Of a stretch of DNA of 64,000 nt, positions 1 through 64,000 are shown piece after piece. Under the pieces are notes generated by a model. The model was not told where the DNA came from. It saw only the letters and a list, made by a program, of their open reading frames with translations, and did not search any database. The translations under genes were made by a program, and so were the position numbers. The stretch's first letter is position 1; every line of letters starts with the position of its first letter. The DNA is from Gammaproteobacteria bacterium (GTDB lineage: Bacteria > Pseudomonadota > Gammaproteobacteria > Steroidobacterales > PWYM01), in assembly GCA_007127715.1 (NCBI GenBank), contig SKYU01000004.1:681-64680 (forward strand). The letters run 5' to 3'.

Positions 1-2254
1 TGCGCTGGAGGCCCTGCCCGGGGTGGCCTCGGTGTTAAGTATCCTGGACGTGCCCCTGCTGGACAGCCCACGCGTCGGTTTTGCCGAGATCCAGGCAGGG
101 ACACGCACTCTGCTGGACCCGGACACTGATCGCGACCTGGCGCGCGAAGAATTCCGCAGCAGTCCCCTGTACCGCGACCTGCTGATGAACCGGGACGCCG
201 ATACCACCGCCCTGATTCTGTTCCTGGCGCGCGACGAGGACGCGCATACCCTGCTGACGCGTCGGGACGCCCTGCGGGTCAAACGGGGGGTGGACGGGCT
301 CGACGAGGCGGAGCGCCGTGAGCTCGCCCGGCTCGACACCGACTATCCCGCAGTCAGCGAACGTCTCCAGGCTGAACAGGCGGCTGTGATCGCCGAGGTC
401 CGTGCCGTCCTCGACGCGCACCGCGACCCTGCGCGGATCCATCTGGGCGGCGTACCCATGATCGCTGTCGACATGATCGACTTCGTGCGGGGCGATATCC
501 GGACCTTCGGGATCGGTGTCGGCCTGTTCATCCTGCTGCTCCTGGCGGTCAGCTTTCGGCAGCTGCGTTGGGTGGTGATCCCCAGCGTGGTGTGCGGCGG
601 GGTCGTGGTGGGGATGGTGGGGTTCCTCGGGCTGGTCGGCTGGCCCGTGACTGTCGTGTCCTCGAACTTCATCTCGCTGATCCTCATCCTGTCGCTGTCG
701 CTGGTCGTGCACCTGGTCGTGCGCCAGCGCGAGTTGCACCAGATGACTCCGGGCGCGGGTCCGCGGGTGCTGATGCGCGGCACCGTCGAGAGCAAGTTCA
801 AGCCCTCGCTGTACACGGCACTGACCACCATGGTGGCCTTCGGTTCGATGCTGTTCGCGGACATCCGTCCGGTGATGGATTTCGGCCTGATGATGGTCGT
901 CGCCGTCGCCTTCGCGCTGGTACTGACCTTCCTGATGTTTCCGGCCCTGGTGATGTTGCTGCCCGCTGGCCCTGTGCCGCCTGTGCGGCGGGACCTTACG
1001 GCGCGTGTCAGTGCAGCGCTGGTGGGCCTTGCCCAGCACAGACCCGCCTGGGTGGGCCTGGGGTTTGTGATGGTGGTACTGGTCTCGCTCGCCGGGATCA
1101 ACCGTCTCACCGTGGAAAACCGGTTCATTGATTATTTCAAATCCAGCACGGAGATCTACCAGGGCATGGAGCTGATCGACCGTGAACTCGGTGGCACCAC
1201 CCCTCTGGACGTGGTGCTGGATGCCACCCGTGCGTTTCTTGACTTCGAACTTGCGGAAGTCGAGCCAGGCACCGACGGCTCCGACGGTTCACTGAACGAT
1301 GACCTGGATTTCCTGGACGACCTGGACTACGGCTACGACGAGGACCGGGAAGGCCCCATCGGAGGATACTGGTTCACCAGCTACCAGCTCGATACCCTGG
1401 AGCGTATCCAGGCCTACCTGGACGGATTGCCCGAAACCGGCAAGATTCTCTCGGTGGCGACCAGCATGCGGCTGATCACTATGCTCAACAATGACGAGCC
1501 GCTGGACGGATTCGGCCTGGCGGTCATGTATGAACGCATGCCGCCGGAGCTGCGCGAACTGCTGTTCGACCCCTACATTTCAGCCGACGGCCACCAGGTG
1601 CGTTTCGACATCCGGGTCATCGACTCCGATCCAAATCTCTCGCGGGACGCCTTGCTGAGGCAGATCGAGCGCGAACTCGTGGAGCGTTTCGAGCTGCTGC
1701 CGGAGCAGGTGAATCTGACCGGGATGCTGGTGCTTTACAACAACGTGATGCAGAGTCTGGTACGGTCCCTGTACCTCACGATGGTGCTGGTGTTCGGCGC
1801 CATGATGGTGATGTTTGCGCTGCTTTTCCGGTCATGGAAGATGGCGCTGGTCGGCCCGCTGCCGACCCTGATTGCGGCGCTGGCAGTGATGGGTGCCATG
1901 GGGCTTGCAGGTCTGCCGCTTGACATCATGACCATGACCATCGCGGCGATCACCATCGGCATCGGTGTGCACGACACCATCCATTACACCCACCGCTACC
2001 AGGCGGAGGTGCAGGCGGGGGCTGATGACGCCCTGGCGGCGCGGACGTCCCACCTGCAGGTGGGACGGGCCATGATCTATACCACCGTGATCATTGTTGG
2101 CGGGTTTTCCATTCTGGCCGCCTCGAACTTCATGCCCACGATCTACTTCGGTCTGCTGACCGGGGTGGCCATGCTGTTTGCGCTGTTCAGCAACCTGACG
2201 CTGCTGCCGCTGCTGCTCCAGTGGTGGCGGCCGTTTGCCCCGCGGTCGACCTAG
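1..2254 (+). CDS. RND-superfamily exporter of the MMPL/COG1033 (HpnN-like) type, 5' end cut by the window edge
   Basis: The frame is open from base 2 with no upstream stop. There are two blocks of about 6 hydrophobic helices separated by a large soluble loop with an acidic insert (DDLDFLDDLDYGYDED). TAG stop at 2252-2254. Confidence 0.8.
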   Translation, partial: ALEALPGVASVLSILDVPLLDSPRVGFAEIQAGTRTLLDPDTDRDLAREEFRSSPLYRDLLMNRDADTTALILFLARDEDAHTLLTRRDALRVKRGVDGLDEAERRELARLDTDYPAVSERLQAEQAAVIAEVRAVLDAHRDPARIHLGGVPMIAVDMIDFVRGDIRTFGIGVGLFILLLLAVSFRQLRWVVIPSVVCGGVVVGMVGFLGLVGWPVTVVSSNFISLILILSLSLVVHLVVRQRELHQMTPGAGPRVLMRGTVESKFKPSLYTALTTMVAFGSMLFADIRPVMDFGLMMVVAVAFALVLTFLMFPALVMLLPAGPVPPVRRDLTARVSAALVGLAQHRPAWVGLGFVMVVLVSLAGINRLTVENRFIDYFKSSTEIYQGMELIDRELGGTTPLDVVLDATRAFLDFELAEVEPGTDGSDGSLNDDLDFLDDLDYGYDEDREGPIGGYWFTSYQLDTLERIQAYLDGLPETGKILSVATSMRLITMLNNDEPLDGFGLAVMYERMPPELRELLFDPYISADGHQVRFDIRVIDSDPNLSRDALLRQIERELVERFELLPEQVNLTGMLVLYNNVMQSLVRSLYLTMVLVFGAMMVMFALLFRSWKMALVGPLPTLIAALAVMGAMGLAGLPLDIMTMTIAAITIGIGVHDTIHYTHRYQAEVQAGADDALAARTSHLQVGRAMIYTTVIIVGGFSILAASNFMPTIYFGLLTGVAMLFALFSNLTLLPLLLQWWRPFAPRST

Positions 2255-3552
2255 AACCCCAGGGTGGTTGCGAACTGCAGACGGTTCATGCGACCTGTGG
2301 CGCCTGACTCGATTTCCCGTCTGGCGTGGATGTACTCGAGACCGAAGCGCAGGTCCGCGGTAGCCTGGTAGATGAGGTTCACGTGTGCACTTTCGGCAGT
2401 GCGAGTCACGGCGGTGCCGGCGAGCGCGGTGTCGTGGTCCGCGCGGAACATCGAAACGGTGAAGTTCGAGCGCCAGCGCGGATTCCAGATGTGCCGGTAG
2501 GACAGGAACCCGCCCCATGCGTCGATGGTTTCCAGTTGCCCATTCGGACCGATCACGGCGTCGTTGGCGGTGTTCAGGCCCAGGTATCGGCCGATCCCCG
2601 GGCCACCGGAGAGCATCCAGCGGAGGTCGTTCTGTCCGAGGTCGATGCGCCCGGAGGCGCTCAGTCCCCAGGCGAACTGTCGCTCGCGCCCCTCGGGAGT
2701 GTCCAGACCGAGTTCTCGACCCAGTACCGCCATACTCAGGTGACCCCAGTCGGCGGTAAGGTTGTAGCGCATGACCATGTCCGGGACGCGCGCCGTGTCG
2801 GTGACCAGACGGGCGCCGCCGCCGAAGGGCGTGAGTGTAGTCTCGGGATTCTCGACGGCGATCTGCCAGGGGCCTCGGGTATAGCGGAGCTGGGGTTGAC
2901 GTACGAAGATCGTGCCCTCTGAGGGCCCGATGAAATCCACGTTCTCCGGCAGGGCGCCCACATTGAAGAACGTGGTCCACGCCTGGCCCGCCAGCAGGCC
3001 GCGCCAGCGCAGGAACGCCTGGCGGACATTCGGACTGGTCGCGTTGGTGAGCCGCTCGTCGCCGCCGGTATTGGCTGAGAAATCGAATTCCAGGAACGCC
3101 TGGAGGTCTTCGCGGGGCCGGGTGACATCGAAAATGAAGCGGCTTTCGCGGGTGTGGCTGTCGAAGTCGGTGGCGGAAGCCTCCCCACCGACCGGCACGG
3201 CCGCCGGCACATGGAAATCGCGCAGCACGCCCTGCGCCGGGACGCGGCCGCCACTGTAGCGGCTCAGCATCATGTCGTGCTTGATGAAGCCGGTGAAGCG
3301 GAATTCGGTGCCGGGGCCGGCCGGAGGTGATACCGGTTCCGCCTGCCAGCTGGGTGGGGGGGCCACGGTCTCGTGCGCGGGCGCCTCCCGACTGGCTGAC
3401 GACTGGTCGCCTGCGAGTAACGCGGCGACCAGTCGCTCGAGCTCTGCTACACGGGCTTCCAGGGCCTGTTCGCGGTCGTTCCCGACCGCCAGGCCAGGTG
3501 TCCCGAGTGCAAGCGCGAGGCCAAGTATTGGCGCGATGCGAGAACCGTTCAT
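2251..3552 (-). CDS. Outer-membrane porin, DcaP-like (N-terminal coiled coil plus beta-barrel)
   Basis: Signal peptide MNGSRIAPILGLALALGTPGLAVG. Coiled-coil stretch EQALEARVAELERLVAALLA. The rest is rich in alternating aromatic/polar beta-strand patterns, with the C-terminal OMP signature ...QFATTLGF. Confidence 0.7.
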   Translation of the reverse strand: MNGSRIAPILGLALALGTPGLAVGNDREQALEARVAELERLVAALLAGDQSSASREAPAHETVAPPPSWQAEPVSPPAGPGTEFRFTGFIKHDMMLSRYSGGRVPAQGVLRDFHVPAAVPVGGEASATDFDSHTRESRFIFDVTRPREDLQAFLEFDFSANTGGDERLTNATSPNVRQAFLRWRGLLAGQAWTTFFNVGALPENVDFIGPSEGTIFVRQPQLRYTRGPWQIAVENPETTLTPFGGGARLVTDTARVPDMVMRYNLTADWGHLSMAVLGRELGLDTPEGRERQFAWGLSASGRIDLGQNDLRWMLSGGPGIGRYLGLNTANDAVIGPNGQLETIDAWGGFLSYRHIWNPRWRSNFTVSMFRADHDTALAGTAVTRTAESAHVNLIYQATADLRFGLEYIHARREIESGATGRMNRLQFATTLGF

Positions 3553-3632
3553 CCCTCTCCCCCTTGGTGGCAGCCACCCACGGCGACCCGGGCATCACTA
3601 TGGGCGGCCTGCTGCGGTGTCGCCATTGGCGG

Positions 3633-3655
3633 AAGGTCGATACGACCAAGGTCGA
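3633..3655. promoter_or_regulatory. Array of GGTCG/CGACC half-sites (GGTCG-ata-CGACC-aa-GGTCG) in the divergent porin/crbR intergenic region
   Basis: AAGGTCGA occurs at 3633-3640 and 3648-3655, and AAGGTCGC at 3683-3690. The same half-sites form a perfect palindrome at 4483-4496. Confidence 0.35.
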
Positions 3656-3784
3656 ACAGTGCCGTGTGTCAGAGGCAAGACGAAGGTCGCATGCCGGAGG
3701 TCGCCGAGGGGCTGCTAGACTCGCGGGCATACGGTTGCCGGTCATGCTGGAAGCTGCCGGCCTGACGTTTCCATGGGGGTGCTG

Positions 3785-4468
3785 ATGCCCGCCGGAGCCA
3801 GCTACAAGGTCATCGTGGCCGATGACCATCCGTTGTTTCGTGAAGCGTTGGGGTTGGCCCTCGACCGCGCGCTCGGTGGGGTATCCGTGGTCGAAGCGAG
3901 CACCATGGATGAACTCGAACGGGTCTCGCGGGAGCACGAGGATGCCGACCTGGCGATGCTCGACCTGCATATGCCCGGGGTCCAGGGCTTTTCCGCATTG
4001 GTCTACCTGCGTGCTCATCACCCAGGTCTGCCGGTGTGCGTGATCTCGGCGAATGACAACCCCCTGGTCATCCAGCGCGCCCTTGATCATGGCGCTGCGG
4101 CGTTCATTCAGAAATCCGCCCCGGTAGGCGAAATCCGGGCCGCCCTGCAGGCAGTCCTCGCCGGCGATCTGTGGCAGCCACCGGGCCTCGATCCGCTGGG
4201 CGCCGGGGCCCCTGCGGACGAGCTGGAGGTGGCCGAGCGTATAGGTGAGCTCACGCCCCAGCAGTTCCGGGTCCTCATGATGGTCACCGAGGGGTTGCTC
4301 AACAAGCAGATTGCCTTCGAGCTCGCCATCTCGGAGGCTACGGTCAAGGCTCACATGACTGCGATTTTCCGCAAGCTCGCTGTCAGCAACCGGACCCAGG
4401 CTGTCCTGGTGGCGAGGCGGCTGGCTGTGGACGCCCCTGAGCAGAGCAGCCGAGAATTCAGCGCCTGA
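3785..4468 (+). CDS. crbR: LuxR/FixJ-family response regulator (REC plus LuxR HTH), CrbR-like
   Basis: YKVIVADDHPLFREAL... followed by the phospho-acceptor region DLAMLDLHMPG. C-terminal HTH LTPQQFRVLMMVTEGLLNKQIAFELAISEATVKAHMTAIFRKL. It sits beside a DUF4212/SSS permease pair and an SLC5-domain hybrid kinase. ATG 3785 follows a GGGGG run; ATG 3773 is an alternative. Confidence 0.85.
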   Translation: MPAGASYKVIVADDHPLFREALGLALDRALGGVSVVEASTMDELERVSREHEDADLAMLDLHMPGVQGFSALVYLRAHHPGLPVCVISANDNPLVIQRALDHGAAAFIQKSAPVGEIRAALQAVLAGDLWQPPGLDPLGAGAPADELEVAERIGELTPQQFRVLMMVTEGLLNKQIAFELAISEATVKAHMTAIFRKLAVSNRTQAVLVARRLAVDAPEQSSREFSA

Positions 4469-4482
4469 GGTGGCAGGCGTGC

Positions 4483-4496
4483 ACGACCATGGTCGT
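4483..4496. promoter_or_regulatory. Perfect 14-bp palindrome ACGACCATGGTCGT upstream of the DUF4212/symporter operon (candidate response-regulator operator)
   Basis: Read directly from the sequence. It lies about 90 bp upstream of ATG 4587 and shares CGACC/GGTCG half-sites with 3633-3655. Confidence 0.4.
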
Positions 4497-4586
4497 ATGG
4501 GCAGTCGCGGCGCGCGCGCCTAGACTGCGGGCAGCCTGGCGGTACATCCCGTGCCGGCAGGGGGGTCTCGAGGGGGAGCACAGCCA

Positions 4587-4853
4587 ATGACGAACGAGAA
4601 GTCCGCCGCGGCATACTGGTCGGCGAATCTGCGCATCATCATCATCTGCATGGCCATCTGGGCGCTCGTATCCATTGGCTTCGGGATCGTCCTGCGGCCG
4701 GTACTGGCCATGCTGCCCATCACGATCGGCGGCACAGATCTCGGTTTCTGGTTCGCGCAGCAGGGCTCGATCCTCACGTTCATCGCCCTGATCTTCTACT
4801 ACACCTGGTATATGAATCGCCTCGACCGCCGCTTCGGCGTAGACGAGCAGTAA
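4587..4853 (+). CDS. DUF4212 small membrane subunit of a sodium:solute symporter
   Basis: MTNEKSAAAYWSANLRII... with two TM helices and FWFAQQGSILTFIALIFYYTWYMNRLD, typical of DUF4212. GAGGGGGAG RBS upstream of ATG 4587. It ends 12 bp before the symporter gene. Confidence 0.85.
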   Translation: MTNEKSAAAYWSANLRIIIICMAIWALVSIGFGIVLRPVLAMLPITIGGTDLGFWFAQQGSILTFIALIFYYTWYMNRLDRRFGVDEQ

Positions 4854-4865
4854 GGAGGCGGTGAC

Positions 4866-6638
4866 ATGGACCAGTATGTTCTCAACCTGATCGTTGTCGG
4901 CGCCTCGTTCGCGCTGTATGTCGGAATCGCCATCTGGGCCCGTGCCGGGAGCACGGCCGATTACTACACGGCCAGCCGCGGCGTAAACCCCGTGGTCAAC
5001 GGCGCGGCGACCGCAGCCGACTGGATGTCCGCGGCCTCGTTCATCTCGATGGCTGGATTGATCGCCTTCGTGGGTTACGGTAATTCGAGCTATCTCATGG
5101 GCTGGACGGGCGGCTACGTCCTGCTGGCTCTGCTGCTCGCCCCGTATCTGCGCAAGTTCGGCCGGTTCACGGTGCCGGAGTTCATCGGTGACCGGTTCTA
5201 CAGCCAGAGTGCGCGGATTGTCGCCGTCATCTGTCTGCTGGTGATCTCCATCACCTATGTCATCGGTCAGATGACCGGTGCCGGCGTCGCCTTTTCCCGG
5301 TTCCTGGAAGTGCCGAACACCACGGGCCTGGTCATTGCCTCGACCGTCGTATTCATTTATGCAGTACTTGGCGGCATGAAAGGCATCACCTACACGCAGC
5401 TCGCGCAGTACTGTGTCCTGATCACCGCCTACACCATTCCTGCCGTGTTCATCTCTCTGCAGCTGACCCAGAATCCGGTACCGGCGCTCGGGCTGTTCTC
5501 CACCCACGCCGAATCCGGTATGCCGCTGCTGACACGGCTGGATCAGGTTCTGACCGAGCTCGGGTTCCATGATTACACCGGGCACCACGGGACCACCCTC
5601 AACATGGTGCTCTTCACCCTGTCGCTGATGGTCGGTACCGCAGGGTTGCCGCACGTGATCATCCGTTTCTTCACGGTGCCCAAGGTGGCGGATGCCCGCA
5701 AGTCGGCCGGCTGGGCGCTGGTGTTCATCGCGCTGCTCTATCTGACGGCACCGGCAGTTGGCGCGATGGCCAAGCTCAATATCATCACGACGCTCTATCC
5801 CGACGGGACCAGCGAGCCGCCGATTGCCTACGAGGACAAGCCCGACTGGATGAGCAACTGGGCGCAGACCGGGCTGTTGCAGTTCGAGGACAAGAACGAG
5901 GACGGACGCATCCAGTACTACAACGACCGTTCCGAGGCCTTCGCGGAAGTCGCCGCCGAGCGCGGTTGGGAAGGCAACGAGATCGTGGTTTTCAACCAGG
6001 ATATCCTGGTGCTGGCGAATCCCGAGATCGCGCAGCTGCCCGGCTGGGTGCTCGCGCTGATCGCCGCCGGTGGGCTGGCTGCCGCGCTGTCGACGGCGGC
6101 GGGATTGCTGCTGGCCATCTCCTCGGCCATCAGTCATGACGTCCTGAAGTCGGTGCTGACGCCAGGGATCAGCGATCGCCAGGAGCTGCTGGCCGCGCGC
6201 GTCTCGATGGCCTTTGCCATCGTGCTCGCCACCTGGCTTGGCCTCAATCCACCGGGCTTCGCCGCCCAGGTGGTCGCGCTCGCCTTCGGTCTGGCGGCCG
6301 CGACCCTGTTCCCGGCGCTGATGATGGGCATCTTCTCCAAGAAGATGAATACCCAGGGTGCGGTCGCCGGCATGCTGGTCGGGCTGTTCAGCACGCTGCT
6401 CTACATCTTCACCTACCTCGGATGGTTCTTCGTACCGGGGACGGCCATGTTGGATAACGTACAGGAGAACTGGCTGTTCGGCATCTCGCCGCTTTCGTTC
6501 GGCGCTGTGGGTGCGATGCTGAATTTCGGTTCCGCCTGGCTGGTGATGAAGTTCACCAAGGCACCGCCGCCTGAGATCCAGGAGCTGGTCGAGAGCATTC
6601 GCGTGCCGCGAGGCGCGGCAGCGGCCATCGATCACTGA
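4866..6638 (+). CDS. Sodium:solute symporter family permease (ActP-related, the type paired with DUF4212)
   Basis: 590 aa with about 13 TM segments. SSS-type N-terminus YYTASRGVNPVVNGAATAADWMSAASFISMAGLIAF. AAGGAGG RBS upstream. Confidence 0.9.
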   Translation: MDQYVLNLIVVGASFALYVGIAIWARAGSTADYYTASRGVNPVVNGAATAADWMSAASFISMAGLIAFVGYGNSSYLMGWTGGYVLLALLLAPYLRKFGRFTVPEFIGDRFYSQSARIVAVICLLVISITYVIGQMTGAGVAFSRFLEVPNTTGLVIASTVVFIYAVLGGMKGITYTQLAQYCVLITAYTIPAVFISLQLTQNPVPALGLFSTHAESGMPLLTRLDQVLTELGFHDYTGHHGTTLNMVLFTLSLMVGTAGLPHVIIRFFTVPKVADARKSAGWALVFIALLYLTAPAVGAMAKLNIITTLYPDGTSEPPIAYEDKPDWMSNWAQTGLLQFEDKNEDGRIQYYNDRSEAFAEVAAERGWEGNEIVVFNQDILVLANPEIAQLPGWVLALIAAGGLAAALSTAAGLLLAISSAISHDVLKSVLTPGISDRQELLAARVSMAFAIVLATWLGLNPPGFAAQVVALAFGLAAATLFPALMMGIFSKKMNTQGAVAGMLVGLFSTLLYIFTYLGWFFVPGTAMLDNVQENWLFGISPLSFGAVGAMLNFGSAWLVMKFTKAPPPEIQELVESIRVPRGAAAAIDH

Positions 6639-7156
6639 TGCTGCTGGAATTCATCGCCGCGATCGCGCTGGGGCTGGGCACCGCCGGTGTGGCCATGGCC
6701 CTGAACCTTGCCCTGCGGCGGCGGTTGCCGGCCTGGACGGTGCCGGCGGCGGCCGGACTGGCGATGATCGGGTTCATGGTGCACATGGAATACGCCTGGG
6801 CCGAACGCACCACGGGACAGCTGCCGGACGGCGTGGTCGTCGCCTCGACCGGCCAGACGGTCTCCTGGTATCGGCCCTGGACCTGGATCAAGCCGCTGGA
6901 ATTGCGGATTCTGGCAGTGGATACCCGCCGCAGCCGACGTCATCCAGACGCGCCGGGACAGGTCATGACCACCGTGATACTGCTGGAGCGCTGGATGCCG
7001 ACGCGGGAGATTCCGGTGGTGTTCGACTGCCTCGGCGCACGTCGTGCAGATCTGCATGCTGGCGTGGAACTGGCAGCAGATGGTCGGCTGGAAGGTGCAA
7101 CCTGGCGGCAGATCGGTGCCGAGGACCCTGCCCTGCGTGTGGCCTGCGGCGCCTGA
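6638..7156 (+). CDS. Hypothetical membrane protein (two N-terminal TM helices plus a soluble domain)
   Basis: The ATG overlaps the symporter TGA (TGATG at 6636-6640). Coding-like third-position GC. I recognise no family motif. Confidence 0.55.
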   Translation: MLLEFIAAIALGLGTAGVAMALNLALRRRLPAWTVPAAAGLAMIGFMVHMEYAWAERTTGQLPDGVVVASTGQTVSWYRPWTWIKPLELRILAVDTRRSRRHPDAPGQVMTTVILLERWMPTREIPVVFDCLGARRADLHAGVELAADGRLEGATWRQIGAEDPALRVACGA

Positions 7157-7165
7157 CTGGCGATC

Positions 7166-10100
7166 TCAATGCAGGCCCCGCGACGAGGTGGCGCGGTGGG
7201 GGGGCGCGGTAGCGAGTCGGCCCAGCAGAGCGCGAAGTGCCGCAGGCTTGAGCGGTTTGGTCAGAACCCGCAGGCCGATGGTGCGCGCCCGTTCCCGCAC
7301 CGTTTCGCTCTGGTCGGCGGTGATCAGGATGCCTGGCAGCGTTGGCATCGCCCACTGTTCGCGCAGCGCAGCCATGACTGACAGCCCGTCCTGGCCGTCA
7401 TCGAGATGGTAATCGACCAGCACCACATCGGGTGGAGCCGCGCGCCTTGCCAGCAGCTGACGCGCGTCCGCGCCGCTGGTTGCTGTGAGTACCTCGCAGC
7501 CCCACGGCCGTATCAGCGCACCCATCCCTGCAAGGATGTCTTCCTCGTTGTCGATACACAGCACCACGAGTCCCGTCAGGTCCTGGGGATTGCGCCGTCT
7601 CGCTGGACGTGTCAACGAGGTTGTCTCTCCAGCGCGTGCAAGCGGTACCGTGATTTCGAACACCGTGCCATGGCCCGGGCGCGAGCGAACCTGGACCGGG
7701 TGATCGAGCATTCTGGCGACACGTTCCACGATCGCGAGCCCCAGTCCGAGTCCCCGTCCCTGGCCGCGCTGTGCGCCCTGCAGGCGGTGAAATTCGCGGA
7801 AGATCGCTTCCGTCTGATCGGCGGGGATTCCCGGGCCGGTATCGAGAACCTGGATGACCAACTCACCGGCCCGCCTGCGGCAGCCGAGCAGCACGCGACC
7901 GGAGGGTGTGTAACGCAGTGCATTGGAGAGGAAGTTCTGCAGGATCCGGCGCAGCAGTTTCGGATCGGAACGTACGGTCGCACTGCAGTCGATACGGTCG
8001 AAACGCAGCCCACGTTCCGCGGCCAGGGCCGAGAATTCGGCATACAGCGGGTCCAGCAGCTCCGAGACCGGGAAGCTCCGCAGCTCCACCGGCATGGCGC
8101 CCGCGTCCAGCCGCGAGATGTCGAGCAGCGCACTCAACAACTGCTCGGCACTCTCGAGCGCGCCGTCCAGCCGCTCCACCAGGTGTTGCTGTTCAGAGGT
8201 CTGCCCGGGGAGCTGGGCCAGCGACGAGGCAAACAGCCGGGCGGCATTCATCGGCTGGAGCAGGTCATGGCTGGCCGCCGCCAGGAAACGGGTCTTGGAC
8301 TGGTTGGCCTCGTCGGCCGCCGCCTTGGCCACCCTCAGCGCCTCTTCGACCCGCGCGCGCATGGTGACCTCGCGCCGCAGCTCGGCGTTGAGTCCGGTGA
8401 GTTCACGGGTGCGTTCGTCGACACGCTGCTCAAGCCCGCCCAGCGCCTCGGTCAGGCGTTTTTCACTGTCACGAAGCGCGGCTTCAGTCCGCCGCCGGGC
8501 GGTCACGTCGGTGAAGCTGGTCACGAAGCCACCGCCCGGCATGGGGTTGCCGCGGATCTCGATCACCCGGCCATCGGCGCCGACGCGTTCGTAGTAATGC
8601 GGGCTGCGCTGGCGCAGCCAGGCCATGCGACGCTCGACCAGTGTGGCGATCTCGCCCTCGCCGAGCCAGCCGCGGCGTGCGTTGAACTCAAGCACCTCGA
8701 CGATCGGGCGGCCGATATGAATCAGGCCTTCCGGGTAGTCGAACAGCCGCAGATACGCCCTGTTCCAGGCGACCAGGCGGAATTCAGCGTCGATCACGCT
8801 GATGCCCTCGGAGAGGTTTTCCATGGCCGACTGCAGCAGTTCCTGCCGGAACTTGAGGCGCTGGGAGGTCCGGTCGAGGAGGCGGACGACCGCGTCGAAA
8901 CGCATGCCTGTCCCCGCGAGCGCGGAGGTCAGCACCTGGCGTGCGGAACTCGCCCCGATGACGCCAGACAGCACCCGTTCGGTATGCTGCAGCAGCTCGC
9001 CATCGGCGGGCTGGTCCTCATGCAGCGGCTGTCCGCGCTGTCGGGCGTACGCCTCGAAGGTCTGGCGGCTTCGGCTCTCTCCAAGGAACCGCTGGGTCAG
9101 GGCCATGAAATCGCCGACCTTGGCGATCCCGACACCGGGCAGGGCGTCGGCAGTCGCGCCGAGGGCCGCGCCGTGGAAGGCGTTCGCCTGGATGCGGTCG
9201 ATGGGCCGTTCCTGGCCGGCCCAGGTTCCGGCCAGCAGTCCGCCAACGTTCATCAGCAGCGACCAGAATACGCCGTGGCTGAGGGGGTCGTCGAAGCGGC
9301 TGCCGAAAAGCGCCTCGGGTCTCAGCCAGGCGATCCCCAGCGGCCCCTCGTCCAGCCAGCCGGTCAGCACGCCCGTGCCCTGCAGGATCACCGGCAGCAT
9401 CAGGCAGTAGAACCACCCGGCGAAACCGAGCGAGAGCCCGAGTGTGGCGCCATGGCGGTTGGCGCCGCGCCAGTACGCTGCCGCGACCATCAGCGGGCCG
9501 AACTGGGCGACTGCGGCGAACGACAGCAGCCCGATGCCCGCCAGCGTCTCCGCATAGCCGAACAACCGATAGTAGCCCCAGGCGAACAGCAGCAGTGCGA
9601 CGATGACCAGCCTGCGCACCCCCAGCAGGAGTCGCCCGAGGTCGGCTTCCCCCGCCGCGCGCGCGGCATGTCTGCGCAGCAGCGCGGGCATCACGATGTC
9701 ATTGGACACCATGGTGGACAGGGCCACGGCCGCGACGATCACCATGCCGGTTGCCGCAGAGAAGCCGCCGATCATGGCGAGCAAGGCCAGGCCATGTTGT
9801 CCCGCAGACAGGGGCAGGGCGATCATGAAGGTGTCGGAGGGCACGCCGCGCTCGAAGCTGAGCAGTCCGGCCACGGCGATCGGCACCACGAACACGCTGA
9901 TCAACACGAGGTAGGCCGGGAAGAGGATCCGCGCCCAGCGCACATCGCGCTCGCTGGTGCTCTCCACCACGGCCACATGAAACTGTCGGGGCAGACAGAA
10001 TATGGCCAGCATCGACAGGAGAAGGATGGTGAAGAAGCTGAGCGTGAGCGCATCCGGTGCGAACATGCCCGCCACCACCGCGTCGTCGATCCGCAGCGGA

Positions 10101-10849
10101 TCGAGCGTGTTCAGGCCATCGAACATGAACCAGGTGACGAAAACACCGACTGCGAGGAACGCCAGGAGTTTCACCAGCGATTCGAACGCCACTGCCAGCA
10201 TCAGGCCCGGGTGATGCTCGGTCGCGTCGAGCTGCCGGGTTCCGAACAGGATGGTGAACAGCGCGAGCAGCAGGGCCACGAGCAGGGCGGTGTCGGTGAG
10301 CAGCGCCCCAGGGGTATCGGCCACGGCGACGCCATTGTCCGTCGGCCCCGTCAGCAGGGTGAATCCCATGGCGATGCCTTTCAACTGCAGCGCGATGTAG
10401 GGCAGTACCCCCAGCGTCGCGACCACGGTGACCAGCACGGCCAGGCCCTGAGTTTTGCCGAAACGCGAGGCCAGGAAGTCCGAGATCGACGTGATGTTCT
10501 GTTCCTTGCTGACCCGGACGATGCGCACGATGAATCCGCCCAGCACGACGAACATCAGTGCCGGACCGAGGTACACCGGCAGGAAATCCCAGCCGTTGGT
10601 CGCAGCCTGACCGACCGCGCCATAGAACGTCCAGGAGGTGCAGTACACTGCAAGCGACAGGCTGTAGATCACTGGCTGTGCAAACAGACCGCGCCCACGT
10701 CGCGCGTAGCGGTCACCCCACCAGGCGATCAGGAACAGCAGCGCCACGTAGGCCAGCGAGACGGTGACGATGAAGGCAACTGAAAACACGACTGCTGGGC
10801 CTGGCCGAAAGGCTCCCGGTGGCGTCCACACATGGGCCGCTCGGATCAT
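7166..10849 (-). CDS. crbS: Hybrid sensor histidine kinase with N-terminal SLC5/sodium-solute-symporter-like domain, PAS, HisKA, HATPase and REC (CrbS-like)
   Basis: Multi-TM SSS-like N-terminal half, then a PAS segment (NLSEGISVIDAEFRLVAWNRAY). H-box AAASHDLLQPMNAARLF. ATPase G-boxes VLDTGPGIP and GRGLGLGLAIV. C-terminal receiver VLCIDNEEDIL...VLVDYHLDDGQDG. The start is set at ATG 10849. The 75 codons upstream in the ORF are Pro/Arg-rich and look non-coding. Confidence 0.9.
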   Translation of the reverse strand: MIRAAHVWTPPGAFRPGPAVVFSVAFIVTVSLAYVALLFLIAWWGDRYARRGRGLFAQPVIYSLSLAVYCTSWTFYGAVGQAATNGWDFLPVYLGPALMFVVLGGFIVRIVRVSKEQNITSISDFLASRFGKTQGLAVLVTVVATLGVLPYIALQLKGIAMGFTLLTGPTDNGVAVADTPGALLTDTALLVALLLALFTILFGTRQLDATEHHPGLMLAVAFESLVKLLAFLAVGVFVTWFMFDGLNTLDPLRIDDAVVAGMFAPDALTLSFFTILLLSMLAIFCLPRQFHVAVVESTSERDVRWARILFPAYLVLISVFVVPIAVAGLLSFERGVPSDTFMIALPLSAGQHGLALLAMIGGFSAATGMVIVAAVALSTMVSNDIVMPALLRRHAARAAGEADLGRLLLGVRRLVIVALLLFAWGYYRLFGYAETLAGIGLLSFAAVAQFGPLMVAAAYWRGANRHGATLGLSLGFAGWFYCLMLPVILQGTGVLTGWLDEGPLGIAWLRPEALFGSRFDDPLSHGVFWSLLMNVGGLLAGTWAGQERPIDRIQANAFHGAALGATADALPGVGIAKVGDFMALTQRFLGESRSRQTFEAYARQRGQPLHEDQPADGELLQHTERVLSGVIGASSARQVLTSALAGTGMRFDAVVRLLDRTSQRLKFRQELLQSAMENLSEGISVIDAEFRLVAWNRAYLRLFDYPEGLIHIGRPIVEVLEFNARRGWLGEGEIATLVERRMAWLRQRSPHYYERVGADGRVIEIRGNPMPGGGFVTSFTDVTARRRTEAALRDSEKRLTEALGGLEQRVDERTRELTGLNAELRREVTMRARVEEALRVAKAAADEANQSKTRFLAAASHDLLQPMNAARLFASSLAQLPGQTSEQQHLVERLDGALESAEQLLSALLDISRLDAGAMPVELRSFPVSELLDPLYAEFSALAAERGLRFDRIDCSATVRSDPKLLRRILQNFLSNALRYTPSGRVLLGCRRRAGELVIQVLDTGPGIPADQTEAIFREFHRLQGAQRGQGRGLGLGLAIVERVARMLDHPVQVRSRPGHGTVFEITVPLARAGETTSLTRPARRRNPQDLTGLVVLCIDNEEDILAGMGALIRPWGCEVLTATSGADARQLLARRAAPPDVVLVDYHLDDGQDGLSVMAALREQWAMPTLPGILITADQSETVRERARTIGLRVLTKPLKPAALRALLGRLATAPPHRATSSRGLH

Positions 10850-10857
10850 AACAGGCT

Positions 10858-13086
10858 GTGGGGCGGCGCCGGCCGCCAGCGGCAGGGGGTGACGTGCGCG
10901 GCATCGACTGGCGACAGCTGCTGGTGGTCTCCGCGGTCGGGGGCCTGTGTCTGGCGTGGCTGGTGGTCGCCGGGGGGCTGCTGCGAGCGGTGCTCGGGGA
11001 CGAGGACTGGCAGGCGGTGACGGCCCTGCTGGGCGGACGTGTCGGCCTGCTGGTGCTGCTGTGGGCACTGGCACTGGTGCCAGTGAGTCTGCTGGTCGGT
11101 CAGTTGCTGGAGCGCTACGTCCGCGCCCCGGCCCGCCTGGCCGGGGCGCTGCGTGCAGCGCTGCATGCCGGAATCCACCACCCGGTGGTCCCTGATGGCA
11201 GCCGAGAGACCCGCGAAATCGCCGAGCTGGTCAATGCGCTGGTGGCTGAGCGGGAAGCGTTGCACCAGGAGATGGACCAGCGCGTCGGTGAGGCGGCGCG
11301 GGCGACCGAACTGGAACGCAACCGGCTGGCGGCACTGATGTCGGAGCTTGCACGCAGCGTGGTCGTCTGCACGCTCGATGGCCGTATCCTCCTGTACAAC
11401 CAGCGTGCGCGGCTTCAATTTCGCCGGCTGTCGCGCGTGGCCGGGCTCACGGGCGGGAACGAGTTGATCGGTCTCGGGCGGTCGATCTATGGCGTGCTGG
11501 ACCGCGAGCTGGTCAGCCATGCGCTGGAAAATGTCCAGCGCCGGCTGGCCCGGGGTGCGGAGTCCCCTTCGGCGCAGTTTGTCACGCCCACCGCGTCGGG
11601 CGGCCTCCTGCGCGTCCAGATGGCGCCTGTGCGTGCGGATGCAGAGGTGTCGCGGCCACAGGATGTTTCCGGCGCAGAAAAGCCGCCTGAGCTGGCCGGG
11701 TTCGTGCTGCTGATCGAGAACGTCACCGAACAGCTGCGTGCCGATGCCGAAGAGGACCGCCTGGTCGCCGGTCTGGTGGAGGACTGCCGACGTCTTGTCG
11801 CCCGCGCACCTGAATTTCTGCCCGTTGCCGACGGCGCGGACGGCCTGCACGAGGATTCGGTCGCCGCCGTGTCCGAGGTGCGTGCGCTGCTGGCCGGCTT
11901 CGAGCGGCGGCTGGAGAAGTTCTCGAACGAGCGCGCCGCCCTGGTGCCTGCGCGCTGGCCTCTGGAGGATATGCTCGGCAGCGAACTGCTGGAGATGCTG
12001 GAGCAGCGGCTCGCCGAGCGGCTGCCCATCGAGATCCGGTGTGATGCCCTGCCGTCACTGGTCTGGCTGCGCGTGGAAAGCTATTCGTTCATGCAGGCGG
12101 TCGTACATCTCGCCGCCCGCGCCTGGCGCGACGCCGGGGCACGCACGCTTCGCGTGGCACTGGTCAGCGACCGCGCACGCGCAGCCGTGCAGTTGTCCTG
12201 GCCTGCCGAGGAGCCGTTGACGGATACGCTGCTCGAGGACTGGACAGGCTCGTCGATGGCGGGGAACGGCGAGGCCGGGCTGTCGGTGTGTGAGGTGCTC
12301 GCCCGCCACGGTGGAGTGCTCGAGACGAGCGGCCCTCAGGAGGGCCGGCTGTACCTGCGCCTCCCCCTGCCGTTGGCGCCACCACAGGAGGAACTGCCCC
12401 AGGCGACCTGGCTGCGCGGGGAGAGCCGGCCCGAGTACTACGATTTCGACCTGTTCCGGGGGTCGGCGCGCGCCAGCTCTTTGGAGGACAGCCGGCTCGA
12501 CGACCTGGTCTTTACCGTTTTCGACACAGAGACCACGGGGCTCGACCCTGGCGGCGGTGACCAGATCCTGCAGCTCGGTGCCGTTCGCATCGTCAACGGA
12601 CGCGTACTCGCGCACGAGAATTTCGAGCAACTGGTCGACCCCGGGCGCGCCATCCCCGTCGCGGGTATCGCCATCCACGGCATCACGCCCGAGATGGTCG
12701 AGGGGCAGCCCGGGATCGAGACGGTCCTGCCGGCGTTTCATGCCTTCTGCGAGGGTACGGTCCTGGTCGCACATAATGCCGCCTTCGATATGCGCTGTCT
12801 GGAAATGGCCGAAGCACGTGCCGGCGTGCATTTCGACCACCCCGTGCTCGACACGCTGCTGCTCTCCGCCGTGCTCTCTCCCGAAGAGTCTTCCCATCGG
12901 CTGGAGAACATCGCCCAGCGTCTGGGGCTGCCGATCATCGGTCGGCATACGGCTATGGGCGATGCACTGGTCACGGCCGAGATCTTCGTGCGGCTGCTGC
13001 CCTTGCTGGCCAACCGGGGCATCGAGACGCTCGCGCAGGCCAGGGAAGCTTCGCGGAACACCTACCTGGCGCGGTTGCGCTACTGA
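10858..13086 (+). CDS. Membrane sensor (2 TM, HAMP-like, PAS-like, degenerate histidine-kinase-like core) fused to a C-terminal DEDDh (DnaQ-like) 3'-5' exonuclease
   Basis: TM helices LLVVSAVGGLCLAWLVVAGGLL and GLLVLLWALALVPVSLLVGQLL. PAS-like segment SVVVCTLDGRILLYNQRA. Exonuclease motifs FTVFDTETTGL, LVAHNAAFDMRCL and HTAMGDALVTAEIF. The start is either GTG 10858 or GTG 10894, the latter following AGGGGG. Confidence 0.85.
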   Translation: MGRRRPPAAGGDVRGIDWRQLLVVSAVGGLCLAWLVVAGGLLRAVLGDEDWQAVTALLGGRVGLLVLLWALALVPVSLLVGQLLERYVRAPARLAGALRAALHAGIHHPVVPDGSRETREIAELVNALVAEREALHQEMDQRVGEAARATELERNRLAALMSELARSVVVCTLDGRILLYNQRARLQFRRLSRVAGLTGGNELIGLGRSIYGVLDRELVSHALENVQRRLARGAESPSAQFVTPTASGGLLRVQMAPVRADAEVSRPQDVSGAEKPPELAGFVLLIENVTEQLRADAEEDRLVAGLVEDCRRLVARAPEFLPVADGADGLHEDSVAAVSEVRALLAGFERRLEKFSNERAALVPARWPLEDMLGSELLEMLEQRLAERLPIEIRCDALPSLVWLRVESYSFMQAVVHLAARAWRDAGARTLRVALVSDRARAAVQLSWPAEEPLTDTLLEDWTGSSMAGNGEAGLSVCEVLARHGGVLETSGPQEGRLYLRLPLPLAPPQEELPQATWLRGESRPEYYDFDLFRGSARASSLEDSRLDDLVFTVFDTETTGLDPGGGDQILQLGAVRIVNGRVLAHENFEQLVDPGRAIPVAGIAIHGITPEMVEGQPGIETVLPAFHAFCEGTVLVAHNAAFDMRCLEMAEARAGVHFDHPVLDTLLLSAVLSPEESSHRLENIAQRLGLPIIGRHTAMGDALVTAEIFVRLLPLLANRGIETLAQAREASRNTYLARLRY

Positions 13087-13097
13087 CCGGAGATGCT

Positions 13098-14918
13098 GTG
13101 ATGAACCGAGCCGAGGGGGTCGAGTTTCTGTCCACGGTGGCGCCTTTCTCGGAGCTGGACCGCGAGGCGCTCGCCGTCATAGCCACGCGGTTCGGGTCTC
13201 GTCGGCAGGCCGCTGGCGAATCGCTGGGACGGTTCGCGCAGCCGGGACGTCACGGCCTGACCGTCATCCGCGAGGGCGCGGTGGAACTTCTCGACGACGA
13301 GGACCGACGCCTGGAACAGCGGGGCGAGGGCGAGCTGTTCGGTCACGCGATCATTCTGGAGGGCGAGGTTCGTGACTATAGGGTCAGGGCGACCGAAGAC
13401 GGTGTGCTCTGGCAGCTCTCTGCCGAGGCGCTCGACGACATCGTCGCGGCCTACCCTCTGGTGGGCCACTTTCTGAGCGCGGCGCCCGGAGAGCGCCTGG
13501 CCGCGGTGGGGGGGCAGACTACCGGAACGCTGGATGACCTGCGTCTGCGTGCGCCCGTGACCGTGACGGCGGACACCCCGGTGACCGAATGTGCCCGGAT
13601 GATGGCGATGCACCAGGTCAGCTGTCTGCCGGTGCTGCGCGGGCAAACGCTGGTGGGGATCGTGACCGACCGCGATCTACGCAGCCGGGTGCTGGCGCGG
13701 GAACTCGATCCGCGTACCGCCATCGCCGAGGTCATGACGCCCCGGCCGCTGACGGCGCACCCGGCCAGTCGCATCGAGGATGCTCTGGTGGAGATGATGC
13801 GTCTGGGCATCCACCATCTCCCCGTGGTCGATGACGGGCAGCGACTGGTCGGAGTGATCAGCGCGGGGGATCTGCTGCGTCGTCAAGCGCCTCATCCGCT
13901 GCGCCTGGTGCGGGACATCCAGCGGGCGATCGATACGGATGAACTGGTCGCCCTCGCGGACCAAGGCCCGGGGCTGCTCGCGGCACTCTCACGCCAGGGC
14001 AGTGAGGTTGGCGAAGTGGGGCGGATCGCCAGCATGATCACCGATGCCTGTACCCGTCGGCTGCTGGCGCTGGCGCAGGCCAGGCTGGGGAAGGCGCCGT
14101 GTGCCTGGACCTGGCTCGCCTTCGGTTCGCAGGCGCGCATGGAGCAGGGTCTGGTGAGCGACCAGGACAACGGACTGCTGCTCGCCGAGACGCCGGATGC
14201 AGACGGCGAGCGGTATTTTCGCGAACTCGCTGTATTCGTCTGCGACGCTCTGGACCGTTGCGGTTATGTGCACTGTCCGGGGGGTGTCATGGCCAAGGGC
14301 CGCTGGCGCATGTCACAGGCGAAATGGCGAGCGGTCTTTGCGGGCTGGATGCATGAGCCCACCCCCGAGTCGGTACTCAACTCCAGTATCTTCTTCGATA
14401 TGCGCGGCGTGGCCGGTGATGTGAATCTGGCCGAGCGGTTGCACGAGGAGGTGCTGGCGCGGGCCAGTGAAGCCCGTATCTTCCTGCGCTTCCTGGCGGC
14501 CGAGTCGATGACCCATACCCCGCCGCTGGGGCTGTTCCGGCAATTCGTCCAGGAGCGCGATGGCCGCCACAGCCACGGTCTCAACCTGAAAAAACGCGGG
14601 GTCCTGCCGATAGTCGATCTGGCCAGGGTGCGCGCCCTCGAAGGCGCCAGTACCGAAGTCGCGACGGAGGCACGGTTCCGGGCCGCGGCGGCGGCCGGGC
14701 TGATGAATGCGCGCGATGCCGAGGACCTGGTCCACGCCTACCGCTTCATCGGGAACATCCGGCTGGCTCATCAGGCGCGCCAGCATGCCCGCGGCGAGGC
14801 ACCCGGCCATCTCGTCGACCCGCAGGATCTCTCGGGGCTGCATCGCCGCTATCTCCGCTCGGCGTTCGGGATCGTCCGCAGCGCGCAGCGTGCGCTGGCG
14901 CAGCGCTACGCGCTCTAG
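13098..14918 (+). CDS. cNMP-binding plus tandem CBS plus DUF294 nucleotidyltransferase plus DUF294_C protein
   Basis: cNMP-binding-like N-terminus (GELFGHAIILEGEVRDYRVRATEDGVLW). CBS pair (VSCLPVLRGQTLVGIVTDRDL and IHHLPVVDDGQRLVGVISAGDLL). Pol-beta-fold NTase motif AFGSQARMEQGLVSDQDNGLLL. The start is 12 bp after the preceding stop (GTG 13098 or ATG 13101). Confidence 0.9.
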   Translation: MMNRAEGVEFLSTVAPFSELDREALAVIATRFGSRRQAAGESLGRFAQPGRHGLTVIREGAVELLDDEDRRLEQRGEGELFGHAIILEGEVRDYRVRATEDGVLWQLSAEALDDIVAAYPLVGHFLSAAPGERLAAVGGQTTGTLDDLRLRAPVTVTADTPVTECARMMAMHQVSCLPVLRGQTLVGIVTDRDLRSRVLARELDPRTAIAEVMTPRPLTAHPASRIEDALVEMMRLGIHHLPVVDDGQRLVGVISAGDLLRRQAPHPLRLVRDIQRAIDTDELVALADQGPGLLAALSRQGSEVGEVGRIASMITDACTRRLLALAQARLGKAPCAWTWLAFGSQARMEQGLVSDQDNGLLLAETPDADGERYFRELAVFVCDALDRCGYVHCPGGVMAKGRWRMSQAKWRAVFAGWMHEPTPESVLNSSIFFDMRGVAGDVNLAERLHEEVLARASEARIFLRFLAAESMTHTPPLGLFRQFVQERDGRHSHGLNLKKRGVLPIVDLARVRALEGASTEVATEARFRAAAAAGLMNARDAEDLVHAYRFIGNIRLAHQARQHARGEAPGHLVDPQDLSGLHRRYLRSAFGIVRSAQRALAQRYAL

Positions 14919-14955
14919 CCGCTGCAGCGTCGTCGAGTGGCAGGTCTTCGAGGAC

Positions 14956-15537
14956 TCAGGGCGAGATCAGCGCGACGCCGAACAGGCTCGCGTGCAGCCA
15001 GAACAGAAATGCCGCATACAGCGCCAGTCCACCGACCACCACAATGATGTCATTGGCCGGGGTAACCGGCGCCTGCAGCGGACTGGCCTGGGCGCGGCGC
15101 TTCAGTGAGATCCGGTCGGCCACCGCCCAGGCGAGGAAACCGCCGAACAGCAGCAGTGCAGCCAGCGTGCCATTGACCAGCAGATGGGCCAGTGCCCAGG
15201 CCTTGACCGCGACCAGCATCGGGTGCTTGAGCATGCGCTGGATCCGGCCGGGGAAATACGCCGCCAGCAGCGCGGGGAAGACCGCAAGCATGAGCAGCAT
15301 GGACAGATGGTGGGTCCATGCAGGCGGGCTGTAGAGCACCACCGGATCGAACCGTGCCTCTGCGTAGCCTCGAACGATCAGCACCAGCCCCACCAGCGAG
15401 ACGATGCCGTAAAGCCCTTTCCAGGGCCACTCACCGAGCCGCGCCACCATGGCGTCGCGCCACGGATGCGCGACGATGGATACCGAGTGCACGCCGAGAA
15501 AAAGCACCAGGCCGATGATCAGTTGCAACATGAGCAT
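14956..15537 (-). CDS. NnrU family membrane protein
   Basis: 193 aa with 5-6 TM helices. LGVHSVSIV...WPWKGLYGIVSLVGLVLIV...MLKHPMLVAVKAWALAHLLVNG resembles NnrU. Confidence 0.75.
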   Translation of the reverse strand: MLMLQLIIGLVLFLGVHSVSIVAHPWRDAMVARLGEWPWKGLYGIVSLVGLVLIVRGYAEARFDPVVLYSPPAWTHHLSMLLMLAVFPALLAAYFPGRIQRMLKHPMLVAVKAWALAHLLVNGTLAALLLFGGFLAWAVADRISLKRRAQASPLQAPVTPANDIIVVVGGLALYAAFLFWLHASLFGVALISP

Positions 15538-15598
15538 ATCCCGCCGATGAAATCCGCGGTCATCCTAGCGCAAACGCTTCCACGATGGCGCGCCGGTC

Positions 15599-16039
15599 TC
15601 AACGCTTGACGAAGTCGTCCTGACGGGCGACACCGAACATCTGCTGGAGCATGGCGTCCTCGCGCTCGGCCAGCGCTTCGAGACCGTTGGGTGGACGGAT
15701 GAACACGGTCAGCGAGCTGATCTGGCCGCGCTCGTTGAGTGTGAAGATGTCGATGCCGTGGAGCTTCTTGTCGCCTACGGTGCCATCAAACTCCATCACC
15801 ACTTCGTTGCCGGAAATCCACTGCCGGTGATAGGTGAAACCCTCGATCGCCTGCGGCACCATCGACAGGATGCCGATCATCCAGTTGCGGTCGGTCACCG
15901 GCCGCCAGAACCTGGGCGTGTGGAGCACGACCTCGTCTGCCACCATGTCCGAGAAGGCCGTGGGGTCGAGGTAGGCTTTCTGCTCGATGAACTCGCGCAG
16001 TCTTTTCGCAAAGGCCTCGGCGATGCTCTGGTCTGTCAT
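15599..16039 (-). CDS. NTF2-like / SnoaL-like domain protein
   Basis: 146 aa soluble protein whose pattern (LHTPRFWRPV...EGFTYHRQWISGNEVVMEFDGTVGDKKLHGIDIFTL) suggests the NTF2 fold. Function unknown. Confidence 0.6.
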   Translation of the reverse strand: MTDQSIAEAFAKRLREFIEQKAYLDPTAFSDMVADEVVLHTPRFWRPVTDRNWMIGILSMVPQAIEGFTYHRQWISGNEVVMEFDGTVGDKKLHGIDIFTLNERGQISSLTVFIRPPNGLEALAEREDAMLQQMFGVARQDDFVKR

Positions 16040-16263
16040 GACGTGTCACTGTCCTCTCTGTGGGTCTGGTGGCTGGTCACCCTGCAACGCGGCGACCGAG
16101 CATGCCGCACATGATACGCGGTGTCCGTGCCCCTGATCATGTTGCGGCGGCGCAGCATCCAGGCAGGGCGGAATCAGGATTGCATCTCCCGGAGCGCAGG
16201 CCGATACTGCGGCAAAAATACCGTAAATTCCGGCCATCCAGCCGCTTTCTCCGGGGGAAAGAG

Positions 16264-18729
16264 ATGACGACCAGACTTGCCGTACGTTGTGCCATGGCGA
16301 CGCTCGCCGGGAGCGTTCTGACCCTCCCCGCGCATGCCCAGATCGATGAGATCGTGGTGACCGCCACCAAGCGCGAGCAGACCCTGCAGGATGTGCCCGT
16401 GGCCGTGTCCGTGGTCCAGCCGGAGGTGATGGCCCAGGCGCAGATCATCGACATCCTCGATCTGCAGTCCATCGTGCCCTCGCTGCGGGTCACCCAGCTG
16501 CAGACCTCGACGCAGACCAATTTCCTGATCCGGGGTTTCGGCAACGGCGCGAACAACCCCGGGATCGAGCCGGCCGTGGGTGTGTTCATCGACGGCGTCT
16601 ACCGTTCGCGATCGGCTGCCCAGATTGGTGACCTGCTGGATATCGAGCGTATCGAAGTGGTGAAAGGCCCGCAGAGCACGCTGTTCGGCAAGAACGCCTC
16701 GGTGGGCGTCATCAACATCGTCACCCAGCGCCCTTCGCGTGAGTTCGGCGGCCACGCCGAAGCCTCGATCGGCAACTACAACCAGCGTATCCTCCAGGGC
16801 CGCGTCACCGGGCCGCTGGGCGAGGCGACCGCCTTCAGCCTGACCGGCAACATCAACAAGCGAGACGGCTACTTCCGCAATCTGTTCACCGGCGATGACC
16901 TCAACGAGCGGGACCGCTGGAGTCTGCGTGGGCAGCTCTTGTGGGAACCCTCCGATACACAGAGCTGGCGGCTCATCGGCGATATCAGCCGGATCGATGA
17001 GGCCTGCTGCGGCGTGTCCAATCTGGTCGACGGCCCCACGGGTGCTGCGGTACGGGCTGTCGGTGGCGATATCTTCCCCGAAGACCCGTTTGCCCGCCGG
17101 GGGTTTTTCGACGTGCAGCCGGAGAACCGGGTCGACAACAGTGGCCTGTCGCTGCAGGGCGACTTCGACCTCGGCGCGCTGACGCTGACCAGCATCACGG
17201 CGTTCCGCACCCAGGAAGCGCGTTTCGATTACGACACCGATTTCACCAGTGCCGATCTTGTCCCGACCAACGAGAGCATCCAGGACATCGACACCTATAC
17301 CCAGGAGCTCCGCCTGGCCTATCTCGGCGACGGCCCGATCACCTGGCAGGTGGGCGGGCTGTTCATGCGCGAGGAGGTGGAATACATCAACGGTATCCAG
17401 CTTGGCAGCGCCTTCAGAACCTATGCCAGTCTGCTGGCGGGCGACCCTGCTGCGTTCGACGGCCTGGAGGCGGCGCTGGGGCTGCCCTCCGGCATCCTGT
17501 TCGGGGCGGGGCAGGGCAACCGCGCGGTGTTCGAACAGGACAACAATTTCTATTCCCTGTTCGGCCAGATGGACTGGGCACTGACCGACCGGGCGACGTT
17601 GACGCTGGGACTGGCCTATCTCAACGATCGCAAGAAGGTCTCGGCCACCGACAACCATACCGATGTGTTCTCGCAGCTCAATTTCGTCGACATCGGCTTT
17701 GCCGTGACCCTCGACGGCCTGCTGCAGGCGGGGTTGCCGATCGAGGTGGCCGGTCCCATTGCCGACCAGGGCAGCGTGACGCCCTGCGGCCCCAACGGCG
17801 CCGCGCCCCAGCCGCCGAACTGCAACCCGTTCCTGGCACTGTATCCGCTTCAGTTCATCATTCCGCTGGATGGATTCCGGAACGAACGCACCAGTGACAG
17901 TCGTCTCAACTACAACATCCGGCTGGCTTACGAGGTCAGCGACAACCTCAACGTGTACGCCGCTTGGGCGACCGGCTACAAGGCCACCTCGTGGAATCTC
18001 TCGCTCGATACCCGGCCGTTTGGCGGTCCCGGCAGCTCACCGCTGGGTGGGTTCGACAACCCGTTCTATCCGCGCTTCGGCACCCGGTTCGCCGACCCGG
18101 AGAAGGTCGAGGTGCGCGAACTCGGACTGAAGGGTCAGTGGGCGGATGTCGCGCTCAATGTGGCCGTGTTCGAGCAGGTGGTGAAGGACTTCCAGTCGAA
18201 CATCTTCGTGGGGACGGGTTTCGTGCTGGCGAATGCCGGTCGCCAGACCACCAAGGGGCTGGAGTTCGACCTCCAGTATCGCCCGCTTACCGCGCTGGAG
18301 CTCGCGGTTTCCGGCACCTTCCTCGACCCCCGGTACGACAGCTTTCCGGGTGCGACAGGTGTCGATGGACCTGTGGATCTCTCGGGCGAACGGCCCTCGG
18401 GCATCCATCGCACCAGCCTGTCTACCGCGGCCACCTGGTACTGGCAGGCGGGTCAGGTCGACGGTTTCGTGCGGGCGGATTACCTCTATGAGGACAATGT
18501 CCGCTTGGTCTCGAACGTACCCCCGGAAGTGGGTTCGCGCCAGGTCAATCAGCTGAATGCCAGCGTCGGGCTGAGCCTGGAGGATTGGGACGTGGTGCTC
18601 TGGGGCCGCAACCTGACGAACAACGATTTCCTGATCAGTGCCTTCCCGTCCGTGGCTCAGTCGGGCAGTTTTTCAGGCTATCCCAACCAGCCGAGAACCT
18701 GGGGCATCACCTTGCGTCGGACCTTCTGA
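16264..18729 (+). CDS. TonB-dependent outer-membrane receptor
   Basis: Signal peptide MTTRLAVRCAMATLAGSVLTLPAHA. Plug motif IDEIVVTATKREQTLQDVPVAVSVV. Long beta-barrel with terminal ...WGITLRRTF. GGGGGAAAGAG RBS before ATG 16264. The track ORF start at 16060 is an upstream extension. Confidence 0.9.
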   Translation: MTTRLAVRCAMATLAGSVLTLPAHAQIDEIVVTATKREQTLQDVPVAVSVVQPEVMAQAQIIDILDLQSIVPSLRVTQLQTSTQTNFLIRGFGNGANNPGIEPAVGVFIDGVYRSRSAAQIGDLLDIERIEVVKGPQSTLFGKNASVGVINIVTQRPSREFGGHAEASIGNYNQRILQGRVTGPLGEATAFSLTGNINKRDGYFRNLFTGDDLNERDRWSLRGQLLWEPSDTQSWRLIGDISRIDEACCGVSNLVDGPTGAAVRAVGGDIFPEDPFARRGFFDVQPENRVDNSGLSLQGDFDLGALTLTSITAFRTQEARFDYDTDFTSADLVPTNESIQDIDTYTQELRLAYLGDGPITWQVGGLFMREEVEYINGIQLGSAFRTYASLLAGDPAAFDGLEAALGLPSGILFGAGQGNRAVFEQDNNFYSLFGQMDWALTDRATLTLGLAYLNDRKKVSATDNHTDVFSQLNFVDIGFAVTLDGLLQAGLPIEVAGPIADQGSVTPCGPNGAAPQPPNCNPFLALYPLQFIIPLDGFRNERTSDSRLNYNIRLAYEVSDNLNVYAAWATGYKATSWNLSLDTRPFGGPGSSPLGGFDNPFYPRFGTRFADPEKVEVRELGLKGQWADVALNVAVFEQVVKDFQSNIFVGTGFVLANAGRQTTKGLEFDLQYRPLTALELAVSGTFLDPRYDSFPGATGVDGPVDLSGERPSGIHRTSLSTAATWYWQAGQVDGFVRADYLYEDNVRLVSNVPPEVGSRQVNQLNASVGLSLEDWDVVLWGRNLTNNDFLISAFPSVAQSGSFSGYPNQPRTWGITLRRTF

Positions 18730-18759
18730 ACGGCAACGCCATCGGTGCCGCAAGGGGTG

Positions 18760-18793
18760 GGGCGCGTGAACCGGTCAGCCGGCTCACGCGCCC
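18760..18793. terminator. Bidirectional stem-loop between convergent genes
   Basis: GGGCGCGTGA-aCCGGtcagCCGGc-TCACGCGCCC is a perfect 10-bp outer stem plus an inner CCGG/CCGG stem. It lies between the TBDR stop (18729) and the methyltransferase stop (18815). There is no clear U-tract. Confidence 0.6.
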
Positions 18794-18814
18794 TGTCGGC
18801 CGTCTACCCGGCGA

Positions 18815-19774
18815 TCACTCGCCGGGCTTGCGGAACAGCAGGGTCATGCGGTGTGACTCGCCAATGGCCTCCATCTCGGCGCGCAGTTCGGGGTTGTCCC
18901 GGCTGGTGGCGAGATTCGGCGGCAGGCGCCAGACAATGTCATCGACCGTCGGTTGATCGAGCGGGTTGGCGTTGATGTCGCTGGCACCGACCAGTTCGAA
19001 CCCGGCGGCTTCGAAGGCGCCGACCACGAAGTCGCGCTTGAGGTAGCCGGCGGCTCCGCCCGCCCAGGCCTCGGGCATGCCCTCGCGTGCCTCATGCTGG
19101 ACCACTCCGACGACGCCACCAGGCCGCAGCACGCCGCGGACGTCGGCCAGGGCGCGCCCGAGGTAATCCTCCTCCTCGGTCGTGAATCGGGCGAGGTTGT
19201 GCATCGCGCGGATCATGAGGACCGCATCGGCGGTGCCCTCCAGGGCCTCCGGCAGGGCTCCAAGCTGGAAGGCCGCAACGCTGGCGTCCCCCTCGCCACG
19301 CCAGTCTTCCGCGGTTGCGGTCCAGTCCTCCACCCAGGTCTCCTTGGCGGCGATCTGCTCCTCGTTCATGAAGCCGAACAGGCGGAACATGTCGACCTCG
19401 TAGTCCACGCCGATCAGTCGGCCCTCGGCGCCGAGATAGGGCAGCAGGATGCGTGAGTACCACCCCCCACCCGGCAGCAGCTCCGCGACGGTCATGCCAG
19501 GCTCGATGCCGAAGAACGCCAGGGTTTCGGCGGGCCGGCGATGCGCATAGCGCGCCTGAACGTCCTCGGGCTGGGCCGAGAGCACCTCGGCGAGCCGGTC
19601 TGCAGCCGTGTCGCGCGGCGCTGTCTCGCGGGGTTCTGCTATCGCTTCGGTGGGTGCCTCCTCGTGTGGCGGCAGGGTTGGCTCGGCCGGCGGGGGCTCG
19701 CCGCCGCAGGCGCCAAGCAGCAGCGTCAGACTCAGTGTCGCCGCGGAAACGGCCATGGGTTGCGTGGTTTTCAT
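18815..19774 (-). CDS. Lipoprotein-anchored class I SAM-dependent methyltransferase-like protein
   Basis: Lipobox LTLLLGAC. Pro/Glu-rich linker. SAM-binding-like VAELLPGGGWYSRILLPYLGAEGRLIGVDY and VLRPGGVVGVV. Confidence 0.7.
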   Translation of the reverse strand: MKTTQPMAVSAATLSLTLLLGACGGEPPPAEPTLPPHEEAPTEAIAEPRETAPRDTAADRLAEVLSAQPEDVQARYAHRRPAETLAFFGIEPGMTVAELLPGGGWYSRILLPYLGAEGRLIGVDYEVDMFRLFGFMNEEQIAAKETWVEDWTATAEDWRGEGDASVAAFQLGALPEALEGTADAVLMIRAMHNLARFTTEEEDYLGRALADVRGVLRPGGVVGVVQHEAREGMPEAWAGGAAGYLKRDFVVGAFEAAGFELVGASDINANPLDQPTVDDIVWRLPPNLATSRDNPELRAEMEAIGESHRMTLLFRKPGE

Positions 19775-19855
19775 CGAAATCCTCCTGGCAGCTGGGGTCG
19801 CGAGGCCGATCGGTCTCGTCGCATCACTCTAGCACGCAGCGCGCGGTGGCAGGCC

Positions 19856-20560
19856 TCAGGGCAGTGACTGCTCGGGGATCCGACCATGCTCGACCCAATC
19901 GAGCAGTGGTGCCCACTGGGTGATGTCCTTCTCCTCGCTACCGCCGCGAAGCTCATGCACGCCGAGGCCCTGGTCGAAGGCGCGCACATAGTTCTGCGTG
20001 TCCCGCAGGACACCGACGACCGGGATGTCCAGCGTGGCGAGAAAACGCATCAGGGACCGGAAGATGATCGTGTTGGGTTTGACCCGGTTGGCGACGATAC
20101 CGATGCGACCGGCGCTGCGTGGAATCTTCGCCACCAGCAGCAGATCGGCGATACATCGCGTGACGGCGTGGATGTCGATGTCCGATGGCAGGACAGGCAC
20201 GATGATGCGTGCCGCCTCCCGGGTGAGATCACGCAGATCTTCCCGGGGCACCGCGGCAGGCGTGTCCACCACCAGGCGTTGGGTGCCCGGCGGCGGACGC
20301 GTGGCGAAACTGCGGGTCACGTTGCTCGGCAGGTCGTAACTGCGCAGCGCCTGTACCGCAGGCACCTCGGCCGGACGTTTGCCCAGCCAGCGGCCGCTCG
20401 AGCCCTGCGGGTCCATGTCGAGCAGTGCAGGGTCGAGGCCCTGCAGGGCATACCAGGCGGAGAGGTTTGTCGCGAGCGTCGATTTCCCCGAGCCGCCCTT
20501 GGGGTTGAGCACGAGGATCCGACGCAGGTCCTTGCGATCGGCGTCCATCGGCGCAAGCAT
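19856..20560 (-). CDS. Orphan ParA/MinD-family ATPase
   Basis: Deviant Walker A ILVLNPKGGSGKSTLATNL. DMDPQGSS motif. No ParB or partition-site gene is adjacent. ATG 20548 is an alternative start. Confidence 0.8.
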   Translation of the reverse strand: MLAPMDADRKDLRRILVLNPKGGSGKSTLATNLSAWYALQGLDPALLDMDPQGSSGRWLGKRPAEVPAVQALRSYDLPSNVTRSFATRPPPGTQRLVVDTPAAVPREDLRDLTREAARIIVPVLPSDIDIHAVTRCIADLLLVAKIPRSAGRIGIVANRVKPNTIIFRSLMRFLATLDIPVVGVLRDTQNYVRAFDQGLGVHELRGGSEEKDITQWAPLLDWVEHGRIPEQSLP

Positions 20561-20596
20561 ACCGAAAACCCTGCCGCCCGCGGGAGGCAGGGGCAG

Positions 20597-21622
20597 TCAG
20601 GCGACCAGGCAGGCGTCCACGAGGCGCTCGAACGCCTCGCCGCCTCGCATCGGGTCGGCACAGGGCAGGCCAATGCGTCGGGATTCGGCGGCCAGTGCCG
20701 CGGCGGCCTCCTCGTCCGTCAGTCCGGCCGTGTTCAGGCTGACCCCGGCGAAGCGCGCCGCCGGGTTGACCCGCCGGGCGTGCGCCAGGTGCAGGGCCAT
20801 CGCCTCTTCGAGTGAGGGCAGGGGGTAGTCTTCGCCATAGCCGATGACATGCTTGCGTCCATGCTCGTGGCAGAGCACCAGCACGTCAGGCTGGCTGCCA
20901 TGCAGCAGACCCAGCGAAACCCCTGCGTAGGCCGGATGGAACAGCGATCCCTGGCCTTCGATGACGTCCCAGTGATCCGATGCCGCCTCCGGGCTGAGCA
21001 CCTCGGCCGCGCCGGCAAGAAAATCGCTCACGACGGCGTCCATGGGGATGCCGCGCCCGGCGATCATGATGCCGGTCTGGCCCGTGGCGCGGAAATCGGT
21101 GGCGATGCCGCGGGCCTCGAAAGCCCGGGCCAGTGACAGCGCGGTGTATTTCTTGCCCAGCGCACAGTCGGTGCCGACGGTGAGCAGGCGTCGGCCACTG
21201 CGCCGGCGCCCATGGGCCACCGGCAGACCGGCCGGCGGGCGGCGGACGTCGATCAGACGCCGTCCCAGTCGCGCAGCCGCCGCGGACAGTTCCGGCACCT
21301 CGGCCAGCGACGTGTGCATGCCGCTGACCAGATCGAGCCCCGCCTCCAGGGCCTCCAGGAGGGCTGCGATCCAGTGTGGCTGGACTGCGCCGCCGATCGG
21401 CGCGACGCCGATGACCATCGATCGGGCCCCCTTGGCACGTGCCTCGATCGGGTTGAGCACCGGGAGACCGAGTCGCAGGGGATTCCCGGCCAGGGCCCAC
21501 TCGCCGGTGCAATGTTCCGGGGTCCAGTCACGCAGGCCAAGCGCCGTCTTGGCGTAACCGGGCTCGCCGACATCCCCGATGAACAGCAGAAAAGGCCGTG
21601 GCAGTTCGATCATGAGACTCAT
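20597..21622 (-). CDS. dgcN: DUF1611 family protein (DgcN-like N-acetyltransferase candidate)
   Basis: MSLMIELPRPFLLFIGDVG...TVGTDCALGKKYTAL...VIEGQGSLFHPAYAGVSLGLLHGSQPD is characteristic of DUF1611. Its ATG overlaps the stop of the upstream epimerase gene (ATGA at 21619-22). The track ORF start at 21775 is an extension. Confidence 0.75.
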   Translation of the reverse strand: MSLMIELPRPFLLFIGDVGEPGYAKTALGLRDWTPEHCTGEWALAGNPLRLGLPVLNPIEARAKGARSMVIGVAPIGGAVQPHWIAALLEALEAGLDLVSGMHTSLAEVPELSAAAARLGRRLIDVRRPPAGLPVAHGRRRSGRRLLTVGTDCALGKKYTALSLARAFEARGIATDFRATGQTGIMIAGRGIPMDAVVSDFLAGAAEVLSPEAASDHWDVIEGQGSLFHPAYAGVSLGLLHGSQPDVLVLCHEHGRKHVIGYGEDYPLPSLEEAMALHLAHARRVNPAARFAGVSLNTAGLTDEEAAAALAAESRRIGLPCADPMRGGEAFERLVDACLVA

Positions 21623-22614
21623 GGCTGTTCTCCCGGGGAATCCCAGCCGCCTGGGGGGCAGTTTACGTAACCGTCCCGGTAGTCCGTGGCCGGCACCCTG
21701 TCCCGGGCGAGGTGCCACGGGCCATCGAGATCCACGACCCCGCAGAGCTGACCGACCAGAAATGCGGGGGCGCATGACAACGAGGTACCGATCATGTTGC
21801 CGACCATCACGTCCAGCCCGAGCGTCCGGGCGCGCCGGGCCATCGCCAGACCCTCGGTCAGGCCGCCGCTCTTGTCGAGCTTGATGTTGATGACATCGAA
21901 CAGTTCAGCCACGCGGTCGATGTCCTCTCGGGTCTGGACGCTTTCGTCGGCGGCCAGGGGCAGCGGACAGTCGAGGCCTCGGAGCTGTGCCTCCTCACCG
22001 ATGCGACAGGGCTGTTCGAGCAGACGGACATCGGCCTCGACAAGTGCGGGCAGCAGCGCTGCGATGCCTGTACGGTCGAAGGCCTGGTTGGCATCCACGG
22101 CCATCCAGGTGTCGGGTCTTGCCTGGCGCACGGCGAGCACCCGCGCGGCGTCCTCGCCGTCGCCGATCAGCTTGAGCTTGAGTGCGCGCGCGAGGGTCGC
22201 TTCCCGGGCCCGCGCGGCCATGACGTCCGGTGCGTCGGCACCCAGCGTGAACGTGGTCAGAAGTGGCCGCGGACGCGCCAGTCCTGCCAGTTGCCAGGCG
22301 GGCTGGCCGCGCTCATGCGACTCGAGTGCCCAGAGCGCGCAGTCGACGGCGTTGCGTGCGCCGCCGGGCGGCAGCAGCCCCTGGAGGGTCTCACGGTCGA
22401 TGCCGGCCTCGATGCTGTCGCGGACCGCCTCTATCTGGGCCCGCATGCGCTCGCCCGTCTCATCGTGGTAGTAGACCCCCGTGGCCTCGCCGCGCCCGAG
22501 ATGGTTGCCGCGCCGGAGGGTGCAGACCAGCAGGTCCAACGTCTCGAAGGTGTAGCCGGTGATGCGGAACGGGACCTTGAGGGGCCATGATTCCACGGCC
22601 AGCTCGAGCGTCAT
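21619..22614 (-). CDS. dgcA: Enolase-superfamily dipeptide-epimerase-like protein (DgcA-like N-acetyl-D-Glu racemase candidate)
   Basis: MTLELAVESWPLKVPFRITG start typical of MR/MLE N-terminal domains. Metal-ligand regions MAVDANQAF, LEQPC and LAADES. ATG 22635 is an alternative start. Confidence 0.75.
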   Translation of the reverse strand: MTLELAVESWPLKVPFRITGYTFETLDLLVCTLRRGNHLGRGEATGVYYHDETGERMRAQIEAVRDSIEAGIDRETLQGLLPPGGARNAVDCALWALESHERGQPAWQLAGLARPRPLLTTFTLGADAPDVMAARAREATLARALKLKLIGDGEDAARVLAVRQARPDTWMAVDANQAFDRTGIAALLPALVEADVRLLEQPCRIGEEAQLRGLDCPLPLAADESVQTREDIDRVAELFDVINIKLDKSGGLTEGLAMARRARTLGLDVMVGNMIGTSLSCAPAFLVGQLCGVVDLDGPWHLARDRVPATDYRDGYVNCPPGGWDSPGEQP

Positions 22615-22631
22615 CCCCGCCGGGGGCGTGG

Positions 22632-23195
22632 TCATCGGGGCAGGCTCATGGCCGGATCGGCGAGGCTGTGGATGCGCAGTGTGCCGGGGAGCCACGTGCC
22701 CGGATCCACCGTACCGACCCAGATATCGTATTGACCGGTAGCTGCGGCCCCGAGTTGCAGCGTGGAGGTTCCGGTGGTCGGTGGGCTGCAGGCCCAGCGA
22801 CCGTCGGGTCGGTTGACCACCATGATACTGGCGGCTTCGGGTTCATCCGCGGTGAAACTGAGCTGCAGGTCTGTCGACGAGTGCTCCAGATATACCCGGT
22901 AGTCGGGAGCCGCGGCGATATGGCCGCGACAGGAGGCATCGACGTCGAGAGCGTCGACCTCGCCGCCGGCCAGCAACGGCACGCTCAGCGGGGCCAGGGT
23001 GTCCAGCGTGGACAGCCGGGTTTCGCCGAACGACGGACAGGCGGCGAGGTCGAGGCCCGCCTGGGCGCCGCGCCACAGGGCATCGGCATCGAACGCCGCG
23101 TCGGGTGTCCGGTCGGCCACGGCGTGGGTCGCGGGCAGAGCGCTCAGCGCCAGGGCGCAGAGCATGGTTGGGAAGGACCGTGAGGCGTTTCGCAT
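22632..23195 (-). CDS. Secreted hypothetical protein
   Basis: Signal peptide MRNASRSFPTMLCALALSALPATHAVA. Four Cys residues. A beta-rich tail (YRVYLEHSSTDLQLSF...IMVVNRPDGRWAC...GQYDIWVGTV). I cannot name a family. Confidence 0.55.
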   Translation of the reverse strand: MRNASRSFPTMLCALALSALPATHAVADRTPDAAFDADALWRGAQAGLDLAACPSFGETRLSTLDTLAPLSVPLLAGGEVDALDVDASCRGHIAAAPDYRVYLEHSSTDLQLSFTADEPEAASIMVVNRPDGRWACSPPTTGTSTLQLGAAATGQYDIWVGTVDPGTWLPGTLRIHSLADPAMSLPR

Positions 23196-23227
23196 GGAGG
23201 CTGACCTGCAGAAGCGTGAGCGTGATT

Positions 23228-24061
23228 CTAGCGGGAGTCGCGGGCCGACACACGGCGGGCGCTCACCAGCACGTAGGCCAGCGGTCCGGAGTGTGACCAC
23301 CGCCGACACAGTCGCGCCGTCGAGGCGATCTTCAGCCACGCGGGAGAGCATCGCTGGCGCCATGACAGTGTGCCAGCGCGGCGCGCGACCCACGCGGCAA
23401 AGCCCGGGAATACCGCGGGGGTCAGCTCACGGACGTCCAGTACGGCAAGACCCCGAGCCGCCACGATGGTCCGCAGCGCGGCTTCACTGACGAGACTGGC
23501 CGGCGAAATGGCGGCCAGGCCGAGCACCATGGATCGTGCCGCCTCCCGCAGCCCGGAACGGGGCGCCTCTCCCGACGTTCGCACCAGCGTGGTGAAGGCC
23601 AGCCGGCCACCGGGCGCGAGCGCTTCGGTGGACGTCGTCATGAAGGCTTCGAGCGAACGGGCGTGGTAGGCCGCGTCGACGCAGAGCACTGCATCGAACT
23701 GGCGCCCGGCAAGCGGTGGGGGCAGCGGCAGGTCGAACCGACCCCGTGCAAGGCTCAGGCGGTCGACTGGCTGAGAGGCGAGCAGACTTGCGATACAGGC
23801 GTCGCGGATGTCGAGCGCGCCCAACGCACCGACCTGGAATTCGTCTCGCCACAGTGTCAGGGCCGCGCCGTGTCCGCAGGCCAGCTCGAGTACCCGGTCA
23901 CCTGGCATCAGACCCGCAGCCTCGCCATGCAGGCGGGCGAGTGCTCGGCAGGCCGAGGTGTAGTCGTCCGCTCCCGGCCAATACCCGAGGTTGTTCCAGC
24001 GGGCATCGCCGTTCGGGCCAGCCAGCAGCCGGCCAATGGATGTGGACCGGGCGCGTGTCAT
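23228..24061 (-). CDS. Class I SAM-dependent methyltransferase
   Basis: Motif I RVLELACGHGAAL. Post-I FDAVLCVDAAYH. LAPGGRLAFTTL. Confidence 0.75.
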   Translation of the reverse strand: MTRARSTSIGRLLAGPNGDARWNNLGYWPGADDYTSACRALARLHGEAAGLMPGDRVLELACGHGAALTLWRDEFQVGALGALDIRDACIASLLASQPVDRLSLARGRFDLPLPPPLAGRQFDAVLCVDAAYHARSLEAFMTTSTEALAPGGRLAFTTLVRTSGEAPRSGLREAARSMVLGLAAISPASLVSEAALRTIVAARGLAVLDVRELTPAVFPGFAAWVARRAGTLSWRQRCSPAWLKIASTARLCRRWSHSGPLAYVLVSARRVSARDSR

Positions 24062-24117
24062 GAGCAGCTCTCCGGATCAGGACGCCGCAAGCCTACCGCA
24101 CAGCTTGGCCGGCGGCC

Positions 24118-25368
24118 TCAGGGAGAGGGCTGAGCTGCCAGCCTGTCGACCACCCGTCGGGCCGAACGCACCGCGGTCTCGAGCAGCGGAACGCCTTCGC
24201 AGGCCCAGGCGCCGCAGTAGAACAGGCGTCTGCCAGGTTCCGCATGCCAGCGCTCGAGGTGCTCGAGCAGCCCAGCCGTCGTCTTGTTGACCACGGCCCG
24301 CTGCAGGGTCAGGTGTTCGATCACCCGGTCCTCCCGGGGTGTGATCGGCGGGTTCCAGGACTGGAACACCGGCGGACGACCGGCCAGCGTGGGCTCCACG
24401 GCGTTCACCCAGACTGTCCAGGTCGGCCGCTCGGTCTGCGCGTCTGCGTGCAGGTTGAGGGCCGTCCAGTCTGCCGCCCGGGCAGGCATCAGGCGCGCAT
24501 CGGCATGCACCACCAGCGTGCCAGTGGCATAGGGGATTCCGGCCAGGCGCTCGCGCTCCCGGGCATAGGGCGTGTCCGACAGAAACCCCAGCTGGTTCGC
24601 CTGGGTGGCGACGATCACCTGGTCGAACGGTCCGCCCTCGCCGCGCGAATTCCTGACCTCCAGAGCCCCGTCCGATCGCTGCACCAGACGCTCCACGTGG
24701 CTGCCACTGAGACAGGTCAGCTCGCGTGCCAGGCCCCGCACCAGCGCCGGCGTGCCGCCCTCGAGCCGCACCAGCCGCGGCCCGTGCAGGATCTCGTGCA
24801 GTCGGCCAAGCAGCTGCCGCGCCGGCCAGGCCAGCAGGTCGTGCTCGTCGCAGGTACAGATTGTCACCAACAGCGGCAGCGCCAGCCCGCGCCAGAACAG
24901 CGGGTCGAATCGCGCCCACTCAAGCACCTCGGCCAGTGTTTCGCCGTGATGGTCCGATGCTTCGAGTTGCTGGAGGGTGCTGGAGAGCCGTCGCAGCTGT
25001 CGCGCCAGCGTCAGTGCCGCCATGTTCACGTATCGGGGCGAGCCGACGAAGGGCCAGCGGGTCAGGGGCATCCGCCCGCTGCGGAACCAGGTACGCCCGT
25101 CCTGATGGTTGCAGGATACATAGGTGTCGACACCGAATGTCCCGACCCCGACATCGGCGGCGAGCGAGAGCACACTGGCCCAGCCTCCCGGGCTCATCAC
25201 CCGCAGGGGCACGTCCACGAGTCCGTCGTGCACGGTCAGGGCATGGGCATCCATGCCGAATCCGGGCAAGGCTTCGAACATCGTGACCTGCATGCCGCGG
25301 CGCCTGCAGAAATGCGCGGCCGCCAGGCCCGCCATGCCGCTGCCGATGATGGCGATGCGCCTGCTCAT
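24118..25368 (-). CDS. NAD(P)/FAD-dependent oxidoreductase (amine-oxidase-like fold)
   Basis: N-terminal dinucleotide-binding motif RIAIIGSGMAGLAAAHF...VTMFEA. C-terminal FYCGAWACEGVPLLE. Confidence 0.8.
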   Translation of the reverse strand: MSRRIAIIGSGMAGLAAAHFCRRRGMQVTMFEALPGFGMDAHALTVHDGLVDVPLRVMSPGGWASVLSLAADVGVGTFGVDTYVSCNHQDGRTWFRSGRMPLTRWPFVGSPRYVNMAALTLARQLRRLSSTLQQLEASDHHGETLAEVLEWARFDPLFWRGLALPLLVTICTCDEHDLLAWPARQLLGRLHEILHGPRLVRLEGGTPALVRGLARELTCLSGSHVERLVQRSDGALEVRNSRGEGGPFDQVIVATQANQLGFLSDTPYARERERLAGIPYATGTLVVHADARLMPARAADWTALNLHADAQTERPTWTVWVNAVEPTLAGRPPVFQSWNPPITPREDRVIEHLTLQRAVVNKTTAGLLEHLERWHAEPGRRLFYCGAWACEGVPLLETAVRSARRVVDRLAAQPSP

Positions 25369-25424
25369 GCTGTCTGTCCCTTCCGCTGGGTCATCATGAG
25401 CCAGTATAAGGGAGCCGGCGGGGA

Positions 25425-25438
25425 CTGCCGATCGGCAG
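25425..25438. promoter_or_regulatory. Perfect 14-bp palindrome CTGCCGATCGGCAG in a divergent promoter region
   Basis: Read directly from the sequence. It lies between the oxidoreductase start (25368, minus) and the membrane-protein operon start (25474, plus). Confidence 0.3.
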
Positions 25439-25473
25439 GCGAGGATTCGGGCAGGGGACCCGGGGAGGCCGGC

Positions 25474-26298
25474 ATGTCGACATCACACGGCCCGCGACGA
25501 CGGCACACACTTCGTGCGCTGTTTGGCCTGTGGACGCTGGTGGGGGGACTGCTGCTGCTGGCGCGGTGGCTGCCCCTGCTGCCCGATGCCGCCGTACTGG
25601 CCTGCTGCGGTCTGCTCGCGGTGCCGCTGGCCTGGCTGCTGTTCCGACGTCGTCGCCTGCGCCGGGCCGCCTTCCGTGCGGTCGCACTGACCCCGGGGAC
25701 GCCGTGGCAGCACCGTCTGCGGGGTGGCCTGCCGATGCTGCTCGGCCAGTCGCTGGTCGCGCTCGGCGTTGCCGGCCTGCTGGTGCTGGGTGTCGTACGT
25801 CTGGACCTGCGTGAGTTCTGGCTGCTGCTGATCGCCCTCGTGCCCGTCTGGCTGCTGGTGCATGGCGCGGTGCTCGGAGGGTTGACGGCTGTCGTGAACC
25901 GGCGGTTCCTGCGCGTGGTCTCAGACCGTGTGGCAGGCTGGCTGGTGGGCCTGCCATTGCTGGCCGCGCTGCTCGCGGTGGCATTTCATCGGCCGGTCCC
26001 GTCGGTGTCGGGCCTGAGCATCGAAGGGGCGCTGGCGGCCTATACCGCCGAGGTGACCGCCAACAGTGTCGCGCTGGAAATCGGTTTGGTGCTGGCCGCG
26101 GCGGCCGAAGCCCTGCCGCAGTGGTTTGCACAGAATCTCGCGGCGTCCCTGCCGGGGTCCGGATGGCAGGGGCTGGCCTGGACGCTGGTGCTGCTGCGCG
26201 AATGGCTGGTGGTGTGGCCCCTGATGCTGCTGGTCCAGGCTGTGCACGGTTGGCTGGACCGGGCAGACGAACACGCGCGGAGCGGGAGGTCGGAGTGA
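25474..26298 (+). CDS. Hypothetical polytopic membrane protein (about 274 aa)
   Basis: GGGGAGG RBS 6 nt before ATG 25474. At least 6 hydrophobic helices with Arg-rich loops. The track ORF (24244..) is an antisense-shadow extension upstream of this start. Confidence 0.6.
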   Translation: MSTSHGPRRRHTLRALFGLWTLVGGLLLLARWLPLLPDAAVLACCGLLAVPLAWLLFRRRRLRRAAFRAVALTPGTPWQHRLRGGLPMLLGQSLVALGVAGLLVLGVVRLDLREFWLLLIALVPVWLLVHGAVLGGLTAVVNRRFLRVVSDRVAGWLVGLPLLAALLAVAFHRPVPSVSGLSIEGALAAYTAEVTANSVALEIGLVLAAAAEALPQWFAQNLAASLPGSGWQGLAWTLVLLREWLVVWPLMLLVQAVHGWLDRADEHARSGRSE

Positions 26299-27341
26299 CT
26301 GCAGAAGTGGCTGCCGCAGGCGGCGATACGGCGGGTCAGCCTGCCGGGCTGGGCTATGCGCTGGCTGCCCTCACGGTGCTGGGGATGCTGCTGTGGTCCG
26401 TGCTGGCCCCGTCGCCCTGGGCGTGGCTGGTCGCGCCGCGCGTGGACGTGGCGGTCGACGGACGGGTCTACAGGGTCCCCGAGCAGGCCTGGCGCGCGGC
26501 ATTGGCCGACGGTCTCGCTGCGATGTCGGCCGAGGAACAGGCGTTTGTCGCCGAACTCGGCGAGGCGGTCGATCGCAAGGTCAATACCCTGTTTGCGATG
26601 CCGCGCGCGCAGGTGGAGGCGGTCGCGGAGTGGGTTTACTCACCCGCGGGGCAGTTGCTGCGGGTGGCCGTAGCCCTGCCGGGTGAGCATGCCGACAGCC
26701 GTCTGCGCGAGGGAGTGATTGCCCGGCTGTTCCCGGAGGAGGCATGGCAGGCGGCCGAGGCCGCGGCGATGGCCGAGCTCGCCGCGATGGCTGCGTTCGG
26801 GGGGCGGCAGGTGGCCGGTGCGGCAAGTGCGCGGCTGCATGAGCAGCTCGCGCCGTGGCGGCATGAACTGCGCCGGGCCCCGGCCCCTGCCCTGGCACTG
26901 GAGCTCGATCTCGACGAATCGTTCCTGGTGGCGCGGCTGCGTCAGGACCCCGCGCTGGCCCGCCAGGGGGTGGTGTTCGCCACGGGTGCCTTGACGGCTG
27001 CGGCTGCGCGGCGCGCGGCACAGGCCGCCGCGGCCCGTGCGGCGGGCAGAGGGTCGGCCGGCATGGTCGGGGCCGCCTGTGTTGGAACGGGGCCGCTGGC
27101 ATGGCTGTGCATGGGTACCGTCATCACCGGATCGCTGGTGGCCAGCGAGTACGCCGTGCTCCGGCTCGACGAGCACTGGAACCGCGCGGGCTTCGAGGCC
27201 GCGTTGCACGAGGATCTTGCGCGTATGGAACAGCAGATGGCGGCACGCCTGCATGCCGCCTACGCCGGTGCGCTGCGGGCCGCACTGGAAGATCGACGCA
27301 GCGCAGTCCGCGCTCACATCCGCCCGGTCGATACGCTCTGA
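26295..27341 (+). CDS. Hypothetical Ala-rich membrane-anchored protein (about 348 aa)
   Basis: GTG 26295 overlaps the upstream TGA (GTGA) and follows GGGAGG. N-terminal TM LGYALAALTVLGMLLWSVL, a long Ala/Glu/Arg-rich helical region, and a second TM GPLAWLCMGTVITGSLVA near the C-terminus. Confidence 0.55.
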   Translation: MTAEVAAAGGDTAGQPAGLGYALAALTVLGMLLWSVLAPSPWAWLVAPRVDVAVDGRVYRVPEQAWRAALADGLAAMSAEEQAFVAELGEAVDRKVNTLFAMPRAQVEAVAEWVYSPAGQLLRVAVALPGEHADSRLREGVIARLFPEEAWQAAEAAAMAELAAMAAFGGRQVAGAASARLHEQLAPWRHELRRAPAPALALELDLDESFLVARLRQDPALARQGVVFATGALTAAAARRAAQAAAARAAGRGSAGMVGAACVGTGPLAWLCMGTVITGSLVASEYAVLRLDEHWNRAGFEAALHEDLARMEQQMAARLHAAYAGALRAALEDRRSAVRAHIRPVDTL

Positions 27342-27396
27342 GACCAGCCGGGCAGGTGTCGGACGCCTGCGCCGTCGCATGGCTATAATCCGTTCC

Positions 27397-28647
27397 ATGG
27401 ATCTGTCAGCTTTCGGTCGGCGCTACGCCCGGCATACCGGCGCGCTCGAGCTCATGGAGGATCTCGGCGCCGCCATGGCGCGCGGCGGGGTGCGCATGCT
27501 CGGCGGCGGTAATCCGGCCCGGATTCCTGAACTCGAAGCCGTATATCGCGAGGAGATGGCACGGGTACTCGAGGAGCCGACACGCTTTCGCCGCATGCTG
27601 GGCAACTACGCCTCGCCCGGCGGCGAGGACCGCTTCCGCGACGCACTTGCGGCGATGCTGAGCACGCAGTACGGCTGGGATCTCGATGCGCGCAACATCG
27701 CCCTGACCTGCGGCAGCCAGACCGGCTTTTTTCAGCTGTTCAATCTGCTGGCCGGTGAGATGCCGGGGGGAGGATACCGGCGTGTTCTGCTGCCGCTCAC
27801 ACCGGAGTACATCGGTTACGGCGACACCGGGATCAGCGAGGGCATGTTCAGTTCACGGCGCCCTGAGATCGATCTGCAGGAAGCGCGCATGTTCAAGTAC
27901 CGCGTCGATTTCGATGCGCTGCAACCCGGCGACGATACGGCAGCAATCTGCGTCTCCCGGCCCACCAACCCGACGGGGAATGTCCTGACCGATGAGGAGA
28001 TGACCCGGCTGGCCGGGATCGCGCGCGCCCGCGGGGTACCGCTCATCGTCGACAATGCCTACGGGCTGCCCTTCCCCCGTATCGTTTTCACCGATATCAA
28101 CCTGCATTGGGACGACAACATCATCCTGTGCATGAGTCTGTCCAAGATCGGCCTGCCGGCCGTGCGCTGCGGTATCGTCATCGCGCGACGGGAGATCGTG
28201 GAAGCACTCACCGCAATGAACGCGGTGATGAGCCTTGCGGTGCCGAGTGTGGGGCCGGTGCTGCTGGAGCGGCTGCTGGCCAATGGCGAACTGCTCCGAC
28301 TGAGCCGTGAGGTGATCTGCCCCTGGTACCAGCAGCGTGCCGAGCGCGCGGTGACCTGGGTGCACGAGTCGCTGGAAGGCTGCGACTACCGCATTCACCA
28401 GCCTGAGGGCGCACTGTTTCTGTGGCTGTGGTTTCCCGGGTTGCCGATTTCCAGCCAGGTGCTCTACGAACGCCTCAAGGCGCGAGGGGTGCTGGTGCTC
28501 TCCGGGCATTATTTTTTCCCCGGTCTGGACGCCCAGGACTGGCGCCACAGGCACGAGTGCATCCGGGTCACCTATTCCCAGGACGAGGCTACGGTGCGCG
28601 AGGGGATTCGTATCATCGCCGAGGAGGTCCGCGCGGCGGCGGGCTGA
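27397..28647 (+). CDS. avtA: Valine-pyruvate aminotransferase (class I PLP aminotransferase)
   Basis: LMEDLGAAM...MLGGGNPARIPEL...VSRPTNPTGNVLTDEE...VDNAYGLPFP...SLSKIGLPAVRCGIVIA (PLP lysine) closely resembles AvtA. The track ORF start at 27037 is an extension. Confidence 0.85.
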   Translation: MDLSAFGRRYARHTGALELMEDLGAAMARGGVRMLGGGNPARIPELEAVYREEMARVLEEPTRFRRMLGNYASPGGEDRFRDALAAMLSTQYGWDLDARNIALTCGSQTGFFQLFNLLAGEMPGGGYRRVLLPLTPEYIGYGDTGISEGMFSSRRPEIDLQEARMFKYRVDFDALQPGDDTAAICVSRPTNPTGNVLTDEEMTRLAGIARARGVPLIVDNAYGLPFPRIVFTDINLHWDDNIILCMSLSKIGLPAVRCGIVIARREIVEALTAMNAVMSLAVPSVGPVLLERLLANGELLRLSREVICPWYQQRAERAVTWVHESLEGCDYRIHQPEGALFLWLWFPGLPISSQVLYERLKARGVLVLSGHYFFPGLDAQDWRHRHECIRVTYSQDEATVREGIRIIAEEVRAAAG

Positions 28648-28654
28648 TGCGACA

Positions 28655-29518
28655 GTGATGGAGCGGCGGTATTCTTCAGTCTCTGGCGCGGGGCTTCCTG
28701 GGCGCGCCGGACTGCTGCCGCTGGTCTTGTGCGCGCTGGCGCTTGCGGCCTGCACGTCGGCGCCGAGGATCGACACCCGCTACAGTGCCGAGAGTCAGGG
28801 CAGCCGCGTCCAGTTCATCATTCTCCACTTCACCTGGGATGACTGGGAGAATTCCCTGCGGATCCTGACCGAGGGACCGGTGAGCAGCCACTATCTGGTG
28901 CGTGACGACCCGGTGCGGATCTATCGCCTGGTTGACGAGTCCCAGCGCGCCTTTCATGCGGGCGAAAGTGCCTGGAAGGGCCACGGCTCGCTGAATGCCG
29001 CTTCCATCGGTATCGAGATCGTCAATGCCGGGAATCGTCTGGCCGAGGAGGGGATCGACTGGCAGCCCTACCCCGATGCGCAGATCGATGCCGTGATCGA
29101 GCTGGTGCGCTGGATCGCCGAGCGCCATGGGGTACGTCCGGAGAATATCCTGGGCCATAGTGATATCGCTCCCCAGCGCAAGGTCGATCCGGGTCCGCGC
29201 TTTCCCTGGCACCGCTTTGCCGAAGCGGGCCTGATTCCCTGGCCCGACGACACGGCCGTGCAGGCCAGGCGGGCTGCCTTCGAGACCGTGCTGCCCGACG
29301 TCGCCTGGTTCCAGGACAGGCTGGCCGGGCACGGCTACCGCGTGCCCCGGCATGGCATGCTCGACGAGGAGACCCGCCGGGTGATCGCAGCCTTCCAGAT
29401 GCGCTATCGTCCGACCCGTCATGACGGCAGCCCCGATGCAGAGACCGCTGCCATCCTGGCGGTGCTCACCTCTTCTTCCGACCTGCGCTCGCCAGAGCTC
29501 CCGGCTGAGGCAGATTGA
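28655..29518 (+). CDS. amiD: N-acetylmuramoyl-L-alanine amidase lipoprotein (Amidase_2 plus peptidoglycan-binding domain), AmiD-like
   Basis: Lipobox LALAACTS. FIILHFT...HYLV...RAFHAGES.W...NAASIGIEIVN...GHSDIAPQRKVDPGPRFPW. C-terminal PG_binding-like RVIAAFQMRYRP. Confidence 0.85.
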   Translation: MMERRYSSVSGAGLPGRAGLLPLVLCALALAACTSAPRIDTRYSAESQGSRVQFIILHFTWDDWENSLRILTEGPVSSHYLVRDDPVRIYRLVDESQRAFHAGESAWKGHGSLNAASIGIEIVNAGNRLAEEGIDWQPYPDAQIDAVIELVRWIAERHGVRPENILGHSDIAPQRKVDPGPRFPWHRFAEAGLIPWPDDTAVQARRAAFETVLPDVAWFQDRLAGHGYRVPRHGMLDEETRRVIAAFQMRYRPTRHDGSPDAETAAILAVLTSSSDLRSPELPAEAD

Positions 29519-30603
29519 TGGCCGCACCGACGACTCCGGCGTCTCACGGCACGGTGACGGTGGTGCTCGCCGCGCATGGCGAGGCGGAGACTGCCGGGTT
29601 TCTCGAGAACTTCATGGTGGGTCACCGCACGCTTGGCCATGTCAGCGAGGTGGTCGCTCTGCCGGCGCCCGTGCGCTGGGCGATCTGCCTGCTCGCTGCG
29701 GCACGCAAGCGGCTGGGTGGGGGCACGGGCTCGCCCCACAACGCCCTGACGCGGCGGCAGGCGCAGGCCCTTGAGGCTCAGCTGGCGGCTGGCGCCGGGG
29801 CGATCCCCTGCCAGGTCGTGCCGGCCTTCGGGTCTTCGTTGCCGCTGCTTGAAGACGTTGTCGCAGAGATGGCGACCGGCTCCCTGACGGTCGTCGTATC
29901 CATGACGCCCATCGACTCGCGTCTGGCCTGCGGGCGGCTCTGCCACGAGCTTGCGGCACACGCGGTGGATGCAGCCGGCCCCGGGTCGGCAGGCGGCGTC
30001 GGGGCCGCGGGCCAGGTGCGCGTTCTCGCCCGGTTATGGGAGGACCGGGCCTTCGTCGCGGTGAACGTCGATCACGTGTTCACGCAGCTCGAACTGCCTG
30101 AGAACTCGGAACGCTGCGCGCTGGTGCTGGTGATGCATGGCACCCTGGTGCGCGACACACGCGGCCAGACGCCGGATTTTCATACTGGCATGGCCGAGGC
30201 CACCGCTTACGCCGGGCGTCTGCGCGAGGCTTTCGCGACCGACCCCAGGAGCCCGTTCACCCGCATCGAGGTCGCACACCTGAACCACGATGTCGGTGGT
30301 GAATGGACGCGCCCCACGCTCCAGGAGGTGCTGCAACGGCTGGCCGGAGAGGGCGTTGATGCCGTGGCCGCCTATCCCTGCGAGTACCTGGTCGAAGGCA
30401 GCGACACGGTGGGCAAGGTGGCCGACGCCCTCGCGGCCAGCCCCATCCGCCGGACGCAGCGACTGGCATGCCTGAACGATGCACCGGCATTCATCGACTT
30501 CCTCGCCCAGCGGGTGCTGGCGCTGGCGGGTCCGGATGCCGATATCGCCGCCCGTCGCTGCGATGCCTGTCCTCTGGGTCGCGACCGGAAGGCGGGCGGC
30601 TGA
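29518..30603 (+). CDS. Divergent ferrochelatase / class II chelatase family protein
   Basis: Two-lobed pattern. VVLAAHGEAET...RKRLGGGTGSPHNALTRRQAQALEAQL is like the ferrochelatase R..Y..IGG.SPL..T..Q pattern. The second lobe carries LVLVMHGTL and AYPCEYLVEGSDTV. The ATG overlaps the amiD TGA (TGATG). Confidence 0.5.
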   Translation: MAAPTTPASHGTVTVVLAAHGEAETAGFLENFMVGHRTLGHVSEVVALPAPVRWAICLLAAARKRLGGGTGSPHNALTRRQAQALEAQLAAGAGAIPCQVVPAFGSSLPLLEDVVAEMATGSLTVVVSMTPIDSRLACGRLCHELAAHAVDAAGPGSAGGVGAAGQVRVLARLWEDRAFVAVNVDHVFTQLELPENSERCALVLVMHGTLVRDTRGQTPDFHTGMAEATAYAGRLREAFATDPRSPFTRIEVAHLNHDVGGEWTRPTLQEVLQRLAGEGVDAVAAYPCEYLVEGSDTVGKVADALAASPIRRTQRLACLNDAPAFIDFLAQRVLALAGPDADIAARRCDACPLGRDRKAGG

Positions 30604-30705
30604 CATGTCCTGACGCCGGAGCGTGCTCATCCGTACTTTTCCTGATGTCCCTGATACCTCGGTCTGGTCATAGTCTTGGACACGACCAGAGATACGGAGC
30701 GCGTG

Positions 30706-31095
30706 ATGATTACCCTCAACGTCAATCCCGACAACATCGAGCGGCTGATCCTGCTCGGCCGGGAGTTCCACGCGCAGGATACGGTGGTGATTCCCGAAGA
30801 ACCGGTCGGGCCTTCCGATGAAGGCGCGCGCCAGATGCTCTCTCATCGCCGGGGCGACATGTCGCTCGACGAGTTCCGCTCGATCATCGAGGATCTCGAA
30901 CCCGACCAGCAGGCCGAGGTGGTGGCCGTGATGTGGGTCGGCCGCGGGGACTATGACCCCGACGAGTGGGAGGAAGTCCTGCAGCAGGCCCAGGAACAGT
31001 GGACCCCCTGGACCGCCGATTACCTGATCGCCCATCCCCTGCTTCCGCACTACCTGTCCGAGGGGCTGGAGTCGCTGGGCTACGACGTCGACTGA
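30706..31095 (+). CDS. DUF3775 family protein
   Basis: MITLNVNPDNIERLILLGREFHA...EFRSIIEDLEPDQQAEVVAVMWVGRGDY...ADYLIAHPLLPHYLSEGL. GGAG RBS before ATG 30706. Confidence 0.7.
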   Translation: MITLNVNPDNIERLILLGREFHAQDTVVIPEEPVGPSDEGARQMLSHRRGDMSLDEFRSIIEDLEPDQQAEVVAVMWVGRGDYDPDEWEEVLQQAQEQWTPWTADYLIAHPLLPHYLSEGLESLGYDVD

Positions 31096-31110
31096 AGCGG
31101 GGCGAGCGGT

Positions 31111-31902
31111 TCAGCAGGGGGTATCGTCGGTCGTGCCGACCCGTGACCCCCCGTGGCGCAGGCTTTCAGGCAGCGCCTGTGGCCAGTCGATGCCGGGCTT
31201 CGCCAGCGCGCGCAGCCGCCGGCGCGAGAGGATCTGCCAGCTTCCCCCATGACGGTGGAGCACCCCTTCGCGCTCTAGACCACAGAGTGTCCGGCTGACA
31301 TGCACCACGCTCAGCCCGGTCGCGTCCGCGATCAGGTCCTGTGATAGCGGCATGCGATAGACCCGCGGCGGGCCGTCGGCGATCAGGTCCAGGCGGCGGG
31401 CCAGTTCCCATACCAGTCCTGCGACACGCTCACGGGCGTCCAGCCGGCCCACCGCGAGCAGATGGCTGCGCATCAACGCTGCATGCTGTGCAGCCATCCA
31501 CCACAGGCAAAGCCCCAGTCCGGGGGCGCGGCGAAGAGCATCCATGAGGAGGTCGGGGGCCACGCGGACGTACTGCACCGCGGTGATCGCGAGCACGCTC
31601 GAGTCCGCCCGTCGTGTCACGAAACTTCCCGGGTCACACATGTCGCCGGGCAGCAGGAATTCCATGATCTGGCGTCGCCCGTCCGGCAGGCTACGTTCGC
31701 GCATGGCCCAGCCCGAGCACAGCAGCAGGGCGGCGCGACCGCTGTCACCCTCCCGCAGCAGACAGGTCCCGGCGTCGGCCTGGCGGCGGTCGCGCGTCAG
31801 CAGGGCCAGCGCCGCGAGGTCGTCCGGGCCGGGATCGACGAATTTCCGCAGGCGGCGGAGCAGGGGCGGGCAGGGGCTTTCGACGGGCGTGTCAGCAAGC
31901 AT
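31111..31902 (-). CDS. Crp/Fnr family transcriptional regulator
   Basis: cNMP-binding-like beta-roll (LLREGDSGRAALLLCSGWAMRERSLPDGRRQIMEFLLPGD). C-terminal HTH LSQDLIADATGLSVVHVSRTLCGLEREGVL. Confidence 0.8.
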   Translation of the reverse strand: MLADTPVESPCPPLLRRLRKFVDPGPDDLAALALLTRDRRQADAGTCLLREGDSGRAALLLCSGWAMRERSLPDGRRQIMEFLLPGDMCDPGSFVTRRADSSVLAITAVQYVRVAPDLLMDALRRAPGLGLCLWWMAAQHAALMRSHLLAVGRLDARERVAGLVWELARRLDLIADGPPRVYRMPLSQDLIADATGLSVVHVSRTLCGLEREGVLHRHGGSWQILSRRRLRALAKPGIDWPQALPESLRHGGSRVGTTDDTPC

Positions 31903-31931
31903 CGTCCAGCGTCCGGCATCGGCCCTGGATT

Positions 31932-31943
31932 TAACCCAGGTTA
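31932..31943. promoter_or_regulatory. Palindrome TAACC-ca-GGTTA in the divergent crp-like/PilZ intergenic region
   Basis: Read directly from the sequence. It lies 30 bp upstream of the Crp/Fnr-like start (31902) and 100 bp upstream of the PilZ ATG. Confidence 0.25.
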
Positions 31944-32042
31944 TGGCAACTGCAGGGCCGTACTCCCAGTATTAAGGCTTGTCGGCACCGTGTACAGGGC
32001 AGCTGTGTTGCAGCCCTTGCGGTCGTGTCGGGGGGAGGAGGC

Positions 32043-32477
32043 ATGGAACACCGCTGCGGTGCACGTTGCGCGGTCCGCTACCCGGTACTGCTGGCCACGG
32101 GTGCGCACGCCCCGCCCGTTCAGGCCCTGACACGGAACCTGGCTCCGGGAGGCGCGCTGCTCGGCGATCTTTCCCGGCCGCTCGGTCGCCATCAGCAGGT
32201 GGAACTGATTGTCCACACGCCACGCGCTCCGCTCACCCACTGGCGCTGGCCTGCGATGGTGCTGCGGGCCGACGCGGGTGGCGTGGCGCTCATGTTCGAC
32301 ACCCTGTATCTGGACGATTTCCCCCAGCTGCTGGCGGCCATGCGTACCGCGGAACTGAACTGGCGTTGGACGCCGGTCAGGCCGCTGCCACTGGCCGTGC
32401 CGCAGGCCACTCACCCTCCAGCATGGCCCGGCTGTGAGGCAGCGCCTCCGGATGGCTGGCGGCAAGCCAGTCAATAA
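32043..32477 (+). CDS. PilZ domain protein
   Basis: GGAGGAGG RBS before ATG 32043. RxxxR motif (HRCGAR) followed by a D/NxSxxG-like TRNLAPGGALL. The last 101 bp overlap the convergent MscS-like gene. Confidence 0.6.
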   Translation: MEHRCGARCAVRYPVLLATGAHAPPVQALTRNLAPGGALLGDLSRPLGRHQQVELIVHTPRAPLTHWRWPAMVLRADAGGVALMFDTLYLDDFPQLLAAMRTAELNWRWTPVRPLPLAVPQATHPPAWPGCEAAPPDGWRQASQ

Positions 32478-33453
32478 GCGCCTCGCGCAGGAAACACCGC
32501 AGGTTCCAGGCCCGGCCCGAGTCGCCTGCGGAAATCAGCACCCGCACGACCACCTCGCGTGGCGTGGTATCGACGACCTGGACGCCGCAGACCTCGCCGT
32601 CCCAGTCGGGGTGATCCTTCACCAGGCGTTCTGTCTCGTGCCGCAACGCCTCGACGGGCACACGGTAATCCAGATGCAGCATCACGCTGCCCAGGATCTT
32701 CGACTCGGTGCGCGTCCAGTTCTGGAACGGGCGGTCGAGGAAATGACTGATTGGCACGATCAGGCGTCGCCGGTCCCAGATCGCGACGACAACGTAGGTC
32801 AGGGTGATCTCCTCGATGCGCCCCCACTCACCTTCGACGATCACCACGTCGTCCATGCGGATCGGCTGGGTGAAGGCCACCAGGAAACCTGCGATCAGGT
32901 TGGACAGCGTGCGTTGCGCAGCCAGGCCGATCACCAGACCGGCGAGGCCGGCTGAAGCCAGCAGCCCGGTGCCGAGTTCACGCAGGCGTTCGAAACTCAT
33001 CAGGATGATCACCAGGGCCAGCAGGGAGACTGCGATCGCCGCGATCTGCCGGATCACCCGCAGCTGTGTCTGCATGCGCCGTGCGCGGAGGTTGTCGGCT
33101 TTCTCCACTCCGAGCCGGGAGACGATCACGTCCTCGGCGACCCGCAGGAGGCGAACCAGCAGCCAGGCCAGCAGCACGACCTGGAGGACCCAGGCGACCT
33201 GTTGGGCGGGAGAGAGCCACTCGGGCGGCACGGCCAGAGGCAACACGAACTGCAGCAGCGCGATCGAAAGTACCCAGCCCAGGGGCCCGGCAGCGCGCTC
33301 GTTCACCGCACGCAGCAGGGTGACCTGGTTGCGACCCGCGCGCCAGCGCAGAAGGCCCTGGAGCAGGGTCCGGAGCAGATAGCCGCCGACCAGCGCGCCG
33401 GCCAGCAGGGTCAGCGACTGGGCCCAGAACGGCAGGGTGTCGAGAGTTGGCAT
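32377..33453 (-). CDS. Small-conductance mechanosensitive channel family protein (MscS-like)
   Basis: TM3 and beta-domain signature GLAGLVIGLAAQRTLSNLIAGFLVAFTQPIRMDDVVIVEGEWGRIEEITLTYVVV. Start set at ATG 33453 (MPTLDTL). Confidence 0.85.
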   Translation of the reverse strand: MPTLDTLPFWAQSLTLLAGALVGGYLLRTLLQGLLRWRAGRNQVTLLRAVNERAAGPLGWVLSIALLQFVLPLAVPPEWLSPAQQVAWVLQVVLLAWLLVRLLRVAEDVIVSRLGVEKADNLRARRMQTQLRVIRQIAAIAVSLLALVIILMSFERLRELGTGLLASAGLAGLVIGLAAQRTLSNLIAGFLVAFTQPIRMDDVVIVEGEWGRIEEITLTYVVVAIWDRRRLIVPISHFLDRPFQNWTRTESKILGSVMLHLDYRVPVEALRHETERLVKDHPDWDGEVCGVQVVDTTPREVVVRVLISAGDSGRAWNLRCFLREALIDWLAASHPEALPHSRAMLEGEWPAARPVAAA

Positions 33454-33546
33454 GTGGGGTCTCCCCGGGTTTCGGTCCTGTCTTCTACCCAAGCGTACTC
33501 GCCGCGGCTTTGCAAGTTCACGGGACCGGGCGTCTCCGTGGGGCGC

Positions 33547-33747
33547 ATGCGGTTGACCGATCCGCGTCTGGGCGCGACCCAGTTCTCGGCGTATATGGGG
33601 GCGATCAACGGCTGCGAGGCCTGGGCGGGCCTCACCGCGGGTCAGCTTGCCGAGCGCTTCGATTACCCGGTGGGATTCGTCGCCGTGGCCCTGCTGTCGC
33701 TGCTTGCGCTGCCGCTGCTCTGGCGGCTGCGCATGAGCAGCCGGTAG
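33547..33747 (+). pseudogene. C-terminal remnant (about 66 codons) of an AmpG/PAT-type MFS transporter gene
   Basis: The translation RLTDPRLGATQFSAYMGAINGCEAWAGLTAGQLAERFDYPVGFVAVALLSLLALPLLW matches only the last two TM helices of AmpG-like MFS proteins. No upstream body exists, because the MscS start lies 94 bp away on the other strand. Confidence 0.5.
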
Positions 33748-36725
33748 AGCACGGGGACCACCAGCAGGGTCAGTGCGCTGGAGGCGATCAGCCCCGAGAT
33801 GATCGCCCAGGCCATGGGCGGCCAGAGCGTGGACTGAGTGAAGGTCAGCGGCAGCAGGCCGGCGACGGTGGTCGTGGTCGTCAGCAGGATCGGGCGCGTG
33901 CGGCGCAGTACCGCCTCGGCGATGGCCTCGGCGGGCGTGAGCCCCTCACGTCGCCGGGTCTCGGCCACGTCCACCATCACGATGGCGTTGTTGACAACGA
34001 TACCGACGAGCGCGACCACCCCGAGCAGCGCCGTGAAACCGAACGGCTGACCCGCGATCAGCAGGCCTGGGATGACGCCGATCGCCGCCAGCGGAACGGT
34101 GGCGAGCACGATGGCGACCAGGCGGAAGGAATTGAACTGCCAGAGCAGAAACACCAGCAGCAGCAGGAGGCCGATGGGCAGGCTCCGGAACAGGGCGCTG
34201 TTCGCCTCACCCGCCTCCTCGGCCGCGCCGCCGAGGGCCAGTTCCACACCCTCGGGCAGCGGCAGGGTCGCGAGCCTGGGCATCAGCCTGTCCAGCACCT
34301 GGGCGTAGGTTACCCCGTCCTCGGTCTCGGCCAGCACCTGGGTCATGCGTCTCAGGTCCCTGTGCTCGATGACCGCCGGCTGATACACCAGCCTGGGGTG
34401 GACGAACTGCGTGACCGGGAGCGCAGCGCCCTGCGGTGTGACCAGGGTCAGGCCAGCCAGGGACGCCAGCGAGAGACGGTCGCCTTCCTGTGTGCGCAGC
34501 TGCATCGGCACGGGTTCGCGCCCGGCGCGCCACAGGGAAGCCGTCTCTCCCAGCGTGGCACCGGCAAGCGCCGCCCGGATGTCCCCGCGGGCCAGTCCAT
34601 GGCGTGCCGCCTCGGCGTCGTCGATGTCCAGCGCCAGGACCGGCATGCCTGTGCCCAGACGGTGGCGGACGTCGACGGCACCCGGGGTGGCCCGAAGCTC
34701 CCGCATCAGCAGTTCGACCGCGACTTCCAGATCAGCGGTGCTGCGGCCGTAGACCAGGATTTCGACCGCCGCTTCCAGCGGTGGGCCCTGGCCGAGGCGT
34801 CTGGGGGTGACCTGCGCGTCGGGCAGCAGCGTGGGCGCCAGCTGTCGCACGTGCTGCACCAGTGCAGGCAGGTCGCGATCGGTTGGGGTCGTGAGCACCA
34901 GCCGGGCACGGTGGGGCACCGCTGGAATCTGCATCAGGTTGTAATAGAAACGCGGTCCGCTGAACCCGGCGAACACCTGGACGTCCGCCACGGCGGGCTG
35001 CTCGGCGAGCCGTTCGGCGAGGCTGCGGGCGGCGAGGGCGGTGTGTTCTGTCCGAGTCCCCTCCGGCAGGGTCAGGTCTACGACCAGCTGGTTGCGGTCG
35101 GTGTCCGGGAAGAAATCACGGGGCAGCAGGCTGGCCAGCGCCAGACTGAGTCCCAGCAACGCCCCCGCCCCGATCAGTACCATGCCCGGATGCGCGTGGC
35201 CGATCCGCGCCAGCTGTCGGCCGAGGGCGTGGAAGCCGCTGTCGGTGGTCAATGGACGCGGTTTGAGCAGGGCGCCGCCGCCGAGTGGGGTGACGAACAT
35301 GGCGTACAGGTAACTCACCACCAGAATCAGCATCACCATGATCGGCACGTCGCGGGTGAAGTCGGCGGTGTCGCCGCGCGCCAGCAGCAGGGGGGTGAAG
35401 GCGGCGATCGTGGTGCCGGTGGCGGCGGCCAGCGGCCCGGCGAGTTCACGCACCGCGCGGTTGGCCGCCTCACGGCGGCTGGCACCCCGGTCGAGATGCC
35501 ACTGCAGGTTCTCGGCCATCACGATGGCGTTGTCCACCAGCATGCCGAGCGCGATCACCATCCCGGCAATGCCGATCTGATGCAACACCCCGCCACCGAT
35601 CGCGAAGACGCCCAGCGCGCTGAGGGTCACCAGTGGCAGGAGGCTCGCGACGAGCAGGCCGAGGCGCAGGCCCATGAAGGCGAACAGGACGGTGGCCACG
35701 ATCAGTACGCCAACCAGCAGTGTCCGCCCGAGTTCCCGGATTCGCCGCTCCACCCACTGTGGTTGGAAGAACACCTCTTCGATGGCCAGCGGGGCATAGT
35801 CCGGCCGCAGTTCCTCGATCAGCGCACGCAATTCACGTCCCAAGCGCACGGTGTTCAGGCGGTTTTCCGGGATCACCACGCCAAGTGCGATGGCCGGCCG
35901 CCCGTTGCTCCAGATACGTTCGCGCGCGGGTTCGGCCGGGGCCAGCACGATGTCCGTGATTTCGCCCAGCGGGAGCAGCGCGCCTGCGGGTGTGCGGACC
36001 GGGGTGGCCGCCAGTTCCTCGAGCGTGGCGAACGGTCCGGTGGGGGAGATCACCAGGTTGCGGCTGCCAGCGACCAGCAGGCCACCTGGCTGGGTCCGGT
36101 TGGTGACCTCGATCTGCCGGGCCAGTGTCGTGATGTCCAGGCCCAGACTTTCCAACCGGGCCGGATCGACGCGCAACAGCAGCTGTTCACCAGGATCACC
36201 CAGGATTTCCACCCGGCCGATCTCGGGCAGCCGGAAGAGATCCCGGCGCAGCATGCGCGCTGCCTCCAGCAGTTCGAGAAGGTCGTCGCTGCCGGTGATC
36301 GACAGCACCACGCCGTGGCTCTCCATCATCCGGTCATTGATGCGGGGGGTGCCGGCCTCGGCAGGGAACCGCTGCTCGGCCCGCTGCACGGCGACCCGGA
36401 TCCGATCCCACGCGCTGTCGGTGTCGTAGACGTGCTGGTGCATGCTGACGATGAGAAAACCGACCCCCAGCCGCGCCGTGGCGCGGATCTCGCGGACTTC
36501 CTCGACGCTGGCGAGTTCCTCCTCCAACGGCTCGACGATCAGCCGGGCGACGTCTGCCGGTTCCGCCCCGGGCCACTCGACGAGAATCTGTCCGTACCGG
36601 TAGGGAAAAAAAGGATCTTCCTGCCGATCCATGGTGAACCAGGCCACCAGGCCGATGCCGGAGATCAGCAGTACCGCGGCAAACACCAGCCGCCGATGAT
36701 CGAGGGCGGCGAACACCAGGTTCAT
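33663..36725 (-). CDS. RND multidrug efflux permease (AcrB/HAE1-type)
   Basis: 1020 aa with 12 TM helices and two large periplasmic loops. Its start ATG overlaps the MFP stop (ATGA at 36722-25). Confidence 0.9.
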   Translation of the reverse strand: MNLVFAALDHRRLVFAAVLLISGIGLVAWFTMDRQEDPFFPYRYGQILVEWPGAEPADVARLIVEPLEEELASVEEVREIRATARLGVGFLIVSMHQHVYDTDSAWDRIRVAVQRAEQRFPAEAGTPRINDRMMESHGVVLSITGSDDLLELLEAARMLRRDLFRLPEIGRVEILGDPGEQLLLRVDPARLESLGLDITTLARQIEVTNRTQPGGLLVAGSRNLVISPTGPFATLEELAATPVRTPAGALLPLGEITDIVLAPAEPARERIWSNGRPAIALGVVIPENRLNTVRLGRELRALIEELRPDYAPLAIEEVFFQPQWVERRIRELGRTLLVGVLIVATVLFAFMGLRLGLLVASLLPLVTLSALGVFAIGGGVLHQIGIAGMVIALGMLVDNAIVMAENLQWHLDRGASRREAANRAVRELAGPLAAATGTTIAAFTPLLLARGDTADFTRDVPIMVMLILVVSYLYAMFVTPLGGGALLKPRPLTTDSGFHALGRQLARIGHAHPGMVLIGAGALLGLSLALASLLPRDFFPDTDRNQLVVDLTLPEGTRTEHTALAARSLAERLAEQPAVADVQVFAGFSGPRFYYNLMQIPAVPHRARLVLTTPTDRDLPALVQHVRQLAPTLLPDAQVTPRRLGQGPPLEAAVEILVYGRSTADLEVAVELLMRELRATPGAVDVRHRLGTGMPVLALDIDDAEAARHGLARGDIRAALAGATLGETASLWRAGREPVPMQLRTQEGDRLSLASLAGLTLVTPQGAALPVTQFVHPRLVYQPAVIEHRDLRRMTQVLAETEDGVTYAQVLDRLMPRLATLPLPEGVELALGGAAEEAGEANSALFRSLPIGLLLLLVFLLWQFNSFRLVAIVLATVPLAAIGVIPGLLIAGQPFGFTALLGVVALVGIVVNNAIVMVDVAETRRREGLTPAEAIAEAVLRRTRPILLTTTTTVAGLLPLTFTQSTLWPPMAWAIISGLIASSALTLLVVPVLYRLLMRSRQSSGSASSDSRATATNPTG

Positions 36726-37834
36726 GGCAGGATCCGCACCGCCTCGCCATCGAGCAGCATCCCGTGACCGGCGGTGATCACCCGGTCGCCGGGCGCGAGG
36801 TCACCGCTCACGGCGACGTCGCCGCCCTGCAGGGCACCCAGGCCAACCGCGATGCGCTCGGCGCGGCCATCGCGCACCCTGAAGACGCGGCTGTTCCCGG
36901 CGCCGGGGTCGATGATCGCGGCCACGGGTACCAGCAGGACATCCTCTCGGGTGATCTCGAGAAACGCGTGCACGGGCTCGCCTGGTGCCCATGGCAGGCC
37001 GTTGGGGAGGCTGTCGGGCAGGGCCACCACGGCCGGCAGCGTGCGTCCCGGCGCCGCGACGCCGATCTCGCGTAGCACCGCCTCGACCAGCCTCCCGTCA
37101 GCGAGGCGCTGCACACGGACGCCGGCCCCCGGTACAAGCGCACCCGTCCAGATGGCCGGCAACTCGAGGCGGACTTCCAGCCGGCGGGTGTCCGCGAGGG
37201 CGAGGACCGGCTGACCCGCGCCGACGAAATCGCCGGGTTCGACGTGAAAGTCGGTGATGATCCCGGCGAACGGCGCGCGCAGGGTTGCTTCGGCGAGTTG
37301 CTCGCGCGCGTCGGCCAGACCCGCCTCGGCACGGGCCAGTGCCGCGAGGGCCGCCTCCTGTCGCGACCTGGCGCGTTCGAGGTCTTCATCGGCTACGAGG
37401 CGGCGTTCGGCCAGGCCCTCGAGCCGCTCGACATCACGCTCGAGCTGCGCAGCCGTTTCACGCGCCTCGCGCATCGCCGCCTCGGCGGCGAGTACGCCGG
37501 GTTGCAGCGATGGGTTGTGAAGTACCGCCAGCGGCTCGCCGGCCTCCACGTGCTGACCGAGCCCTACCGTACGTTCCGCCAGGATGCCCCCGTGCAGGAA
37601 GGCGGGCTGAGCACGCTGCACGGCGCGCACAGTCCCCGGAAGACGCAGTGCCTCGGTGGCCGGTGCGAGGCGCACCTCGGTCACTTCGACAGGGCGGGGC
37701 ATGACCGGGGAGTGGGTCGTCGTCTCGGCGGTCCCCGGGGCGCAGCCCGCCCCCAAGGCACCGGCCAGCACCAGCCACACAACTGCCAGGCGGGCCACGC
37801 GCGGATCATGGGAGAGGGGTGACAGGCGTGGCAT
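36722..37834 (-). CDS. RND efflux periplasmic adaptor (membrane fusion protein), lipoprotein
   Basis: Lipobox LAGALGAGC. Coiled-coil hairpin (EARETAAQLERDVERLEGL...LERARSRQEAALAALARAEAGLADAREQL). Beta-barrel segment GDFVGAGQPVLALAD. Confidence 0.9.
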   Translation of the reverse strand: MPRLSPLSHDPRVARLAVVWLVLAGALGAGCAPGTAETTTHSPVMPRPVEVTEVRLAPATEALRLPGTVRAVQRAQPAFLHGGILAERTVGLGQHVEAGEPLAVLHNPSLQPGVLAAEAAMREARETAAQLERDVERLEGLAERRLVADEDLERARSRQEAALAALARAEAGLADAREQLAEATLRAPFAGIITDFHVEPGDFVGAGQPVLALADTRRLEVRLELPAIWTGALVPGAGVRVQRLADGRLVEAVLREIGVAAPGRTLPAVVALPDSLPNGLPWAPGEPVHAFLEITREDVLLVPVAAIIDPGAGNSRVFRVRDGRAERIAVGLGALQGGDVAVSGDLAPGDRVITAGHGMLLDGEAVRILP

Positions 37835-37849
37835 GCTCGTTCGGCTCGT

Positions 37850-38458
37850 TCAGCGCGCAGAGGGGGGTAGCAGACCCGCCATGAAGATTCGCAGGAAGTC
37901 GTCGAGATAGGCCTGGTCATCACCGATGCCCGGCCACCCCGAGTGATGGGCCTTGGTCTGGAACCACTGGCTGCATGCGTGGACGAAGAGCGTGACCACA
38001 TGGGTCGGGTTGACGTCGTCCCGCAGCAGTCCGGCCTCCTGGGCCTCGCGGATGCGTTGTGCGCCAAGGCGCACGAGTTCGGCATCCATCTCGCTGCAGC
38101 CCTCGTCGGCATCCAGATGGATCCAGGCGAGCAGCCGGACGACCTCGGGGCGCTGCTGGAGAAACCGGAAATACCTTACGACGGAGGTTTCCAGAAGGCT
38201 GGCGTCCGGGACCGGCCGCGCCTCGAGCTCAGCCAGCTGCTCTTCCGCGTACAGGGCAAAGGCATGGGCCTTGACCGCCGTCCACAGCGCCTCCTTGGTG
38301 CCGAAGTGGTGGTGGATGAGGCTTTTGGTGACCCCAGAGGTCTCGGCGATCTCGCGCACCGACACGGCGGCCACCCCATGGGTGACGAACAGCTCGAGGG
38401 CCGCGTCGAGAATGCGGGCACGGGTCGCTTCGGGGTCGCGCGCGGAGGGGGTGTCCAT
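37850..38458 (-). CDS. TetR/AcrR family transcriptional repressor
   Basis: N-terminal HTH RILDAALELFVTHGVAAVSVREIAETSGVTKSLIHHHFGTKEALW. It lies 15 bp upstream of the MFP gene on the same strand. Confidence 0.9.
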   Translation of the reverse strand: MDTPSARDPEATRARILDAALELFVTHGVAAVSVREIAETSGVTKSLIHHHFGTKEALWTAVKAHAFALYAEEQLAELEARPVPDASLLETSVVRYFRFLQQRPEVVRLLAWIHLDADEGCSEMDAELVRLGAQRIREAQEAGLLRDDVNPTHVVTLFVHACSQWFQTKAHHSGWPGIGDDQAYLDDFLRIFMAGLLPPSAR

Positions 38459-38494
38459 GTCTGCACTCTACTTCTGACTGGCCGACCGGTCAAT

Positions 38495-38514
38495 ACGTTG
38501 CGGTGCAGCAACGT
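38495..38514. promoter_or_regulatory. Inverted repeat ACGTTGC-n6-GCAACGT, a candidate TetR operator
   Basis: Read directly from the sequence. It lies 37 bp upstream of the tetR start and is flanked by two CCGGTCAA direct repeats. Confidence 0.4.
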
Positions 38515-38600
38515 GACCTGGTGGTCCGGTCAACGCGCCGGATTGGCCAGAGACCCGTCGCCGGCGCTATTGTGAACAGACATTCGAACGGGGAAGTGAC

Positions 38601-38810
38601 ATGCACTGGAGCCGCATTCTCGGGATCGCCCTGCTGGTGCTTGGAGCCGCATTGCTGTTCCTGGGCTACAACGCGAGCGAGAGCCTGACCGAAGAAGTAC
38701 ACGAAACCCTGACCGGCCGGTTTACCGACGAGACCCGCAATTACCTGGTGGGCGGTGCGGTTGCCGCGGTGGTCGGCGTCGTGCTGTTCCTGTTCGGCGG
38801 ACGGCGGTGA
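38601..38810 (+). CDS. DUF3185 small membrane protein
   Basis: 69 aa with two TM helices (ILGIALLVLGAALLFLGYNAS...LVGGAVAAVVGVVLFLFGG). Its stop overlaps the next start (GTGA). Confidence 0.65.
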   Translation: MHWSRILGIALLVLGAALLFLGYNASESLTEEVHETLTGRFTDETRNYLVGGAVAAVVGVVLFLFGGRR

Positions 38811-39778
38811 CGATGGCTGAATCAGCCCGGCCGCGCGATCCGGCGATCCGGGCGCACGGGCTGAGCAAGTGTTTCGGCCCGACCCGCGCGCTTGCCGGCG
38901 TGGATCTCGAGGTGCCGGCCGGCAGCGTGCTTGGCATGCTGGGTCCGAATGGCGCCGGGAAGACCACGACGGTGCGTGTGTTGACCACCCTGCTTGCGCC
39001 GGATTCCGGCGATGCCTGGGTGGGTGGCTTTCACGTCCAGCGGCAGGCCCATGCAGTTCGTCAGCTCATCGGGCTCACCGGGCAGTACGCCTCGGTGGAC
39101 GAGCGACTGACGGGCCGCGAGAACCTGATGATGATTGCAAGGCTCCTCGGACAGTCGCGGACGGAAGCCCGCACGAGGACCGACCGGCTGCTCGAGACCT
39201 TCAGCCTCGCGCATGCGGCCGGGCGCGCGACACGAGGCTACTCGGGTGGCATGCGGCGTCGGCTGGACCTGGCGGCAAGCCTGGTCGGCCGACCGCGGAT
39301 CCTGTTTCTCGATGAGCCGACCACAGGCCTGGATCCTCGCGCGCGCCTGGAACTCTGGCAGCTCATCCGGGAACTGGTCGCGGAGGGCACTACGGTGCTG
39401 CTCACCACCCAGTACCTGGAGGAGGCTGATGCGCTCGCGGACGAGATCGTGGTGGTCGACCAGGGTCGCGTCATCGCCTCCGGCACCGCCGAGCAGTTGA
39501 AGTCCCAGGTCGGTGCCCGCGCGCTGGTGGTGGTCGCCGCTGACGATGCCGAGGTGCCGGCGCTGCGAGGCCTGCTGCGGGAGGCCTGCGACCGGGATCC
39601 TCAGGTCGAGGGTCGCCGGCTGTCGGTGCCGGCGGCGGACGCGGCGCTGCTGCGGCGGGTGGTCAGGGGGCTTGATGAGGCCTCGCTGTCAGTGGAGGAG
39701 GTGACCTTGCGCAGTGCCAGTCTGGATGACGTATTCCTGGCGCTGACCGGTCATGGCGCGGAGACGCCCTCGATATGA
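38807..39778 (+). CDS. ABC transporter ATP-binding protein (DrrA/ABC-2 exporter type)
   Basis: Walker A GMLGPNGAGKTTT, signature YSGGMRRRLDLA, Walker B ILFLDEPTTGLD. Confidence 0.9.
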   Translation: MTMAESARPRDPAIRAHGLSKCFGPTRALAGVDLEVPAGSVLGMLGPNGAGKTTTVRVLTTLLAPDSGDAWVGGFHVQRQAHAVRQLIGLTGQYASVDERLTGRENLMMIARLLGQSRTEARTRTDRLLETFSLAHAAGRATRGYSGGMRRRLDLAASLVGRPRILFLDEPTTGLDPRARLELWQLIRELVAEGTTVLLTTQYLEEADALADEIVVVDQGRVIASGTAEQLKSQVGARALVVVAADDAEVPALRGLLREACDRDPQVEGRRLSVPAADAALLRRVVRGLDEASLSVEEVTLRSASLDDVFLALTGHGAETPSI

Positions 39779-40563
39779 GCGAGACAGGCCCGGGTGTGCT
39801 GGCGGGTCTGCGCCAGACCGCGACACTGGCCTGGCGCTCTCTGCTGCAGATCCGGCACAACCCGTGGGAACTCGGGGACTACAGCATCCAGCCGATTCTG
39901 TTCCTGCTGCTGTTCATGTTCGTTTTTGGCGGTGCGATCGCAGGCTCCACCGCCGAGTACCTGCGGTTCATTCTGCCCGGCGTGATCGTCATGAACATGG
40001 TGTTCGTGACGGTCTACGTGGGCTATGGCCTGAACACCGACCTCACCCGGGGTGTTTTCGACCGCTTCCGCGCCATGCCGATCGCACGCTGGGCGCCGCT
40101 GGCGGGGCGTATCGTCGCCGACCTGGTGAAACAGGCGTGGTGCATCGTGTTGCTGCTGGCGGTGGGGTTGTTGCTCGGATTCCGCGTGGAAGCCCCGTGG
40201 CCAGGGGTGCTGACGATGATGGTGCTGGTGCTGACGGTAGCACTGGCCATGTCGTGGATCATGGTGCTGGTCGGAGTGCTCGCGCGGGACCCGGAACACG
40301 TGCAGCTGTTCGGTTTCACGGCCCTGTTCCCGGTGACCTTCGTCAGCAACGTGTTCGTGCCAGTCGAGACCATGCCCGCCTGGCTCCAGGGTGTCGTCAT
40401 GCTCAATCCGGTGTCATTGCTGGCCGATGCCGCCCGTGGTCTGTTGCTTGGCGGTCCCGTCCTGACGTCCGCACTGGGTGCCCTGGGCTGGGCCGTGCTG
40501 CTGACTGTGGTGTTCGCGCCGCTGTCGGTGTGGGCGCTCAACCGGCGGCTGGCGCGGAGTTGA
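39775..40563 (+). CDS. ABC-2 type transporter permease
   Basis: 262 aa with 6 TM helices. ATGA overlap with the ATPase gene. Confidence 0.85.
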   Translation: MSETGPGVLAGLRQTATLAWRSLLQIRHNPWELGDYSIQPILFLLLFMFVFGGAIAGSTAEYLRFILPGVIVMNMVFVTVYVGYGLNTDLTRGVFDRFRAMPIARWAPLAGRIVADLVKQAWCIVLLLAVGLLLGFRVEAPWPGVLTMMVLVLTVALAMSWIMVLVGVLARDPEHVQLFGFTALFPVTFVSNVFVPVETMPAWLQGVVMLNPVSLLADAARGLLLGGPVLTSALGALGWAVLLTVVFAPLSVWALNRRLARS

Positions 40564-42079
40564 CGTCGGGCATCGGGCGCTCGGGCTGCCAGGTGCGCAG
40601 CGCACGCAATTTCGGGGTTTTCTTGTCCTGGTGATCGCGCATTCGGTTCAGCAGGCGGTCCAGTGCCTCGACGCCCTCCACCAGGTGCGGGCCCTTGTTC
40701 AGCATCACCGCCTCGGCGCGCACACTCATCGCGGCATCGGTCATCTCGCCGCGCGAGGGCAGGCCCTTGCGCACCAGGCTCTCCAGCACCTGGGTCGCCC
40801 AGATGACCGGGATATGGGCGGCCTCTGCCAGCCACATGATTTCTTCCTGCATCTCGGCCAGGCGTTCGAAGCCGATCTCGATGGCTAGATCGCCCCGGGC
40901 GATCATCACCGCTGTCGGCTGCCTACCGGCCGCCGCAACCATGATTTCCGGGAGTCGCGCGACCGCGCGGCCGGTTTCGATTTTCGCGACCAGGCCGAAA
41001 TGCTGCCAGTCTCTCGGACGCAGGTCTGCCAGATGCTCCTGGAGTCGCAGGATATCCTCGGCACCCTGAACGAAGCTGTAGCCAATGAGATCGGCCAGGG
41101 CGCACACCTGCGGCAGATCCTGCAGATCCCTGTCGGTGAGTGCAGGGATGTCGAGCGCTGTGTCCGGAAAGTTCAATCCTTTCTCGGGCTTGAGTTTTCC
41201 GCCCTTTCTACCGCACCGGGTGACACGCAGGGTGACCGCATCCACGTTCACGCATTCCACGACGCCGGCAAGCTTGCCGTCATCGACGAACACCCGCTGG
41301 CCAGGGGCGAGCTGAGCAAGAATCTCCGGGAGCTGGCATTCCGCTGCCCACGCACCTGCAGCTGCCGTGCAGCCCGGGCGATAGAGTGTGAAGCGGTCGC
41401 CGGGCTGCAGGCGTGTGCCGTCGGCTGGTGAGACGGTGGCGCCGGTTCGGCACTTGGGGCCGGCGAGATCCATGAGAATGCGTACGGGGCGGCCAAGGCT
41501 TCCCTCGAGCTTGCGGATGTGGCCGGCCATCGTACGCCATGCCTCGGGGGTATCGTGGGCGCAGTTGATGCGGAAGACGTCGGTGCCCGCGGCCATCAGG
41601 CGCGCGATCACGGTGGGGTCTTCGGCGGCCATACCGGGGAGCGTCACCACGATCCTGACGCGACGGGGCGCCACGCGGGGACCGAACAGGCGGTTGGAGT
41701 GCCGGTTGAGCAGCAGATTTCCGCGAAAAAACCGGTTCTCGCTCACCGGTCCGGGTCCTGGCTGCCCGGCGAATCTTGACAAGGCCCAGCCGACCGCATC
41801 CAGATTGGCCAGCACCCGCCCTTCAAGACGACCCAGCGAGGAAAGCCCGAAAGGCATGAGCGCGGATTGCAGGGCCCGAAGGTCGCGCTGCCGGAGCGCG
41901 AGATAACAGGCAAGGTTCTGGGCGCTCTCGGCGTAGTCCTGACGCTCCAGCCAGGGCATCCAGCTGGCCGCGAGTGCCTGCCCTTCGGTAGCCACTGCAT
42001 CGCGCAGCGCGGTCAGCTCATCGCAGAGCGCATCGAGCAGCGGCGCGTTCAACGTGTCTCCGGGCAGCGTCAGTGACAT
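40538..42079 (-). CDS. Atypical pyruvate kinase family protein (N-terminal extension, no C-terminal allosteric domain)
   Basis: PK barrel motifs: RIVVTLPG...GTDVFRINCAHD, RILMDLAGPKCRTG, DLIGYSFVQ, LVAKIETGRAV, VMIARGDLAIEIG, VIWATQVLESL...PSRGEMTDAA. About 130 aa unrelated to PK precede the barrel. GTG 42088 is an alternative start. Confidence 0.75.
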   Translation of the reverse strand: MSLTLPGDTLNAPLLDALCDELTALRDAVATEGQALAASWMPWLERQDYAESAQNLACYLALRQRDLRALQSALMPFGLSSLGRLEGRVLANLDAVGWALSRFAGQPGPGPVSENRFFRGNLLLNRHSNRLFGPRVAPRRVRIVVTLPGMAAEDPTVIARLMAAGTDVFRINCAHDTPEAWRTMAGHIRKLEGSLGRPVRILMDLAGPKCRTGATVSPADGTRLQPGDRFTLYRPGCTAAAGAWAAECQLPEILAQLAPGQRVFVDDGKLAGVVECVNVDAVTLRVTRCGRKGGKLKPEKGLNFPDTALDIPALTDRDLQDLPQVCALADLIGYSFVQGAEDILRLQEHLADLRPRDWQHFGLVAKIETGRAVARLPEIMVAAAGRQPTAVMIARGDLAIEIGFERLAEMQEEIMWLAEAAHIPVIWATQVLESLVRKGLPSRGEMTDAAMSVRAEAVMLNKGPHLVEGVEALDRLLNRMRDHQDKKTPKLRALRTWQPERPMPDVNSAPAAG

Positions 42080-42209
42080 ACGCCGCACACAGTATGCCTG
42101 TGGCGTTACGGCACCGTGACAGTGACATCGTACGCAGGTGGTGGTGACATCTGGCTGTCACTGGAGACCCGCATGCTAGGCGTCGGAACCTGCCTGGAGA
42201 GAAGGCCCG

Positions 42210-42470
42210 ATGATCAGAATCAAGGCGCACCTGCACACCCAAGAGCTGCTGGACGAGAGTCACCTGCTGGATCTTCGTCGTGTCGTCGAGGGGATCAGTA
42301 CCACCCCGGAGCATGTGCTGGTCTATCCGCCCGAGGGGGGCGAAGGCGGACTCATGGCGGAATTCGATGTCGAGGACGCGCCCCAGGCCAGCCTGCTCGA
42401 AGACATCAGCCGTGCGCTCATGAGTGCTGTTCCGGGCGTCTATGACATCGGGCTTGCGTTTCGCGATTGA
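42210..42470 (+). CDS. Hypothetical small acidic protein (86 aa)
   Basis: GGAGAGAAGG RBS before ATG 42210. Coding-like codon bias. No motif recognised. Confidence 0.45.
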   Translation: MIRIKAHLHTQELLDESHLLDLRRVVEGISTTPEHVLVYPPEGGEGGLMAEFDVEDAPQASLLEDISRALMSAVPGVYDIGLAFRD

Positions 42471-42505
42471 TCGACCCGATAGACCCGGTCGACCGGCAGC
42501 GCGGG

Positions 42506-44164
42506 TCAGTACACCAGTGACCAGTTCTGGCGATACACATCTGCCTGCCGCAGTTCGCCGCGTTCCGCGAGGTATTCCTCGATCAGACTGCGTACGGATC
42601 GGGGAATCTCTGCAACCAGACGTGCTTCGGCGAGCATGGTATAGCCGCCTGCGCCCTGCGCACGGTAGGAGTTCACGGCGAGCGTGAACAGGTCCTCGTC
42701 GCGCACCACTGCGCCGTCGACCTCAAGCCGTGTGATCCGGTCCCCTAGGGGGCGGCGGAGGTCGATGACATAGTCAGCGCCGGAGACGATGTCGAAGTTG
42801 TACCCCGGCCAACCCTCGGCGACTACCGGTACGCCGTCCTCGACACCTGCGTAGAAGCCTGCGGCATGTTCCAGATAGGCGCGCAGCTGCTCGCCCGTGA
42901 TCTCGAGTACCATCAGGGTATTCTCATAAGGATACAGGGCGGCAAGGTCGGCGCGCGTGATCGGCCCCGGCCCGAACGCCAGGCGGGTGGTGAACGCTGC
43001 GCTTGCCGAGAGCTGGGCGTCGCCGGCCTGCGTCTGCACTCGCTGGATGAGGTCGACCATCGGTGTGTCTCGCAGGCGTGCCTCGCGACTGTCCCAGGCC
43101 TCTGGCGTTGTGGCGATGGTCTCAGCCACCCAGGCGCGAACCTCTTCGTGCCAGCCCTCGACCCGCTGCATCAGCCCAGGTTCGGCATCGAGTCCGGCCA
43201 GGGGCAGTGCGCGGCTGCTCAGCGACTGCACCTGCCAGCCCTCGGCGTCGGCTGTCGTCTCGAGCGTCAGCCTGACCTCGCCAAGGTGCGAGGCCCAGCG
43301 CCCGGGCTGAACGACCGCTACCTGGCGGCCCTGGGGCCCCTCGAGCACGAGATCGTCGATCACTCGATGGGAATGCGAGAGGATGGCGACGTCTACGCCG
43401 GGGACCGATTCGATAACGGCCCGGCCGAAGTTCTCGAGCCTGCCCTGCGGCCCGCCTGTTTGTCCTGCCCGGCTTTCAAGCCCCGTGTGCAGCAACAGCA
43501 CCACGATATCGGCACCGGCCTCACGGAGTTTCGGCACGAAGCGGGCGGCAGCGGTAATGCCGTCACCGAAATCCAGCCTGCCCTCGACGTGATGGCGGTC
43601 CCAGACCGCAGAACCCGGCGTGGTCAGTCCGAGCACTCCCACCCTGACGCCACCGAGTTCGCGCAGGATGTACGGGGTGTAGGCGGGCGTGTCCGTGCCG
43701 TGGTGATAGACATTCCCGGCGAGAACCGGCGTCGAGGTGAGATCGACCTGCGCATTGATGTAGGGGACGCCGAAATTGAACTCGTGGTTGCCGAGGACGA
43801 TGGCATCGTAGTCGAGAGCATCCATGACATGGAGCACCGGGTGCTGCGTCACGGGGGCGGGCAGCGTGGCGAAATAGTCCGCGAACGGGTTGCCCTGGAG
43901 GAAGTCACCGGCGTCCAGCAGGAGTACATGATCGCGCTCCCGCCGCATGCGCTGGATCACGCTGGCAGCCTTCAGCAGGCCATGGGCCTCGTCGGGTTCG
44001 TCGCGTAGATAGTCCCAAGACATCACGCGCCCATGCACGTCCGCGGTGGCGAGAATCGTCAGCTCCACCCGTTGCGTCGGTGGCTCTGCACAGGCGGCCA
44101 GCAGCACCAGCGTCAGGCCGGCTGCGAGGACGAGGGTACCGAGGCGCAGGAATGTGGAAATCAT
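42506..44164 (-). CDS. Bifunctional metallophosphatase / 5'-nucleotidase lipoprotein (UshA/CpdB family)
   Basis: Lipobox LVLLAAC. Metallophosphoesterase motifs ATADVHG, DAGDFLQGNP, GNHEFN, LLHTG, SHSH. A C-terminal 5'-nucleotidase substrate-binding domain. Confidence 0.85.
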   Translation of the reverse strand: MISTFLRLGTLVLAAGLTLVLLAACAEPPTQRVELTILATADVHGRVMSWDYLRDEPDEAHGLLKAASVIQRMRRERDHVLLLDAGDFLQGNPFADYFATLPAPVTQHPVLHVMDALDYDAIVLGNHEFNFGVPYINAQVDLTSTPVLAGNVYHHGTDTPAYTPYILRELGGVRVGVLGLTTPGSAVWDRHHVEGRLDFGDGITAAARFVPKLREAGADIVVLLLHTGLESRAGQTGGPQGRLENFGRAVIESVPGVDVAILSHSHRVIDDLVLEGPQGRQVAVVQPGRWASHLGEVRLTLETTADAEGWQVQSLSSRALPLAGLDAEPGLMQRVEGWHEEVRAWVAETIATTPEAWDSREARLRDTPMVDLIQRVQTQAGDAQLSASAAFTTRLAFGPGPITRADLAALYPYENTLMVLEITGEQLRAYLEHAAGFYAGVEDGVPVVAEGWPGYNFDIVSGADYVIDLRRPLGDRITRLEVDGAVVRDEDLFTLAVNSYRAQGAGGYTMLAEARLVAEIPRSVRSLIEEYLAERGELRQADVYRQNWSLVY

Positions 44165-44253
44165 CAGATGCTTGTCCCGTTTCCGTGAGGATGCGTAAAG
44201 TGTAGCGTTCTCGGGTTATCGGACGATGACAAGCCAGGTTCGCGCGACCATGC

Positions 44254-44601
44254 TCAGAAGGTGGAGAGTCCGGTGGCTTCCATGATCCGGTACTGCCAGT
44301 AGCGAAGACGCCGCTCGTCTGCGTAGCGTGAGTAGGGCAGGCTGAATGATCGGCCGTCCTCGTTGGTCCAGCGCAGGTCGAACCACTCAGCCGCGGTGAC
44401 CATGACCCCGGCTGCGGCATGGCCCGTCACCGCCAGGCCGGTTTCGAGATTGAAGTTGTCAAGATTTCGTCGGGTGAAGTTCGCCGAACCGCTGATCAGT
44501 CGTGCGGTACCGTCCGGGTTGACCACCAGCAGCTGCTTGCTGTGGCATTGTTCGCTGCGGGTAACGTACCGCCGCCATTTGAGGGGCTTTCGCATCTGCA
44601 T
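44254..44601 (-). pseudogene. C-terminal remnant of a phospholipase D-family (HKD) gene
   Basis: The 115-codon ORF has a single HKD motif (HSKQLLVV...GSANFTRRN) only about 20 residues from its start. The N-terminal half and first HKD are absent. The upstream gene ends 25 bp away. G+C is slightly lower than the flanks by eye. Confidence 0.5.
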
Positions 44602-44626
44602 GCTGCCCTGGTCGTGTCAGCCCCGG

Positions 44627-46177
44627 TCATCCTGGCGGCAGCGCGCCGCCATAGGTCACACCGCTCAGCAGTGCCATATCGCGCTTCCAGGTGCTCAGGT
44701 CGCTCGGCTGGAACTGCGCGATTCCGGAATGTCCGCAGGCCCGGGACAGCACCTTCATCAACTCCACCGATGCCAGCAGGAACCGCGCCAGGCGTTCGGC
44801 GCCCTGGTCGACTTTCAGCCGCTGGCGCAGCTTCGGGTCCTGTGTCGCGACGCCCGTCGGACAGCGGTTGGTGTGACAGATGCGCGCGCCCACGCACCCC
44901 ACGGCCTGGATGGCTGAATTGCCGAGCGCGACGCCGTCGGCTCCGAGGGCGATGGCTTTCACGAAATCTTCCGGTGTGCGCAGGCCCCCAGTGATGATCA
45001 GGGTGACCTCACGCCCGCAGCGGCTGTCGAGATGGCGCCGCGCTCTCGCCAGGGCAGGGATGGTGGGCACGCTGATGTGGTCGCGCAGAATCAGTGGCGC
45101 GGCCCCCGTGCCGCCGCCTCGTCCATCCAGGATCAGGTAGTCGGCACCGGCGTCCAGCGCGAAATCGATATCGTCTTCGATATGGTTGGCCGAGAGCTTG
45201 AAGCCGACCGGGATACCGTCGGAGCGTTCGCGCACCTCATCGGCAAACCGGCGGAAGTCCGCGACCGATACCAGGTCTTCGAACACGGCAGGCGAGACCG
45301 CGTCCTCACCCGGCTCGATGCCGCGGGTCTCGGCGATCTTGTCGTTGACCTTGGCGCCGGGCAGATGGCCGCCTACGCCGGTCTTGGCCGCCTGTCCGGC
45401 CTTGAAATGGAAGGCCCGGACTTCATCCAGCAGTTCCCATCGCCAGCCGAACTGCGCCGACGCGAGCTCGAGCAGATAGCGTGAACTGGCTGCGCGTTCC
45501 TCGTCCATGGAACCGCCTTCGCCCGAGCAGATACCCGTGCCCGCCTGTTCCGCACCGTGTGCCAGAGCCATCCGCGCCTCATACGAGAGCGCGCCAAAGC
45601 TCATGTCCGTCACCAGCAGCGGGATATCGAGTTCCAGTGGCCGCTTGGCCCGCGGGCCGATCACCAGTCGGGTGTCGACTTCACTGTTCTCTGCCAGCGG
45701 ACGGCGGGCCAGCTGCGCGGTGAGGATCTGCAGATCGTCCCACTGGGGGAGATCCTTGCGGGGTACACCCATGGCGGCGACGTCGCCATGCGGTCCGGAC
45801 TTCTCCAGGCCGTCGCGGGCAAGTGCGTGGATGCGCGCAACGGTCGGCTCCTCCGGGGTCGGCTCCGCTTCGGGGGGCTGGTCCTCCGAGTCTTCATCGG
45901 CCGCGGCAGAGGGCACCGGGTCGCCGACGTCTGCGTCGAGCTTGGAATGTGTGCCGTCACACAAGGGCGCATCGGCCGTGGCCTTGCAGCGGCAGAAGTA
46001 GGCTTTCTGGTCTTTCTCGGCTGTCCATTTCAACGGTGTGATGCCGGTGCCCTTGTGAGAGCCGTCGCAGAAAGGCTGATCCTTGGACAGTCCACAGCGG
46101 CACCAGTAGTAGGTCTTGCCTTTTTCTACTTCGACACCCTGCGGCGTCAACGCTGCAATCACGGGTTGGTGGGCCAT
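44627..46177 (-). CDS. Glutamate-synthase-like FMN domain protein with two N-terminal CDGSH iron-sulfur motifs
   Basis: CRCGLSKDQPFCDGSHK and CRCKATADAPLCDGTHS, followed by a GltB-domain-2-like region (LILDGRGGGTGAAP, IITGGLRTPEDFVKAIALGADGV). GGAGG RBS before ATG 46177. The track ORF start at 46411 is an extension. Confidence 0.85.
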   Translation of the reverse strand: MAHQPVIAALTPQGVEVEKGKTYYWCRCGLSKDQPFCDGSHKGTGITPLKWTAEKDQKAYFCRCKATADAPLCDGTHSKLDADVGDPVPSAAADEDSEDQPPEAEPTPEEPTVARIHALARDGLEKSGPHGDVAAMGVPRKDLPQWDDLQILTAQLARRPLAENSEVDTRLVIGPRAKRPLELDIPLLVTDMSFGALSYEARMALAHGAEQAGTGICSGEGGSMDEERAASSRYLLELASAQFGWRWELLDEVRAFHFKAGQAAKTGVGGHLPGAKVNDKIAETRGIEPGEDAVSPAVFEDLVSVADFRRFADEVRERSDGIPVGFKLSANHIEDDIDFALDAGADYLILDGRGGGTGAAPLILRDHISVPTIPALARARRHLDSRCGREVTLIITGGLRTPEDFVKAIALGADGVALGNSAIQAVGCVGARICHTNRCPTGVATQDPKLRQRLKVDQGAERLARFLLASVELMKVLSRACGHSGIAQFQPSDLSTWKRDMALLSGVTYGGALPPG

Positions 46178-46320
46178 CCTGTGCCACCTCCAGGACTCTG
46201 GTGAATCGGTGTGAGCCCGTCCGGCACGCAGCCGGCTACGGAAACCCACAGGGTCAGTATACCGATCCACTCGCGCCCGGGTCGCAGCAGGGGCTGGAAG
46301 TTGTGTGATAATCCGGGCGC

Positions 46321-47433
46321 ATGGTGACCGCGTCCAACCGTCTCGCCGCTCCTTCCGAGGCCCTGGCCTTTCAGGCGGGTATCCTCGAGCGTGTATCGCG
46401 CACATTTGCATTCACCATCCCCCAGCTGCCACCGCCGTTGTATACGGCAGTGACCAATGCCTACCTGCTGTGCCGGATCGCCGACACCATCGAGGACGAG
46501 CCGGAGCTCAGCCAGACGCAGAAGGAGCAGTTCAGCCGTCGCCTGGTGGCAGTGCTGGCGGGTGAGGCTGCGGCAGAGGAGTTCGCCGAGGCGCTGGTTC
46601 CGCTGCTCTCCGAACATACGCTGCCGGCGGAGCGCGAGCTGATCGCGCACACCCGGCATGTGCTGTCGGTGACCCGGGCGCTCGGTGACCGTGAGCAGAT
46701 GGCGCTCCATCGCTGCGTCCAGGTGATGAGCGAGGGCATGAGCCGCTGCCAGCGCACCGCCGATCTCAGCGGCCTGGCCGACATCCCCGAACTGGACCAG
46801 TACTGCTACTACGTGGCCGGGGTGGTCGGCGAGATGCTTACCGAACTGTTCTGCGCCTACTCGCCGGAGATCGCTTCACGCTGCGACGAGCTCATGGCCC
46901 TGGCGCCCTCGTTCGGTCAGGGATTGCAGATGACCAATATCCTGAAGGACCTCAACGCCGATCGCGCGCGCGGGGTCTGCTGGCTGCCCCGGGACGTCTA
47001 CCCCGGTGTCTCCGGCGAGGTGACGGATCTGCTCGGTGAAGTTGGTACTGGCAGCCATGAGGCTGCAATGACCCGGCTGGTATCGATTGCCCATGCACAT
47101 CTGCGCAATGCGCTTCGCTATACCCTGCTGATCCCGGCGCACGAGAGGGGTATCCGCCGCTTCTGCCTGTGGGCGGTCGGGCTCGCCCTGCTCACCCTGC
47201 GAAACATTCACCGCCAGCCAGGGTTCAAGGACGCCACGGAGATCAAGGTCAGTCGACGCACGGTGGCCGGGGTGGCCCTGCTCGGGCGCCTGTCGGCACG
47301 CTCCGATGTGCTGGTGCGAGCGTTTTTCGGGCTCGCTGCGCGCGGGTTGCCGGCGCCCGCAAGGCATCCCACCTGGGTGCGTGGTCAACCCGGCGTCAGC
47401 AAACCTCAGCCTGACTCGGCGACACCGCGGTAG
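46321..47433 (+). CDS. Squalene/phytoene synthase family protein
   Basis: Asp-rich motif CRIADTIEDE. YCYYVAGVVGEMLT. GLQMTNILKDLNADRARG. Confidence 0.8.
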   Translation: MVTASNRLAAPSEALAFQAGILERVSRTFAFTIPQLPPPLYTAVTNAYLLCRIADTIEDEPELSQTQKEQFSRRLVAVLAGEAAAEEFAEALVPLLSEHTLPAERELIAHTRHVLSVTRALGDREQMALHRCVQVMSEGMSRCQRTADLSGLADIPELDQYCYYVAGVVGEMLTELFCAYSPEIASRCDELMALAPSFGQGLQMTNILKDLNADRARGVCWLPRDVYPGVSGEVTDLLGEVGTGSHEAAMTRLVSIAHAHLRNALRYTLLIPAHERGIRRFCLWAVGLALLTLRNIHRQPGFKDATEIKVSRRTVAGVALLGRLSARSDVLVRAFFGLAARGLPAPARHPTWVRGQPGVSKPQPDSATPR

Positions 47434-48026
47434 AGGTAGCCCGCGAAGCGTGGCGTCCGCGGGAGATAGCCAGGCTCGAGGCGACGCATACGGAAACCGG
47501 CCTGTTCCAGCAGCTGGTCGATCGGGCGGTTCAGCTGACAGCCGCCGGCGAGTCGCTGCCATATCGGGTTCAACCGGTCCTGCCAGCGGCGCACGGCGAT
47601 ATCAGGTGCCGCTCCGTGTTCGCAGAACAGGAGGCGCCCCTCCGGCCTGAGCACCCGGCGAATCTGCATCAGGGCAGTCTGCCAATCCGGAATCGTGCAG
47701 AGGGTGAAGGTGAGCACGACAGTATCGATGCTGTCGTCCGGCAGCGGGATCTGTTCTCCGGGCAGCGACAGCCACTCCACCGGCACCGGCGAGGCGGCCA
47801 GCCGCAGTGCGGCCTTGCGGCGCATACCCTCGGACGGCTCGAGGCCCCAGACCTTCGCCACCCGAGCCGGATCGTAGTGGGCGAGGTTCAGCCCCGAGCC
47901 CATGCCGACCTCCAGTACCCGGCCCTGCGCCCGTGGCACGAGGCGCATGCGCTCGCGGGTCACCAGCCGGCTGGCGCAGGCACAGTGCACCAGCTGCGGC
48001 AGGATGAAATTCTCGTAAAGGCCCAC
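47406..48026 (-). CDS. Class I SAM-dependent methyltransferase (Methyltransf_11-like)
   Basis: RVLEVGMGSGLNL, IDTVVLTFTLCTIPD and VLRPEGRLLFCEH. Confidence 0.8.
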   Translation of the reverse strand: MGLYENFILPQLVHCACASRLVTRERMRLVPRAQGRVLEVGMGSGLNLAHYDPARVAKVWGLEPSEGMRRKAALRLAASPVPVEWLSLPGEQIPLPDDSIDTVVLTFTLCTIPDWQTALMQIRRVLRPEGRLLFCEHGAAPDIAVRRWQDRLNPIWQRLAGGCQLNRPIDQLLEQAGFRMRRLEPGYLPRTPRFAGYLYRGVAESG

Positions 48027-48030
48027 AGGA

Positions 48031-50337
<2,307 letters not shown>

Positions 50338-50344
50338 CGATTCC

Positions 50345-51307
50345 TCACCGTCCTTCGCAGGGGTCCGGCGGCTGTTCGGGGTGCGGACCGGTAAACCAGA
50401 TCGCGTCGTACTCGCCCGCGTCGGTGTCCGGCAAATCCTGTCCTGGCGTGGTCGGCAACAGCGCAAGGCTGAATACATCGTGCTCGCCGAGGTTCCGCAG
50501 ATCCTGCGGTACGCCGAAACCGCGATCGACGTGTCCGTTCCCGGCAATGAGCACCCCGCCATCCAATCCGCTTGCGGCGTCGTGAAGGCGCTGCGCCATG
50601 ACCACGTCCCGCACGCGCTGCGCGAGCACCATCCGGTCTATGACGGTCTGGGGCAGGTCATGGCAGTGGCTGGCCATCAGGATGTCGCGCAGCCGCGCCT
50701 TGGCTGCTGCAGGCCGCGGCGTATCGAGCGCCGCGGGCTGGACATCCTGCAGCGTGCGCGGATCCTGTCCGTCCATGGCGACCGCACGTACCGCACGCCG
50801 CGGCAGATTCGCGGCGATCAGGGGCAGCTCGTACCGAAACGCCGCCTCGGCAATGGGCTGGTAGCGCGACCAGTCGGGCCAGCCGCTGTCCTCCCAGCCG
50901 ACCGCTTCGCCGAGGCCGGCGGCAGCCTCCGGGGGCGCGGGTTGAAACGCCGCGAGTGCCGCTGCCTGGTCCGTGTCGAACTGTTCCATGGCCACCACCG
51001 GTCGCCGGCCATTGGCCACCATCGCAGTGATCAGTTCCGCCTGCAGACGATGATGCTCCGGATGCCCATGCAGTTCGCCCAGCAGCACGAAGCGCGTCGC
51101 CGACAGCCGCGCCTCGAGTTCGGCGCGCGTCGCGAACCGCGCCTCGCGGACCAGCCAGATACGGCCCTCCAGGCGCGTCTCGGTGTGCTCCTCCGGTGCC
51201 TGCGCGGCCGTGGTCTCCGGCACCGGGCTGATGCCGCTGCAGGCGCCAGCGAATGCCAGAGAGGCGAACAGGCTGGCGACGCTGATAGGGCTCGTCGTTC
51301 GTCGCAC
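50345..51307 (-). CDS. ChaN-family (haem-binding uptake / Tiki-superfamily) lipoprotein
   Basis: Lipobox [28 protein letters not shown]...VVAMEQF is characteristic of ChaN/DUF399. It ends 7 bp before the copA start. Confidence 0.7.
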
Positions 51308-51339
51308 TTCAGGGTTCTCCTGGCCTCACTCAGCGCCCG

Positions 51340-53808
51340 TCACGGCCAGGGCAGGGGGACGGGAGCAGGGCGCGGCCGGTGTGCCGGATCCCGTTTGCCA
51401 TCGAAGTAGGCAGTGATGTCCCGACGCGCCGTGGCCAGGTGGGCACCAACGGCGTCATCCGCCGCGCGGACGCGTCGTGGGGTGCGCTCCGCGGCCGCCA
51501 GTTGCGAGCGCAGCGCATCGAGCTTTGCCTCCGCGCTGGCGCGTACGCCAGAGGTGGTCCGCTGATCCGCGGCAAGGTCCAGCAGTCCGTCCAGCACCGC
51601 GCGCTGAGCGACGCGCCGGAGCGGGTTTGCGGCATCCCCGCCCCAGGTGGCCTCCACGAGCGCACCGATCACTTCGGCGACATCGGGCAGCTCCGGATTA
51701 CGGAAATGGAAGCTCGCTACCCGCGCCATCCGCGACGGATGAAGCAGGTTGTCGACAATCTCCTGCGCAAGGCTGTGGGCCAGCCACAGCGGATCCAGCG
51801 CGGGTCCGGCCGGTGACTCGATCAGCCGTTCGTTCACATGGCCGCGCCAGCCAGGCGTCCAGCCGAACGGCTCGGGCGGGATCAGTCCGGGGATATGTTC
51901 CGGCAGCGCCAGCGCATCGGGTGCGAGCGCGGCCAGTACCCGCGAGAGCGCCTCGCGCTGAACTGCCGCCGGCAGGATCCGGGTCGGGGGCGCGGCATCG
52001 CCGGCGACGGCATAGCTGAACTCCATCCCGCCGATGGCCTTGGTCGTGCCGTGCAGGGCCGTGCGGTGATGCAGGTACACGTGCGCGAGGCGCTTGTTCA
52101 GCAGAAAATACGGCTCACCGGGGTTCAGCGCGCGTTCGTCGAAGTGCTCCAGCAGCACGCCGCGCACCGCCATGGTCCGCTCGAGCGCCTCGAGCATGTC
52201 ATTGCCCTCGACCCATACGGTGGCGTCGGGAAAGCTGCCCGCCGGCCCGGCGTCGCCGCCAGTAATGAAACGCAGGCCTCTGTCGGATATCTCACTGATG
52301 ATTTCCGCCAGCCCCTCGCGCTCGCTCTCGGCGTCCGGGAACCAGGTGTAGGCGTAACGGATGGCCAGGATGTCCCAGTCTCCGAGGCCCTCGGCGTAGG
52401 CGCCGCGCAGGTCGGGACGGCCGTCTTCGTCCAGCGTGACCAGCGCGACGGGATAGTCCATGACCGAGGCGCGATCATGCGCTGCTGCAATGAAGTTGTG
52501 CGCGAGACCGAGGGTATGTCCGATCTCGTGGGCGCTGTGCTGGCGCCGCCGCGCCATCGCCAGCGCCTCACCATCGAGCGCCAGGCCTTCGGCCCCGGCC
52601 GCCGGACGCATGCCCAGCCAGATGTCGTGATTCACCAGCGATCGGAACGAGTCCATGCGAACGATGCTGCTGATGATCTCGCCGGTGCGCGGGTCACGAT
52701 AATGCGGCCCGACCGAGGGACCGCGTTCCTGGCGATGGACCCAGTGGATCACGTTGTAACGCGCGTCCATGGGATCGGCATCCTCGGGCAGATCCCGGAT
52801 CTGGAAGGCGTTGCGGAACCCGGCGGCCTCGAAACCCTGGTTCCACCATAACCCACCCTCGCGGAAGGCCGTGCGATAGGGTTCCGGAATGGCCGGGTCG
52901 AGGTGGTAGACGATTGGTGTTTCCGGCTCGACCAGTTCCCCGGCGAGGTAGGCCTCGGGGTCGCTCGGCACCAGCCGCCAGCGGGAGATCCAGCGTCGGC
53001 GGTAGTCACTGTCCAGCGGCAGGCTGAAGTCGAAGAACATGTGGGGGAAGATGCCGGCGCGCGGGTGGAACTCACGCGGCGCATAGTCGTCATCCGGCAG
53101 GGCGATGAAGCTGTGGTGCTGCTGGATACTCATGCTCCTGGCATCGGGCAGGTGCTGCGCAAGCCGGTCGCCAGCCTCCTGAAGCTCGAACGTCAGGGTC
53201 ACGCGGACTTCTGTATTGCCGGGGTAGCTGCCTGTGAAACGCTCCTCGATCACGCTGCGACGTGCATCGAGCTGGACCTGTCCGACCACGCCGGCCTGGC
53301 GGAGTCGCTCGCGCACACCGAAGGCGTCGCTCAGCAGGAAGTCGGTGGCATCGACGCGCAGCACGCCATCGGTTTCATCGTCGATGTCCATCGCAGCCAG
53401 CACCGATCGCGGAAACGACTCCGCCACTGCACGCTGCGAGGCGGGCGAGGGGTCGAGGCTGCGATGTGCAATGTTTTCCTGGATCAGCAGTACGTGGGGG
53501 CCATGGCGCTCGAACTTCACCAGGGCGTTGATGCCGGTCTGGCCGCGATCGAGCAGAGGCGAGGTGGTGCCGACGCCGCCGGCCAGGGTGTTGGTGTAGA
53601 TCATGACAGCGCCCGGCTCACGCACATCCAGCAGGATCCGGCCCGTCTCGCGGTCGTAATGCAACGGCAGCAGATCGCCTGCGTGCACGTGAGCGTGCGC
53701 AAGCATCGCCGCCAGTGCCAGCAGGCCGCAGCACAGCAGCCGCGTCACGGAAACAGCGCGTGGAAGATCAGGCATCGGCAGTGCTCCGGGCGGTGATTGA
53801 ACCAGCAT
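51340..53808 (-). CDS. Secreted zinc metalloprotease (DUF5117/DUF4953-type)
   Basis: Signal peptide LLCCGLLALAAMLAHA. Zincin motif HEIGHTLGLAHNF. AGGAGG RBS before ATG 53808. ATG 53775 is an alternative start. Confidence 0.8.
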   Translation of the reverse strand: MLVQSPPGALPMPDLPRAVSVTRLLCCGLLALAAMLAHAHVHAGDLLPLHYDRETGRILLDVREPGAVMIYTNTLAGGVGTTSPLLDRGQTGINALVKFERHGPHVLLIQENIAHRSLDPSPASQRAVAESFPRSVLAAMDIDDETDGVLRVDATDFLLSDAFGVRERLRQAGVVGQVQLDARRSVIEERFTGSYPGNTEVRVTLTFELQEAGDRLAQHLPDARSMSIQQHHSFIALPDDDYAPREFHPRAGIFPHMFFDFSLPLDSDYRRRWISRWRLVPSDPEAYLAGELVEPETPIVYHLDPAIPEPYRTAFREGGLWWNQGFEAAGFRNAFQIRDLPEDADPMDARYNVIHWVHRQERGPSVGPHYRDPRTGEIISSIVRMDSFRSLVNHDIWLGMRPAAGAEGLALDGEALAMARRRQHSAHEIGHTLGLAHNFIAAAHDRASVMDYPVALVTLDEDGRPDLRGAYAEGLGDWDILAIRYAYTWFPDAESEREGLAEIISEISDRGLRFITGGDAGPAGSFPDATVWVEGNDMLEALERTMAVRGVLLEHFDERALNPGEPYFLLNKRLAHVYLHHRTALHGTTKAIGGMEFSYAVAGDAAPPTRILPAAVQREALSRVLAALAPDALALPEHIPGLIPPEPFGWTPGWRGHVNERLIESPAGPALDPLWLAHSLAQEIVDNLLHPSRMARVASFHFRNPELPDVAEVIGALVEATWGGDAANPLRRVAQRAVLDGLLDLAADQRTTSGVRASAEAKLDALRSQLAAAERTPRRVRAADDAVGAHLATARRDITAYFDGKRDPAHRPRPAPVPLPWP

Positions 53809-53809
53809 G

Positions 53810-55231
53810 TCAGGACCCTCCTGCCGCCTCGTTCGCCGGGATGATGTCGAAGGCGATGGTCACTCTTGGGGAGGTGTCCTGGAAGGGCACGGTGCCGTGC
53901 CAAAGATAGGAGGGAAACAGCACCAGATGGCCAGGTCTGGGCTGCACGAAATGTTCCGCCGGCAGGGACGGCAGGGTCGGCATGCCCGGTTCTCCAAACT
54001 GCAGCCAGCCGGCGTGGGCTTTGTCCTCGCCGCTGCAGTTGCCGGGCAGCACGATGTGGCAGGCGGAGGACAGCCAGCCCTCCGGGTGCACATGACTGGC
54101 GTGGAAGCCGCCGGTGCCCAGGCGGACCGACCACATGCCCTGGATGCGCCAGCTGCCGGTGTTGCGGCTGCGTAGCGGGTCGTCGCCGGCGCCGAGAAAA
54201 GCGAGATGACGCGCGATGACCGGTTCCACGGCCTGTGGGAATGCGCGGATGGCCGGGTGGGGTTGCCGGGCGATATTTGCGACCTGGCTGCCATGGCGGA
54301 CGGACTGGCCAAAGGGATGGCTGCGGTAGGGGTGGACCTTCAGCAGGGCCTGACCGAGTTCGGACACATAGCTGTCGAGGTCCGGCCAGTCGGCCGGCGG
54401 CTGGATCGGATAGCCCCTCACGACGCCCTCGTAGTCGTTCAGTTCCTGGTGCCGGACATCGCCGAGGAGTCGCCAGGCTGTGGCGCACAGGGCGATCGCC
54501 TGCTGGTCGCGCGGCTTCAGTTGGTGGAGCCGTTCAGCCACCTGTGCCGCCTCACCGGCATGACCGCTGGCAAGAAGCGCATAGGCCAGGGCGGCCAGCG
54601 CATCCCCGTTGTCGGGGGCCAGCGATACGGCCCGGCGCGCATGGGCCAGCGCGGTGTCACTGCGGCCGGCCAGCGTCGCCACATGGGCGGCAGGCAGCAG
54701 CAGCTGCAGCTCCCCGGGCCACTGCGCGGCGAGGCGCTCGAGTGCCTCGCAGGCGCCGTCGAGGTCGCCCGTGTACTGCAGAATGCGCGCGCGCACCAGA
54801 TGCAGGCCCGGCGACTGCGGTAACCTCTGGATGTCCTCCTGGACGGCGCGCAGGGCCGCGTTGCGGCTGCCGGTGCGCATCCACACCAGTTGGGCGAATT
54901 CGTAGTGCGCATCGAGCATTTCCGGCCGCCGCCGCAGCGCACGCCGAAAGGCCTTCTCCGCCGCCTCGAAGCGGCGCAGTTCGACCAGGCTGCGTGCCCG
55001 TACCAACCAGGTCTCGGGGGCGTCCAGCCCGCGTGCGAAGGCATCGCGGCAGTACTGCTCGGCAGCCGTGTGGTCCCCCGCATCGCCCAGGGCGGCGGCG
55101 AGATTGTGCTCGGCGACGCCGGTGGGTGGAGCGACAGCCAGCGCGCGCCGGTAGAGGTCGATGGCCTCGTCCAGTCGGCCCGCCGACTTCAGGGTGGCGG
55201 CCTGTTGGGTGAGTGTCGCGAAATCGCTCAT
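53810..55231 (-). CDS. TPR-repeat protein with a C-terminal putative 2OG-Fe(II) oxygenase domain
   Basis: Multiple TPR units (GRLDEAIDLYRRALAVAP..., EAAEKAFRRALRRRPE...). C-terminus HASHVHPEGWLSSACHIVLP...GHLVLFPSYLWHGTVPF...RVTIAFDI. The start is ambiguous across 55231-55276. Confidence 0.75.
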   Translation of the reverse strand: MSDFATLTQQAATLKSAGRLDEAIDLYRRALAVAPPTGVAEHNLAAALGDAGDHTAAEQYCRDAFARGLDAPETWLVRARSLVELRRFEAAEKAFRRALRRRPEMLDAHYEFAQLVWMRTGSRNAALRAVQEDIQRLPQSPGLHLVRARILQYTGDLDGACEALERLAAQWPGELQLLLPAAHVATLAGRSDTALAHARRAVSLAPDNGDALAALAYALLASGHAGEAAQVAERLHQLKPRDQQAIALCATAWRLLGDVRHQELNDYEGVVRGYPIQPPADWPDLDSYVSELGQALLKVHPYRSHPFGQSVRHGSQVANIARQPHPAIRAFPQAVEPVIARHLAFLGAGDDPLRSRNTGSWRIQGMWSVRLGTGGFHASHVHPEGWLSSACHIVLPGNCSGEDKAHAGWLQFGEPGMPTLPSLPAEHFVQPRPGHLVLFPSYLWHGTVPFQDTSPRVTIAFDIIPANEAAGGS

Positions 55232-55363
55232 GACGGTATTCCAGAGGTCGGCCGGCAGCATGCGCATGGCAGCCAAGTGACGTCAAGCCGAGGTGCCGCC
55301 CGCCGGGGTCGCCGTCGTGCTGCGATATACTGTGTGCGATGAGAGTACGCGCGGATTCTGCCG

Positions 55364-57100
55364 GTGAGGCCTGACACCCCTGTCGTTCCCGCCTCCGATA
55401 CGCCCGCGCGTGCGCCGCTGCGGGCCGGGCGCGGCTGGACAGGGCTGACGCTCGCGGTGGCGGCCCTGATCGCATTGCCTATCGTCGTGGTGCTGCTGCA
55501 TGTGCTGGTGCCCGCGGGCGACGTGTGGCGGCACCTGTTCCAGACCGTACTCAGCCGCTATGTGGGCAATACCCTGTCGTTGATGGTTGGCGTGGGCATC
55601 GGGGTCACGCTCATCGGTGTCGGAACGGCCTGGCTGGTGGTGATGTGCCGCTTTCCCGGGCGCGGGGTGTTCCGCTGGGCACTGCTGCTGCCCCTGGCGG
55701 TGCCCACCTACGTCATCGCCTATGCCTACACTGATTTCCTGCAGTTCGCAGGGCCCGTGCAGACCCTGCTGCGCGACACCTTCGACTGGGGACGGGATGA
55801 TTACTGGTTTCCCCAGATCCGCTCGCTTGGGGGCGCCATCGTGCTGATGTCGCTGGTGCTCTACCCCTACGTCTATCTGCTGTCGCGCGCGGCGTTCATC
55901 GAACAGTCGGTCTGCGCGCTGGAGGTAGGCAGGACGCTGGGGCGTGGTCCCCTGCGGCTGTTCCTCGGTATCGCCGTGCCGCTCGCGCGTCCGGCGATCG
56001 CCGGCGGCGTGGCGCTGGCGCTGATGGAAACCCTGAACGATTTCGGTGCGGTACAGTTCTTCGGAGTGGATACCTTCACCACCGGTGTCTACCGGACCTG
56101 GTTCGGACTTGGCGAGCAGGCTGCGGCCGCACAGCTCGCGGCCTGCCTGCTGGTGTTCGTACTGGTGCTGCTGGTCCTCGAACGCTGGTCCCGCCGGGAA
56201 GCGCGCTATTTCCAGACCTCGAGCCGGTACCGCGAACTACCGCAGTACCGGCTTTCCGGAGGGCGCGCACTGCTGGCCTGGCTGGCGTGCGCGCTACCGG
56301 TCACCCTGGGTTTCCTGTTGCCGGCGGGTCTGCTGGTCGGCATGCACCTGCGCGAGGGCGATCCCCTGCTCGGCAGCAGGTTCATGGATTTCGCCCTGAA
56401 CAGCCTGACGCTTGCCGGGGTGACCGCGCTGGTGGCGGTCAGCCTGGCCGTGCTGATTTCCTACGGGGTCAGACTGAAACCTTCGCGGCTGACGCAGGGC
56501 GCGGCGCGGGTGGCTTCGCTGGGTTATGCGGTGCCCGGCTCGGTGATCGCCGTCGGCGTGCTGATTCCGCTCGCCTGGCTGGACAGTCGGATCAACCTCT
56601 TTGCCCTGGAGCGCTTCGGTGTGACGCCCGGGCTGATCCTCACCGGGACCATGGTCGCGCTGGTGTATGCCTATGTGGTGCGCTTCCTCGCGGTATCGTT
56701 CAATACCGTGGAAGCCAGCCTTGGCAAGATCAGCCCCAGCATGGATGCCGTGTCGCGCACCCTCGGGGCCGGCGCGGGCGGCACGCTTCGCCGCGTGCAT
56801 ATGCCGATCATGCGCGGCAGCCTGTTCGCGGCAGCCATCCTGATTTTCGTCGACGTCATGAAGGAGCTGCCGGCGACCGTCATTCTGCGGCCTTTCGATT
56901 TCGATACCCTGGCAGTGCGTGCCTACGAACTGGCGTCCGACGAACGTCTGGCGCAGGCCTCGACGTCGGCGCTGGCAATCGTGGCCGTGGGCATCATTCC
57001 TGTGGTGCTGCTCAGCATGGCGATGACCCGATCGCGGCCCGGGCATGCTGGTGGGCCACCAGCCGCGCCCACGGCGCCGCCTCAGCCGGACCGCGGGTAG
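55364..57100 (+). CDS. Fe(III) ABC transporter permease (duplicated MetI-type, FbpB/HitB-like)
   Basis: 578 aa made of two 6-TM halves, each with an EAA-like loop (VCALEVGRTLGRGP.. and MDAVSRTLGAGAGG..). GTG start. Confidence 0.85.
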   Translation: MRPDTPVVPASDTPARAPLRAGRGWTGLTLAVAALIALPIVVVLLHVLVPAGDVWRHLFQTVLSRYVGNTLSLMVGVGIGVTLIGVGTAWLVVMCRFPGRGVFRWALLLPLAVPTYVIAYAYTDFLQFAGPVQTLLRDTFDWGRDDYWFPQIRSLGGAIVLMSLVLYPYVYLLSRAAFIEQSVCALEVGRTLGRGPLRLFLGIAVPLARPAIAGGVALALMETLNDFGAVQFFGVDTFTTGVYRTWFGLGEQAAAAQLAACLLVFVLVLLVLERWSRREARYFQTSSRYRELPQYRLSGGRALLAWLACALPVTLGFLLPAGLLVGMHLREGDPLLGSRFMDFALNSLTLAGVTALVAVSLAVLISYGVRLKPSRLTQGAARVASLGYAVPGSVIAVGVLIPLAWLDSRINLFALERFGVTPGLILTGTMVALVYAYVVRFLAVSFNTVEASLGKISPSMDAVSRTLGAGAGGTLRRVHMPIMRGSLFAAAILIFVDVMKELPATVILRPFDFDTLAVRAYELASDERLAQASTSALAIVAVGIIPVVLLSMAMTRSRPGHAGGPPAAPTAPPQPDRG

Positions 57101-58197
57101 AGGAAGACCTGCGAGGGATCGAGTTCCAGCGTGACCGGCTGGCGCTCGGCCGGCAGGAAAACGCCAGGCATGCGGGAGTGCCCATGGATTTCCTCGCCCT
57201 CTGCGGTATGGACGCACAGGTGAAGCAGGCTGCTGCGACCGAGCAGGCGTGACATGATGACGTGCGAGCGTTCATGCCGCCCGGGATCCCCCACCGGCCG
57301 GACGTTCACGGCCTCAGGCCGGATCAGGACATCGAGGGCCGTGCCGTCGGGATAGCCAGGCGCGGGCACTACGCCGAAGGCGGTACGGACCTCGCCGCTG
57401 ACGACCACGCCGGTCACCTCGTTGACCTCGCCGAAAAAGCGCACGACGAACGGATCGGACGGGTGACAGTAGAGCTCGGTCGGTGTGCCCACCTGCAGGA
57501 TCCGGCCATCGCGCATCAGCGCGATCCGATCAGCCATGAACATGGCCTCTTCGGGATCGTGGGTGACCATAAGCGTGCCTGCGCCACATGCCTTGAGCAG
57601 GTGCAGCGTGTCGTCCCGGGTCTGTTCGCGCAAACGCGTGTCGAGTGCCGAGAACGGCTCGTCCAGCAGCATCAGCGCCGGTGCCGGGGCAACGGCGCGG
57701 GCCAGGGCCACCCGTTGCTGCTGCCCGCCGGAGAGCACGTGAGGATAGCTCGTGGCGTGAGCGGCGAGCCCCAGCCGCTCAAGCAGTTCGAGCGCGCGCG
57801 CCCGGCGCGCGGCAGAGGGCATGCGGGTCAGCCCGAAGGTCACGTTCTCGAGCACCGTGAGGTGCGGAAAAAGGGCGGCGTCCTGGAACATCAGACCCAG
57901 GTTACGCCCCTCGGGCGGCACCTGGCGGCCGCCGGGTTGCGCAACCGTCTCACCCGCAAGCTGGACTTCGCCCTGCTGCAGGACCTCGAGGCCGGCGGCA
58001 ATCCGCAGCAGTGTGCTCTTGCCGCAGCCCGACGGTCCGAGCAGGCACACCACCTCGCCCGCCCGGACCTCCAGATCCACCCCCTCGAGTGCGGTGGTAT
58101 CGCCATAGCGATGACTGATGTCACGCATCGCCAGCGCGACAGCGCTTCCCGCGGGCGGCGCGGCGGTCTCGAACATTTCAGCGCGTGCGGTGGACAT
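57082..58197 (-). CDS. ABC transporter ATP-binding protein (FbpC/PotA-type, with a C-terminal TOBE-like domain)
   Basis: Walker A LLGPSGCGKSTLL, signature LSGGQQQRVALARA, Walker B LMLLDEPFSALD. The start is uncertain (58197 or 58176). The track start at 58323 runs through the AT-rich Fur-box region. Confidence 0.85.
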   Translation of the reverse strand: MSTARAEMFETAAPPAGSAVALAMRDISHRYGDTTALEGVDLEVRAGEVVCLLGPSGCGKSTLLRIAAGLEVLQQGEVQLAGETVAQPGGRQVPPEGRNLGLMFQDAALFPHLTVLENVTFGLTRMPSAARRARALELLERLGLAAHATSYPHVLSGGQQQRVALARAVAPAPALMLLDEPFSALDTRLREQTRDDTLHLLKACGAGTLMVTHDPEEAMFMADRIALMRDGRILQVGTPTELYCHPSDPFVVRFFGEVNEVTGVVVSGEVRTAFGVVPAPGYPDGTALDVLIRPEAVNVRPVGDPGRHERSHVIMSRLLGRSSLLHLCVHTAEGEEIHGHSRMPGVFLPAERQPVTLELDPSQVFLYPRSG

Positions 58198-58289
58198 GGC
58201 GGACTTGGTGGCTGTGTGAACCGCCAAGATATGGAAACGAGAATTGTTTGTAAACGTGGCGCGTCGACATTGCGTCATCCATCTGAGTA

Positions 58290-58308
58290 AGTAATAATAA
58301 TCATTATC
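58290..58308. promoter_or_regulatory. Fur box
   Basis: AGTAATAATAATCATTATC matches the 19-bp consensus GATAATGATAATCATTATC at 16 of 19 positions. It sits in the only AT-rich patch of the region, 33 bp upstream of the Fe(III)-binding protein ATG and divergent from the ATPase gene. Confidence 0.8.
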
Positions 58309-58340
58309 ATTCACCTTGCTCACTGCGGACGGATCTGCCC

Positions 58341-59369
58341 ATGCTTCGACGTTTGCTGCTGCCTCTGGTTCTCGGCCTTGTCACACTTGCCCTCACCGGT
58401 TGTAGTGCGCCTCGGGAGGATCAGCTGTTCGTCTATTCGGCGCGCCACTACGATAGCGACACCCTGCTGTTCGAGCGTTTCACGGCATTGACCGGCATCG
58501 AGGTCCGCGTGCTGCAGGGCAGCTCCGACGAGCTCATGGAGCGGCTTGAGCGCGAGGGCGTCGCCAGCCCCGCCGATGTCCTGCTGACGGTGGACGCCGG
58601 GCGACTGTGGCGCGCCGAGCAGGCAGGGCTGCTCGAGCCGGTCGACTCCGAGCTGCTCCGTGCGCGCATTCCCGAGCATCTGCGCCATCCCGAGGGTTTC
58701 TGGTTCGGCTTCAGCCAGCGCCTGCGCGTCATTTTCTACAACCTCGAGAATTTCGATCCGGCCACGGTGGCGCGTTACGAGGACCTCGCCGACCCGGCGC
58801 TGGCCGGGCGGGTGTGTATCCGCTCGTCGAACAACATCTACAACCAGTCGCTGCTGGCCTCGCTCATCAGCCATCACGGGGTGGAGGAGACCGAGGCATG
58901 GGCCCGCGGCCTGGTCGCGAACCTCGCACGGCCGCCGCAGGGGGGCGACACCGACCAGATCCTGGGGGCCGCGGCCGGCGAATGCGAACTTGCCGTGGCC
59001 AACCACTACTACTACCTCCGGCTGCTGGAGTCCGAGGACCCCGCGCGTCGCGCGGCGGCTGCACGGGTGGGGATCATCTTCCCGAACACGGAGGATCGCG
59101 GTGTGCACGTGAATGTTGGCGGTGCCGGCGTGGTCCGTGGCGCTCCCAACCGCGAGAATGCCGTGCGTTTCCTGGAGTACCTCGCCTCCGACGAGGCCCA
59201 GGCGGTGTTCGCGGGCGCGAATTTCGAGTACCCGGTGGTGCGTGGCGCGGAGATGGATCCGGCGATCGTGGCCTGGGGTGACCTCCGGCTCGACTCGGTC
59301 GCCGTCTCGGAACTCGGGCGTTACAACCCAGAGGCCGTCAGGCTGGCTGACCGCGTCGGCTGGCGCTAG
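58341..59369 (+). CDS. Fe(III) ABC transporter periplasmic substrate-binding lipoprotein (FbpA/FutA-like)
   Basis: Lipobox LALTGCS. LFVYSARHYDSD...IEVRVLQGSSDELMERL...ADVLLTVDAGRLW is typical of the ferric-binding protein family. Confidence 0.85.
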   Translation: MLRRLLLPLVLGLVTLALTGCSAPREDQLFVYSARHYDSDTLLFERFTALTGIEVRVLQGSSDELMERLEREGVASPADVLLTVDAGRLWRAEQAGLLEPVDSELLRARIPEHLRHPEGFWFGFSQRLRVIFYNLENFDPATVARYEDLADPALAGRVCIRSSNNIYNQSLLASLISHHGVEETEAWARGLVANLARPPQGGDTDQILGAAAGECELAVANHYYYLRLLESEDPARRAAAARVGIIFPNTEDRGVHVNVGGAGVVRGAPNRENAVRFLEYLASDEAQAVFAGANFEYPVVRGAEMDPAIVAWGDLRLDSVAVSELGRYNPEAVRLADRVGWR

Positions 59370-60559
59370 CGGGCCCGCCCGGAAGCCGCTGTTTCAGGCG
59401 GCTCGGGCAGCGGTCTGGACAGCAGGGCGGCAAGCAGGAACCCGCCTGCGCCGAGAATCATCGCCGCAGCGACGAGACTGACCGGCACGCCGGTCACGCC
59501 CAGCATGGCGCCGTAAATCGGTACGCCCACGGCCTGACCCATGAAGAAGAAAAAGGCGTGCAGGGACACGGCCGAGCCGCGGTGGCCGGGTGCAAGCTCA
59601 GTGGCTTGCGTCTGCAGCGAATTGTGGACCGAGAAGAAGCCGAAGCCGATGAATACGAAACCGATGGCCGCGGGCCACCAGGGCCCGGAGAAGGCGACCG
59701 TTACAAATCCCGTGGCGGTCATCATCCCACCCAGGCGCATGAGGTTGAACATGCCCCCGAGGCGCGCGAGCAGTCGCTTGACGATGCCGGCATAGATCAG
59801 ACCGCCAACGCCCATGCCCGCGATGATGAAGCCCGCCTCGCGGATGCCACCGGCGCTGCGCGCTTCCAGCACGATGGCCACAAAGGGCATGAAGCCGAAG
59901 ATCAGCAGGCCCTCGATGAATACGGCGCTGAAACAGATTCGGGCGCGCGGGTTGGAGAACACGGCGCGGTAGCCGGTCATGATGCTGCCGAGGCTGAACC
60001 GCCCGGCCGGTGCCCTGGCGCGTGGCTGCAGATAGCGCAACGTCATGATCAGCGACACCGCGCTCAGTACAGTGGCAAGCGCCATCACGGTTCGCCAGCC
60101 ATAGGCATCGGCAATCACCCCTGAGGTCACCGCCCCCAGCAGCAGCGCGACGATCATGGCGGCCAGGACTCGCGACAGCGCCACCTGCCGGGTCTCCATG
60201 GGGAAACGGTCACCGACCACCGCCAGCGCGACCGGGATGAGCCCGCCGCCGGCGATGCCCGAGACGATGCGGGCGGCGAACAGCACCTCGACATTCGGGG
60301 CCAGCGCACACACCAGCAGGGAGAGTGTCAGCACCGCCAGACAGGCTTTCATGACCCGCGCCTTGCCCGCCGAGTCGCCAAGTGGCCCGAGAATCGGCTG
60401 GCTGAGCGCATAGGGAAAGGCGACTGCGGTGGCCAGCAGTGCGATCAGTTCGGGCGATGCTGCCAGGTCGCGGGCGATGCCCGGCACCATCGGGTCGACG
60501 ACGCGCAGCGACAGGGAGGCCACAAAACAGGCGAGGGCGAGGACGACGAGCAGCGGCAT
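59366..60559 (-). CDS. MFS transporter
   Basis: 12 TM helices. MFS loop motif GPLGDSAGKARVM. Start set at ATG 60559 (MPLLVVLALA). Its stop overlaps the convergent fbpA-like stop by 4 bp. Confidence 0.85.
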   Translation of the reverse strand: MPLLVVLALACFVASLSLRVVDPMVPGIARDLAASPELIALLATAVAFPYALSQPILGPLGDSAGKARVMKACLAVLTLSLLVCALAPNVEVLFAARIVSGIAGGGLIPVALAVVGDRFPMETRQVALSRVLAAMIVALLLGAVTSGVIADAYGWRTVMALATVLSAVSLIMTLRYLQPRARAPAGRFSLGSIMTGYRAVFSNPRARICFSAVFIEGLLIFGFMPFVAIVLEARSAGGIREAGFIIAGMGVGGLIYAGIVKRLLARLGGMFNLMRLGGMMTATGFVTVAFSGPWWPAAIGFVFIGFGFFSVHNSLQTQATELAPGHRGSAVSLHAFFFFMGQAVGVPIYGAMLGVTGVPVSLVAAAMILGAGGFLLAALLSRPLPEPPETAASGRAR

Positions 60560-60748
60560 GGTGGCGCGCACTCTACTCCCCGGGCGCGTGTTTCGGAAGC
60601 GTCGAGGCGTCGGCTCGGGGCCGGCAGCGCGTTGCGCCGGGCCCGACGGGATGGCGTAGACGATCGGGTTCACGGGGCTCGTGGCCTGGGCACGGGAGTA
60701 TCATGGCACGGTACCCTGTAGGTGTTCGCTGAGAAAAGAGCGGGATTG

Positions 60749-61546
60749 ATGTGCCCCACATCGAGTGAAGTCGAGGGTCGCCTTCGCGCCCGCGTGCGTC
60801 ATCTGTATACCGGACGAACCCGGGATGCTGCACGCTTCCGTTATGGACTGATCGCCATGGACGTGCTGACGATCGGGTTTTTCATCGTAACGGCCCCGCT
60901 GCAGCCGACCACAGTGATCATTCTGGGTGAGGTGGTCATCGGCCTGGCGATCCTTGTGGATCTGTTTTCACGGTTATGGATCTCTCCAAACCGATGGCGC
61001 ACGCTGCGGCAGGTGTACACGCTGGCCGATCTCGTCGTGGTCGCTTCGCTGGTGCTGGCACCACTGCTGGGTCAGAGCCTGGCTTTCCTCAAGGTGCTCC
61101 GCGCGCTTCGGCTGGTTCACTCCTACCAGGTGCTGCGCGATCTCCGCCGGGACACCGTGTTTTTCCGGGAACATGAAGACACGATTCTTGCAGCGGTCAA
61201 TCTGTTCGTTTTCATCTTCGTCTCTGCCGCGATCGTATTCGTCCTGCACTTCGACGACGAGCCGGGCGCCGCCAATTTCATCGATGCCCTCTACTTCACC
61301 ATAGCCACGCTGACCACCACCGGCTACGGCGATATCACCATGACGACGCCCGGTGGGCGGTTGCTCGCAGCGTTCATGATGATTATCGGCGTGGCGCTGT
61401 TTTTCCGACTTGCGCGGGCGCTGTTTCTCCCGCGGAAAGTACATCACCAGTGCGGTAACTGTGGTCTTGATCGTCACGAGACCGACGCGATCCACTGCAA
61501 GCACTGCGGCGAGGATCTCAAGATTCCTACTCATGGGGCGGGTTGA
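60749..61546 (+). CDS. Six-TM voltage-sensor-type potassium channel with a C-terminal zinc-ribbon
   Basis: S4-like LKVLRALRLVHSYQVLRDLRR (basic residue every third position). Selectivity filter TLTTTGYGDI. C-terminal CGNCG-x12-CKHCG. The start is ambiguous (GTG 60722 or ATG 60749). Confidence 0.8.
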   Translation: MCPTSSEVEGRLRARVRHLYTGRTRDAARFRYGLIAMDVLTIGFFIVTAPLQPTTVIILGEVVIGLAILVDLFSRLWISPNRWRTLRQVYTLADLVVVASLVLAPLLGQSLAFLKVLRALRLVHSYQVLRDLRRDTVFFREHEDTILAAVNLFVFIFVSAAIVFVLHFDDEPGAANFIDALYFTIATLTTTGYGDITMTTPGGRLLAAFMMIIGVALFFRLARALFLPRKVHHQCGNCGLDRHETDAIHCKHCGEDLKIPTHGAG

Positions 61547-61549
61547 GGA

Positions 61550-62785
61550 ATGCAACAGGTGTCGCGCGACCTCGATACGGCGTCCGGATTGAGCGGGCAG
61601 CCGGTAAGCGTGCTCGGCGCCGGCATCGCCGGACTGGCGAGTGCGCTGGCATTGGCGCGGCGGGGTGCGGCGGTGAGCGTGCTCGAGCAGGCACCAGCGC
61701 TCATCGAAGTGGGTGCCGGATTACAGGTCAGTCCAAACGGTGCACGGGTACTCCGAGCCCTCGGGCTGGGCGAGGCGCTTGCCACGACCGGGCTGGCAGC
61801 GGCGGCCGTGGAGCTGAGGGACGGATTCAGCGGCCGGCAGGTGCTTCGCCTGGACCTGCAGGGTGCCGCCCATGCCGCGGGCGGCGGCTACTTCTTCGTG
61901 CATCGCGCTGACCTCGTCAGCCTGTTGCTCGAAGCGGTAATCGAGGCGGGTGTGCGCGTGGAGACGGCCTGTCGTATCGAGCGCCTCGATCCGGGCGCCA
62001 TGGGCGTTACCCTGTCGAGTGACAATGGACGCTCGCGGGAGGCCGCGCTGCTGGTGGGGGCGGACGGCCTGCATTCGGTCGTGCGCCGTCGGCTCGATCC
62101 CGAAGCACAGCCGTTTTTCACCGGTCAGGTCGCGTGGCGGGCCGTGATACCCGAGCAGCCCGGTGCCCCGGCAGTGGCGCAGGTGTTCATGGGGCCCGGT
62201 CGCCACCTGGTCAGCTACCCCTTGCGTGGTGGCCGGCTTCGCAATCTGGTGGCGGTGGAGGAACGCGCACGCTGGGCGGAAGAGGGCTGGCATCATCAGG
62301 ATGATCCCGCCAGGCTGCGGGCGGCCTTTGCGGCGTTCGGCGGACCTGTGCCCGGGTGGCTGGCCGCGGTGGAGGAGGTCTTCCTGTGGGGGCTGTTCCG
62401 GCACGAGGTGGCCCGACACTGGCATGCGGGACGCTGTGTGCTGGTGGGCGATGCGGCACATCCCACGCTGCCGTTCCTGGCCCAGGGGGCCAACATGGGC
62501 CTGGAGGACGCCTGGGTGCTGGCCTGGGCGCTGGCGCGTCATGCCTCGCCCGAGGTGGCCTTCGCGGCCTACCAGGCGGCGCGTGAGGCGCGGGTCAGGC
62601 GGATCGTCGCCGCTGCCCAGGGCAATGCACGGGCCTACCATCTATCCGGTCCCACGCGCTGGCTGGCCCACCGGCTGCTGGGCCTGGGTGGGCGGCTTGC
62701 ACCGGGGTTCGCGCTGCAGCGCTTCGACTGGCTGTACGGACACGACGTCACGGCCGCTTGTTCCGATCAGCGCGGCACGCTCTAA
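61550..62785 (+). CDS. FAD-dependent aromatic-ring monooxygenase (salicylate-hydroxylase/UbiH-like)
   Basis: [34 protein letters not shown] and [33 protein letters not shown] directly upstream. Confidence 0.85.
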
Positions 62786-64000
62786 TGCGCGACATGCCTC
62801 AGGATACGCTGACCATGACGCCATCATCGCCTCCGCCGTTCGAGACCGGGCTGGTCAGTCCGCGCCCGCTCACCGGTTATCGAAAGTACTGGGCCCATCG
62901 GCTGACCCCCGCGCCGGTGCTGCCGATGTCCCGCGCCGAGATGGACGCGCTCGGCTGGGACAGTTGCGACGTGATCATCGTGACCGGGGATGCCTATGTG
63001 GACCACCCGAGCTTCGGCATGGCGATCGTCGGCCGGGTGCTCGAAGCGCAGGGTTTCCGCGTCGGCATCATTGCTCAGCCCGACTGGCGGGACACCACGG
63101 CGTTCGAGGCACTCGGACGGCCCAACCTGTTCTTCGGCGTGACGGGCGGCAACATGGATTCCATGGTCAACCGCTACACCTCCGATCGGCGTATGCGCAG
63201 CGACGATGCCTACACGCCCGGCGGCGAGGGCGGCCGTCGGCCTGATCGCAGCGTCATTGTCTATACCCAGCGCCTGCGCGAGGCCTTCGGGCAGGTGCCG
63301 GTCATCGTCGGCGGGATCGAGGCGAGCCTGCGACGCATCGCCCACTACGACTACTGGTCGGAGAAGGTCCGGCGCTCGGTCCTGGTCGACTCTCACGCCG
63401 ACCTGCTGCTTTATGGCAATGCCGAGCGTGCCCTGGTCGAAATCGCCCATCGCCTGGCACGGCGCGAGCCGATCGCCGAGATTACCGACGTCCGGGGGAC
63501 GGTCTTCTGCCGTGGGGTGCCCGAGGGCTGGATCGAGATCGACTCGACCCATCTCGATACGCCCGGCCGGATCGAGCCGCATGCCGACCCCTATGCCGTC
63601 ACGCCCCAGGCTGGGAACGGTGCAGCGGGGCGCGGGGAGGAGACCCCCTGCGCCAGCCAGGAACAGGCTGGGGCGAGTGGCGAGGCCGGGGTGCGCGTCG
63701 TGCGCTTCGTGCGTGATGTGCGCAGTCAGGACCGTGGTCGCAGTGTCATCCGGCTCCCGTCGTTCGAACAGGTCAAGGCAGACCCGGTACTCTACGCGCA
63801 CGCCTCGCGGATTCTGCACCTGGAGTCCAATCCTGGAAACGCGCGGTCGCTGGTCCAGCGCCATGGCGAGGTCGATGTGTTCGTGACACCGCCGCCGATC
63901 CCGCTCGGCACGGCCGAGATGGACGCGATCTACGAGCTTCCCTATACACGTCTGCCACACCCGGCCTATGGCGAGGCGAAGATCCCGGCCTACGAGATGA
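62785..64000 (+). CDS. ygiQ: YgiQ family radical SAM protein (UPF0313), 3' end cut by the window edge
   Basis: It is not in the ORF track because no stop lies in the window. The frame-1 translation [56 protein letters not shown]...[23 protein letters not shown]...[17 protein letters not shown] is near-collinear with E. coli YgiQ as I recall it. ATG 62785 overlaps the upstream TAA. ATG 62794 and 62812 are alternatives. Confidence 0.85.

Follow-up and report, generated by a model that had tools for sequence, protein, structure and literature searches.

DUF294 nucleotidyltransferase genes with cNMP-binding and CBS domains lie beside DEDDh exonuclease genes in Pseudomonas putida (PP_0354/PP_0353), at Pflu5625, and in Vibrio. 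These pairs are members of the CrbS/R (MxtR/ErdR) regulon and are linked to actP, DUF4212, SSS, and acs; the first-pass annotation of the locus studied here had named the CrbS/R, DUF4212, and SSS connection, which is borne out by three studies that also state the biochemical function of the pair to be unknown (PMC5715377, PMC9927547, bioRxiv 10.64898/2026.09.07.749794). DUF4212 members cofit with a nearby gene termed a COG2905 member (bioRxiv 10.1101/072470), and growth on pyruvate is poor in both pp_0353 and actP-I mutants (PMC9927547). Only mild phenotypes result when the Pseudomonas pair is deleted; the exonuclease of that pair belongs to a short family other than the one described below. 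The described pairs lack a dedicated kinase or receiver, and the Vibrio exonuclease lacks TM, PAS, pseudokinase, and linker-motif parts. CrbS/CrbR, together with CbrA/CbrB and RpuS/RpuR, represents the SLC5/STAC kinase systems; in CrbS-type systems the partner is a transcription factor.

We analysed a 64,000-nt stretch (the window) of a gammaproteobacterial contig that carries such a pair, with the gene order reversed relative to the described ones (Table 1). The exonuclease is encoded by a real ORF, ORF1 (10858..13086, plus strand), which likely starts at GTG 10894 with AGGGGG just 5′ of it; the resulting product, at 730 aa, matches in length both P0001, an identical database protein, and the homologues of P0001. 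A Pfam search returned RNase_T as the sole match (residues 554–710 of a 742-aa reading). Kyte-Doolittle hydropathy located hydrophobic segments at 6–36 and 41–73, and AlphaFold models (pLDDT about 74) contain two alpha/beta domains, one of them PAS-like, together with long helices and a helical hairpin. In the family alignment L20, W22, L23, W57, and A58 of the membrane hairpin and A78-P79-A80 and G102-S103 of the HAMP-like segment are invariant; the best Pfam score of the PAS-like domain was just E 0.11 (PAS_4). We conclude that ORF1 is a membrane-anchored signalling protein that joins a degenerate histidine-kinase module and an intact 3′-5′ exonuclease in one chain.

The kinase-like assignment of the middle region comes from structure and profile comparisons. 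Foldseek searches of the PDB with residues 140–500 returned PAS-DHp-CA histidine kinases, among them WalK 9a5d (E 6e-16), YF1-type LOV kinases, VicK 4i5s, ThkA 3a0r, NifL 9qq6, and DivL 4q20. Pfam gave zero HisKA, HATPase_c, or HAMP matches even at E = 10; hhalign profile-profile comparison aligned the core with real kinase cores at a probability of 93% (E 2.5e-7). In this alignment the phospho-His column is Glu, the N-box Asn column is variable, the G1 Asp column is Trp, and the G2 glycines are absent; the hairpin has no invariant His in the family alignment. With Glu in place of His, this histidine-kinase fold should be unable to autophosphorylate, and without N, G1, or G2 boxes it should not bind ATP in the usual way.

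The exonuclease catalytic residues D544/E546, D632, and H685/D690 are all invariant in the family, and the output of ORF1 is predicted to be a catalytically intact DEDDh 3′-5′ exonuclease. Its closest solved chain is the PolC-type exonuclease 2p1j (E 1e-33), and by NCBIfam and PDB comparison the domain is nearest to the proofreading domains of PolC/DnaQ rather than to RNase T. It is preceded by a conserved linker motif in which nine of the ten positions are invariant (R512, P513, E514, Y516, D517, F518, D519, L520, F521), within a stretch of low model confidence (residues 499–527, pLDDT 31–47); a Paracoccus homologue retains its Y-D-F core. Vibrio has a second, unrelated short DEDDh family likewise paired with DUF294. 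Its 237-aa protein is just 26% identical to the fusion's domain and lacks the linker motif; we rejected the notion that the long form is this small ‘epsilon-like’ exonuclease with an extension.

ORF2 (13098..14918) encodes the DUF294 protein. Pfam identified cNMP_binding (39.3 bits, cut-off 27.5), two CBS domains, DUF294 (E 3e-41), and DUF294_C (E 1e-42), and the catalytic GS…DxD motif is intact, with G343-S344, D355-Q356-D357, and F433-D434 invariant in the alignment. Annotation probably places the start at ATG 13101, and the gap between the two ORFs is therefore 11–14 nt. The first-pass annotation, made from the letters alone, had described all of these parts: two TM helices, a HAMP-like linker, and a PAS-like segment; a kinase-like core lacking the H-box His and N/G1/G2; a complete DnaQ-type exonuclease at the end of ORF1; and the cNMP-CBS-Pol-beta-fold architecture of ORF2. 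Each of these descriptions was upheld, and the middle region proved to be neither an ordinary kinase nor unstructured. Its placement of ORF2 12 bp downstream was right as to adjacency and gives way to the above range as to exact spacing.

Table 1. Features of the window
Feature	Coordinates	Strand	Basis
Two candidate ACTU-like inverted repeats 5′ of crbR: TACGACCAAGGTCGAAC at 3644, AAGACGAAGGTCGCAT at 3679	3644..3695	.	
CrbR-like response regulator (REC + GerE/LuxR HTH)	3773..4468	+	Pfam Response_reg, GerE on same gene of identical contig L004
Candidate ACTU-like inverted repeat CACGACCATGGTCGTAT 5′ of DUF4212	4485..4501	.	Pattern scan
DUF4212 small symporter subunit	4587..4853	+	84% identity to Wenzhouxiangella DUF4212; Pfam DUF4212 in L004
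VC_2705-family sodium:solute symporter (SSS)	4866..6638	+	TIGR03648 811.8 bits (cut-off 320.75); Pfam SSF E 1e-51
172-aa protein, N-terminus hydrophobic and likely membrane-spanning	6638..7156	+	
CrbS-type SLC5/STAC-PAS_7-HisKA-HATPase_c-REC hybrid histidine kinase	7166..10789	-	Pfam; NF041832 460.6 bits (cut-off 400)
Sensor-pseudokinase-exonuclease fusion, 730 aa	10894..13086	+	
Two-helix membrane hairpin, residues 6–73, short GDEDWQ loop	10909..11112	+	Hydropathy; AlphaFold helices 6–33, 36–92
HAMP-like helix-loop-helix + coiled coil, residues 74–150	11113..11343	+	AlphaFold helices 36–92, 104–150
PAS-like domain, residues 151–278	11344..11727	+	AlphaFold strands/helices; Foldseek alignments to PAS-containing kinases
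DHp-like helical hairpin without phospho-acceptor His, residues 279–352	11728..11949	+	hhalign
CA-like (Bergerat-fold) domain without N, G1, G2 boxes, residues 353–497	11950..12384	+	AlphaFold, Foldseek, Pfam, hhalign
Linker motif R-P-E-Y-Y-D-F-D-L-F, residues 512–521	12427..12456	+	Family alignment
DEDDh (DnaQ/PolC-type) 3′-5′ exonuclease domain	12499..13083	+	Pfam RNase_T, E 1e-36
DUF294 nucleotidyltransferase (ORF2)	13101..14918	+	Pfam
ORF2 subdomains: cNMP-binding; CBS pair; NTase; DUF294_C	13209–13451; about 13533–13883; 13971–14369; 14478–14909	+	Pfam

The pair adjoins a carboxylate-uptake cluster. Its CrbR-like regulator is 73% identical to a Wenzhouxiangella limi homologue that adjoins crbS and acs, and the CrbS-type kinase gene is divergent from the fusion gene. 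Scanning with the pattern [GT]AC-N4-GT[CA] (consensus from PMC5715377) revealed ACTU-like repeats 5′ of crbR, both in agreement with ACTU sequences given in that study, and 5′ of DUF4212; the same scan found no such CrbR-type motif 5′ of the fusion gene. The 172-aa protein had zero Pfam or NCBIfam matches and is a conserved cluster member; its homologues in Wenzhouxiangella and Thioalkalivibrio (62–64% identity) occupy the equivalent place, and another lies within a Paracoccus denitrificans operon (32% identity, E 3e-21).

Homologues of the N-terminal region of the fusion number more than 2,600 at the 90% cluster level. The fusion family comprises 995 clusters at 50% identity, with complete members of about 705–750 aa; it is a genuine conserved family and not a product of chance or of a mis-called start, an error that the first-pass annotation had allowed for. 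In a gene-context survey of 80 genome loci (denominators are evaluable loci), a stand-alone receiver gene lies directly upstream of the fusion in 69/78, its stop overlapping the fusion start in 46/71 (median gap –4 nt), and an SLC5/STAC histidine kinase is encoded upstream in 57/70. The family gene is thus usually preceded by a translationally coupled receiver gene and a sensor kinase gene. DUF294 was found within 10 kb, on either strand and often accompanied by DUF4212/SSS and acs, in 35 of the 45 loci with full flanks; it is missing from that distance in about a fifth of loci, e.g. Thiothrix anitrata. The suggested linkage of exonuclease and DUF294 holds across genomes. A single Dechloromonas operon reads acs, kinase, REC, fusion, DUF294, DUF294, exonuclease-like gene, DUF4212::SSS, and the alphaproteobacterium Paracoccus has acs, DUF4212, SSS, DUF294, a 165-aa gene, REC, and a long exonuclease. 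The fusion and DUF294 pair belongs to a widespread group of genes that accompanies those for carboxylate uptake, and for this group we found no published biochemistry.

The receiver (122–124 aa) retains D9/D10, D53, T83, and K105 and has no DNA-binding domain. In most family loci the upstream kinase is canonical, lacks PAS_7 and a receiver domain, and is 43–47% identical to residues 1–657 of CrbS, the SLC5 + STAC part; unlike in CrbS-type systems, the kinase is accompanied by this DNA-binding-free receiver and the exonuclease fusion. Receiver divergence tracks the CA-like (partial r 0.53) and DHp-like (0.36) regions more closely than TM and HAMP (0.20–0.23) or the linker (–0.09), in loci that are not phylogenetically independent. 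The window fusion has neither a stand-alone receiver nor a dedicated kinase and is an atypical copy; these main conserved partners had been overlooked in the first-pass annotation. Its DHp-like hairpin has strongly diverged, sharing 23% identity with other family members, vs 64% among those. Among the eight evaluable fusions without a receiver, five, including that of the window, have a DHp-to-core identity ratio of 0.20–0.46; for receiver-linked fusions the mean is 0.78 (5th percentile 0.58). The DHp-like region remains normal at three loci that lack the receiver (L062, L064, L080).

Two characterised proteins resemble the fusion. DivL of Caulobacter crescentus (4q20) is likewise a membrane-tethered PAS-DHp-CA protein without phospho-acceptor His, and it binds the phosphorylated single-domain receiver DivK; the fusion gene, too, has a stand-alone receiver as its partner, and by analogy the fusion may bind its receiver in a similar mode. 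However, the His position is Tyr in DivL and Glu in the fusion, HATPase_c is recognisable in DivL and gives no Pfam signal in the fusion, and DivL regulates another kinase, CckA, whereas the fusion carries a covalently fused exonuclease. NifL of Azotobacter vinelandii (9qq6, Foldseek E 8e-13) also uses a kinase fold as a non-phosphorylating regulatory scaffold: it has PAS, H, and GHKL domains, no kinase activity, and regulates via protein binding. In contrast to the fusion, NifL is soluble, binds ADP via an intact GHKL site, sequesters NifA, and has no enzymatic output domain.

We tentatively propose, with somewhat less than even confidence, that the phospho-receiver gates the exonuclease via the pseudokinase and that the exonuclease opposes the DUF294 transferase, tuning monocarboxylate uptake. 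The SLC5/STAC kinase would phosphorylate the stand-alone receiver, which may then dock with the degenerate DHp/CA module, much like DivK~P with DivL, a step suggested by gene order, correlated divergence, and analogy. Docking would switch the tethered exonuclease, and this in turn would take off 3′-linked nucleotides added by the cNMP/CBS-gated DUF294 enzyme, an add-and-remove scheme already suggested in the first-pass annotation; the target might be a nucleotidylated protein, the 3′ end of an RNA, or a short oligonucleotide. Since two unrelated DEDDh families pair with DUF294, a shared substrate cycle is favoured. Against the proposal as a whole count the receiver-less loci with a normal DHp-like region, the loci with no DUF294 nearby and its variable strand, the missing ACTU-like motif 5′ of the fusion gene, and the mildness of the Pseudomonas deletion phenotypes. 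GlnD and GlnE (PII uridylylation and glutamine synthetase adenylylation), whose NTase and substrate-binding clans are shared with DUF294/DUF294_C, follow a comparable logic of a metabolite-gated writer and eraser over assimilation and transport; in those cycles, however, an HD domain or a second NTase domain carries out the removal, and a DEDDh exonuclease is not known to do so.

The fusion could instead be a signal-gated membrane RNase for the trimming or degradation of specific mRNAs or small RNAs, such as transporter, acs, or glyoxylate-shunt transcripts, independently of DUF294, which would separately nucleotidylate a protein as GlnD or GlnE does. RNase T and oligoribonuclease are DEDDh enzymes, and the loci devoid of a nearby DUF294 would fit such independence. 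For pp_0353, Henriquez et al. suggested a role in degrading mRNA (PMC9927547), Price et al. speculated that expression of the symporter requires the partner gene (bioRxiv 10.1101/072470), and DUF294_C falls in the GlnD/GlnE-type substrate-binding clan (PMC3710099). We nevertheless regard this account as rather unlikely, given the pairing of both DEDDh families with DUF294 and the proofreading-type affinity of the exonuclease domain.

Nucleotide messengers are made by Pol-beta-fold enzymes, e.g. cGAS/CD-NTases and OAS, and pGpG is cleared by the DEDDh oligoribonuclease. With DUF294 and the exonuclease tightly linked, DUF294 might by the same token respond to cNMP and adenylate charge by making an oligonucleotide second messenger, linear or cyclic, with the membrane exonuclease, set by kinase-receiver input, as the phosphodiesterase for that messenger. 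This appears improbable: the conserved gene set shows no evident messenger receptor or effector, and the Pfam clan puts DUF294 with the protein-modifying GlnD/GlnE enzymes.

A DNA-directed role in proofreading, repair, or DNA uptake, as suggested by the database names ‘DNA polymerase III subunit epsilon’ and ‘3′-5′ exonuclease’ and by PolC, DnaQ, and DinG exonuclease domains as best NCBIfam/PDB matches, is very improbable, since all NCBIfam matches but the domain-level TIGR00573 are far under their cut-offs, the genes conserved around it are those of transport and signalling plus acs, and not those of replication or repair, and DNA consumption in P. putida is independent of pp_0353 (PMC9927547). 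That the middle region is an unusual yet active histidine kinase for the neighbouring receiver, as its Foldseek fold and the adjoining receiver gene of most genomes might hint, is scarcely credible in view of the Glu in the His column, the hairpin without an invariant His, the missing boxes, the nil HisKA/HATPase_c signal, and the canonical kinase already encoded upstream.

Returning to the receiver-gated exonuclease acting against DUF294, the window copy has no receiver, and the receiver-control step therefore cannot apply there as stated; its exonuclease is probably controlled by its own TM/HAMP/PAS input or by the adjacent CrbS, and would still act with the adjoining DUF294 protein. In the family at large, the proposed cycle of nucleotide addition and removal would adjust monocarboxylate uptake and assimilation post-transcriptionally.

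The reading frame that joins a membrane-anchored, kinase-like module to a DEDDh exonuclease (the fusion) lies in a CrbS/CrbR-type neighbourhood. Its likely start is a GTG at 10894 with AGGGGG four bases before it; the resulting product of 730 aa has the length of the identical database protein and of hundreds of homologues. The first-pass annotation had allowed for a mis-called start and a separate upstream gene, and on this point the long form stands, with a constant architecture of 705-750 aa across relatives. The best-named relatives of the fusion and of its downstream partner, ORF2, belong to Wenzhouxiangellaceae and uncultured Gammaproteobacteria.

Genes of the fusion locus and its surroundings in the window
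Feature	Position	Strand	Basis or remark
crbR-like regulator	3773-4468		Pfam/NCBIfam and gene calls of identical public contig
DUF4212	4587-4853		Pfam/NCBIfam and gene calls of identical public contig
VC_2705-family sodium:solute symporter	4866-6638		Pfam/NCBIfam and gene calls of identical public contig
172-aa protein, family-less, N-terminus hydrophobic	6638-7156	+	Gene calls of identical public contig
CrbS-type SLC5/STAC hybrid kinase, divergent	10789-7166		Pfam/NCBIfam and gene calls of identical public contig
Fusion ORF	10858..13086	+	Real gene
ORF2, 605/606 aa	13098 or 13101..14918		About 12-15 bases downstream of the fusion

With crbS divergent from it across 105 bp of intergenic DNA and crbR 6 kb upstream, the fusion is a neighbour of both regulator genes of the CrbS/CrbR (MxtR/ErdR) regulon. 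A simple pattern scan (distinct from the published weight matrix) found no ACTU-type CrbR motif in this intergenic region (10790-10893) and gave no support for CrbR acting on the fusion promoter directly by way of such a motif. ACTU-like inverted repeats with a GAC-N4-GTC core were found twice upstream of crbR (3644-3660 and 3679-3695) and once upstream of DUF4212 (4485-4501). Beyond the fusion and ORF2, the window carries unrelated genes (NnrU, SnoaL, TonB-dependent receptor).

The start of the 172-aa gene overlaps the symporter stop, and its product matches no Pfam or NCBIfam family. Homologues from Wenzhouxiangella and Thioalkalivibrio (62-64% identity) are encoded at the equivalent position, and another (32% identity, E 3e-21) lies within a Paracoccus acs-DUF4212-SSS-DUF294-REC-exonuclease operon; the protein seems to be a conserved part of the module that has so far gone unrecognised. 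Very long antisense reading frames face crbS (7406-10783, +), the fusion (10846-11850, -) and the symporter gene (4458-6635, -). They were rejected as genes, having no Pfam match where tested and lying opposite strands with clear homologues and Pfam domains; they arise as artefacts of G+C-rich sequence (63-69%).

The N-terminal half of the fusion escapes family profiles. Residues ~1-540 match no Pfam or NCBIfam model and no PDB sequence, the N-terminal 529 aa drew no PDB hit by sequence at E 10, and Pfam searches of five sub-regions at E 10 returned nothing useful except a weak PAS_4 hit. The order of domains read earlier from the sequence (transmembrane, HAMP-like, PAS-like, DHp/CA) nonetheless fits the AlphaFold, hydropathy and Foldseek results; Pfam sees RNase_T only. 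Hydropathy places two hydrophobic helices at 6-36 and 41-73, separated by a six-residue loop. The AlphaFold model (pLDDT about 74) contains a PAS-like domain, a helical hairpin and an alpha/beta domain. Helices 36-92 and 104-150, with an invariant Pro79 and Gly102-Ser103, fit the helix-connector-helix layout of HAMP, for which Pfam gave no match at E 10. For the PAS-like part, the modelled order of strands and helices fits and Foldseek alignments to PAS kinases cover the region; the PAS_4 hit itself is well below threshold (E 0.11, 13.2 bits vs a cut-off of 23.1).

Whether the middle region is an ordinary kinase or unstructured was addressed by fold and by profile. Foldseek aligned residues 140-500 with PAS-DHp-CA histidine kinases (WalK, VicK, ThkA, HK853, CpxA and others; E 6e-16 to 1e-7), the non-phosphorylating NifL and DivL being among the matches. 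Alignment of the fusion profile by hhalign to genuine kinase cores encoded beside family members gave a probability of 93% (E 2.5e-7). The DHp hairpin and the Bergerat-fold CA domain are thus present as folds by both methods. The catalytic motifs are lost. In the hhalign alignment the column of the phospho-acceptor histidine holds Glu (consensus TEGSR, VEDCR in the window), and the family alignment contains no invariant His within residues 279-352; the Mg-ATP-binding Asn column of the N box is not conserved; the G1 DxGxG column reads Trp-x-Pro, with an invariant Trp at the Asp position; the G2 GxGxG glycines of the ATP lid are absent from the aligned columns; and HATPase_c does not match at E 10. 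On this profile alignment an active kinase was rejected: the residues that define a histidine kinase were tested for and are absent, and the pseudokinase reading of the first-pass annotation is therefore correct. From these residues, the kinase fold is predicted to be unable to phosphorylate.

Between the kinase-like module and the nuclease lies a linker motif, R-P-E-Y-Y-D-F-D-L-F (residues 512-521, nucleotides 12427-12456), with nine of ten positions invariant. AlphaFold leaves the surrounding linker disordered (pLDDT 31-47). The YDF core is kept in a distant Paracoccus homologue and absent from the short exonuclease family (the small DEDDh enzymes paired with DUF294 in Pseudomonas and Vibrio); the motif could serve for docking, carry a modification or make a contact in trans.

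The C-terminal domain is the complete DnaQ-type exonuclease originally described. It matches Pfam RNase_T (PF00929) with 127.2 bits vs a cut-off of 24 (E 1e-36) and NCBIfam TIGR00573 with 87.2 bits vs 71.5, and Exo I (D544/E546, D-x-E), Exo II (D632) and Exo III (H685/D690, H-x4-D) are invariant in 28 sequences. The nearest solved relative is the PolC-type proofreading domain 2p1j (E 1e-33). Judged by sequence, the protein belongs to the DEDDh superfamily and is predicted to be catalytically competent. It is not an equivalog of DnaQ, the DNA polymerase III epsilon subunit, since its scores fall far under those cut-offs (TIGR01406, 96.4 bits vs 222.7; PRK05711, 89.7 bits vs 196).

ORF2 likewise has the assigned composition: a cNMP-binding domain (PF00027, 39.3 bits vs 27.5), a CBS pair, DUF294 and DUF294_C (PF03445 and PF10335, 140.9 and 145.8 bits), each above its curated Pfam cut-off. 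The Pol-beta nucleotidyltransferase motif (G343-S344, D355-x-D357) and a third acidic residue, D434, are invariant across 14 diverse DUF294 partners. PDB sequence searches with the whole protein and with its profile found CBS domains only, and the nucleotidyltransferase part alone found nothing. A homologue search with the DUF294 protein returned Wenzhouxiangellaceae relatives only; the Vibrio and Paracoccus DUF294/exonuclease examples were drawn from a plasmid collection.

The fusion family is large, uncharacterised and present in cultured organisms. A search with its N-terminal module found over 2,600 proteins when clustered at 90%, and 995 clusters at 50% identity. Almost every complete member measures 705-750 aa, and from this near-constant length the module is seen only ahead of this exonuclease. 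A scan with one genome per species gave 542 candidate relatives, of which the best 80, all full-length, were used; these come from Gammaproteobacteria (Thiothrix, Thioalkalivibrio, Wenzhouxiangella, Colwellia, Competibacter and some Pseudomonas) and Betaproteobacteria (Hydrogenophaga, Zoogloea, Thauera, Dechloromonas, Accumulibacter and others).

We screened 10-kb flanks of the 80 loci with the window proteins and those of one Wenzhouxiangella locus. The gene directly upstream of the fusion, on the same strand, encodes a stand-alone receiver (122-124 aa) at 69 of the 78 loci that could be evaluated; the receiver stop overlaps the fusion start at 46 of 71 loci (median gap -4 nt), and the receiver retains every residue of a phosphorylatable receiver. 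Upstream of the receiver, 57 of 70 loci encode a kinase of about 900 aa; its residues 1-657, which share 43-47% identity with the SLC5/STAC part of CrbS, lead directly into a canonical HisKA-HATPase_c core. The proposed linkage of exonuclease and DUF294 also extends across genomes: among the 45 loci with full flanks, 35 carry DUF294 within 10 kb of the fusion, where it either follows the fusion closely, on one strand or the other, or comes just before the kinase. SSS/DUF4212 and acetyl-CoA synthetase (acs) genes are frequent nearby. The whole set is present in two operons. A Dechloromonas operon comprises acs, kinase, receiver, fusion, bare DUF294, cNMP/CBS DUF294, a degenerate exonuclease-like protein and DUF4212::SSS, and plasmid 1 of the alphaproteobacterium Paracoccus denitrificans PD1222 carries acs, DUF4212, SSS, DUF294, the 172-aa homologue, a receiver and a 659-aa '3'-5' exonuclease'. 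The kinase-receiver-pseudokinase-exonuclease cassette is thus conserved, and the window, whose 64 kb encode neither a stand-alone receiver nor a second SLC5 kinase, is a receiver-less variant.

Several features of individual loci deserve mention. In Candidatus Dechloromonas phosphorivorans (L060, 12150-15816) the fusion is followed by a bare DUF294 gene (355 aa, no sensor domains), a cNMP + CBS DUF294 gene (658 aa) and a 208-aa exonuclease-like protein, probably inactive given the substitutions of its Exo II and Exo III residues. The about-900-aa SLC5/STAC kinases, encoded ~3 kb upstream of the fusion (L001, L007, L016, L060 and most of loci L007-L086), have neither PAS_7 nor a receiver domain, and their partner is a bare receiver, not a DNA-binding regulator; as far as the literature searched goes, this subfamily lies outside the described CbrA, CrbS and RpuS types. 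In the Candidatus Intricatilinea gracilis MAG (L031, ~8600-9400) the kinase upstream of the receiver is frameshifted into Arg/Pro/Ala-rich nonsense past the H box, through either an assembly error or a pseudogene.

The receiver-less copies bear on what the dead kinase module does. The DHp-like hairpin of the window copy is 23% identical to that of other members, which share 64% among themselves, whereas its TM, PAS, linker and exonuclease regions keep 0.84-0.98 of the family norm. In five of eight evaluable receiver-less loci the DHp/core identity ratio falls to 0.20-0.46, against a receiver-linked reference with mean 0.78 and 5th percentile 0.58, in samples that are not phylogenetically independent; the DHp-like region is normal in the other three. 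Every one of the five low-ratio fusions resembles a receiver-linked relative more than it does the other receiver-less fusions. Across 64 receiver-linked pairs, again not phylogenetically independent, receiver divergence was best tracked by the CA-like and DHp-like regions (partial r 0.53 and 0.36 with the exonuclease + PAS signal removed), followed by the HAMP-like (0.23) and TM (0.20) regions and the linker (-0.09). The two divergence tests agree in direction and point to a tie between the dead kinase module and the receiver; they lend indirect support to a proposed binding of the phospho-receiver to the DHp. In the window copy the receiver step cannot apply, and control is probably exerted through the TM/HAMP/PAS part or CrbS.

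Known systems offer partial parallels. The closest working principle is that of DivL/DivK, in which a receiver signals via a dead kinase; the corresponding trait, a cognate stand-alone receiver, is present at the same 69 of 78 family loci and absent from the window's 64 kb. NifL is close in reusing a kinase fold as scaffold. The closest gene pair is PP_0354/PP_0353, and the closest chemistry to DUF294, by clan, is that of GlnD/GlnE (PMC3710099). We rejected the notion that the long form is an extended short exonuclease: the Vibrio short enzyme is only 26% identical to the fusion domain and lacks the linker motif. In P. putida, growth on pyruvate is poor in the pp_0353 mutant and in the actP-I mutant (PMC9927547), and these published growth genetics agree with a role in transport. 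In Shewanella and P. stutzeri, cofitness links DUF4212 members to a nearby gene that the paper assigns to COG2905 (RNase T domain protein) (bioRxiv 10.1101/072470). None of the open-access papers and preprints found on DUF294, COG2905, STAC/SLC5 and CrbS/R describes the long fusion, the cassette of kinase and receiver that goes with it, or DUF294 biochemistry; what the first-pass annotation stated of the literature, on the link to CrbS/R and DUF4212/SSS and on the lack of assigned biochemistry, was correct.

In the likeliest mechanism, the SLC5/STAC kinase would phosphorylate the stand-alone receiver, which would then bind the DHp/CA-like module, as DivK~P does DivL, and switch the exonuclease. 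The exonuclease and DUF294 may act in opposition on one 3'-nucleotidyl substrate, and their balance would tune monocarboxylate uptake or assimilation. The case for a shared substrate is strengthened by the pairing of DUF294 with a second, unrelated short DEDDh family. Candidate substrates are RNA 3' ends, a nucleotidylated protein and a free oligonucleotide. One reading, which we consider rather doubtful, is a new two-component output running from the SLC5/STAC kinase through the bare receiver and the dead kinase module to a membrane exonuclease that erases nucleotidyl marks set by a cNMP/adenylate-sensing DUF294; these marks might be tails on an RNA, or oligo-nucleotidyl chains attached to a Tyr in a protein of transport or assimilation.

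A nuclease output would be unprecedented in two-component/pseudokinase signalling. Should the model hold, exonucleases would join the short list of two-component outputs, the family would be a second example of a receiver signalling 'backwards' via a dead kinase, and a nucleotidyl write/erase cycle might govern acetate, pyruvate or lactate uptake; if true, bacteria would have a nucleotidylation switch that reversibly sets carboxylate uptake, a counterpart of GlnD/GlnK/AmtB in nitrogen control. The DUF294/exonuclease gene set occurs widely among proteobacteria, and no biochemistry has been assigned to it since 2017. The long form gives a clear handle on it, with a dedicated kinase, receiver, pseudokinase scaffold and intact nuclease in one operon and tractable hosts including Paracoccus denitrificans PD1222. 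Carboxylate uptake matters for the host interaction of Vibrio and Pseudomonas and for the wastewater organisms that carry the family, Accumulibacter, Dechloromonas, Competibacter and Thiothrix.
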